From Magallana gigas (taxonomy: Eukaryota): a stretch of DNA of 64,000 nt. Positions 1 to 64,000 of the stretch are shown piece by piece. The position numbers and the translations under genes are program-made. A model generated the notes under the pieces. It worked only from the letters and a program-made list of their open reading frames with translations. It did no database searches and was not told the origin of the DNA. Numbering within the stretch: the stretch's first letter is position 1; each line of letters begins with the position of its first letter. The stretch covers positions 29,884,001 through 29,948,000 of the forward strand of contig NC_088862.1 of the NCBI RefSeq assembly GCF_963853765.1. Direction: 5' to 3'.

Positions 1-1928
1 GAAGAAGAGCTCTATATATAGAAATAGGAAAACACTGACATTTTAAAGTTGATGCTTTTTGGAATTTTTCTTTACTAATTAATAGTTTTAAGCCTAAAAA
101 ATCAATTTCAAAAATTCAAGACAGATCTTATGTTTATAATAATTTGTTGACCAGCCATCCGCCTTAATTTCAATATACTCATAATTTTAACTCTTTTTTT
201 AGGAGATTATTAAAATGAGAATATAATTATCGGTGACATTTCTCTTGAATATTTGTCAGGTAATATGTTTTGAATTCTCATTCTGTTTCATTAGTGTTCA
301 TCTTGATTGCATATTAGAAATTAAACTATTTTGCTTTTCAACTGTAAATTTATATGATATCCTTTCTGTAATAAGTTTTAAACTCAGTCTCTTAAAAGTT
401 TTCACCTAATTTGCAAGAAAGATATATACTGTTTTTGGAAGAATGAGGACCAAGTTTCCCTTTTATCTCCTTAATTTTAAGTGGGAAATCATCCAAATAC
501 AGAAACGTTTAATCAATACACAGAATAACATATTAACTCCCAACCCCATTTTAATACTGTCAGACGACTTTATAGAATTCATGTGCCACAAGAAGAAAGG
601 CATTTTTACTAAGAAAAAAATGTGTATATATATTTTTATATGTTGCACACGTGCATGATTTTATGGAGTAATGTGGACATTTGAGTGTATGCATGTACTT
701 AAAAAGAAAAAAATTATTGTGAAACATGAAAGAAGTGAAAGGAAAGCAAGTGTGAAAAGACGACAATTGTGAATACATGCAGTTTGTGAATAAAAGTTGT
801 AAAATGTATCATCTCTTGCGTAGTTTTCTATAAACATGTGTTATATATAAAGCAAGGTTTTTGGCGTTTAAAAATTATTTAAACTTTCGTATTTAGTGGA
901 AAAAACACTCGATCCCCTGTGCGGAAGTATTTTAGCTATAACACTAGAATTCCTTCTCCAAATCGCGAAAATTGTGCGTTTTTAGATGATCACGATCATA
1001 TTAAATTAATAAGGATGCAACAAGTTGGAACAATTTTATATGAATTTTTTAGCCAATACTAATATTTGATGGACTAAGTAAAGTAGTAATTATAAATCCA
1101 CAATTAAGTAACGGTGTTGTAAAATATAATCTATGAATTTGAATATTTTTTAGGAAACGTCAAACAATTTACAAATCAACAGTAGTATTTGAAATATTGA
1201 ATAACATTTTAAAGACTTTGAACTATATATTAAATACGCCTTAGTAGGATTATTTGTCTTCTAAGAATGAAGAAATGCGAAACTCTTCTTAAATCAGCGT
1301 CCTTCTGACATTTGATTTTAACTATATAAATACATCTTGCATTATATGTTACAATGCGTATTGTTATTCTCAAAATTCAAACAAGTTAAATTAGAAGTGC
1401 AGCAGCTTCGTCGGACTTGTATTCCTATGTAAACTGTTTATTCCTTTTTAAGAGAGTACTTTCATTTCCCCATTTTCTTTGTCTATGATAACAATAAGAA
1501 TTATAATTTAATTTTTGCGCTTGTTTTGATGTTCTGATGATTTGATACATGTACATAAGGGCGAAATCGCAAAATATCATATAACAAGCGCCAAACTTTT
1601 GTTGCAATTTCATATAGTTCACAACTGCCAAAAAAATAAATAAATAAATAGCAAGGTTGTAAAATCTGCAAGGGATGAAGCCTGCTTATTACGCGAATTT
1701 TGATTCGATACATGGGTATGGCCAATATATAAATATGGCTCGATCTTAATTATATCTATATATAAATAATTCTATAATTTCTTCAAGAAGTAAGATCCAA
1801 AATATTTAATTAATGATAAGACTTCTTTATTTTACATTCTCTTCGGCTACAAAAATTAGAAAAACATAATTTGCAGGAATCCGCCATGCACTTCCGTTTT
1901 GTGTAGCAACTTCCGGTTGGTATTCGTT

Positions 1929-4900
1929 TCACCGCGCCATCCACGATTCTTCCGTTTTCCAACCAATGGAATACCTCTTCATGACCTTCTCCACCAGGTG
2001 GCGCTGTTTGACATTATTCAGAATCATGCTTTTCATTTCGTTGCTGATAGATTGGCATTCTTTTATCTGAAATTTACAATTTTGATTTACTGAGTATGGA
2101 TTCAGTGTGTATGTTTTGTATTATAGCTATAATACTTACACCGTTCAACAGTCAACAGTTGTACGATTGTTAATCGTTGTTGGGAGCTTGATTAATTATA
2201 TCTTGTGGTTGAAGTAAAACAACAAAACTTCATGGTTTGAGTTTTGTAAGATTACATAACATTTGCTTCAAATGAATTGCGTAATGAAAGAATATTTGTG
2301 AGTTTTTTTTATTGAAGGGGGGGGTGTAAAGTGAGTTTTTTTGCGTCACCTGATCCGGATATCTTCTCCTGATTTCTTCGTGCTCCTGTTGTCGCTTCCG
2401 GACCAGTTTTCGGTAGTAATCCGGCCCCTCCAAAACATACTTGGGTACCTGGGATACATCATGTGCAGTTTCCACTTTTTCTGCTGTTTCTTTGATCGGA
2501 TTGTATTCCTTGAAGACGTGCCCACTGATGTGTAAACACTCAGACAGCGGGAGTCTATGGATCCTCGCAGATTCCTCCTTGTTTTCCTTTAGAATTCGAA
2601 CAAACCTTAATTGAAGTATCAACAGCGGCAAAATGTCGAATTTTCCTCCCGGAATCGTTGAAACTCGACTCGAAAGTCTCGTTTCGGTTCGAGTTTTGAG
2701 TAACTTGAGAACGTAACTTTTTCTACTCAAAGGAAAACGGTCGATTTGTTTTGTGTCGAGTGAGTAAAATTCGCATTCTGTTGAACAGAAAACTCGAAAC
2801 AGTGAGGTGTGAAGATTGAGCAGGAACTCAATATCGTGAATAATCTCCCCTTCCATCACATGACACAGCTGCACGCGTCTGCTGGCAACAAATCGTTCGT
2901 TTCCGGAAGTAGAAATGCTGGGTAATTTCAGGCTTTTCGCCATATGATGTCTGCAAAATTTGAATTGATTATCGTAAAGTAAAATAAATGCAATGTTCTG
3001 CAATTAACTCCCAAAGCTTTGTTATGTAAAACTTTTTGTTCTAGTCTTTGTAGGTATAATTGTAAGAAAAAAAAGGTCATTTCTTCTTCCATAGGTAGGT
3101 TTGATATTAATATTCTAAATTAAAGGAACAAAATATTGTGTGATTGGATTAAAAAAAAAAATCAATGGAAATTTAATGTGGATCCCAAGAATGACTAATT
3201 GCATGTATTTTGAAATGTTTGCTTCTTCACATTTTTAGTAGAATTAGTTGTCATACTCGAAGTAAAGTGGATGTCTCTTGCTCATTTCTGCGGCATCAAA
3301 CATGGCGGGATACTGCTTCCGGTGTAGTTCCGGAACTGCCGAGAGACGGGCCTTACCTCTGTGACAAAGCAGGAATCACATTGGGATAAGAGGCATAATT
3401 CTTTTAGTGAAAATTGCTATTATGTTGTGCTTCAAAATAATAATGTACAAAAGCAATACTGTCTAGATCACTTGTATAATAGCTAGCCTTTTTTTCACAG
3501 TCATTCATCTGACAAATACCAAAGTATGCGATATATAGTTATGTTGAAATACTTTAAGTATGAGGATATATATGGGACAAACCTGACTAGAAAATGAAGA
3601 CATGTGACGTCACATCCTTGGAGAAAGGCGCACTGTACTGCGGATATAATGCGCTTTTTCAGGCAAGGCACCAGTTGTTCAATTTCAGCTTCCGTCCATT
3701 TGGCAAAAAATGGATGCGTTCTGACAAAAATCCTCTTATCATCGAACTCTTTAGATTGGTGCCACTAGAATTTTAATGATTTCATGATTATATATTACTC
3801 AGAATTCTAAAAATTCTTTACTTAAAAAAAAAGAAGAAATGTAAGGTTTCATTTTAGTTTTGATATACATATATATGGTCAAAATGCAGATGGATTTACA
3901 GAACATTGCATTCAAATGAAAGAATTTTTTGGTGATTATTCATTCTACTTTATTTCCAGTATTTGCACAATTTGCATCCGATCGATAAATCGATATTGGT
4001 TAGCCAAGAATGTCTTCACGCTTGTAAGACCGCTAAAATTAAAAACCGTGAAATCATTATTAGAATACTTTTTCATTTTGGGAACAGAAAAAAAGTATAA
4101 AACAGAGGGGTCTGGATGTCAGTGGTCCTTAATTTTCACCACATTTGCAGTCATTTTGATAATTTATAGCTCGATAGCATGTGCCGATCAAGAAAATTTT
4201 TTAATTTTCAAGGGGGGGGGGGGTCCCGACGGTTATTGGGATTTGCCGGGGGAGGAGGGTGTCAGAGGCATATTTTGGTAATTTTGTAATGTAATTTAAA
4301 GAAATTTGCATTTTGCAGTGAGGGGGGTCTGGACCCATATGAGTGACCCTCTTCTAGATCCGCACATGGATAGTGTTTTCTATATCATATTCATCCGACG
4401 GCCATGAACATAAGAGGTCTTATATATTTTAATTTGCATGGTCATAGCTAGGAAACAGTCATTTGAAGATGTTTTGAAATTGATAAGTTTTTCAATTATA
4501 TATATCACCAACAGCCCTAAATGTCAGTGTTATTTATATATTTTGAGTTATGTCCAAACACGATGTTCATGTAGTATCATTACATCGATGATATCAACGA
4601 TATCGTATCGATATCATTCCACCATCGTGAAACATTATATTCATTGAAACGTATTTTGGTGTACTTTACGTTAATATCGACGATGTCGTTTCACTTCGCC
4701 AATGTCAAAAAACTGTACCTATAGAGACATTGCACATGACTGTGTAATTTGCAATCTATACTTTGTGTCGATTTCGACGATATCGACGATAGCATATCGA
4801 TAAAATGTCAATATCTTGAAAACCATAATCAATGAGGAGGTTTTTTCTCTCACAAAAATAGTGTCTTACATGTATCTTAACATGTTTTTTATTAACTTAG

Positions 4901-7900
4901 TGTTGATATCAAGGATATCGAGGATATTTTATCGATATTGGTTTGCCTATATCAAAGATAGGCAAAAATAAAGTAAAAAATCGAATCGGTATTGTAAATC
5001 TGTGTACGATATCGTCGATATTGAGATCATAAATGTAATGCAGAATATCGATCAGTAACGATATCGATATTGTCCTTTTGTGTACAATAACGTCGACATC
5101 GACTTCACAGAGTAGTTGTACATGTAATGTATAACTTATCTGAATCGATGTCGATATCGTCATGCATTTTGTTTACGATATCGACATCATAGTTAGTGTT
5201 GGACATGTCAATTACATACCATCGAGAGCCCTGAATGTGAGAGGTCCTATAGAAAGGGCCACTTTAAATTGCATGATTACGAGGGACTACTACTTGTATT
5301 TAAGGATGTGTTACCTTGATTGTGTTTTCAAACAACTTCTGGGGAATGACCATCAGATCTACAGCCTCATCGGCGATAATGGTGGCGTTCCTAGCTTCCG
5401 CTTTCAAAAGAGCGAGCTCGCCGAATGAATGCCCTGAAGCTGAACAGGTTATATCCAAAATTTATTCAATGATTCATTATTGCAATGGTATTTGTATTTC
5501 AACAATGGGATTTGTAATTTATTAATTTCTAATTTCGATGTTGTCCATGTTTTTACTGAAGAGAGATCTAGAATGTATACCTCTTAAATCAAAGGCCAAC
5601 CTCAATTTACGCATAAAAAAGTGTACGAAGATTATCCTTTGTATTACACATTTTTTTTTCTATTTACGATTAAGATTATTAATGTTGTAGAGCAGTGAAA
5701 TTGACACTGCACGTGAGTACATGTTTGTAAGGTCTACAACATCTACAACATTGCATTGTGTATCAACTGAGCAAAATAAAAATACCATTTATTAATAAAG
5801 ACCTTTCAAAATGTATTTTTTTTTTTAAATTAAGCCATTTATTTTTTTAATTAGTAAACTTCTTATGTATTAAATTAAAGCAAAAACCACTCCCACTATA
5901 TTACCCGGTATTACTTACGTAAAATGTTGACTTTTGAACCATACTTTGCCTCTAACTCTGCCTGTTGGATGCTCTTCTCGGTCACGTGACATTTGCATTG
6001 ATGACGGGTTCCGTTGTCGTGATGGCTGTCTAATTTCTGATTTTCCGGAAGACAGCAGCAGTGATGGTGTTTAACTGTATCACCCGGATGTTGGTGCAAG
6101 GTTGCATCGCTAGTAATTCTGGGTAATCGCACCACAATGGACTTCCTGTTGCGTGATTTCTTGAAAGTATCTCTGACGTAAACACCAACAGAGCCTTGGA
6201 TGACGATGTAGAATCTGTCGGTGGCGTCAGTGAAATTAAAACAAAGAATTTCAAAACAACTTGTTAGTATTCAAACTTCTTACATGTACTAATGCGTGGA
6301 ATAAGGGGTTTTATCCCAGAAACCACCCCCATTCCCACCCTTTTAGATTCCGCTCATGATACAGTATTGATGGGTCCTTGTAAACTTCGAAAAGATTTTT
6401 TAAAAAATCAAACAATTTTTTAAAAACTAAAATATATTGTCTATAACAAACAAGAAAAGACAAAAAAAAAAAAAAAAAAAAAGAGAGAAAAACCCAAAAT
6501 ATTAGTAGAGGATGATATAAATCTAAACAAAATGAATTGTTGATGAATTAAGTTTTACCGTTTATGTTAGACATAACCATCTTAATCATAGTCTTTTTTA
6601 TTCTTGTCAAGATTTCTGATGAGTCTAACCCCCTCTCCCTTTCAATTTGCTCCCAACGCCACTGATCGGAGTAGGCAAGATAATGATGTCGGATACTTAT
6701 TAATAATTTCAGGATAATGTAGATAGTTACTTGTCTCCTGTTTCTCCTTGTTTCATAATGACGTCACCAGCTTCCTTGTGCTCGTGTTCACTGTGTCTTA
6801 ATATCTCAATACCAACGTCTAGAAATAGAAAAAAAAACCCCAGACTGTATAATAATATGTATGTGTTTTGCAAAGCTACAATTTGTGGCTAAAAATCGTT
6901 ATATTGATATTTTTTTAAAATGTAATGCGCTTCTCATTGGGAATATAAATTTGTTGATCACCCTAATTGGAGACAGGCCATTTGTTGATAATTAACATGA
7001 TAGTTTGATAATTAACATGATAGTTTTTTTTGTATGTTTTTTTCTTAAATTCTTTAGATATTTTTTTTTATCATGAGAAAAATATACAATGCGATGTGCC
7101 TTTGATTGTAATGTCTACTAAGAATCATATAACTATTTTATAAAACTATTTCAAATACATATTACAGAGTACATGCATCACTTTGTTGAATAAAGAAAAT
7201 GAAAAAAAAAGATATTCTGGTCAATATCTTTGGACAAATATATTGTTATTCAAAGTACATATATTGCAATGAAGAAATTTCATTTCCTTGGACACGTGCA
7301 ATGCCATTTGTGATTTAATATTTAAACGTACGCTATATTATTAGCAAAGAATAAATTAATTTTATAATAGGAATAAATACGTGTACGTTTATTTACATAC
7401 AAGATACAAATATAAACGTCTTTGAATTATGCATTGATACATGTCTATTTAACTCAATCATATATACAGGTACAGTACCGATCAGACCCAACCTAACAGA
7501 AAGTAAACCCCAACTAAACCCTGGGTTTACTTTCTGGGTTTACTAGAGTGGACCCAGAGTAAACCCAGAGTAAACCCCAAGTAAACCCATTGTGGACACA
7601 GAGAGTAAACCCCGATCAGATGTATACCCTGAAAGCCGACGCTACATGTGTATTCGGAATATACAAGGGGCAGGAATTACAGGCAGTAGGATGATAAGAT
7701 AAAATACAGGTCTGCTTCACACTTCAATGCGTATAGTTGATCCAAAAGCAATTCTCGAGTAAACCCCGAGTAAACCCAAAGTAAACCCCGAGTGGACCCA
7801 AATTTTCAAAAAGTAAACCCAAAGTAAACCCAGAAAGTAAACCCGGGGTTTAGTTGGGGTTTAATCTGGTGTTAGGTTCGGTCTGATCGGTACTGTAGGT

Positions 7901-8602
7901 GATAGTGCTACATGTATAGCCTCTGGCGCAAACGCATTAAAAATTAAGATACCCAACCATTTCGACATGTCTCCGTTTGCAATTTGATTTTGAATATACA
8001 TATTTTTATCAAGACACAATTTGAAAAACCAACCAATGTAATGCGCATATCATTAACTCTATGTATATATATATAGATCTAATGCTGCATGTAAAATCAC
8101 GGGCGTAAAAAAGTCCCCATAATAAAACAAATAAATAAATATTTAACCACATCCGCAGTTAATTAAGGAATAAGGAATCATTCTTTCAAGTTTGATTATT
8201 ATGACGTGATCAAGTACAGTTGAGGGTGATATTTATATAATTTTCAGCACCAGTGCGACTTAATACTAAAATACTAAAATTATCTTTGTCCATAAATAAC
8301 AAAATCGATTGATAGACTTTATCTAAGTGGTACATGTATATTATAGACAAAAACACCGGAAAATGTAAATATTAAAAGATACATGCATATCATTATTATA
8401 AAAGCTCGTTACCTCTGTCAACATTCTGCAGACAATTGGCCTTCATCATGAGGGTTGGTAAAAAAAGATTTATCTCTCTCTGACTCCGCCTTTCTGGGTT
8501 CTTCTGGATCAAATGTAGCAGGGAAGTACTGGTCATATCATCCAGTGCTTTTAATGCCTGGATAGTTTTCCTCACGGTTTTCTTGAACAAATTAGACGCC
8601 AT
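1929..8602 (-). CDS. Cyclic nucleotide-binding domain protein with two CNB domains (CNBD-like), complete, 8 coding exons, 573 aa
   Basis: Exons on the minus strand: 8602-8413, 6818-6731, 6214-5919, 5439-5315, 3764-3583, 3358-3257, 2950-2350, 2066-1929. All introns are GT-AG, phases are compatible (1,2,1,0,2,2,0), total 1722 nt. Translation has IMKQGETGDKFYIVIQGSVGVYV and ILPSGHSFGELALLKAEARNATIIAD (CNB-A with phosphate-binding cassette), then HPFFAKWTEAEIEQLVPCLK..FLQGCDVTCLHFLVRGK..EGEIIHDIEFLLNL (CNB-B). Starts MASNLFKK, ends WMAR-stop. Confidence 0.9.
4178..4368. mobile_element. MITE of the CATGTGCGGATCTAGA-terminal family
   Basis: Imperfect terminal inverted repeats CATGTGCCGATCAAGA ... 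TCTAGATCCGCACATG around a G-run-rich interior. Confidence 0.7.
4550..5198. mobile_element. ATCGAT/GATATCG-rich repeat, possibly a CACTA/EnSpm-like non-autonomous relic
   Basis: Many GATATCG/ATCGAT motifs in both orientations. The right end reads ...CGATATCGACATCATAGTTAGTG, i.e. CACTA from outside in. No matching left terminus found. Confidence 0.45.
7473..7895 (+). mobile_element. Tc1/mariner-type MITE with GTAAACCC subterminal repeats (copy 1)
   Basis: TIRs CAGTACCGATCAGACC ... GGTCTGATCGGTACTG flanked by TA on both sides. About a dozen GTAAACCC motifs inside. A homologous inverted copy lies at 56823-57269. Confidence 0.9.
8163..8400 (+). mobile_element. Partial copy of the TAAGGAATCATTCTTT repeat family
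   Basis: Starts TAAGGAATAAGGAATCATTCTTT and shares ATAGACAAAAACA..GAAAATGTAAAT with the copy at 55179-55560. Confidence 0.55.
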
Positions 8603-8760
8603 CGTTTACTTTATGTATTCTTTTTCTTTATAAGCTATGACGTAATAATCGGGCATTGTGACGTTGAAAAAAGTTATTCCGGAAAAATTAGATCACAGCG
8701 AAGTTCATTTTGGTAGTTAGATTCTGGATAAAGCAGACTTCCGGTTGATGTGGTAAGAAC
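8603..8760. promoter_or_regulatory. Candidate bidirectional promoter between the CNBD gene and a plus-strand spliced transcript
   Basis: Lies immediately upstream of the CNBD ATG. Contains TGACGT half-CRE motifs (about 8638 and 8659) and an ETS-like CTTCCGG (about 8739). Plus-strand splice donors follow within 100 bp. Confidence 0.4.
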
Positions 8761-10330
8761 GGCAACCAACATTCAATAATCTCGACAAGGTTTTCTAACG
8801 TTCTTTTCATTAGAGTGGACAACTTGATTAAGCAGGTAAGAACTATAGTAAGCATATAAAAGTACTAATGATGCACATTTGTGGTCATGCTTAGTTCAAA
8901 CAAGTGTGCATCGAAGAGCATATGGTCCTCTGATAAATTACCGCGTGCATGGCCGAATTTTCACTGTGCATTTTTAATTTGGAACAAAATAACGAATGAC
9001 AGTCGTCTTAAAGCCATTCTATTCACAGTTAAGATTTGTATTGTGTCGACGGTATTTCTTAATGAATAGTTAATGATATCGCTATACGTATGCAGTGTAT
9101 GTTTATGTTATGTGACAAGGGAAGGTCAAGGTTATCTAACTGATGTTCATTTCTCAAGGATAATGTGTTGACATTGCAGGTCTTTTGGACAGCAAGGTGT
9201 GAAACAGAGAAATTTGTGAGTATCTCCTCTTTTTTTTAAATCAAAAGAGAAGCATAAGGATAGAGGAACCGTATGCAACATTCATTTACATAGCAAGTTT
9301 ACAGGCATATGTATTGCATAATATTAATAATGCACTGTGTCTTTGCAAACAGTTTACCACTATCTGAACTCCCTGGTTTTGATAAGGAAAATGTCACTAT
9401 GTACATTGTCAATATCCACAAAGAGCAAGGACAGATGCTATAGTTTTGAGTTTATTTGTTTTTTCAGTTTAAGAACTGAGGAGAGGATCAACTGCAGAAG
9501 AATAGAGAAGCAGAGAAAGAAGATCAACTGTTATGTGAGATTGTCTTAAAATTGTTACAGATGCTTTATGCTCTGAACATATTGAAAACAGTGCTTAAGG
9601 CTTTTATTGATTGTACAGAGTATTCTCTCTTTTTTTTAAAATCAGCCCCCATCACTTTTTTAATTTTTTTTTTTTTGATTTATATATACTTTTATATTAA
9701 ATTGTGCCCAGACTTTAAGTAGTCTGCAGGTTTATTTGTAAAAACATGCAACATATCTTTTTTGCATTTTGAATTGTTTGGGGGGGGGTCACACCTTAAG
9801 TCATAGAGTTATAGTGTTAGAAGAATAATTACGCTGCCATTTAAGAAGACATTTCTCATTTCATTTGAGCTAATCAACACCACCATTCCCACCCCACTCC
9901 ACCCCCTTTCGACTGAGGAAAAAATGGAAATAATGGGAAAAAAATGGGGGGGGGAAAAACCCCTGAAAATATATGTCAATCTTCTTCAACAAGATGTGAA
10001 TTAAGTTGTGCCAAAAATAAAAGAAAGAAAATGAACACAAAATACCATTTTTTTATTCAATTTTATTAATTTTTTATTCAAACTGTAGATAATTTTGTTA
10101 ATATTCAAAGTTTATTTTTGAAAATACATTAACATGTAGGTTTAGTTATTTGATCATGTATTTTTTATGTTATGAAAATTTCATTTATACCCTCAAGTCA
10201 ACAGTTATGCTGTATTATTTGTAGTTGTAAGGGGAACTGGAACCGAGAGATAGAGAGAAGATTTGAAAGGCACAGATGAAGACAGAAGAAAAAAGATAGA
10301 AAAAAGTGAGAAGAATTCTGTAATTTTACT
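8740..10330 (+). ncRNA. Putative spliced non-coding transcript or 5'-UTR exons, divergent from the CNBD gene
   Basis: Chain of plus-strand splice signals: donor AGCAG/GTAAGA at 8835, exon 9180-9215 (TTGCAG/ ... /GTGAGT), exon 9468-9534 (TTTTCAG/ ... /GTGAGA), acceptor TTTGTAG/ at 10224 before a purine-rich block. No sustained ORF. Confidence 0.35.
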
Positions 10331-12089
10331 GGTTTTCATAAAATTATATAAAAAGAAGAAGATTATGACATTTTGTACAAAAGGTTTGTTGATTTGAAAT
10401 ATTGAAAAAGTTACCTTTGGAATTACATTAGTGTATCATTTATGCTAAAAGACAATGTTTTAGAAATTGTCATTTCAAATATTGTCACATAGTATTTGCA
10501 TCATATTTGGAGGGGGGAAATCCCAAAGTTTAATTTCATGATATTTTGGCAGTCTAAAATTTATTCTATTTAAACAAAGAAAATGATAATTTATGATTAA
10601 GAAAAAATATTCTATTCTCTGATTAGGTAAATGAAAGTTAAGTTTGATAAATATCCAAGTAGGAGAATTAAATGAAGTTGAAACAGACACAACATTTCAA
10701 ATTTAAGTATAGAGGATAATTATGAGCACCGAATTTTCTAAGAGTTATCTATCTTTTGATTGAAGTATTTTCACTATAGACATTATTTGATTCACAAACT
10801 GAATTTTAAAAAGCGTAAATGATACACATGCATTTTATTATTAGTTTCAATTTGAAAAAAAAAATTATTGAAAATAATGATGATAATAAAAGTTTCATAT
10901 CACATTATTTGTAGTGGTATATGTATGATAAAGGGGCAGACAAGTGCTCATATTTTAAACATAACGAAGACATGGTTGTTTGTACTCTGCAGTTTATTGC
11001 GCAGCATTTGATAAGCTATAAGGTTGAATCAGTTATTGAGAAAAATGGATGCTACCCCCATCACTAGGTCACAAAAAATTAACTCGGTTCTTATTAGGTA
11101 GTCCAAAGGACTTGTAGAGACACAACATAAGTAATCCTCATCAAAATTTGGATCCTATGTTGTATGACGACCTATCTGTTTTTACAAAGACTGATAATTT
11201 TACAATAGTTTTGTGCAGTGTTAAATGTTACAGACTTGCAGTACTTGCAGCCGACTATACCTTTATTGATTTAAAAAAAATTCTTAAAATTTTATGTGTG
11301 AATCAATTAAATTTGATAACTTTTGAGGAAAATAAAGATCTTGTTGATGAGACATTATGAAGAAGATAGATTAACAGTGTAAAGTTTGAATGGAAAAGCA
11401 CTATTAGGCATTGCAACGATTGTTTTACAATGCCAAACATTACTTTTTCGTTGCTTTACGATATGGGTCCTTTGTACAGTGAACAAACGCAGAAAAAAAA
11501 GCTTAAATAATTTTGAGTGGATGTAATGATTTTGTGATTAATGGAATCTATTTATTTTTTACTCAGTAATTATAGTTCTTGGCAATAATAACCCATTTTA
11601 AATTTTTATGGTTAATAATTTGAAGCATGTAAATGTAATAGGAATGGCTTTCCTCAATCTTACATTTTTGGATCATAATTGTCAACAGTCGAAGTAACTT
11701 ACTTTCACTTTTAATGGCATATTCATATTTAATCTTCCATAGCTATCCTAAAATATAAAACAAATGGCATAAGAAAAATCTTTGATTTTGCTTAAAGAAA
11801 CTGGTGAAGGGAGTTTTATTTCAAATGTAAAAAGGAAAAACAACCCCAAAACATTGGAGCCTGCAAGAAAACCATTTATCCAAAATACAATAAAATCAAA
11901 TTTATTGGTATCCTTTATTGACAATGGATAAAAACCAGACATGCACGATGATGAAAATGGAACAGAAACTCATCCTAAAGGTAACACCACATTCTCATAA
12001 CACAATCTTTATGTTTATGAAGATGGTGTATCATGGTTAGTCTCTGTCAGTCTCTGTAAATAACCAAAACTTGACAAGATATTTAGCCA

Positions 12090-12700
12090 AGTGAAAGTCA
12101 GTTAAAGTGTCAATGTCACTAAAAGGTTTAAAGTCAAGGTCACTGAAAGACTATTGTAACTGAAATGTCAATAGTTGTGATAGGGTCAATGTCACTGGAA
12201 GGTCAAAGTCAAGTTTAGTGAAAGAGATAATATAACTGAAAGGACAGGGTCAATATCACTGAAAGGTCAAAAGTCAAGGTCAGTGAAAGGGTCAATGTCA
12301 CTGACAATCCAAAAGTCAAGGTCAATGATTGACTTATTGTAACTGAATTGTCAAAAGTAGTGATAGGGTCAGTCACTTAAAGGTCAAAGTCCAGGCTAGT
12401 GAAAGAGCTTATGTAACTGAAAGGTCAGGGTCAGAGCAAGGGTCAATGTCACTGAAAGGTCATAATTCAAGTTCAGTGAAAGGGTCAATGTCAGTGATAG
12501 GTCAAAAGTCAAGGTTAGTGAAAAGATCAATGTCACTGAAAGGTCAAAAGTGAAGGCTAGTGAGAGGGTTAATGTTATTGAAAGGTTGATGTTAGTAAAA
12601 GGGTTAATGTCACTGATAGGTCAAGGTCATTCAATGGGTCAATGTCAGTGAAAAAGATCAGTGAAAGGGTCATCGCCAGTGTTTGAAAATCGAAAGTCAA
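12090..12700 (+). repeat. Degenerate minisatellite built from GGTCAA/AGGTCA/GTCACTGAAA units
   Basis: Recurrent AAGGTCAAAAGTCAAGGTCAGTGAAAGGGTCAATGTCACTGAA-like units. Confidence 0.85.
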
Positions 12701-12802
12701 TTCTTTCTTTTTTTTTTACTGGACATGTATCAAACGATGATTATTTCAGGCCCACTAGGTTAAAGTCAATAAGAGAGAATTAAACAGCAAATACTGCATT
12801 AG

Positions 12803-12948
12803 CATGCGCGGATCTAGAAGGGAGTGGGTGTCCCAACCATCATGAACGTTCAAAACTATTTAATTCACATTGCAAAATTACTGAAAATAAGCCAACAAAA
12901 TTATTTCTCGGACCCCGTTGCCTAGGAACTTTTTTTTATCCGTGCATG
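12803..12948. mobile_element. MITE of the CATGCGCGGATCTAGA family
   Basis: Ends CATGCGCGGAT ... ATCCGTGCATG, related to 4178-4368. Confidence 0.65.
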
Positions 12949-24353: not shown

Positions 24354-26074
24354 GAATGAATGAATAGAGATTAAATCTTTTTCCACAAATACTTTTTATG
24401 AAAGACGCTGTCTGAGAAATATCTGACCCACTTCCATTAAAAGCGTTGCTAAATATAGCTACATATCCCTCTCTGATTGATAATCACTGTATTTTGGCAA
24501 CTTCCTTTCATTTAGCTAAGTGATGGTAATTATACAATCTAAAACTCGCATATACCGCTTCCCGTTACTGAAGCTTTTCTGACTCTTTGTGCTCAATTTA
24601 CGGTAAAACTATCGATTTATGCGCTGCTCTTTTATAACTATATAATAAGTCAAATTATGAAAACAATGCGGCTCGTGTAACATGCTTTGCTAATAAAGGG
24701 TATTTGTTGTTTTTTTTAATTTTCGTCGAAGATAAATATTGATGATGAAAAAATCGGAGACAAAAAGTCGTAGTGTTTATATAGACCTAAGCGCCTTCTG
24801 TACTTTCAATACACTGATGAAAATGTTGAAAAAAATCATACCGCATATATAGAGATGTGCATAATGAGTTAGTAGTAAAGGCATTATACAAAACATTTCT
24901 TTAACTATATACTTAAGTGGGGAAAATATTGGCAATATAAATTTTTTAATTGATTTTAAAGTTCAGAATATTTGACTCGATAACATGTAACGACCCACAT
25001 GGTGAATAGATTGTAATGTTTTTCAATATTACACTAAATGACAGATATCACTTTATCTGCTCGAGATCGGTTTAGAGTGTAAAAAGTGTCTTATGGATTG
25101 AAGTCAACCTTACTCCTTTAGACTGAGACAAAGTACCATTAAAGCCCTTCTCACTACTGAAAACTTTGACAAAAGTGCAAGTCGTACAAAGGAGAACCGG
25201 GCTATAGCTTTGCCAAACAATGTTTGCATACCTTATATGGTATACTCTTGCTCTATTTGCCTTTAAAGCATCTGCCGTATATAATCATTGCATCATCATG
25301 CTGATACGAAGATAGCAAACATTGAAGAAAAAAAAAATAGATAATTGACGTATATTTAATTTTGTCTGCAGTAATTGCTACCTTCATAGTCTTTGTGAGG
25401 TAATAAAGATTGAATTATTTTATTTTGTTGTTTATATTCTCAGACTATGTATACACATTATGCATCATAACTTCATGAACGCAAATGGTAGTTAGAAACA
25501 TGAAAGCAATTGCAGCTAGAATGCCGTCATTCGTGTAGAACATTGTTTACTCATTCGTAAAGTCCGAAATCTAGTTGTTTATCTGTTGTATAACCTGTAC
25601 GAATCATCAAAGAAAGCATTTTATTGTTTATATTTACTTTTTTCTTTCAAAGTAATAAATTGATCGTAAAAACAAAGAAAAATTAACGAAATTGATTTCA
25701 ATCCCGTCAGCTTCAACATAGCTATGAATTGCAATCAATCTCCGAAAGAAAAAGGGGGAATCATACTTAAGAATCGTACATCGTAAGCCCGTAGCCCATC
25801 CACACGTCAAATTCTCCTGACTCCTGACAAACATCCCCTCCTTAAAAAACAGACCTTGAGACCCCCCCCCCCCCCCATCCCCCTTTTCAAACCGACCGCC
25901 CCCACTTAAAAAAAAAGTTTCGATTGAGTTCTGTGGATTACTGGGTATAACTTACCAAACAGTGTTCACCGACAGCACACGTGACTTTTTCTGCCTTTTG
26001 ATTGGTCCGGGGATCAAGATGACAGTCGTGTTGGATACATTTCCAGCATTCTAGACTCTGCACAACATGGAAAT
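23698..26074 (-). CDS. Ly6/uPAR (three-finger, quiver/sleepless-like) GPI-type protein; two exons, signal-peptide exon not located
   Basis: Exon 26074-25956 (phase-1 acceptor CTCTAG/, FHVVQSLECWKCIQHDC..VTCAVGEHCL, donor /GTAAGT) joins in frame to exon 23955-23698 (KVRFQMF..RSCSPYTC..CSLRSCCNDRDLCNSGSAPASVLLLTVVLQILLLIT-stop). CCxxxxCN motif plus hydrophobic tail. Confidence 0.85.
24116..24349 (+). repeat. Two (GA)n microsatellites (about 24116-24168 and 24276-24349)
   Basis: Direct reading. Confidence 0.97.
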
Positions 26075-27801
26075 CTAGAGAGTATAAATATAATTTTGAA
26101 AAATAAAAACATCTTTAACGAGGATCTATGGCCGCGTACTTTTATGACATTTTCTATCTTCAGAGAAAGAAGAGTTGGATGAATGTTATCTACCAATCGC
26201 AACTTTTTTGGACCCTTTCCGAATCACAAGCGGAAAACAACCTTAAACGTAGTAGGAACTACAAGGGGTCAATGATACTTCCACCATTTTTTATAGAGCT
26301 TGATATAAATGCAAGATAATTTATTATCAGTCGAGATCTGAGACACGCTTAATAAAAAGCCATTACAATAATCCCAATAATACATTACAAAAGACACATT
26401 CAAGGCTGTCTAGACAATCAGTAAACTGATTGGTATCGACTCCATGCTGTTTATACAATTCTTATTTTCGGTGATGTTGCTCCATTCGGGATGTTTTCCG
26501 TCGAAAAGGGTCGAAAAGTTGCAATTGTGTTATTTACATAATTTGTATATATGTGTCATTTGGATTCAAACAAATTATCTAGCAGAATGCAAATGATAAT
26601 TTATACTGCGCCAAACTGGCTTAAGTTTGAGTAAGGTTAAAAATTAGAGCTTGAATATGATTGTTTTTATAGTTTTTTATTTTTCTAATTTGCTTTTTTT
26701 AAATTCCTTAATGGTAATAGACAACACAAGTGTCCAATGCGCGGCATACTGCAGCAGCCCAGTGTAGGTAGATACAAGTTTTTTACATTTCTCAATAAAT
26801 AATTTAAATATTTTTCATGAAATTTAAATGAATAAAAAAATAATTGATAAAAGAAATAAGAATTTTAAAAGAATTCGATATTCTTAACGAATGTACGTCA
26901 AATCAATAGTAAACAACGTCTACATGATACACCAGGACAAACCAAAGCTCTTTAGAAGAAGGTTATTAAAAGAATAAAAGTTCGACATGTATTTACATTT
27001 ACACTTTACAAATTTTGAATCTTAAAAATATCCATTTTTGCAGAGTTCTTTTTGATTATTTTTTATAAGAATTAAATAACTTTTTTTTTTCAATTTGTGT
27101 AGTTTTTAATAAGAATATGACAACTTTGATAGACGTAATATTTGGAGATGTTCCTCTTTGGAATATCAATCGATATACTAGTGAATTGATGTTTCTTTCA
27201 TTTCATGCAAACTTAAGTATTGCTCATTGCCTATTACAATTTAAGCAAAAAGTATATTGTAGTAGTTTTGTAATTTACTTTTTAAAAAAAAGGGGGGGGG
27301 GGGGGAATCATCCCGTTTCCCGATATGGTCTCAGAACAATTGTGTTTTTTTGTAAAAATTTAAATCAATGTAAAGCGTTTTTCATTTAAAGTTTTTACAT
27401 GTTCTGTTTACCACCAATATCTGCCAAAAGATGTTTTTCAAATTGAATCAAATTACAGAGACGGAGACATCTTAATGAATTAAATTATAGAGAAAGAGAA
27501 ATCTTAAACATCAAAAACCAAGTCGCAATGCAAATCCCCTCGAACCCATTTGACGACGTACAACCTACGTCAAAATTGAAAAGTGGTAGTATCGAAATTA
27601 AATGTCCACTTTGGGATTATCTTACATCGTAAATCAGAAAGTTTATTTGATTATTTATCTATACACTCTGTCAATAACTCATTCCATCTATAGCTGTGGA
27701 AGTCGTAATTTTTTTTTACCATGAGATTTGCTTAACGGTATCTCTGATTTTTTAAAAAAAACCCATAAACATTAATATATAAGTAAAGTACATGTATTTA
27801 C

Positions 27802-28198
27802 CAGGCACGTAGCATCAGGGGGGGCCAGGGGGGGCCTGGCCCCCCCACTTTTTCTCGCAGCAGCAAATTTTTTAAAATTTACATATAAAAAAATGAATTA
27901 TAATGGAGTTGGCCCCCCCACTTTTTTGGAAGTTAGTAAAAAATTGGTATGAAAATTAGGAAATGAGTAATTGAAGTTCTCGCCCCCCCCCCCCCCCCCC
28001 CCCACGGATTAGGAATTTCATGATTTGGAGGGGAAAAAAATTTGGTAGGGAAGAACTTTTTTTGAGCTGAGTCTACCCCCCCCCCCCCCCACGGATTAGG
28101 ATTTTGAAGATTTTGGAAAACTTTAAATTTCCCTTTTTTGCTTGTCAAGATTTTTTGGATGGGTCTGGCCCCCCCCCCCACTTTCAAAAACGATGCTA
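27802..28198. mobile_element. Poly-C/G MITE whose right TIR runs into the assembly gap
   Basis: Left end CAGGCACGTAGCATC. Right end ...CGATGCTA then N, matching the start of the expected GATGCTACGTGCCTG. A related fragment lies at about 40495-40633. Confidence 0.75.
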
Positions 28199-28398
28199 NN
28201 NNNNNNNNNNNNNNNNNNNNNNNNNNNNNNNNNNNNNNNNNNNNNNNNNNNNNNNNNNNNNNNNNNNNNNNNNNNNNNNNNNNNNNNNNNNNNNNNNNNN
28301 NNNNNNNNNNNNNNNNNNNNNNNNNNNNNNNNNNNNNNNNNNNNNNNNNNNNNNNNNNNNNNNNNNNNNNNNNNNNNNNNNNNNNNNNNNNNNNNNNN
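28199..28398. other. Assembly gap (200 N)
   Basis: Run of N. Confidence 1.
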
Positions 28399-28490
28399 TT
28401 TCATGGAACAACTTAATATCGAAATCCAGAAAAACACCTTAAATTACAGCAGCCTAGCTGCTATACATCATGTTATAAAGGTGGACCTAC

Positions 28491-31400
28491 CTGATTCTCC
28501 CTGCTGTTGGCTTTAGGCCACAAATCCCACACATATTGGCAGGGATTCTTATACTGCCACCGATGTCCGTACCGATCCCTAGTATAGAACCTCCCGCAGC
28601 TATCAGCGCCCCTTCCCCTCCGGATGACCCCCCGGGGCCACGATTCGTGTCCTGAGGGTTCAAAGTTCGACCATATATTGGATTTGAACACTCAAAGGTC
28701 ATCATGGTTTGAGGGACGTTGGTGCGGACAAAAGGAACTGCTCCTTGTCTCTTGAGAACCTATGGTTCAAAATATTCAAAGCATGGATGTTTGAGAAAGC
28801 CAGTCTCTTTAGTTCCCTGTCATTTTATGTGCTATAACATACATGTTTAATATGCATCTGTTAACAGTATATCATTGGTATTGCACTAGTGTGTACGTAC
28901 ACAATGACTTCAGAGTCATTTTAATGAATCTTCAGTGAAATGATAATGCCCCTCCGTGAATCAAATAAAAGGTGCGTTCTTAATTTTACTTAATTTTCAT
29001 TGAATATAAAGTCCTATCTTTTGGTTAAGACCCTTCTGTACAGTATAAATGACTTCAGGAATTATATTATATTGAGATTTCACCTTGACAACAACAGCAT
29101 CCTCTGACACAGGGTCTCCTATACATCTCTGCATGCCAGCAGTGCAGTCATATCCCTATAAACAACAAAACAGACCAATCTTACATTATTTAGTGTTAGT
29201 TAATTATGATTTACATCCTGCAAGTGTGTTTTCATACCAAGATACCGAAAAACTAATTTTTGTTTCAATTCATTTTTTTGAAATTTTTTTTTAAACAGTG
29301 ATGAGGTTGGTCATAGGAACCAATATTTTTTTTTCTTCAAATTTGACTGTCTTTAAATAACTCCCTCCTCTCCCCCCTCCCAATAATCAAAAAAACCTAC
29401 AAGGGGTACTTATGGGAGAAAGGACACATACACAATAGAGAGAATATAAGACCAGCAGAGTACCTTGATGTAGTAGTTTTCCTTGATGCTGACTGGCATC
29501 CCATGAAGGGGCCCCTTTTTTCCCGTCTTCTGATCCCTTTCAAGTGCCATCTCCTAAAAATGCCAATCATTCAGAATACTGATTTTAGAATAAACACATT
29601 AACTGCAGTTTTATTTCTTGAAGATCATTTACACCACACAAAGTATCTTGTAGGGAATATATGAAAGTTGATCAGATTAAACAATAGCTCTATAATGATT
29701 AAAATCATTATGATATTACAAAACAATACTTGATCATACAAGCATTTCATTTGATAATATTTCTTATTATATCAAACTCCTTTTGAGGAATACATGTAAA
29801 ACTTATAAACTTATAAATGACAAAACAAAGATAATATTTATACTGGGACTGATAACAAGTTATTCATGCACAGTTATACAGACAAATAGAGGAACTAATT
29901 TCTCCTGTAATACATGTAGATTTTGCCCGCCTCATTTTTTAAAACCAAGTATTGCTCCTTATTGCTGTTTTATAATTAAAACACAGCAGAATGTAGTGGG
30001 GAATACAAACTGACTGTTTTAACAATAATTTCATGGATTGGAAACAATATTAACAAAAATCAGTGTTTAAAAAATTTTTTGGTTTCCCGACCGAGGCTAC
30101 TTGAGCCCGTCAATACTTTCAGTGCTTTGATTTTATATTTATTGCTTATAAATTAACCTTCCCAAACCCACACATTACAGCAAATTACAGAAATTTAGTA
30201 GAACCTTGTTGGATCGCTCAATAGGGTATTCAATTTGGTCACCCAGGGGTCACATAAGGCTGTCCAAAGTTAATTATGTATGTTTAACCTAATCCGCGCT
30301 CGTAGGTTTAGAAGCAATTGCATTTAAGAAAAACCAAACAAAATCTATCTCAATATGATCTTTACCAGTATGATTTTACTAAACTATTGCAATCTGTAAA
30401 AATTGGAAATGTTTAGAGCACATTATGGACTATAATATATCAAATACTCCATGGAACAGCTGGCAAAAATCATTACTATAGAGGTAGCCTACATGTAACT
30501 TGAATGCTCACTGTAATGGTAATGGATAAAATCATTTGTGTGAAAATTTTGTTTGCTTTTATTTTATTGCCCTCCCTCGAAGTTTGGTTATCTGAAGTAA
30601 CGTTAAAGTGGTATGGGACACTTCCGTGTTGTGACGTATTGTTTATCGAAATAAACAATAAAATGAAGTGGAGCTTAATTTTAAATTAGTAGTTAATTGT
30701 CACCTAACAGTGTAGTGTAGTGGGTTAGAGGGTTTCCTATAAATCTGTAAGTCATGAGTTCGATTCCCGCTGGGGGTTTTACATTTTTTAACTCTCCAAA
30801 TACTTTCAAAAGCTATTTTTTGGTTAAATATTGTAAAATTTGAAAATTCTAAACTGGTGAAAGTACATGTATTCCAATTATACTGTACTTTAATCCACAT
30901 TTATTTAATATCAACAGATGTCCCATACCACCTTAAAACATAGAATTCAGTTTGGACAGATCTAAATCAGGTAAAAAAAATTTTCCTTAGCACCTGATGA
31001 TATCTCAGTGGATTCACTAACTATTGCTGATTCATTTGATAAAAAAAATCCCTAAAATCTTATAAAGAATGGTACAGTATGTATGTATTTTTCATTATCA
31101 ATAAGAGCTATATAGAAATGCATGTATCTTAAGCAACCTACTTATAATATTAATTTTAATTGCTTAGCCTTGTAAATTGTTAACATTGGAACTGTGTACA
31201 CTTCATATCTGGGGCTCTTGAAGGGGAAAGATTCAATTAAAAGATAACTGTCAGATAAAAAATTATAAAATTCAAATTCAATATATACATAAAGAGACAG
31301 GAGTTTAAAAACCTTGCAAGTTTACCTCAGTCTAACAGTGACCGGTACACATAAGTACAATATTACTTCCAGAATTTACTGTTAGTACACTGTAAATAAT

Positions 31401-34400
31401 GACCAGTAAACTTGGATATACAGTGTTTTTTTTTACTTTAAAGTCTTAATTTATACATTGGTCCTAGGGGGACTGACTGATTGACCAGTCAAAATACTAG
31501 TTATTAAACCCGAGTGACATGAATGAGTGAAAAAACAATTGTAACTCTGCCTTAATATGAACAGTTTCTGTGAGAGTTTAATTAATTGTAAGATTTTGTC
31601 TTTCTCTCACTTACCTCATCTCCCTTTTTAAGAATTTTTAAATTTATATTACACTTAGTTAAGAGTTTTAATTGACTTAATTGGCTCAAGCCCCCTTAAG
31701 TGGATGAGGAGACTGTCTGAGAACCCTACATATTGTAAACCAAGCAACAAGCAATGAGCAACAAGCAATGAGCAACAGACAATGAGCAACCACTGCTCTC
31801 AGATGCAAAACACATCTCTAGAAATAAAAGATATTCCTGCTTGCTTACTGATATTATTTATCGTGTATTTCTTCATTACGTTAATATGTAACAGTTACTA
31901 TTGCTCATTTACAAATAAAAAATAATGTTCATATTGTACATCTGCTTGGTTTACAGTATTAACAGACTGCACGATGTGTGTCTCTTATTGTGTGAATACT
32001 TCAGACATGTTTTAAGGTAAAATTCCTTACTTAATGAAAGGAATTATTATCCGCTAAAACCGCCAGATGCAGTCCTTGCAGATTTAAAAATCTCCCTGTT
32101 TAATACCAGTATATTTCGGACAGTTTCGGCCTTTATGAAATAATAAGAAAAATCAAATTTGATGCAAAAGAGCTGCAGAATCGCGAAATTAAGTACCTGA
32201 AGTGTAAAATAGGTAATTTACAGTATACAATCAGATTACACTCCACACACACTGCATACTCAAAAATAGTTGTCAAGAGATGATTTTGAAATTGTGCTGC
32301 TTTTGAGGATGTGTATTTTTAGTCAACATATTGATGGCAGAAGGTAGCATCCAATTAAAGCAAGTAAATCGCTGACCATCATGAACACAATGTACATGTT
32401 TCTCAATAGATACATTTTGCACCAACCAAAAATTGAAGCACATGTAACTTTTTAAAACATTCTGCATCAAACGTATTCCCATTTATGACTGTAAACACAT
32501 GGTAAACAATAGGTTCTTGATCAGATGCACAGAATTAGTATCCATGGTATCCAAATATAATTGCAAGAAGCACGCTTCGCTGATTCTAAAATCTTGCTAT
32601 TAATTTTTTGCAAGATGAAAACTTATTTACCATTTACCGTAGTATGATACAAAATCAGAATTTCTATTTGATGTTCTGGCAACTTGATGAATCAACTGAA
32701 TTACAAAATTAAGTAATCATTTACAAATTTGAAAATACTTGTCGGTATAAGTATATACATTACTGTGGTTTCATTAATTTTCGTGGGTATCAATTTTCGT
32801 GGATTTTCTGAAAACCACAGTTTCAAGGATACGTAATTTTGTGGCCAATGATCCTATCAATACAAAACGTTACTTGAAATTGAACTTCAACGAACATTTA
32901 ATTTTGTGGATCAACTTAACAACGAAATCCACGAAAATTGGAATTCAACGAATATTGATGAAACCACAGCATGTGTAAAAGAAACCTGGTGCCATACATA
33001 ATGGTTAGTAATACGTGGTGCCAAGTTAAACATTTCAAACTGACTCAGGATGGGGGGCACTGCTGTGCCTTTATCACATTTTATATAATATAGTGCCTAC
33101 CATGAGATATTTCTAGACAAGTAAAGACCCTGGAAAAAAAGTAAAAGATTTCTCTATTGAAAATATACATGCACAGATTTATGATAAACATGATTTTGAA
33201 AAAGACTAAAGAGTCGGAAGACTCTAAACATTAAACTTCGATATCTCGAACACTGATATTTTGAATACAATGGATATGTCGAAGTCATTTGCAAGTCCCA
33301 ACTACTTATCTTAAAAGTATTTTACCCTTGATATCTCGAAGACTCAGATATCACATAGTTTTTAAACAGTCCCATCTAATTCGAGATAATGAAGTTTGAC
33401 TGTATGTACATTCAGTTTATATACTATGTGTTGCTACTACATGTACTAGGTTAATTAATATTGCTAATTCAACTTTCAATAAGATTAAGCCTATATCAGA
33501 GATAAATGCAGCTTTCATGATAAGGATAAGACACATGTTAAAAAGACTTAATATTAGCTATTTGACAGGAAAAAGATCATTCAAAAAGCAAAAAGTCTAA
33601 CCTAACAGCGTATACTAGGTATTTTGGTCAAAATAAAGTATAAACCTTCAATGATCTTTTATATTTGCCAAAGTAATGTTGCAATTACCAGATTTTTTCT
33701 GCATGGTTTTTTTTCGTTGCATATAAAATATCTTTGAGATAACAAAAACAAAACAGATTGTTGAATATGAAAAAATGGTATTATATGTTCATATTAAACT
33801 GGTTAAACTGAATCAAAACAATGTTAACCAAGCAGAAAGGGAACTCTGTAGCTAAGCTAAATAGATGCTACCACAGTGTCTACCTACATAGACTACACAC
33901 TGCAAAGCAACTCTTAAGCTAAAAATTAAACTCAAATGAAACATATGAAATGCAAAAACTTCAAGCATCTAATAAATTCCTAGGCTACACTTTGTGTTGT
34001 AACTCTTAAGCTAAGATTAAACTGAAATTTCACCAGCATTGTTGTTCATAAGGTAAACATTGCATTGCAACTTGAAAGCTGAATACACTCAACTGAAATG
34101 TAATTGGGATCTTAGTTCACAAGCTACACAATGCAACTTGTAAGCTTAAACTCAACTGAAATGCAACCACCATCTAAATACAGGAGCTACACATTACAAA
34201 GCAACTCTTAAGCTAAAACTCAACTGAAATCCAACTGAAATTCAACTAGAATATAAGTTCTTGAACCACACAATGCATTCACCACTGACCTCGGCTTCCC
34301 AGATTGGTTCAACCACACAGTTCAGTTTACGGTCGACTTCCAGTGCAACGGCCTGGTAGCACTCACACACCTCGACAGCAGAGAGTTCCCCAGACTGTAG

Positions 34401-35610
34401 CCTTTGTTCTAACTCTGTGATTGACAGCCTCGTAATTCTTTCTGCCTTCTCTTTGGTGATCTAGGAATATTTAATTCTAAAGATTATGAGATTTTTCATT
34501 TCATAACATTAGCTAAGATTTGTATGGTTGAATGCGCCAGTCCATATATCTTTCAATGAATTCATTTGATAAACCTTTTTCACATTATTATTAAATATTT
34601 CAAAAAAGTCCAGAGCATCGTCAGGACGTGTTCTGAGAGTTTTAAGATAATTAAGATTATTTATAAGAAATAAATTTCTGTGTTTCATAAAAGAGCTTTA
34701 AAGACGACATTGCAAAAGAAACACTCAACTGTTTCTCGGTACACCTTGCTGTGTAAATATAGTACTTTAACCAAAGAAAAATGATATTAAGGATATCTTT
34801 GTTTTTACCAAGGATGCCTAGAATGAAAGTTTTCTTGGTAAATGTAACCTGAAAACTGATTTTTTCTTCTAAATAATGTTTAAAATGTTCTAAAAAAAAG
34901 ATTGAACACATTCACAATCCCACAGTATATGTTCTATAGTTTCCTCTTCTCTGTGACAAAAGGTACACATTTTAGAGTTTACTTTCTTAATTTTGAATAA
35001 AAAAGAGTTTGTTGCTAAAATTTTGTTAATTATTCTGTATTGGAACCATTGAAGTTTACAGTTTTTTGTTATTATGAAAGGTAGTTTATGGATTAATTTC
35101 CATTCCATGTCCTCTATATCTAATAATTCATTCCACCTTCTTTTACCTGTTGTCACAGAGGTATTATTGTTTAAAATATCATAAAAAAACTTTGACTTTT
35201 TACATTTCATAACTTTATGTATGTTTTCTCTAATAAGCGGGTTTGCTAATTTTCTTAAAGTTTGGTTTTCATCCAATTTTCTGATGTATGTCTTTACAGC
35301 ATGGATTATACTTCCATATTCTAAAAAGTTGACCTTTACATTAAAACCACATTTCATAAATGTGGAGCCGTATCTTTCAACCTCATGTTCTCAATTAAAA
35401 ACATCTTACCCCTTTTTGGGTCAAATGTTCGGCCATCTTCCTACATGCTGCCAGACACTCCTCTCTTTTGGCCTTGACCTTTGACTTAGCTCTGTAGTAT
35501 TTATAGATGGCATGGGAGGTTTTCAAGGTCACCAGACCTAGGAAAGCAACTGACACATTTCTCCCATTGAACCAATCCAGGTCGATTTCCAAGTCTTTGA
35601 ACCTGTTCAT
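28491..35610 (-). CDS. FAAH: Fatty-acid amide hydrolase-like amidase, 5' five coding exons (about 267 codons); 3' half not found
   Basis: Exons 35610-35410, 34460-34290, 29553-29464, 29155-29084, 28759-28491, all GT-AG and in frame. N-terminal hydrophobic segment, [12 protein letters not shown] (catalytic Lys), [63 protein letters not shown] (amidase signature with both serines). Confidence 0.9.
30703..30900 (+). mobile_element. tRNA-derived SINE
   Basis: A-box-like TAGTGTAGTGGGTTAGAG and B-box GAGTTCGATTCCCGC, followed by an AT-rich body. Does not fold into a full cloverleaf. Confidence 0.7.
31743..31790 (+). repeat. 14-bp tandem repeat, about 3.4 copies
   Basis: AGCAACAAGCAATG units. Confidence 0.9.
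32763..32969. mobile_element. Tc1/mariner-type MITE
   Basis: TA then CTGTGGTTTCATTAATTTTCGT ... ACGAATATTGATGAAACCACAG. Confidence 0.85.
33229..33402. mobile_element. CAGTCAAACTTCGATATCTCGAA-type MITE
   Basis: AAACTTCGATATCTCGAA ... TTCGAGATAATGAAGTTTGACTG followed by TA. Internal GATATCTCGAA repeats. Confidence 0.8.
33830..34280 (+). repeat. Degenerate minisatellite at the start of FAAH intron 2
   Basis: About six units containing AACTCTTAAGCTAAAACTCAACTGAAAT..GCTACACA. Confidence 0.75.
34600..35370 (-). mobile_element. 5'-truncated L1/Tx1-like LINE (3' end of ORF2 with zf-RVT), frameshifted, in FAAH intron 1
   Basis: [59 protein letters not shown], continuing in another frame as [18 protein letters not shown]. 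Confidence 0.88.
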
Positions 35611-35885
35611 GACTTAGAGTTGACCTAAAATTTAAATTGCAAAATTATTTTACATCTGAAAATCGCCAAAGAGGAACTGTGTCTGTACAGTTTCTGATTT
35701 ACTGTTTGTTTCCAAAAACAAAAGTTACCAAAGTAGATCAAATAATATGGGTTTCTTTGAATGGCAAAAACATGAATATTTAGTTGTGTTAAAAATGTTA
35801 TGTTACAGGCCATAACTTTATGTACTTTTTTAAAATGAGTAAAGTTTACAGTCACCTTTTTGACTTGACCAATATGGCACAAAAA

Positions 35886-35970
35886 TAGCTCTGTTATTAA
35901 CTTGGTAGAGCACCAGACTAGAGATTCAGGGCGACCAGATTGAGATCCTAGCTTGGTCCATCATGATATT
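35886..35970 (+). mobile_element. Degenerate tRNA-derived SINE head
   Basis: TAGCTC..TTGGTAGAGCACCAGACTAGAGATTCAGG with a decayed B box. Confidence 0.5.
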
Positions 35971-36169
35971 GGAAAGGAGGAATAAGCATATAAAAACAAT
36001 GAAAATATATGGCTGGACTGGAAACTGTAAATGAAAGTTAACTCCTGCCAGGCAAAAAAACCTGAGATGTTGATCATTGAGGTTGCGCAAAGATTATTCA
36101 GAGGGGAAGAAATGTGATGGTTGATCAGTTTGATTGCTAGCACACAAAAAGTGGGCTATGTTCTAATGT

Positions 36170-36290
36170 TGTGAAATGAATTGAACCCTGGACCCCAGCA
36201 ACTCTATTCAGGAGCTCTCCCACTGAGCTACCCAGGCCGATTTCCACAATCCATATAGCCCCATGCAACTACTACAATATTTTACATCTT
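36170..36290 (-). mobile_element. tRNA-derived SINE head
   Basis: Reverse strand reads GGCCTGGGTAGCTCAGTGGGAGAGCTCCTGAATAGAGTTGCTGGGGTCCAGGGTTCAATTC. Confidence 0.65.
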
Positions 36291-36419
36291 TTTTGTGTTA
36301 TAGAGGTTATTTATTATAGTCTGTCCCAAGTTATTGCTTCCATCGCTTTTTGATGATTTTTAATAAAATTACACATACCTGTGAAAGAAATACAGTTGAA
36401 ATCGTTAAAAGGGAATATA

Positions 36420-37217
36420 CTGGTACTGTACCAGTTATCGGCTGAGACCAGTTATCGGCTTAACTGAGAGTTCGGGTTTAAAGCACATATCAATCCAAGA
36501 TTTTTTAATTCAGTCGTCTGTTTCGAATTAAGAAAAGTATATTTGCTTGAAAACTTTCTTGAATATGTTTTATACATGAGCTTAAACGATCATTGTTTAC
36601 CGCTGAGTTTACATCTTTGCACTTTCAGCAGTGGGGGAAGTGACGTAATAAGTTAAAAATAGAATAATACTCCTTTCTGATACGTTATTATATCCCTTCT
36701 ATGATTTCACATATAAAATCAATACATTTAACATGTATAAACAAAAGGAATTCACAAATTTCCGACAGATTCGTAGCGCAATTCAACGCTTGATTGCATA
36801 ATTATGTTTTGAATAGTCTACGATTTGGTGTATTACCGTCTGATAATAAACGAATAATTTTATGAGTTTTGTTTATAATGTATCATGACCCCGACTACTT
36901 TAGTATGACCCCACAAGGGGCATAATTCAAACTATATTTAGCAGAGTATAAAATCGACATGAACACGCACTTTACTATGTTATTATCACGAAGCCGATAA
37001 CTGGTACAGTAAATCGTAAAAACTCGGCAAAATCGGGGCGCGCTAAAAAACAAAAAAAAAAAGATGTTTTGGGTTCTAAATAATGATATAAACTAACAAA
37101 TTGATAAATAAGGAGTTCACTTTTAAAAGTATGTCAAATTTTATCCAAAAATATCAAGAAATGAGGAATTACGAAAAGAAAACGTTAAATTTTAGCCGAT
37201 AACTGGTACAGTGCCAG
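36420..37217. mobile_element. About 800-bp non-autonomous TA-target DNA transposon
   Basis: TA/CTGGTACTGTACCAGTTATCGGCT ... AGCCGATAACTGGTACAGTGCCAG/TA, with extra internal copies of CCAGTTATCGGCT. Confidence 0.88.
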
Positions 37218-38880
37218 TATCCAAGATATATTCATTGAACAATTATCCATTTCCACTCAGAAAAATTCACAGGAACGAAAACAGATTCCTTACGGAGATT
37301 TATAATGGGAAATGGTTACATATTCTCTCCATTCGGAATACACTCGGAATATATCGCGCAATTTTTTAACATTATCATCCGGGCTTATTAATGGCTGTTG
37401 CAATGCAAAATCTCTGTAGACTTTCAATTTCGGGATGTGTATTGAAACCTGAGGCGGTAGAGGGGGCGTTTCAAAACAGATAATCTGGACATTTTTTATA
37501 TTAGTGGATGAATGTAGTTTGAGCACAAAGGTATTTACTATTATTGAAATATCAAGCAAAAAGTGGTGGAAGCAAAAACTCGGGACAGAGTATAGCCAAC
37601 TCTTGAAAATGAAAGTTAACTCCTGCTAGGCAAAATAACCTGAGATGTTGATCGTTGAGGTTGTGCAAAGATTATTCTGGGGGCGGGGGGGGGGGGGGGG
37701 GGGGGAGAAATGTGACGTTTATATCAGTTAGATTGCTCGCACAAAAAAGTGGGCTATGCAATGTTCTAATGTTGTGAAATAAATACAGCCAACTAAGACT
37801 AAACATCTGAATCAATCTAAAATAAACACCTGTACGATAGACAATGCTATTGAATAAACACCAGTGTCGGCCCATGTACAAGTACTTCTTTCTAGGTCTT
37901 TAATCTGACCTTTGAGACAAAGTGAAAGTAACTTACCTGCCTCGTTTCAGTGACTTTATTCCTTTAGTCTCAAGGGTTGCAATGTCTAAATCACCTTAAT
38001 TGCCGCATTTTTGCAGAGTAAGCATATGCATCGAAAGCTATTTTCTAAGTGGAAAATGAAACGCACAAAAACTGATCATTCGTGAAGAGTCAACGTAGGT
38101 GGGCGGCCGATAGTTGACACAAAAGAAAGTAGGAAATAAAAGCGGGGTTCACTCCTATGGGCGATAATTATTCCGGAAGTATTATCCACTCGAAACTGAC
38201 ACTTGATCAACAAATAAAGTTTTATGGCTAGATACAATGATGGGCTGTAGATGAAAAAAAAAGTTTGTTAAATCCACGATAGTAATTGTCCACATAAATT
38301 TCTTTAGATAATAAGTGGCGGATCAAGAACCTAACCAAAAGCCTATATAGACTTGACTATCTCTAGTTACCATAACCCGTAGATGGACCTGTCACGAGCT
38401 AGTCTCTTGTTTGTATTTTCAATTCTATTTGAAACGAAATCCGAGACCCTTTTATTTCATCATTGCTTTTAACATTTGATGATAGCTATACCTGATAAAT
38501 AACACGTGCACCAGTCTACAATGTACATGCATGTATACATGTAACAGCTGTATAAACACGAGTTTTAGTGACAGCCAGGAGAAGGGTTTTACATTTTACT
38601 GTAACTACTATACCGATACCAATCCCCTTGACAGCCGTTGAAGTACGTACTGCCGTGCAGGTGTTAGTAATTCTGAACAGAAACCTTTAAGGGGGGTGTA
38701 CGGCCATCTAGCTTGTACATGTACATTTCTTGAATTGACTTGTTTCTCATTGTTGTAACTTTGTCTCAAAGTAGGGTACCCTATTCTTAAAATGGGTCTC
38801 AAAAACCACAAGATATATTTGTCTGTGCCTATGTAGGTACATGTACATTGAAGATATTTTTTCATAGAAATATAATATGT

Positions 38881-38966
38881 CATCGTCGGATACCCACGGG
38901 TGATCGCGTCTTTTACTTATCACGTGATAAGTAAAAGACGCGATCACCCGTGGGTATCCGACGATG
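38881..38966. mobile_element. 86-bp perfect palindrome with 9-bp TSD
   Basis: 43-bp arms are exact reverse complements with no loop. ATAATATGT is duplicated at 38872-38880 and 38967-38975. Confidence 0.93.
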
Positions 38967-39329
38967 ATAATATGTATACATGTGTCTTTTACTAATTAAC
39001 AATTTTTAATTGCCAATGAGTCCATGACTCATAACTAATTGGCAATTAAAAATTAATATAATTTAAACACTTTTTTTGGACCCCTATCCCACTTCTAAAA
39101 AGAATTTTTTTTATTCATACTAATAGAACTGAAAAAATCCCCATAAAACAAACAAAGGACAGGTAAAGAAGTGTATATCAAATTCAACACGGATTCTGTC
39201 AAAAAGGACAACCCAGCTATGGGCCATTCATAGATACATGTATGACCTAAGAGAGGGAGCTATTGCCAAGCAATTGGGCGTTCGACAAATAATTAAGAGT
39301 CTGTCGTGTTTTGTGGACCAGGAGTAAGT

Positions 39330-39970
39330 TATCATGGACAGTAAGCTGAAAATGAGTAAGATCATATTAAGTGATAAAATGGCAGTAACTGTTAGTGGTT
39401 GTGGCCTTGTGGAGCTGTTAAAGTCTGGAGAACAGAACGATCGAGAGAAGTACCTTCCCGAATGCGTCGGTCATTTGAAACGTCACAGTGGCAGGAATTT
39501 GAAAGTAATGGTGTGGGGTTGTATTACCTATCATAGTCAGAGATTATTGACTTTCATAAATGGAACTATGAACGGTGAGAAATACATCAACGTATTAGAT
39601 GAGAACCTGTGGCCAGTCATAGCCAAATATTTCACAAATAAGTCGTATACATGTTTCAGGATGGCAATGCACCACCTCATGCCTCAATGATGACTAAAAC
39701 CTTGAAAGGAAATAACAACCAACTCTCACATGGCCTGTTCATTCTCCTGATATTAATATAATCGAAAATATCTGGTTGCTTTTAAAAAATCAAGTAAAAA
39801 GACATAATATTATGATGAACATTGACACAGTTGATGATTTGAAAGCAGTATTTCAGCAAACCTGGCTATGAATCCCTTTAAGGTACAGACAGAACTTGTA
39901 TTGATTTCCTCAATTCCCCGTCGACTGCAGTTAGTTATCAGACCAAGGAGGCATATTACAAAATATTACG
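39330..39970 (+). mobile_element. Degenerate Tc1-family transposase, C-terminal part
   Basis: VMVWGCIT..LTFINGTMNGEKYINVLDENLWP, then with frameshifts FQDGNAPPH, LTWPVHSPDINIIENIW and IPRRLQLVIRPRRHITKY. Confidence 0.88.
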
Positions 39971-41497
39971 ATAAAACATAACTCAGCTGAGAGGTAAGTA
40001 CTTTTTTTTATTAACCTGTTTTGTTTACAATCAGAATTCAAAATGGCCGCCAATTTACTAGTACTCCTGTTTGTCACCACCCTGTAGATTTATTACCTGC
40101 ATATGAAGGCAGGTGTTTACTAATTCATAGTTATTTTGATGACCGACAAAGTCAAAGTGCTAACAAACTTCTAATGTATAACTCTACATATACATTGTAT
40201 CCATCAAAAATAAAACTAATATGTAATTTGGGAAATTATATTTCGTAAATCATTTGAACTTCGTAAAGTATGTAAAATGATATACTTTATGAGTTCTACT
40301 TTATACAGATTCGTAGACAAATGTATCAAAAAGAGTAGCTAATTATAATGGAACAAAAACTTGAAACGAACTTGAAAAAATCATTTGAAGAAACAATGAC
40401 AGGAACTAGGAAAATGAATATTACGTTTACTGCAGTTAAGGTAATTTACTACATCAACACTAAAACTAGTACTTGTACTTTTTTAAGACACTAGGTCACA
40501 CCCCCCCCCCCCCACTTTTATTGACATATAAAAAATTGAATTATCATGGAGTTGCCCCCCCCCCCCCCACTTATGAAAATAAGGAAATTAGGAGTAAAAT
40601 TGAAGTTATAGAAACACTACGCGTCATGCTACTAGTTCTGAAACAGTAACACTTTCATGATCATGTAAATTTCTGTCAAAATTTATTTCAATAGCCAGCA
40701 TCAGTGTACTTTAATTGTAGGTGTTGATATGCTTGAACTACATTTAAAATTAAGTAAACAATATATCAGGTTTTCAAGTTGTACTACTACAGAACGTAAC
40801 ACACGAGGACAGCAGCCAATATATACAAATAGAACGTGAAACAAGTAACCATGGCAGCAGCGTTCGTTTTGTTAGGTTCGTCATCATATGTCGCAAAGAC
40901 GCGCGCAGGTCCTCCACTTCCGTCAGCAATGTTCAGAACTGGAATGTAAATCGTACTTCCGCTTTCCGGTACGTTATCAAGATTGGCCACATTTTCAATC
41001 CCCACAACGTTGTTTTTCCCCAGTAGCGTGTGGCAAGGGTAGGTCGAACTCATTCCGTAATCTGTAGAGGGCGTGTCGACCCCAACAGCGTTGATTTGGC
41101 GCTTGTTTATCAACCATGTGACGGCGTCCTCATGCCAGCTCGGGAAGTGCAATGTAGAAATATCTGTGGGTTCGGGGGACCCAAACACGAGAGTTTTGTT
41201 CGGGTACTTGCTCGACCAACCGGAATTCATTATGGCGACAGCGCGTCGTGGCATTTCTCCGTATTTCTCCTCCCACATCAATAAGTCGTCAACAGTGACC
41301 CTTAAAGAAAGAAGGAAAGAAATGTAATTGTAATCAAAGTACTGACAGAACTGATAGACGGAGGCATCATTTCGGAAGAAACTATATGATTTTTTTTTAT
41401 TTAAGGAAAAACAGCGCGCTTACTGCTTATCATGTTAGAATATTCGCGAAGCGGTTTAGTTTTCAGGTTGATATCAGAGTTAGGTAGATAATATTAA

Positions 41498-42010
41498 AGG
41501 GTCTTTTACACGATTTTAGATCAAAAATTTCTTTTTCTGTTTTTTATGTATAAAATGATTTACTTCCTCATTTTGAATAATTGACAAAAATTTGAACGTT
41601 AGAAGTCAAGTTTTAAGAGAGATACAGAGGTAAGAATTAATTTGTATGTAAACAAAGCTCTTATATTTGTTTACAAATATTGTAAAGTATGGAATAACCA
41701 TTTCTTTGATCAAATGACTTGTGGCAAACAAGGTAAACTGATTCAATGTGTTCATTGACATTATGATAAACAGAAAAAAGCAACATTTGCTTGAGACTTA
41801 TACCAATAAAACACATATGTAAACCATAACAATGCTTGAGTTTTGTTTATAAAACAAAGATTTTCAAACTCTGTATCTTGCTTATAACTCAATATATTTG
41901 ACTTTCAAATTTTGATAAAGCATTAAAAGTACCCATATTAATCATTCTAAACAGTAAAATTGGAAAAATAAAATGTTAAAATTTTAAGCTCAACTGGTGT
42001 CCAAGGCCCT
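41498..42010. mobile_element. TTAA-target non-autonomous DNA transposon (Kolobok-like purine termini)
   Basis: TTAA/AGGGTCTTTTACACGATTTTAG ... CTCAACTGGTGTCCAAGGCCCT/TTAA, in intron 2 of copy A and absent from the same intron of copy B. Confidence 0.75.
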
Positions 42011-42250
42011 TTAAAATAATTAGTGTTGTTCTCTTGTTTTAACCTTATAAGCTTGTTATATTACTACTTAAATGTGTTTATTATTTACAAAAAAAAGGAA
42101 GGAGAAAATAATTTTGCATCACAAAACAACATGGGAAACTGTACATGCTATTTAATGCATACAACTCGAATTACTCGAAAAATAGAAGGGGTGCAATTTC
42201 TTGATGAATGAGTGTCGTCGATCCAGATAATTATTCTCTTATCATGATCG

Positions 42251-42254
<4 letters not shown>

Positions 42255-42332
<78 letters not shown>
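42255..42332 (+). repeat. (GA)n microsatellite
   Basis: Direct reading. Confidence 0.98.
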
Positions 42333-42337
<5 letters not shown>

Positions 42338-42566
42338 AAGCGTAATTTTACGTACATTCATTTGAAATATACAAATATTATACATTCATCATAAAATTAG
42401 TTTCCACAAAAGAATATAGTACATTGTGATTGAATCAAGCATGAAGTTTCAGTCCGAGTCCACGTGTTACCCCTGTTAACCAATCAACGCGCGAGGTGCA
42501 CCACGTGTTCCTTCCAAGATAAGGGAATAAAGTTTCGTTCTTATAGTTTTCATTTCAAGTATAAAG

Positions 42567-42815
42567 GAGAAAAGAAGCATGCCTAACAGAAAAGTATTCT
42601 ACACTGTTTCTGATGTTTGATTTCAAGAAAATAGAAAGGAAGCATGCCTAAAAATGAAGTATAGGTATTCTACACTGTTTGTGACGTTTGATTTCAAGCA
42701 AAGAGAAAAGAAGTATGTCTAAAAATGAAGTACATGTATTCTTTACTGTTTGTGAAGTTTAACTTCTAGCAAAGAGAAAAGAAGTATGCCTAACAATAAA
42801 GTATTCTATTTTCAA
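42567..42815 (+). repeat. Minisatellite, about 63-70-bp unit, about 3.5 copies
   Basis: AGAAAAGAAGCATGCCTAA..AAGTATTCTACACTGTTTGTGACGTTTGATTTCAAG units. Confidence 0.85.
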
Positions 42816-45325
42816 GAAACGTATAATACTTGTCTTTTTTATTTATTATTTATAATTATAATATAAAACAAATGTTCATTGTTTATTGATATAATAATAT
42901 TGCAATGTATACAAAGAATAGTTCACTCACTGGCGCCAAAATCATCCGTGCGTGAAATTATAGTTATGTTTTTAAAGTAAACGAGTATTAATAATAATTT
43001 ATTCTACATGTATACTTAATGATATCATTATACATTTTTTACTTTATTAACATTGGAATAATTCAGTCAATCTATTTTTTCAATCACTGTTCATGGAGTC
43101 AGTGTTGTCAAATGTCAGTATTTTCAGTATTGTAAATCTATTTTATTATTCTTACAGCTTTTTACTAAACGCGTAGTATACTATATAGACCATACTACCA
43201 TGAATAAAGAAGAACATCTACAAAAGCCGGAGTTGGTATCAGTACACTCGCTGACAGATATTATTTAGTAACGAAATCATTAGATTTATTTTTTTAATAG
43301 AACTCATCGCCGCCAAAAAAATATTTTTATCTGTTGAGGACTGATCATCCCATATACACAAGGTCACAGACGTCATAATAAATAATATAGTAAATAATTG
43401 TAGAAACGTGCTTTAGAACTTTTGCTACCTGTAATCCGGATTGGTTGCGGCCTTAAACTTGACATTTATGATGACTCCAGCTCCGTACAAATTTTCCATG
43501 GGGATTTGATCGGTTCTCCACATTCCTTTTACTGTGTGAACGGGTGCGTCTATGTGAGTGCCCATGTGTTCAGGCATCGCAAAGTGATTGTTTTCAAGCC
43601 TTTGAAAAAAGATAGAAATCTTTTTACAGTCATTATCATAAACTGCTTTATTTCTATTCTCTTTTGAGTGAAGTTACACTCGGGTTTAGTGAACATGTTT
43701 CTTCGTGGGTGTAGGCTATGCCTGTCCACTTCTCAAAAGAGATAACTTTATTTCTTGTCCGGTGGATAGGTCGTTTTCCACAGTAATATAGACATATAGC
43801 GTTTAATCTTAAGCAATAACCGTGCACGTTAAGTGTTCATAAAAACAGGAAAAATACTGTTTTATAATAGCTCCTAGACACCAAAGCTGTCTCTGTTAAT
43901 ACAGACGAGTACTTCGTATGAACAAATAAGTTTTGATTTTTGTTTGGTCGTCCAACAAGGCCATAGTTTGGATAAGCTTCCTATGAATTATTGGATTTTT
44001 TCCTCTGATTGGAAAAACATGCATACGGTAAAATCATTTTTACTCGTGTGGGTGGGTCAATGTTCGTGGGTAGCCAAAGTTTTCCTTGTACTGTAACGGG
44101 GATAATTTTTGATAAATATAAATAAATGATTGTATTTACTAGGTTCATGGGGATGTAAATCCGTTGACAAGTGGTACCCACAAAAGCCGTCCCCAACACA
44201 GAATAGTGAGTTAACAGTACTCAGAACCAAACTCAGAGAAAACACCTATTGAAATTATATAATTGCCTATTCAGAAAAGACGGATAACATTCCTTATGAA
44301 ATAAAATATTTAATGCCAATTCTCATGACAAACATGATAACGAAAGAAAACAAACATTTCATCTATAATTGAAAAGAAATTATACTGAATTTTTTTAGGG
44401 CTTGGAGCAATGAGCGATTGGCTAATTTAGATTTCAACCTTGTCTAGAAGAAAAGGTGAACAGAAAGAAATTGCATATGAGAAACTGGGACACAGATTTG
44501 TCAAATTAAGTCTGAATGGTTCATTGCATACAGAAAAACCTCCTTTGTTACATTTTACGGCGACCTAATTCTTTGACATCGGGCGTACCTTATGCATCCA
44601 TCTCGGCCATGCAGTTACCAAGGTTAATGAACCGTGAAATCAATTAATGTGACATTCAGGGAATTTCTATTTGGCCAGGGAAGTTACACTCGGTTTTCGT
44701 GAACATGTAAATAGACTGTGACAGCCACTCACCAATGAATGCAGTTGCTGTATCATCAATACTTTATATTTAGTTACTAAATTTTTAATTTAACTTTTAA
44801 TACTGTTGTTATCGATGATAAATCGGTGACCAAGAAAAGTTTTGTTTGCGAAGGGGCGGGGGTCCAATTCCAAATTTCAGCAAATTTAAGAACTGAATTA
44901 ATTAAGTTTGAAATATCAAGGGGTCCGCTCTCCTTAGATCCGCACCATTAATATGATAAATGCTTGTTTCAGTTACAAACTGATCCCTAAATATTGCCTT
45001 GGGCCTTAAAACCTGTAAGTTAGTCAACCGTCGAAGACTGCACGTGAACTTCATGAATTTCTATAAAGGTCAAATTTATATAATTTTATTTTGATTTGTG
45101 AACTGTTTTTCCCGATAAGCATACAAACTCGAAATAAGAATAAGTCATGCACAAATAAACGTATAAAATATATAAATTTTGTCCCTTTTTTACGCATATT
45201 AAGACTTAAAAGTTAACCTCAGTAAAATAGTTACTAAAGTGCGGACAGAATTTATTCCCCCTTATAGACCTACCATTAGCAACCGTGTGCTGTCAACTTG
45301 GTAACAGTATTTTTTGTCGACCTAG

Positions 45326-45330
<5 letters not shown>

Positions 45331-45413
<83 letters not shown>
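45331..45413 (+). repeat. (GA)n microsatellite
   Basis: Direct reading. The paralogous position in copy B (about 57852) has only GAGAGAGTGAGAGAG. Confidence 0.97.
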
Positions 45414-45416
<3 letters not shown>

Positions 45417-45634
45417 TGGTTTGTGCATGCAATAAACTAACCATAACTTATAAGTCTCAGAATATCCCCGGAACAGTTGCGTAAAGTTATAAGACGGGTT
45501 TGAGGGCCAAGTAACGGAGTCCCTCTTTGCTTATAGCTCAGATCCACGATTCTAGGCACGGTCTGGACCAAATGGACCGCCGTCGCAAAGAAAAGAACAC
45601 AGAAGTTGACGTGGTGTGCCATCACTAAGCCGCG

Positions 45635-45650
45635 CTTCTATATATTTTAC
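45635..45650 (-). promoter_or_regulatory. TATA-like element upstream of cyclase exon 1A, conserved upstream of exon 1B (about 58089-58104)
   Basis: Minus strand GTAAAATATATAGAAG is identical in both copies, a short distance upstream of the ATG. Confidence 0.4.
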
Positions 45651-46069
45651 TACTCTTTCGATGAAAAACCTGTACCTCTCGATTTGCTTCAGTTAACATT
45701 CAGCTGTTCCGTTCCGCAAAGCCAGTTTTTTTTTCACGCACACAGAAAGTTTTCACTTTCAGGTATCTTGATGTATAAAGTATGGCCTACGGGCCCAAAG
45801 AAACCAACTTAAAAACCATTGTTGCAACCCCTGTTAAAATAACACAACAGTGACTATTAAAATGAATTATATTAAAAGTGGTTTGCAAGGTATTTCATTG
45901 GAAGAACCCCTTCATACCACTTTTGAAATACAACTACTATCAATTTTTTTTACTCGTTGTTGGGAATGAATTTAATTCTTTTTAAATATTACTTTGAAAT
46001 CACTATCGAAACACAGTTGGAAAAGAAAGAAGTTGTACATCATTTTTGCAAACTGCAATAAACACTTTA

Positions 46070-47100
46070 AGCCCCTTTCACAATTCGCGCACGAGCGGAA
46101 GCGACAAGATATTCGTGCGGCCGAAAAAAAAAATAGATATGGTTCGTAAACTGTTGCCAAAAATAGTTGCATATGAAATGTAAAGGCATTGAATCGCGTG
46201 TGGATGCGACTGCTGTACAATGAAAGCGAGTGTTGTAAGATTATGAGATAGGATCGCACGAATGACTAGATGATCTGACGATTGAACGTGCACCAATGCG
46301 ATAGGACGTGCAGTGCTCGTCCAATCATGTGTTTCACCCCACGAATGCTCGTGCGAGTCAGAGTGGGTATATATACATGTACCGCCCGTTTCCGACACTT
46401 TTCAATAGAAATAGTTGAAAAGACCACCCAATAAAATAAGAAAAGCATCAGCCAAAATCAAGGTCAATTGTGGCCTGAAACATATATCCTTATACAGTGT
46501 ATACTGTATAAGGGAACCATTCGCCCCGTTTTATTTCCGCTCATTTCACTGTTTTTATCAGTTAACGCATAAAGACTTAGCGAATTCCAATGTCTTATAT
46601 TATCTCTCTTTTACCACAACATTGTTGGGGCGAGTTCTAGACAAGCCAAACCCGTAAGTAGAAGTAAAAATGTAACAGGGCGAAAATAACCCTGTATCCA
46701 GTAAATACTAGTGGCAAAGCATGAAATCTTGCAACAATCATAAAACGTTGCAAGATTACATGAGACACGTTGAGCAACAGTCTCATGATCGCACAGTAGA
46801 TGCATAAACTGCTGTAATTTATTTTACGATCTTTAAAAGTTGTGCATCGCTCTTGCGAGTGCACAAAAGGTTGTAAAACATTCGTAGTAATTTTCGTGCG
46901 TTGCATTGCAGAAGTTCAGATCGCATTCGATAGCGTCTGAAAGGTTTGAATGTCCAGTATTTTGAGGAAACTTGACGCAACCACATAAACGCATGGAAAG
47001 AATGCGAGAGCTCGTGCAACGCATGCGATAGCACGCGAAGCCAAAACATTCCTATTGAAAAATTTTGTAAAGTGCTCGTGGGCCAATTTTGAAAGGGGCT
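46070..47100. mobile_element. PIF/Harbinger-type non-autonomous element
   Basis: TTA/AGCCCCTTTCACAATTCGCGCACGAGC ... GCTCGTGGGCCAATTTTGAAAGGGGCT/TTA: TIRs with a 3-bp TTA duplication. Confidence 0.85.
46504..46701. mobile_element. TA-target MITE nested in the Harbinger-type element
   Basis: TA/CTGTATAAGGGAACCATTCGCCCC ... GGGCGAAAATAACCCTGTATCCAG/TA. Confidence 0.8.
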
Positions 47101-47260
47101 TTATCTCACGAACATTTCCAAAAGTACAACTAAGGAGTAATAGACTTGTATATTTTAGGGTAATAACCTAGACTATGAAATTAATGTACCAATGTTAGGT
47201 TTTCACTGTTGTGCAGAAATAACCAATTCTTGCAGATTTACATACATATAACATTGATTT

Positions 47261-48959
47261 CATATTTTTCCTTTACCTTTCTCTTTCTATAGTTATTTCA
47301 TGTTTTATGAAAATTATTAATTATTAGTACAAGGGTGAACACTTTGTAAGTTGCCAGGACTTCTATTCAACCCCCGTGTATATTGAATATACAATAAAAT
47401 ATGTATGTTCAAACCAATTAAACACAACTAATATTATAATAGAAATAAATCATGTCGTTAACTTTTAATCAGAGTGGGGGATATTAAATTGGAGTTTGTC
47501 CATCCGTCTGACCGTTCCCGTCTATTATTTTGTTTGTGTGTAACACTTTCGTTAATCACAACTGAAACAAATTATTTCAGTGGTTGATTATGAATTTCAT
47601 TTTAAGAAATAATTTTCAACAACTATTAAAATACAAAAACCATGAAATAATTTATAATGTATCTTATTAAAATTATTATTATTGAAATACAGGTGACACT
47701 CAATGGCTCGAACTTCGATCTCTCAAAGTTCTTGATCTCTCGAAGTGAACTCACGGTCCCGATTTTTTTTTTATATAACTAAGCAAATTTAGTCTTGATA
47801 TCTCTCGAAGTTCTTGATCTTTCGAAGTAAAACTTGGGTCCCGTGATACATATTTCATTATTTTTCACTCTTGATAACTCGAAGTGGTTGCTGTGTACAC
47901 ACGCGGCCGATCAAGCGTATAATTATAGCTCCGCGTGGACATACCTAGATGGTTGAGTGAACTCCTTGGGGCTAGCGTCGTAGTGTTAATTGGTTGATTA
48001 CGTAAGTGACACTACCCCTTGCTTCCTTCAAAGGGTAGATAGGTAATTTGTAACTGATCTATTAATTTCAACAACTTGTGAAAGTTACGGTAAACTGTTC
48101 TTTATTTAAAATATTCGAACGTTATGATTAAGAAAACACAATATGATTAAATCAAAATTTTAACGGGAAAATATACTTAATAACCACAAAACTAAGTTCT
48201 GTATTGTTTAAATTGAAGTAATGTAGCACAAAATACATGTACGATTGAAATCATGTCCGACTGGCCTTCCATGTTATAAGTAAAAATTTCCGGCTACTAT
48301 AATTTTAGAATTTAGGAAGACCATAATAGAAAGTTGTTACACACAGACGGAATGATGAACATAAAATGACATGCATTTCATTCACTATAATATTGAAATT
48401 CTTCATTTCAATAGTGGTTGTAATGAAACGCATCCTTTACCACTAATGAACTAATTTTTTTCAATAGTGGTCGTACTGGTATTTCAATCGTGATTGCAAA
48501 GTGATTCTAATTATAAATTACATTCATAACCACCATTAAGATAATCTATTTCAATAATGGTTGTATAACAAAATAATATATTATGAGGTATTTAAATGTT
48601 TGTAATATTTGTTGCAATTTTTTCTTAAAATAAAATTCATAGCTAACCACCATTTCTTTCTGTTGTGATTAAGGAAAATTTTACACCCAAACAAAATAAT
48701 AGACGAAAGACGGTCAGACGGATTGTCAAACCCAATTATTATCCTCCCAATCTGATTAAAAGTAAACGACAGTATTTAGTTCTATAGTTGTTGTGTTTAA
48801 TTGGTTTGAACATATTTTATTGTATTCTTAATATATAAGGGTTTGAAAAGAAGTTCTGGCAACCCACAAAGTGTTCACACTTGTACTACTAATAATTAAA
48901 AATTTTCATAAAATATGATATAGCTATAGAAAGAGAAAGGTAAAGAACGTAAAATATGC
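47261..48959. repeat. Long imperfect inverted repeat (arms about 47261-47688 and 48548-48959)
   Basis: The reverse complement of the right arm aligns co-linearly with the left arm, e.g. TTTACCTTTCTCTTTCTATAG, TGTTCAAACCAATTAAACACAAC, CCGTCTGACCG, GTCTATTATTTTGTTTG. Confidence 0.85.
47690..47890 (+). mobile_element. 5' part of a CAG..CTCGAAGT-repeat MITE
   Basis: TA/CAGGTGACACTCAATGGCTCGAACTTCGATCTCTC with repeated TTGATCTCTCGAAGT. Confidence 0.6.
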
Positions 48960-49114
48960 AAGTCTATAATACCTAGATTTTGTATTTGAAATTGTTCGTT
49001 TGATAAAGTGTTTCTTGCACTTGAAAATAGTTAGCAAAAATGATATACAATTTCTTTCTTTCCAAATGTGTTTTAAATGTGATTACAGAGTAATATCTAT
49101 ATAGGAATTTATTA

Positions 49115-49505
49115 CCAACTACACTTGAAAAAATAGTTTTAATAGTAGTTGTATTTCAAAAGTGGCTGTATAGTGATTCTTATAATGAAATACATCCCCA
49201 ACCACTATTGAAATAATTAGTTCAATAGTGGTTTTATTTCATTAGTGATTGCAAAGAGATTCTTCTATTGAAATACATTTCCAACCACTATTAAAATGAT
49301 TTATTTAAATAGTGGTTTTATTTCAGTAGTGATTGCAAAGAGATTCTTCTATTGAAATACATTTCCAACCACTATTGAAATGATTTATTTAAATAGTGGT
49401 TTTATTTCAGTAGTGATTGCAAAGGGATTTTTCTAATGAAAAACATTCCCAACCATTATTGAAATAATTTATTTCAATAGTGGTTTTATTTCAATAGTGG
49501 TTGAA
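49115..49505. repeat. Satellite-like array, about 84-bp unit, about 5 copies, each unit with an internal palindrome
   Basis: CCAACCA(C/T)TA recurs at about 49198, 49281, 49365 and 49449. Each unit holds AACCACTATTGAAAT..ATTTCAATAGTGGTT. Related units at about 48395-48560. Confidence 0.9.
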
Positions 49506-50559
49506 ACAAACCATATTCAAAAGGTAAAATGCATGAATTGTTCTTTACTGAATAAAAGCATATCTGAAAATTTTAGCAAGATCTGATGGTCTCTGATACA
49601 AAGTACTTGAGGTCAAGACCACGTTTTTGTTAACACATCAAAATAAAGTGAAATAATTAAGCATGTTTTACATTGGTGCCACATATAATGTATATACAGC
49701 TAAAGAGTTGAGTAGAATTAGGCAATGACTAATTGGACATAACCCCAATGACGGTATCATTGAGTGACCTTGTGATCCGAAATTTTAAACAAAGAGGCTT
49801 GAAATTCACATCTGCCTTGTTAAATAAAATTTTTAAGATATGGTTTGTTTAGCTATAAACTAATGTTTTGTAAAGAAAAAAAATCATTTTACCTTTTTAA
49901 TTTGTTTTAGTTCCCTCGTTTTTCTTTAGTACAACTTCTCTACAAAAAGAGATCAAAACAGTCTAAAAAATGGCCGCAACCATCGATCCTTAACACATAA
50001 GAGGGTAGTTTAAATATATTTTATTGCTTTGAAACAATGCTTTTGATTTGATCTTCAAAATGATTAGACACAATTCCTTGACAAATTCAAAATTACAACT
50101 CAGTGAAATGCAAAATGTCTTATAAAAATGTATATGAACTAACTGTGTATGAAGGCAGGCTTACTATACGTATGCATAGTTATTTGATGAACAAAGTCAA
50201 AATGCAAATAAACTTCTAATAAATAACTCAACATATACACGTAACAAAACTTCTAGATGTTCACCCTCATAAATAGAAGAAAAAAAAGTTGGAAATTACA
50301 AAATAAGATAATCTGAGATTTTTCAACATTTTGTAACTGATATGTATTTTCATCTATAGCACAGATAAAAAAAGACACTGACAATTGAAAGCAGTTACTC
50401 GTAACGAACTTTTAAAACAATAAATTAAATTGTTATTTTTCTGCGCATCCTTAAAATGATTGGAATTTTTTTTGTGTGATTGATATTAGTCTATAGTGAT
50501 TGTTTCAAAAGAAAAGAACTTTAAAATGACCAATAAATAAATAAATAATGAAAAAACGA

Positions 50560-51300
50560 CAATAACAAATCGTGAACCATCTCAAAAATCCATAAAACGA
50601 AATACAAATTCAAAGCAGAGCAATTTACACGGACCTCCAAATAGATAGAAGTAGGATCAGGTGCCTAGCTAGGAGGAGTGAGCATCCTCTGTTGACCGGT
50701 CACAACCGCCGTGTGCTCTTTGTCATAATAGGGGAAACAAATCGGAAAAGTCCGTAGACAATTAGGTGATTTTAATTATGGTCCAACAATTAGTATGAAA
50801 AACGTCAGTCAGCATGCGACCCAGGGAAGATTATACTTGCTGACAAGGTCGTTGTATCGACCATGGAACTTACGAAAAAATGACATCAAGCGAGACTGTT
50901 GATAGTCCTGTTTTATCTCCTTTTTTTCAGTAGCTTGCTTCGTCTTAGAAACTGAAATACGAAGAGCATGCCCTTGCGTATCGAATCAACTGAGAGACAA
51001 AAACACCATATGCAGGTGATGAAGGTTTACTGCTACATAAGTAAGGTGAGTCGACTATAGAAAAATTGAAGTCATCTCGTTTATCATAAAGTTTTGTTGT
51101 TAGGTTACCATCAATGTCCATGTCTAGTAAAATATCCAAATATGAAACAGATGACGCAGACTCTGTGGTGTCTTTTTTTTCAAGTTCACTGGGATATATC
51201 GAGTCAACGTCAGTATGGAAATAACAATTGTTAATTGAAAATACGTCGTCGAATGTTGAGTTGAAGGCCACAGCGAGTGATATATTTTTTTTCACGTACA
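50560..51300 (-). mobile_element. 5'-truncated Penelope-like retroelement
   Basis: AFNSTF---DDVFSINN (YIDD motif deleted), IYPSELE.KDTTES..SYLDI..TKLYDKRDDFNFSIV..AYGVFVSQLIRYARACS, then SRLMSFFRKFHGRYNDLVSKYN. Confidence 0.9.
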
Positions 51301-51829
51301 ATTTTTTTTAATAAATTCGGCTTCATAAGAAACAAAAATAGATATGCTGAAAATGGAGCACAAATAAATCAGGTGAACATCAGATTTGTTGGAATATGGG
51401 TATATATAATGTTCCTATGACAGTGTGTTCTCACTATATATCTACTATTCTTTTAATTTGTGTAAATGTTTTAATATTTTGCAAGCCGAAAGAAACAGTC
51501 TTTTAATATAATGTGTTATAGAAGAAACATCTTTTCCATCGGCAACCTTAAAAAAAGCCTGAAAGCTCTAAGCGAAATTCAACCTAAAGGGAAGCGTTCG
51601 TGATATTTAGCAAAGGTCAAGGTCTCTGGTTGCAACCAGAGTCAAGATCATTATATTATTCTTAACAATTCTGAACTACAGTTATCAAAGTATCAGGCTT
51701 GTGAACTGCAGATCTCTAATTCAGTTCGCCTGGGGCATATATTTACATACTAGCAGTTCCGAGTCTTTGTCGCTGATAACTCTACAAATAGTTTTTGTAC
51801 TGTAAAATCCAACAAATTCAAATAATATA

Positions 51830-52019
51830 CCGTATATCCGTTTTTTTCGCTTGTCACAAAATTTGCGAAAATTGTGAAAATCTGTACCAATTTTAATTTG
51901 CGGCAGTCACTTTTTACGATTTAAAAGGTTTGTTATAAAAAATGATACAGGATATAATTTTTGCGTATTCCAATACTTGCGATATAAAAGATTTCGCGAA
52001 AAAATTTCCGGATATATGG
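51830..52019. mobile_element. TA-target MITE
   Basis: TA/CCGTATATCCG ... CGGATATATGG/TA with TTTGCGA subterminal motifs. Confidence 0.8.
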
Positions 52020-52134
52020 TATTGTTGGGGCGGGATCAGGGTTTGCATAATTAAAAGAAATGGAAATTTCCAAACTATGTCAATAATCTAATATTTAATA
52101 GTATAACAGCTGAAATTATGTAAATATCAGCGTT

Positions 52135-52370
52135 ATAGAACCATTCTTTGAATATCATAATTATAGTGATACTTTCGGGCTTTACTGGATTTGACCACTC
52201 CCGACCGAAATGATCACCTCAAAATACTCAAAGAATGATTCCTTATTTCTTTAATTTATAGTGAATTAAATTTCTTAAAAAACCTGTCTATCCAAAATTG
52301 CACATATTTTCCTTTATTTGATGTCTCATGCTAACCTTCACAATCAAGTGAATTTCTGTTGATTTAAGAA
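52135..52370. mobile_element. TAAGGAATCATTCTTTG-family hairpin element
   Basis: CATTCTTTGAATAT ... ATACTCAAAGAATGATTCCTTAT inverted arms with CTTTCGGGCTTT in the loop. Confidence 0.65.
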
Positions 52371-53365
52371 AGTATTTCCAAAGTGTTGCGAACCACATTA
52401 AGGGGCAAAGGACATACATCACGTGACTATCATTACAATGATGCTTTGATGTGTTAACTCTATTATGACGTCTTAATTGATTTGATTGTATATTGCTATG
52501 ATGTCATTTATTCATTGTGACGTAGTAAACGGCTCTAAAGTTATCATTGTCAAAACATGAGCTGGTGGAAATTTGACATTTTTAATTGTAGAATTGTAAA
52601 TGTACAAAATCTTAAGTGGTAAATGTAATCAGATATCTATTCTGATAATGATATGTTCATGTTAATTGATAAATCTAAATAATGCATTAATTTTTTTATG
52701 GTCTCAAACAGAATTAGTAAAAAAAAAGTCACAATTCCAGAATAATGGGTAGGGGTCATTCCTAATGAAGTATCTCTCTTAAATGCCTAGAAAGTTGCCA
52801 TGAAAATTTTATGTTTAACATGTAAAGCACATGCTTAAGTTGATATATGAAATTTTTAAAAAGATTTCATTGATAAATTTGTATGTGCCATCATATTTTG
52901 TTCAAATTTAGAATCAGAAACTTCAAATTTGAAGTGCTAATTTCAGCAATCTATTGATAAAATTATGATATTGCTATGTAAAAAAAAGAAATATTGTAAA
53001 CAATTTGAAATTTGTTTTTCGTTCTCAAAATTAATAAATATGATTTGGAAAAATATTTCCATCAACTTGAATAATTATTGAGAAAATTGAAATTGTTACA
53101 CAAAATTCATAATGCCAGAAATAGGGGATAATTCCTATCAAAATATCCCCCTTCAATGGAAAGAAAGTAGTCATGAAAATGATATACATTGTATGTTGTT
53201 GTAGACATCTTAATTTAAATGTGTTACAAAGAAAAAAAAAATCATTGACAAATAATTTTTACACTGCAACCACCTGTTTTCCACCTGTAGGTATTGATAT
53301 GCTTTAACTACATTTAAAATAAAGTAAACATTATATCAGGTAAATTTCACTACATAGTTGTACAA

Positions 53366-56300
53366 TTACAGAACGTTACACATAAGGACGGCAGCCAATA
53401 AGTACAAATAGATTGCAAAGCAGGTGACCATGGCAGCGGCGTTTGTTTTGCTAGGTTCGTCATCGTATGTCGCGAAGACGCGCGCAGGTCCTCCACTTCC
53501 GTCAGCAATATTCAGAACCGGTATGTAAATAGTGCTTCCGCTTTCCGGAACGTTATCCAGATTGGCCACATTTTCGATCCCCACGACTCTGTTTTTCCCC
53601 AGTATCGTGTGGCATGGGAAAGTCGAACTCATTCCGTAATCTGTGGAGGGCGTGTCTACTCCAACAGCATTGATTTGGCGCTTGTTTATCAACCATGTGA
53701 CGGCGTCCTCATGCCAGCTTGGGAAGTGAAATGAAGACTCATTGGAAGGTTTGGGGGACCCAAACACGAGTGTTATATTCGGGTACTTACTCGACCAACC
53801 GGAATTCATTATGGCGACAGCACGTCGTGGCATTTCTCCGTATTTCTTCTCCCACATCAATAAGTCGTCAACAGTGACCCTTAAAGAAGGAAGGGAAGAA
53901 ATGTGATTGTAAAAATGACCTACTGGTACAAATGAAACAAATCTAACACTTATGAAAGGTTCAATTTCGCTTACTTTAATAAATCAATCATGCAAAAAAT
54001 AAAACAAAGTGCGTTTCACTTGCTTAAAAAAGAAAACCAATATCTGAATTAAAATTTAAGCGTTCAATAGTGGATTTACCTTAGTCAAGTATACCTTTAT
54101 CGACACAAATGGAAAAAAAAAACTTGTCAGGATTTTCTATTTTCCATACTACATCAGTGTAAAAAAAGAAAATATTTTAACTTTGTGTTTTAATATTTGT
54201 GTCGTTTTAAATATTTGGCCATGTTGGTTGAAAAAAAAATCTTCATGGAAATTTGGTAGTTATTGGATTGATATTTTTTTGGCAATAAAATCAGGTTTTT
54301 GCCAAAAACTTCATCTGTTGAGGATTGATCCTCCCAACTATATCTAAAAAGTCACAGATGTCAGAGTGAATAATTGTAGAAGCGTCCTTTACAACTTTTG
54401 CTACCTGTAATCCGGATCGGTTGCGGCCTTGGACTTGACATTTATAATGACTCCTGCTCCATACAAGTTTTCTATGGGAATTTGATCGGTTTTCCACATT
54501 CCTTGTACTGTATGAGCGGGTGCGTCTATGTGAGTACCCATGTGTTCAGGCATCGCAAAGTGGTTGTTTTCCAACCTTTGAAAAATAATATAGAAATCTT
54601 TTTACAATCATTTTCATAAACTGCTTTATTTCTTGTCTCCATTTTGCAAAAGAACTTGCAAATAATGACTATTTAAACAATGAAATGCTTTCTTTGGTGA
54701 TGAATCCGGGAAATGAAGATGGCGACGTTGCAGAATTTTTCTCTGCAATGATCGATGGATTCCTTCATACCTTCTTATTGTTTATATTTACTTCTTTATT
54801 TTAACAAATTAATCAATTGGTTGTAAAAAGTAAGTAAAATGAACTAAATTATTGTAATATACATCAGGACGTTAACTAAAAGAAACAGCTAAATTCGAAA
54901 TTCGTATTTTGAAATTTCGAATTCGAGTCTGACATCATCATGATTATTTAATGCAGTCTGTAATTTTTCTTAAGTCGCTTTAGGTTTCGACCAATCGATA
55001 AACAGGGCGTGTAGATTTCTGTCTGGCTGTTTCTATAGACTATTAGTTAACGATGTTTCCGTAATAAAAGGACGGAATCATACTAGGTAGATGTAAATTT
55101 TTACATTTAAAGTATTTTATATTTTTCAGTGTCTTAATTTATTTTCATTATCTTCAAGCTAGTAGTTTATTTATATAAGGAATCATTCTTTGAGTACTAT
55201 GAGATCCTAAATTCGGTCGAGGGCTTTATTATAGATTTGACATTGCTCCGACCGAAATTATTACCTGTCTCGTAATATTCAAAGAATTACATATGTATTC
55301 CTCGTTACTTATATTTATATCATTTCCAATTTTAACACTTTAAAACATATTAAATTAAAGCCACTATTCTTTTCATGTAGCCCATGATCTGTATTACTAC
55401 GCGGCGCAGCCAATACCTTTTTCGGTTATGCTATAAGACACGCCCATTTTGTGTCGCTCATCTTTCATGAAGTGATTGGTTTTTAGAGTTCAAAATTGAT
55501 TTGTTATGTTATCATAGACAAAAACAGTTGAAAATGTAAATGTATGCAATTCAAAACAAGACAGCGTGTTGTATCACATTTTGCGCAATGGATATCAGTC
55601 CACGGACCCTGGAATGTTTAACGGCTTAGTCGTGCGTTTTGGGGGAAAATAGATACCAATCTGACTATAGGAAAAAATACAAATTCAGCGTTTGTGTTTC
55701 CTTTTAAATCAGCATACAGTTTGCAGACAGTAAAAAATCTTTTAATGATAAAAATAAACGTTTTGTTTTACTATATTGGCACGTGGGTAACAGTATATGT
55801 TATCTGTTTATAAAAAGGGGGAAAACCTCCGTTTTAGATAAGCCCTTTGGCACAGAAACTGTCTCTGTTGAAACAATACTTTGTATGAACAAAAAAGTTT
55901 TAATTTTAGTTTGTTCGTCCAACGAGGCCATAGATTGGGGCTCGATACACTTAATATTAATTCTTCAATTTTTTCTATTTTTTTTCTATTACTATTTGAA
56001 GTGGGAAAAATGCTTATTAAGAACTAAAATAAAAAAAACCCATTGAAATCACACGTGTGCCTATTTAGTTATTTATGTGACAATATAAATGTTTTATTTT
56101 TAAGGCAAACGGATAAGTAACGTTTTGTTGTAATCTACGTTTAAGTAAAGATTAAAATGAGGTTGTCTTTGCATGGTAAATAAAGTAGTGCAAGGCGCAA
56201 TGCGTGCGCTGATAGTAAAATTTGCCGTATGCCGGATATAGACACAATTGTGATCGGCCGCAGGAGAGACTGGGACTCGGACAAATCAAATTCAGTATGA

Positions 56301-59300
56301 ATGGCTCATCGCATGCAATAAAGCTTTGTTTACATTTTGTCGGCGACCTAATTCTCTGAAATATCAAGGATACATCGGGCCTACTTTATGCATTGATCAA
56401 GGTTTGTGAAGCATGAAGTCAATGTGTGACAAAGAGGGAATTTCTGACTCTCTAAATATTTCGGCGGGGAAGATACCGTCAGTCTTTGTATACATGTAAA
56501 TAGATTGTTAGAACCATTCACCAATGAGTTCAATTGCTGTTTCATCAATAATTAATAATTAATTATTAGATTTTCAAATGAACTTTAAAAATCGTTGCTA
56601 TCTGTGAAACCTAAATCGCCGATCCAGAAAAGTTTACCAGGAGGAGGGGTGTAAGATCAAAATTTGTTTTTCCGGATTAGGGGTGTCCGATGCCAGATTT
56701 CGGTAATTATATTAAGTTTAAAATACCTAGTGGTCCACCCTCCTTAGATCCGAATTATTAGTATTAATATGATAACCCTTGTAAAATCACAAACTGTTCC
56801 CTGAATATTGCCTTGGACCTTACGGTACTGATCAGACCCAACCTAACAACCCGGGTTTACTTGCTAGGTGTACTCTGGGTTGACTCTGGGTTTACTTTTT
56901 GAAAATTTCGGTCCGCTCGGGGTTTACTTTGGGTTTACTCGCGGTTTATTTTTGGGTTTACTTGCATATTGCTTTTGAGGTCAACAGTACGCACTGAAGT
57001 GTGTAGCAGACCCGTCTTTTATCTTACCATCCTACTGCATGTAATTTCTGCCCCTTGTATATTCCGAATACACACTAAGCGTCTGTTTTCAAGGGTATAC
57101 TTTTAACTGGTTTTCTCCCTGTGTCCACTCTGGGTTTACTTTTGGCATACTCTGGGTTTATTCTGGGTGTACTCTAGTAAACCCGAAGTAAACCCAGAAT
57201 AAACCCAGAAAGTAAACCCAGGGTTTAGTTGGGCTTTACTTTCTGTTAGGTTTGGTCTGATCGGTACTGTATATATATTTATAAATTTCTTTACACGGCG
57301 GGCGTAAAAATTTATATGACAACATGGCGGACGTAACGTTATTTGAGTTGTTTTTTACACAAACGTTCAAACATACCTTTAATTTTTAAGCCCTAAAATA
57401 TTTAGAGTGACCCCCCTTTGCCCGTGACGTAATAAACCGATCTTATTAAATGGCAACCAGACAACTGACGAGAAATAGTACAAAATTAGAAAATAACCCT
57501 ATTTGTTTAATTGTTATATATTATCTGTTGTTGTTTATATATCAAACTTTAGGTCCTCGACAAAACAAAACACTTATTAGGTTTTTTACTGACTGTTTAC
57601 AGATTTTTGTGGGGTCGTTAAGTCCATNNNNNNNNNNNNNNNNNNNNNNNNNNNNNNNNNNNNNNNNNNNNNNNNNNNNNNNNNNNNNNNNNNNNNNNNN
57701 NNNNNNNNNNNNNNNNNNNNNNNNNNNNNNNNNNNNNNNNNNNNNNNNNNNNNNNNNNNNNNNNNNNNNNNNNCTTTAAAAGTTAACCTCATAAAAAAAA
57801 TCTTCCAATGTGCGGGCAGAGTTTTATTCATTTTTTTTTCGACCTAAAAATTGAGAGAGTGAGAGAGCATGGAGTTTGTGCATGCAATAGACTAACCATA
57901 ACATAAGTCTCAGAATACCCCCGGTACAGTTGCGTGAAGTTATAAGACGGGTTTCCAGGCCAGGTCATGGAGTCCTTGTTTTGTTTATAGCTCAGATTCA
58001 CGATTCTTGGCACGGTCTGGACCAAATGGACCGCCGTCGCAAAGAAAAGAACACAGAAGTAGACGTGGTAGGCCATCACTAAGCAGCGCTTCTATATATT
58101 TTACTACTCTTTCGATGAAATCGTGTATCTCTAGATTTGCTCTATTTAACGTTCACATGTAAATGTAAACTCTTTTTCACGCACACCGAGCCTTAGCTAG
58201 GGGATAGAAAATACGCAACGAGTTCGATAAAAATCATATTCCATTGTTAATGATGAGAGAACCTTTTAAAGACACGTATATGTATTTTGTTAAAAATCAA
58301 TCTTTTCGATATTTAAACATTTTAATTGTGATCCGGACAACACATTTACTACATGACCTCGACAACATACGAAAAGAAAAAAGTGCCTTTAAGATTAACA
58401 AACAAGTATTTGATTTCTTAACATGATATTGAATATTCATCACAAGATTTAAGAACATACACCGCAAAATTATCGAATATACATCGTAAGATTTAGAAAA
58501 ATTCATTACAAGATTTTGAACATCCATCATTAGGGTTTAAACATACATCAGAAGATATTGAATATACCTCAAACTATTTTCTTATAAAGCAACGTTTTTC
58601 ATGCGTTATACCCCAACCTGGATTACAAAATGTTAATTAAATCAGTTTCTGCAAAGACATGCTGGAACGCGTTTTGAACAAAAATAATATTACAACTTCT
58701 GCACCGGTAAGTACTATCCAATAAAAGATGAAACAAAACAGACTGGAATCAAGGCAAAGCCAAATTCCCAACCAGAACCGTTATTAAGTAAAATAAAGTT
58801 TATTGCTCTGTTCTGAATTGTAAAACTTTGAAAATTACACATAAGACGACAATGTTTTAGGATGATTGAATTGACTAGTTGCGTATTCAATCCAACATTA
58901 TTAACTACCTTTGTTTAATACTCTTAACAAAAAAAAAATGATAACATACTATGTTGAGCATTTGATGATATATTACATGGACTGCTAGGACATATTGCGT
59001 TTGGCGGATACAAAATTGCTGTGTTGACGTTGTAATTATCCTGCACGGAATTTTAACTTTAGGAGACTGGGTGGTCTTCAACTCAACCATTAGATCTGTT
59101 GTATACTTTGACAAATACTTAATGAAGAAAAATTAAATAGTTTGCTTTAAAATTTGATTATTTTCCTATATCCTTTTACCAAATATTTTGCATTACAAGA
59201 TTAGGTGATCAAAACAGTATAAGAATAGCCATGACCATGACTCCCTTTTAAAGAAGACGCCCACTCACATGGCATTTTCAACATTAAGGTATATATAACG

Positions 59301-60010
59301 TTTTATTATATCTCTGTGAATATTTTCTATGTAAAATTGCAACGAATAACCACGATATTCTATCTAACCGTTGAATAGTTTCCGTGATATCTTTCCGTGT
59401 TAAATAGTCATCGAAACAATTCACCGGAGGCATTCGATTTCCCGCCTTCTTCTTTTTTTTTTTTTAACTCGGAACACCTTTGACGTAATCCGATCGCTAC
59501 ATTAAGTCCGATAACTCTAATTTGTTTATCGTCATGAAATTCTGCATCGCGGACAAATAACGTTTTTTTTTTCATTATAATAAAATACCTATTCACAGAC
59601 TATTTGGACGATAGCAAGTTTTTTGTCTCCCTCAACAGCAACTATTTTCCTCGGCTTCGCCTCCTAAATAACTGCTCTCTTGGGGGACAATTTACTTTTT
59701 ATCGTCTTTTTCTTGTCTATCGTTATTTTGACATTGGATCTGATAAATGGTTAAATTTACCATTCACACATACATATTTGTTAGAAGTAGAGAGAATTGC
59801 ACGATAAAGAGAGTACATTTATACAAACCATGAATTGTCATAAAATCCTCGGTAAAGCACGGTGAATTGATACGGAGGGTTTCCAGGCCAGGTAAGGGAA
59901 GCATTATTTAGTCTATGGCTTAAATCCACAATTCTAGGAACAGCTTGGACTAAACTGACCAAAGCAACCATGCAGAAGAGAACATTGCTTATACAATTTT
60001 TAGACATCAT
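53366..60010 (-). CDS. Cyclase-family (kynurenine formamidase/isatin hydrolase-like) protein: intact 288-aa model using exon 1C plus the copy-B body
   Basis: Exon 1C 60010-59829 (182 nt, signal peptide then PRIVDLSH..TWPGNP, phase-2 donor TG/GTTTGT), exon 2 54575-54405 (EHMGTHIDAPAH) and exon 3 53879-53366 total 867 nt with no stop. The splice junction itself is inferred. Confidence 0.65.
55179..55560 (+). mobile_element. TAAGGAATCATTCTTTG-family hairpin element
   Basis: AAGGAATCATTCTTTGAGTACTATGAG ... CTCGTAATATTCAAAGAAT arms, followed by a body shared with the copy at 8163. Confidence 0.65.
56823..57269 (-). mobile_element. GTAAACCC-repeat MITE (copy 2, inverted relative to 7473-7895)
   Basis: TA/CGGTACTGATCAGACC ... 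GGTCTGATCGGTACTG/TA. The central core is the reverse complement of the copy-1 core. Confidence 0.9.
57628..57773. other. Assembly gap (146 N)
   Basis: Run of N. Confidence 1.
57897..58076 (-). pseudogene. Cyclase exon 1B, out of phase with exon 2
   Basis: MAYHVYFCVLFFATAVHLVQTVPRIVNLSYKQNKDSMTWPGNPSYNFTQLYRGYSETYVM. It is 180 nt, so the donor is phase 0. It lacks the AA seen in copy A (ACTTAT-AA-GTTATG), and splicing to exon 2 gives a stop after 9 codons. Confidence 0.7.
59608..59706. mobile_element. Degenerate hairpin element with GCTTCGC (GCGAAGC) tip
   Basis: GACGATAGCAAG..TTGTCTCCC ... GGGGGACAATTTACTTTTTATCGTC arms around CCTCGGCTTCGCCTC. Confidence 0.6.
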
Positions 60011-61356
60011 ATCTAAATCCTTTCCTTCTCCTTTTTTTTAAAATCAATGTAGCGGTATCTTCTCTCACCTGTACAGGTAAGTTTAATTTTAAATATAATG
60101 AATTCAAGCATGAATGATGAAAACATTCCATTCAATAATCAGAAAGAAATTTTTTTTATAGCCAAAAAAAAATATCTGACCTAATAAGGAAACGTGTTAT
60201 TCATGACATTTCTGTGTACTGAGACATGAAAAAATAGTTAGGTTTGCAAACTTAAGGGTTGAAATAAAAATCAAAGAAAGCAAATTTATCTTTTTGATAA
60301 AAGGCGGATCATAACAGATGGTAGGAGAGATCCGGGTTCAGTAAACCTATTGGGTGTGGGAATTTTAATTAATGTATGACCAGGTCTACATTAAAAGGCC
60401 ATGATACGATGAGTTTAATATATCAATTCTTAAGCTGCAAAACTGTAAAACAAATGTATAATAAGCAGACTGACAGAGCTACGGCATTCTATCTACATTT
60501 TAGTTACTTTTTCAGAGCTGCATTCTGTACTAGAGAAATGTGCATTAGTTATTAATAATATACATCTACAGATATTTGATTGATTCTGTATGCCAATGTC
60601 TTATCCCCTGAATGTGAGATATCATGCTGACATGATCATCCAATTGTTGTTTAACACAAACTATCCATGATAACGGTCAATGCCAGACCACGTATTACTA
60701 GTATTTGGTGTTTTCTCATATACTATTAATGGAAACACTGTAAAAGTTTTTTTCGAAGATACTTCATTTTTGTCTTATACCGCGGTTTTAATTTTTATAA
60801 AACTATCAACCACGCAAGTTTTGGAAATTTTTCCAGTTATGCATATGAAAAAAAACCCCGTAAATACATTGTATAACAAAATTTATAAATCGTACCATCG
60901 TACAAATGTATAAATTTGAAGTGATGTGCATGTACAAGAAAACGAAGTTTTTCTTAAATGAATGGATCAACAAGCAAGCATCATCACAAGGAATAAAAAT
61001 TTATTGTAGTTTATTATAGTGTATTGGCGTATACATTACATGCATTGTCTTAGCATAAATTTAACAGTAGTTAATAATAGTTGTTGGTACCGTTGGGAGG
61101 TGGGTTATATAAATATAGAGTATAAAGTGAAAGAAAAAATATCAAAAAACAAACAGAAAGTAATGTTATAAACTGAATTTACGCTTATTTAGTCTGATGG
61201 TTAAGTTATCCCCCTGGTTAAAATATTCGTAAACATATTTACCATGTTTTCTTAGCGAATATAGAGTCAAAATTAAGTAAGTCACAAGATTTTACCATAC
61301 TTGGTCGTACATCGACGTATTTCTTGATATATAATTTTCTTAACAAACCTATACCT

Positions 61357-61474
61357 AAAAAAGCTCACCGGGATATGAAGTTGGTTGTTCACGTGATCAA
61401 ATTCTGTGAAGCCCGAAGGACACTCGGTAGATTTGATCACGTACCAACCAACTTCATATCCCGGTGAACTTTTT
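61357..61474. mobile_element. Hairpin element with CCGAAGG tip
   Basis: Arms AAAAAGCTCACCGGGATATGAAGTTGGTTGTTCACGTGATCAAAT and ATTTGATCACGTACCAACCAACTTCATATCCCGGTGAACTTTTT, near-perfect over about 44 bp. Confidence 0.8.
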
Positions 61475-62437
61475 AACATTGCTGTTTAATCTTATATTCA
61501 CGTTTGAAAAAGAAAAATCGCCAGAACTGTTAAAATTACCGATATTTTAAGTTTAATCCAAGCGACAAGCAATAAGCGCTGCTGTGATTGTGACGTCTTG
61601 AAAAAGTTCATGCAGAATTGAACGTTTTTGCTATTTAACAGGTTCATATAAGGAAAAATATTTGCAGATGTAAATATATAACCGTGAAAGGTAAGCCTTT
61701 TTAATTTCTACCCGTAAACTTTGGTGAAATCAATTAGACCAATCTTATAAAAATAAATATAGATAAAACATTTTTTTTCATTAACCGACTCCGGGTAATA
61801 CCACAAATCACTAAAACCATTTGACAAAGTGTGTTCTTGACAAAACAAATCCAGCTTGATAACATGTTTTTCAAGTCATATTCATAAATTGTTTTTAAAG
61901 ACAATTTTGGGAGCGTAAATGATATACACATGTACACCTACATGAAGAATTATATGTACATGTATCTTTAGAAAAAGTATATATTTGTAAAATGCTTACC
62001 TTTCACCTTTATATATATACATTTGCAAATATGTTTCCTTATATGAACCTGTAGAATAGCGAAAACGTCCAATTCTGCATGAACTTTTCATGGCGTCATG
62101 ACGTTACAATCATAGCAGCACTTATCGGTTGTTGCCTGGCTTATTGTAAACCTAAAATATTGGTAATTTCAATTTTAAATTATGTTATATATACGGGTAT
62201 GCGGGTACTTTCAGTTATACCCCAATTCTTTATGATGCATAAACCTGTTTTATTGCCTTGAGGAAGACTTTTAAAAAATTAAAAGAACATACAGTCACTA
62301 CATTATACATAACTTAAGTAGCTAAAGGAATAAGATTGCAGTTATATTAAAAGGTATTTAAAAATACCAACATTAAAGACAGCTGTAAAACGTACAGTGT
62401 ATAACATCAGGTTTTCTATTTCCAGAAAAATGTACCA

Positions 62438-62954
62438 CTAAATTACAACTTTACACACGAAAACGGCTACAAATAAGTGTACATAAACCATGGAGGTAGT
62501 AACCATGGCAGCGGCGTTTGTTTTGTTAAGTTCGTCATCAAAGGTTGCAAAAACGCGAGCAGGTCCTCCGCTTCCGCCAAAAAGGTTCAGGACCGGAATA
62601 TAAATCGTACTTCCGCTTTCCGGAACGTTATCCAGATTTGCCACGTTTTCAATTCCAACAATATTTTTTTGTCCCAGAATCACGTGACATGGCATGTTTG
62701 TTGTCTGTCCGTAGTCTGTGGAGGGCGTATCCACACCTACAGCGTTGATTTGACGCTTGTTTATCAGCCACGTAACCGCATCTTCGTGCCAACTTTGGAA
62801 GTGAAATGAGGAAACATTGGAGAGTTCGGGGGACCCAAACACTAGGGATTTATTTGGGTACTTGCTCGACCATCCGGAATTCATTATTGCGACAGCATGT
62901 CGTGGCATTTCTCCGTATTTCTCCTCCCACATCAATAAGTCGTCAATAGTGACC
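62438..62954 (-). CDS. Cyclase-family copy D, last coding exon; upstream exons lie beyond the window
   Basis: Acceptor TTTGAG/G GTC ACT, then VTIDDLLMWEEKYG..VGVDTPSTDYG..GIENVANL..GGSGGPARVFA and a hydrophobic C-terminus to the stop. Same phase as the other copies. Confidence 0.88.
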
Positions 62955-63149
62955 CTCAAATTATAACAGTAAATAATGCTTGTTAACTGACCTACTTGCA
63001 CACATTGTAGGGTTTAGTTTTGTGGAATAAAAACAATTACATGCAATTTTTAAAAAAAGTCATTTTACGACCATGAACCAAATTAAAATGTTCAAACTAT
63101 ATTGATCCAATGATTCGTCTGTTGAAAATTTTTTGTCAGGATGTTTGGC

Positions 63150-63874
63150 TAGCTGCAATAATATAGCCCTCTCCGATATTTTATATCTGATGTTTACTGG
63201 AGAGGGCTACAATTCCACAGGATCTCTGTAACGGTGCAAAAAATAATTTTTTAATGCGGCTGACTTCGGTCTGTAAAGATCAATTTTATATTTGACTTCC
63301 TTTAGATAAAATGATTTTTTAATTCAGGTTGAACAAATTAACCGTATATAAATCAAAACCAGATTAAACACATCAGCATGTTTACCAGTCGTCTTTTCAG
63401 CTGCCATGACAGTTCTCGCGTGATTTTATGGTATGTACGCTTAGAGTTTTGATGGGCTTGATAACGTGAATGTCAATGTAAATAATCGATCTTACCTCGT
63501 TATATCATTAAAACATCATTTAAGGAAATTATGTTTAAAATAGGGGAATTCCTATATTTAGTTCAAGATCCGCTCCTGAATTCTCATTGGCTCTCCCAAA
63601 ATAAAACTGGTCAAGGTCAGTAAACATGGCGGACAAATTCAACTTTCGTTGTTGTCATATACGAAAAATAACCGATATATGGACTATACTTGATATTTTT
63701 GGATTAATTTATGCCATAGACATCTACAACGTTTGAGTTCAGGTAAGAAATGCAAATGTTATCGTCATTTGTTGAATCACTCCCGCACTTGCACCATTAC
63801 GGATATCCTATGGAATTGTACCCCCCCCCCCCCCAGAAAAAAAAAATCGGGAGAGGGCTACATTATTGCAGCTA
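63150..63874. mobile_element. 725-bp non-autonomous TIR element with TAGCT termini
   Basis: TAGCTGCAATAATATAGCCCTCTCCGAT ... ATCGGGAGAGGGCTACATTATTGCAGCTA. Flanks GATGTTTGGC and GATGTT-ATGTT-TGGC look like a 9-10-bp TSD with slippage. Confidence 0.8.
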
Positions 63875-64000
63875 GATGTTATGTTTGGCCAGCTCAATTT
63901 TGAAAAGGTTTTGGGATAATTTTACAATTCATTAATTTTTTCAATCTTGCAAAATAGCCAGAAATAGATAATTATGTTGTGCCTAAAATTGTACAAAAAT

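What the first reader, a model, noticed from the sequence alone, without database searches (positions are those of the whole stretch)
53366..60010. Two first exons, one body: an orphan intact signal-peptide exon can rescue a frameshifted cyclase gene
Seen: exon 1C (60010-59829) is a divergent, intact signal-peptide exon with a phase-2 donor. There is no exon 2 or 3 in the gap-free DNA between it and exon 1B (58076). Exon 1B is 2 nt short and out of phase, whereas 1C plus exons 2 and 3 of copy B give an open 288-aa frame. Inference: either a variable-first-exon arrangement (alternative promoters feeding a common catalytic body, as established for UGT1A and clustered protocadherins) or a chimera formed when gene C lost its body. 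1C could in principle also splice to exon 2A (43599), which has the same phase.
Basis: partly seen in the sequence, partly recalled or inferred. Interest (0 to 1): 0.72.

Follow-up and report, generated by a model that had tools for sequence, protein, structure and literature searches.

The report
Borrowed first exon on oyster hydrolase gene
In a tandem array of secreted hydrolase genes in the Pacific oyster, one copy has a broken first exon and sits just downstream of an intact first exon left by a lost neighbour. Joining that exon to the copy's body gives the only open reading frame, which RefSeq already predicts, but I found no RNA proof that it is used.

Summary
**Observation: confirmed.**
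- Exon 1C (60010-59829) is 182 nt, intact and phase 2.
- Exon 1B (58076-57897) is 180 nt and lacks 2 nt.
- 1C+2B+3B gives an open 288-aa frame. 1B+2B+3B stops at codon 70.
- No cyclase-coding DNA lies between 1C and 1B.

**Gene and species.**
- The window is Magallana (Crassostrea) gigas.
- The 288-aa product is identical to RefSeq XP_065929211.1, "isatin hydrolase isoform X4". The model is therefore already annotated.

**Origin.** Genes F, E, D, B and A form a birth-and-death array.
- B is a full duplicate of A, including its own first exon.
- 1C is most like 1E (81% nt, plus promoter-proximal DNA). It is the leftover head of a lost E-like copy.
- The C. angulata reference has the same layout, the same 2-nt loss in 1B and the same RefSeq model.

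**The N run (57628-57773)** is intronic and hides no exon, judged by the gap-free C. angulata locus. I did not fill or read its letters.

**Use of 1C is unproven.**
- In three RNA contig sets exon 2B is spliced on both sides, but neither 1C nor 1B is covered.
- No transcript-derived protein starts with 1C.
- An older RefSeq model joins 1D to the same body.

**Verdict.** The chimera origin is well supported. A UGT1A-like variable-first-exon system is not. Interest is modest.

The parts
59829..60010 (-). Exon 1C: intact first exon. It encodes the signal peptide and the first strand of the catalytic domain. 182 nt, phase-2 donor.
   Evidence: It forms residues 1-61 of RefSeq XP_065929211.1. Its closest paralogue is 1E, at 81% nt.
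60011..60199 (-). DNA just upstream of 1C, homologous to the DNA upstream of 1E. Putative 5'UTR and core promoter.
   Evidence: blastn: 59818-60057 matches ext 70211-70439 at 77%, and 60121-60199 matches 70542-70619 at 70%. Promoter activity was not tested.
54576..59828 (-). Predicted intron of the 1C-2B model, 5253 nt. It contains broken exon 1B, the N run and a high-copy repeat.
   Evidence: No cyclase-coding segment lies inside it apart from 1B. Low-depth RNA contigs fall at 58187-58463 and 58930-59356.
57897..58076 (-). Exon 1B: the first exon that belongs to gene B, disabled by a 2-nt deletion 6 nt before its donor. 180 nt, phase 0.
   Evidence: Alignments. DNA contigs confirm it. C. angulata shares the deletion and has a further +1 insertion. 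All donors that would restore the frame are weak.
57628..57773 (.). Run of 146 N (assembly gap or masked stretch) inside the intron.
   Evidence: Its flanks are colinear with gap-free L004. I did not fill or read it.
54405..54575 (-). Exon 2B, 171 nt. It carries the metal-binding motif HxGTHxDxPxH.
   Evidence: An RNA contig of run X1 covers 54404-54576 with 1 mismatch and runs on into non-adjacent sequence at both ends, so it is spliced.
53366..53879 (-). Exon 3B, 514 nt including the stop. It holds the rest of the domain and a hydrophobic C-terminal tail.
45442..45622 (-). Exon 1A: the first exon of sister gene A. It is 181 nt, with 1 nt missing, and is frameshifted in this assembly.
   Evidence: It is intact in the older RefSeq protein XP_034317595.1.
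43429..43599 (-). Exon 2A.
40787..41300 (-). Exon 3A.
62438..62954 (-). Exon 3D: the last exon of upstream gene D. Its exon 2 lies just beyond the window end and is broken by a 4-nt duplication.

Best explanation
**What the locus is.** It is a birth-and-death tandem array of three-exon genes. Each encodes a secreted, probably GPI-anchored, PF04199 metal-dependent amidohydrolase. RefSeq calls them 'isatin hydrolase-like'; they are kin of kynurenine formamidase.

**What happened.**
- Gene B is a full duplicate of gene A and brought its own first exon, 1B.
- Exon 1C, together with its promoter-proximal DNA, is what remains of an older E-like copy whose exons 2-3 were deleted. That deletion left 1C 1.75 kb upstream of 1B.
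- 1B later lost 2 nt near its donor, so transcripts that start at 1B hit a stop 9 codons into exon 2.

**How it would work.**
- A first exon has no acceptor. In a transcript that starts at 1C, broken 1B is therefore simply intronic.
- The 1C donor pairs with the next acceptor, which is 2B's. The product is the 288-aa protein that RefSeq lists as isoform X4.
- This is replacement of a first exon (a Lepore-type chimera), not a regulated variable-exon system.

**Shown:** the anatomy, the origin, conservation of the layout, and the open frame.
**Inferred:** that the 1C promoter fires and that the 1C-2B mRNA is the working product.
For: **Frame.** Of the splice combinations tried, 1C+2B+3B is the only open one that uses a first exon lying between gene D and exon 2B. 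It equals XP_065929211.1, which is carried on a contig of the same length as this chromosome.

**Origin.**
- The A and B units are duplicates from about 80 nt upstream of the ATG to about 80 nt past the stop.
- 1C is 81% identical to 1E but only 63-64% to 1A and 1B. Its upstream DNA also matches E's.
- No remnant of a C body is found.

**Conservation in C. angulata.**
- The gap-free locus L004 has the same order.
- Its 1C is intact, at 179 nt and phase 2.
- Its 1B shares the 2-nt loss and carries an extra frameshift.
- Its RefSeq model starts at 1C.

**Sequence constraint between the two haplotypes.**
- Body: dN/dS 0.23 (P = 5e-7).
- 1C: dN/dS 0.35 (P = 0.07).
- No frame-breaking indel occurs in 864 coding nt, against about 1 per 100 nt in the introns.

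**Exon 1 is needed.** The Pfam domain starts at residue 28, and residues 20-61 align with solved isatin hydrolases.

**1B cannot rescue itself.** Every frame-restoring donor is weak.
Against: **RNA.**
- In three RNA contig sets no contig lies on 1C or 1B.
- One of them holds exon 2B spliced on both sides at depth 18.7. Its upstream partner is therefore neither 1C nor 1B at 92% likeness or more.
- The tool warns that holes in contig data prove nothing.

**Protein collection.**
- Among 5.8 billion protein clusters, no transcript-derived protein starts with a 1C-type sequence.
- None carries a B-type exon 3.

**Other models and alleles.**
- An older RefSeq model joins 1D to the same 2B-3B body, so RefSeq's choice of first exon may be driven by the open frame.
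- Transcripts from other oysters show an intact 1B-type exon spliced to a B-type body. Selection on the body could therefore act through such alleles.

**Gene conversion.** Site patterns in exon 3 are mosaic. Conversion can keep a body open and lower dN/dS without selection on this copy.
Confidence: 0.5

Rival explanations
1. Gene B is simply dead in this haplotype. 1C is silent debris that happens to be still open, like the other relics in the array. The RefSeq isoform is a prediction that maximises the open frame.
For: - 1C shows no RNA coverage, and no transcript-derived protein has its N-terminus.
- Three of the five copies in this assembly carry small frame-breaking indels: 1A -1 nt, 1B -2 nt, 2D +4 nt. 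A decayed relic also lies upstream of F.
- Constraint on 1C alone is not significant (P = 0.07).
- Gene conversion can keep the body open.
Against: - 1C kept its start codon, frame, phase and donor in two haplotypes about 8% apart. Over the same time 1B gained a further frameshift.
- The body shows dN/dS 0.23 and no indel.
- Exon 2B is expressed and spliced in run X1.
Confidence: 0.27
2. Cross-copy splicing. Transcripts that start at upstream copies (1D, 1F-2F, or 1C) read through the array and splice onto the intact B body. Nonsense-mediated decay removes the out-of-frame products. The B body would then serve several first exons, as a nascent variable-first-exon locus.
For: - RefSeq treats F to B as one gene. 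The older release has 1D+2B+3B (X1) and 1F+2F+3B (X3). The current release has 1C+2B+3B (X4).
- All three combinations are open in this assembly, while D's own exon 2 is broken.
- In run X1 the partner of exon 2B lies outside 54350-60100. Low-depth RNA contigs lie in the 1C-1B interval.
Against: - The RefSeq isoforms are predictions, and the older ones were made on another assembly whose layout I could not inspect.
- No transcript-derived protein has a B-type exon 3.
- The acceptor dinucleotides of 2D and 3D are in place, and I see nothing that would favour skipping them.
- Each upstream copy has its own terminal exon.
Confidence: 0.15
3. Assembly artefact: the 2-nt loss is a consensus error, or exons 2-3 of gene C are hidden in the N run or were collapsed out of the assembly.
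For: - An N run of uncertain nature lies in the locus.
- The array is repetitive and haplotypes differ strongly.
Against: - Independent DNA contigs match 57774-58120 and 59471-60100. Their only differences are one substituted letter and two small insertions, one of them TT behind 60031 upstream of the ATG, and none lies inside 1B or 1C.
- The C. angulata assembly, which is gap-free here, has the same order and the same 2-nt loss.
- The N run lies downstream of 1B. Exons hidden there would not give 1C a body placed before 1B.
Confidence: 0.03
4. 1B rescues itself through an alternative donor or recoding.
For: Four GT sites would restore phase 2.
Against: - They match only 3-4 of 9 consensus positions, against 7 of 9 for the normal donor.
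- Three of them would delete conserved residues.
- 1B shows no RNA coverage.
Confidence: 0.03

Closest known systems
Hybrid genes made by deletion or unequal crossover between tandem paralogues (haemoglobin Lepore delta-beta, CYP11B1/B2, red/green opsin hybrids). From my own knowledge.
   Same: The 5' part, with its promoter, comes from one array member and the 3' part from another. The DNA in between is lost. The product is a full-length chimeric protein.
   Different: The breakpoint lies upstream of the recipient's own first exon. Two first exons therefore stand in tandem, and the recipient's exon decayed afterwards or before. Expression of the chimera has not been shown.
Variable-first-exon loci (UGT1A, clustered protocadherins). 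From my own knowledge.
   Same: A first exon with its own upstream region, and no body of its own, lies ahead of exons it can join in phase.
   Different: - There is one intact exon and one dead exon, not a series.
- They come from different subfamilies and arose by accident of deletion.
- The other array members keep their own bodies.
- No alternative use was seen in RNA.
PF04199 metal-dependent amidohydrolases: bacterial isatin hydrolases (PDB 5nmp, 5nnb, 4j0n) and kynurenine formamidase KynB (4co9). See PMC6117287 and PMC4243253.
   Same: - The Pfam domain matches at E = 4.8e-39.
- The HxG[T/A]HxDxPxH metal motif is present.
- The protein aligns over residues 20-255.
   Different: - The animal protein has a signal peptide and a hydrophobic C-terminal tail.
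- It has GIEN where isatin hydrolases have the GLQC/GLAS signature, so the substrate is unknown (PMC6117287).

Membership tests
PF04199 'putative cyclase' / metal-dependent amidohydrolase | Match to the Pfam model above its gathering score | tested here: met
   P0099 scores 134.3 bits against a cut-off of 23.1, over residues 28-198 and profile positions 1-141 of 142. Exons 2 and 3 also match separately.
PF04199 'putative cyclase' / metal-dependent amidohydrolase | [quoted passage not shown] | tested here: met
   HMGTHIDAPAH is encoded in exon 2B, at residues 71-81 of P0099.
Isatin hydrolase proper | GLQC or GLAS signature next to the manganese site (PMC6117287) | tested here: not met
   The aligned position reads GIEN. 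The glutamate resembles the KynB I(L/I)E motif quoted.
Isatin hydrolase proper | Hydrolysis of isatin | not testable with these tools
   This needs an enzyme assay.
Variable-first-exon locus (UGT1A / protocadherin type) | A series of alternative first exons, each intact and without downstream exons of its own | tested here: not met
   Only 1C fits. 1B is frameshifted, and 1D, 1E and 1F each have their own exons 2-3.
Variable-first-exon locus (UGT1A / protocadherin type) | Each first exon is seen spliced to the common exons in RNA | tested here: inconclusive
   No contig lies on 1C or 1B, and the partner of exon 2B is unidentified. Only contig data were laid, and these cannot show absence.
Chimeric gene from deletion in a tandem array (Lepore type) | The 5' and 3' parts trace to different paralogues | tested here: met
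   1C groups with 1E at 81% nt. 2B-3B group with A at 89-90% and match E at only 75-78%.
Chimeric gene from deletion in a tandem array (Lepore type) | The donor's own downstream exons are absent | tested here: met
   tblastn at E<=10 finds nothing in 58077-59828, 60011-62430 or 45700-53300.
Chimeric gene from deletion in a tandem array (Lepore type) | The chimeric mRNA or protein is made | tested here: inconclusive
   Only RefSeq predictions support it. There is no RNA support.

The most novel reading that the evidence does not exclude
In this haplotype three array members are each broken at a different exon (1A, 1B, 2D). The locus may still make enzyme because intact first exons of upstream copies (1C, 1D, or 1F-2F) are spliced across copy boundaries onto the intact B body, and possibly the A body. 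Nonsense-mediated decay would clear the out-of-frame products. That would be a variable-first-exon locus caught at its birth, and a way for a decaying tandem array to complement itself in cis.
Probability: 0.12. Interest if true: 0.6.

Novelty: new member of a known kind. Interest (0 to 1): 0.3.

Why it matters
If 1C is really used, this is a clean natural case of a gene surviving the loss of its first exon by taking over the promoter and signal-peptide exon of a dead neighbour. The decayed original exon is still visible in the intron, and the same state is kept in two divergent haplotypes.

It also bears on annotation. Open-frame-driven gene models in polymorphic tandem arrays (RefSeq isoforms X1, X3 and X4 here) can join exons of different copies, and they need junction-level RNA support.

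The enzyme itself is an uncharacterised secreted PF04199 hydrolase that has expanded in bivalves.

As it stands, the model is already in RefSeq and the mechanism is of a known kind, so the value is modest.

Tried and rejected
**Assembly error in 1B: rejected.** DNA contigs and the C. angulata assembly agree with the window.

**Exons hidden in the N run: rejected.** The run is intronic and lies downstream of 1B. The gap-free C. angulata locus has no exon there. I did not read or fill the masked letters.

**Remnants of a C body: none found.** I searched with B-type and E-type queries at E<=10.

**Frame-restoring donors for 1B: all weak**.

**Search for transcripts that use 1C: nothing found.**
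- The N-terminal region search found only the two RefSeq models and one unrelated protein.
- The exon-2B peptide search found only unspliced fragments.
- A degenerate 1C/exon-2 junction pattern found nothing in JGI metagenome contigs. That collection holds few oyster transcripts, so the blank is weak.

**Read laying limits.**
- I had one call, limited to contig data.
- The flanks of the spliced 2B contig were not printed, so its partner exon stays unknown.

**Literature.** I found no paper on this family in oysters.

**Pairwise dN/dS as proof of function:** weakened by clear gene-conversion mosaics.
Full report
**1. What is there**

The window is G000:C10:29884001-29948000 of a 564-Mb, 29-contig genome. 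The proteins identify it as Magallana (Crassostrea) gigas.

The minus strand carries a tandem array of three-exon PF04199 genes. I extended the window with neighbouring DNA and use window-style coordinates throughout. In order of transcription the array reads:

| Element | Exon 1 | Exon 2 | Exon 3 |
|---|---|---|---|
| F | 78699-78518 | 75144-74974 | 74778-74244 |
| E | 70400-70222 | 69316-69146 | starts at 68995 |
| D | 66899-66718 | 64277-64103 | 62954-62438 |
| orphan 1C | 60010-59829 | none | none |
| B | 58076-57897 | 54575-54405 | 53879-53366 |
| A | 45622-45442 | 43599-43429 | 41300-40787 |

One further family member lies on another chromosome.

**2.

- 1C is 182 nt and intact. Its donor is ATG|GTTTGT, in phase 2.
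- 1B is 180 nt, in phase 0.
- 1C+2B+3B is an open 867-nt frame of 288 aa. 1B+2B+3B stops at codon 70.
- Alignment with 1A and with two spliced transcripts shows that 1B lacks 2 nt, 6 nt before its donor.
- DNA contigs from a public run match 57774-58120 without any difference, so the loss is real.
- No cyclase-like coding DNA lies between 1C and 1B.

**3. The N run**

The run at 57628-57773 lies in the intron between 1B and 2B, so the frame across it does not matter.

- Its flanks are colinear with a gap-free C. angulata locus (L004).
- In L004 the anchors lie 34 nt apart, and no cyclase exon lies between broken 1B and exon 2.
- I did not read or fill the masked letters.

**4. The model is already annotated**

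- The 288-aa product is identical to XP_065929211.1, "isatin hydrolase isoform X4 [Magallana gigas]". That protein is recorded on a contig of exactly this chromosome's length.
- C. angulata XP_052682805.1 is the same kind of model.
- An older C. gigas annotation, made on another assembly, has 1D+2B+3B (isoform X1) and 1F+2F+3B (isoform X3). It also has an intact gene A.
- RefSeq therefore treats F to B as one gene with cross-copy isoforms. These are predictions.

**5. Origin**

- B is a full duplicate of A. Homology runs from about 80 nt upstream of the ATG to about 80 nt past the stop. Exons are 88-90% identical and the alignable intron parts 68-72%.
- 1C is not part of that unit. It is 81% identical to 1E but only 63-64% to 1A and 1B. 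About 190 nt upstream of it also match E's upstream DNA.
- The B body is only 75-78% identical to the E body.
- 1C is therefore the head of a lost E-like copy, and the predicted protein is a chimera of two subfamilies.
- The array holds other debris and lesions in this assembly:
  - 1A lacks 1 nt.
  - 2D has a TAGA duplication that creates a stop.
  - 3E has an extra A near its end.
  - A decayed relic, exon-1-like sequence joined to exon-3-tail-like sequence, lies upstream of F.
- Only F is canonical.

**6. Conservation**

C. angulata L004 has the same order over 18 kb: D, then 1C, then broken 1B, then exon 2, then exon 3, then the same downstream flank. Non-coding identity is about 83-92%.

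- Its 1C is intact, at 179 nt and phase 2.
- Its 1B shares the 2-nt loss in the alignment and carries an extra +1 insertion.

Comparison of the two haplotypes gives these figures:

| Measure | Value |
|---|---|
| Body dN/dS | 0.23 (P = 5e-7) |
| 1C dN/dS | 0.35 (8 non-synonymous, 6 synonymous changes; P = 0.07) |
| 1C divergence | 7.8% |
| Broken 1B divergence | 12.2% |
| Frame-breaking indels in 864 coding nt | 0 |
| Frame-breaking indels in introns | about 1 per 100 nt |

This favours a working gene that uses 1C. Two facts weaken the argument:
- Exon 3 shows mosaic site patterns typical of gene conversion.
- Transcripts from other oysters (L005, L006) have an intact 1B-type exon spliced to exon 2, with a 3'UTR that matches the B-unit flank. 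Working 1B alleles therefore exist.

**7. RNA**

I laid three RNA contig sets and one DNA set on 54350-60100.

- Run X1 covers exon 2B exactly (54404-54576, 1 mismatch, depth 18.7). The contig is 269 nt long and continues for 35 and 61 nt into sequence that is not adjacent. Exon 2B is therefore spliced at both ends.
- Depth on 1C and 1B is zero in X1 and X2, and 0.68 in one bin of X3.
- The upstream partner in X1 is thus neither 1C nor 1B at 92% likeness or more. It was not printed.
- Low-depth contigs lie in the 1C-1B interval.
- Contig data cannot prove absence.
- In the protein collection, no transcript-derived protein has a 1C-type N-terminus or a B-type exon 3.

Use of 1C therefore remains unproven, and the old 1D+2B+3B model stays a live alternative.

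**8. Mechanism**

- A first exon has no acceptor. In a transcript that starts at 1C, broken 1B is just intron, and the 1C donor pairs with the next acceptor, at 2B. No regulated exon skipping is needed.
- Transcripts that start at 1B would hit a stop 9 codons into exon 2. I expect them to be lost to nonsense-mediated decay (inference).
- Donors that would restore the 1B frame are weak.
- Exon 1 is indispensable. The Pfam domain begins at residue 28, and residues 20-61 align with solved isatin hydrolases.

**9. The enzyme**

- P0099 matches PF04199 (E = 4.8e-39) and solved isatin hydrolases and kynurenine formamidases.
- It has the HxGTHxDxPxH metal motif.
- It has GIEN in place of the isatin-hydrolase signature GLQC/GLAS (PMC6117287). 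The RefSeq name therefore rests on similarity only.
- A signal peptide and a C-terminal small-residue stretch followed by a hydrophobic tail suggest a secreted or GPI-anchored enzyme (direct reading).

**10. Verdict**

- The anatomy is real and the chimera origin is well supported.
- A UGT1A-like system is not supported.
- The functional 'rescue' is plausible but lacks RNA proof.
- The model is already in RefSeq.

Interest: 0.3.

Noticed in passing
just beyond the window end: G000:C10:29948103-29948277 (-), seen in L001: Exon 2 of gene D carries a 4-nt TAGA tandem duplication that creates an in-frame stop. The C. angulata orthologue (L004:6376-6546) is intact at 171 nt.
   Followed up: partly
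window 45442-45622 (-): Exon 1A is 181 nt, with 1 nt missing at the KQNR codons, so gene A is frameshifted in this assembly. The older RefSeq protein XP_034317595.1 has it intact. It is probably a null allele.
   Followed up: partly
G000:C10:29952499-29952995 (-), L001: Exon 3 of gene E has an extra A (A4 to A5) about 25 codons before the end. This replaces the hydrophobic C-terminal tail with a charged one. It could be a real variant or a homopolymer error.
   Followed up: no
G000:C10:29966613-29966857 (-), L008: A decayed relic lies upstream of gene F. An exon-1-like piece runs directly into an exon-3-tail-like piece, with stops.
   Followed up: partly
exons 2-3 of A, B and C. angulata; transcripts L005 and L006: Similarity is mosaic. 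B-specific changes cluster at body positions 299-331 and 625-638. L006 and UniProt K1QML4 have an F-like exon 2 joined to an A/B-like exon 3. Both point to frequent gene conversion in the array.
   Followed up: partly
window 18284-21901 (+): A single open frame of 1205 aa with several C2H2 zinc fingers lies in the GC-richer part of the window.
   Followed up: partly
window 56846-57613: A high-copy repeat sits inside intron 1 of gene B. Summed depth is 10^4-10^5 in DNA contigs, and it is also present in RNA contigs.
   Followed up: no
window 53366-53460 (-): The C-terminus has small residues (NAAA) followed by a hydrophobic tail. Together with the N-terminal signal peptide, this looks like a GPI-anchor signal.
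   Followed up: no
window 28199-28398: A second run of 200 N.
   Followed up: no
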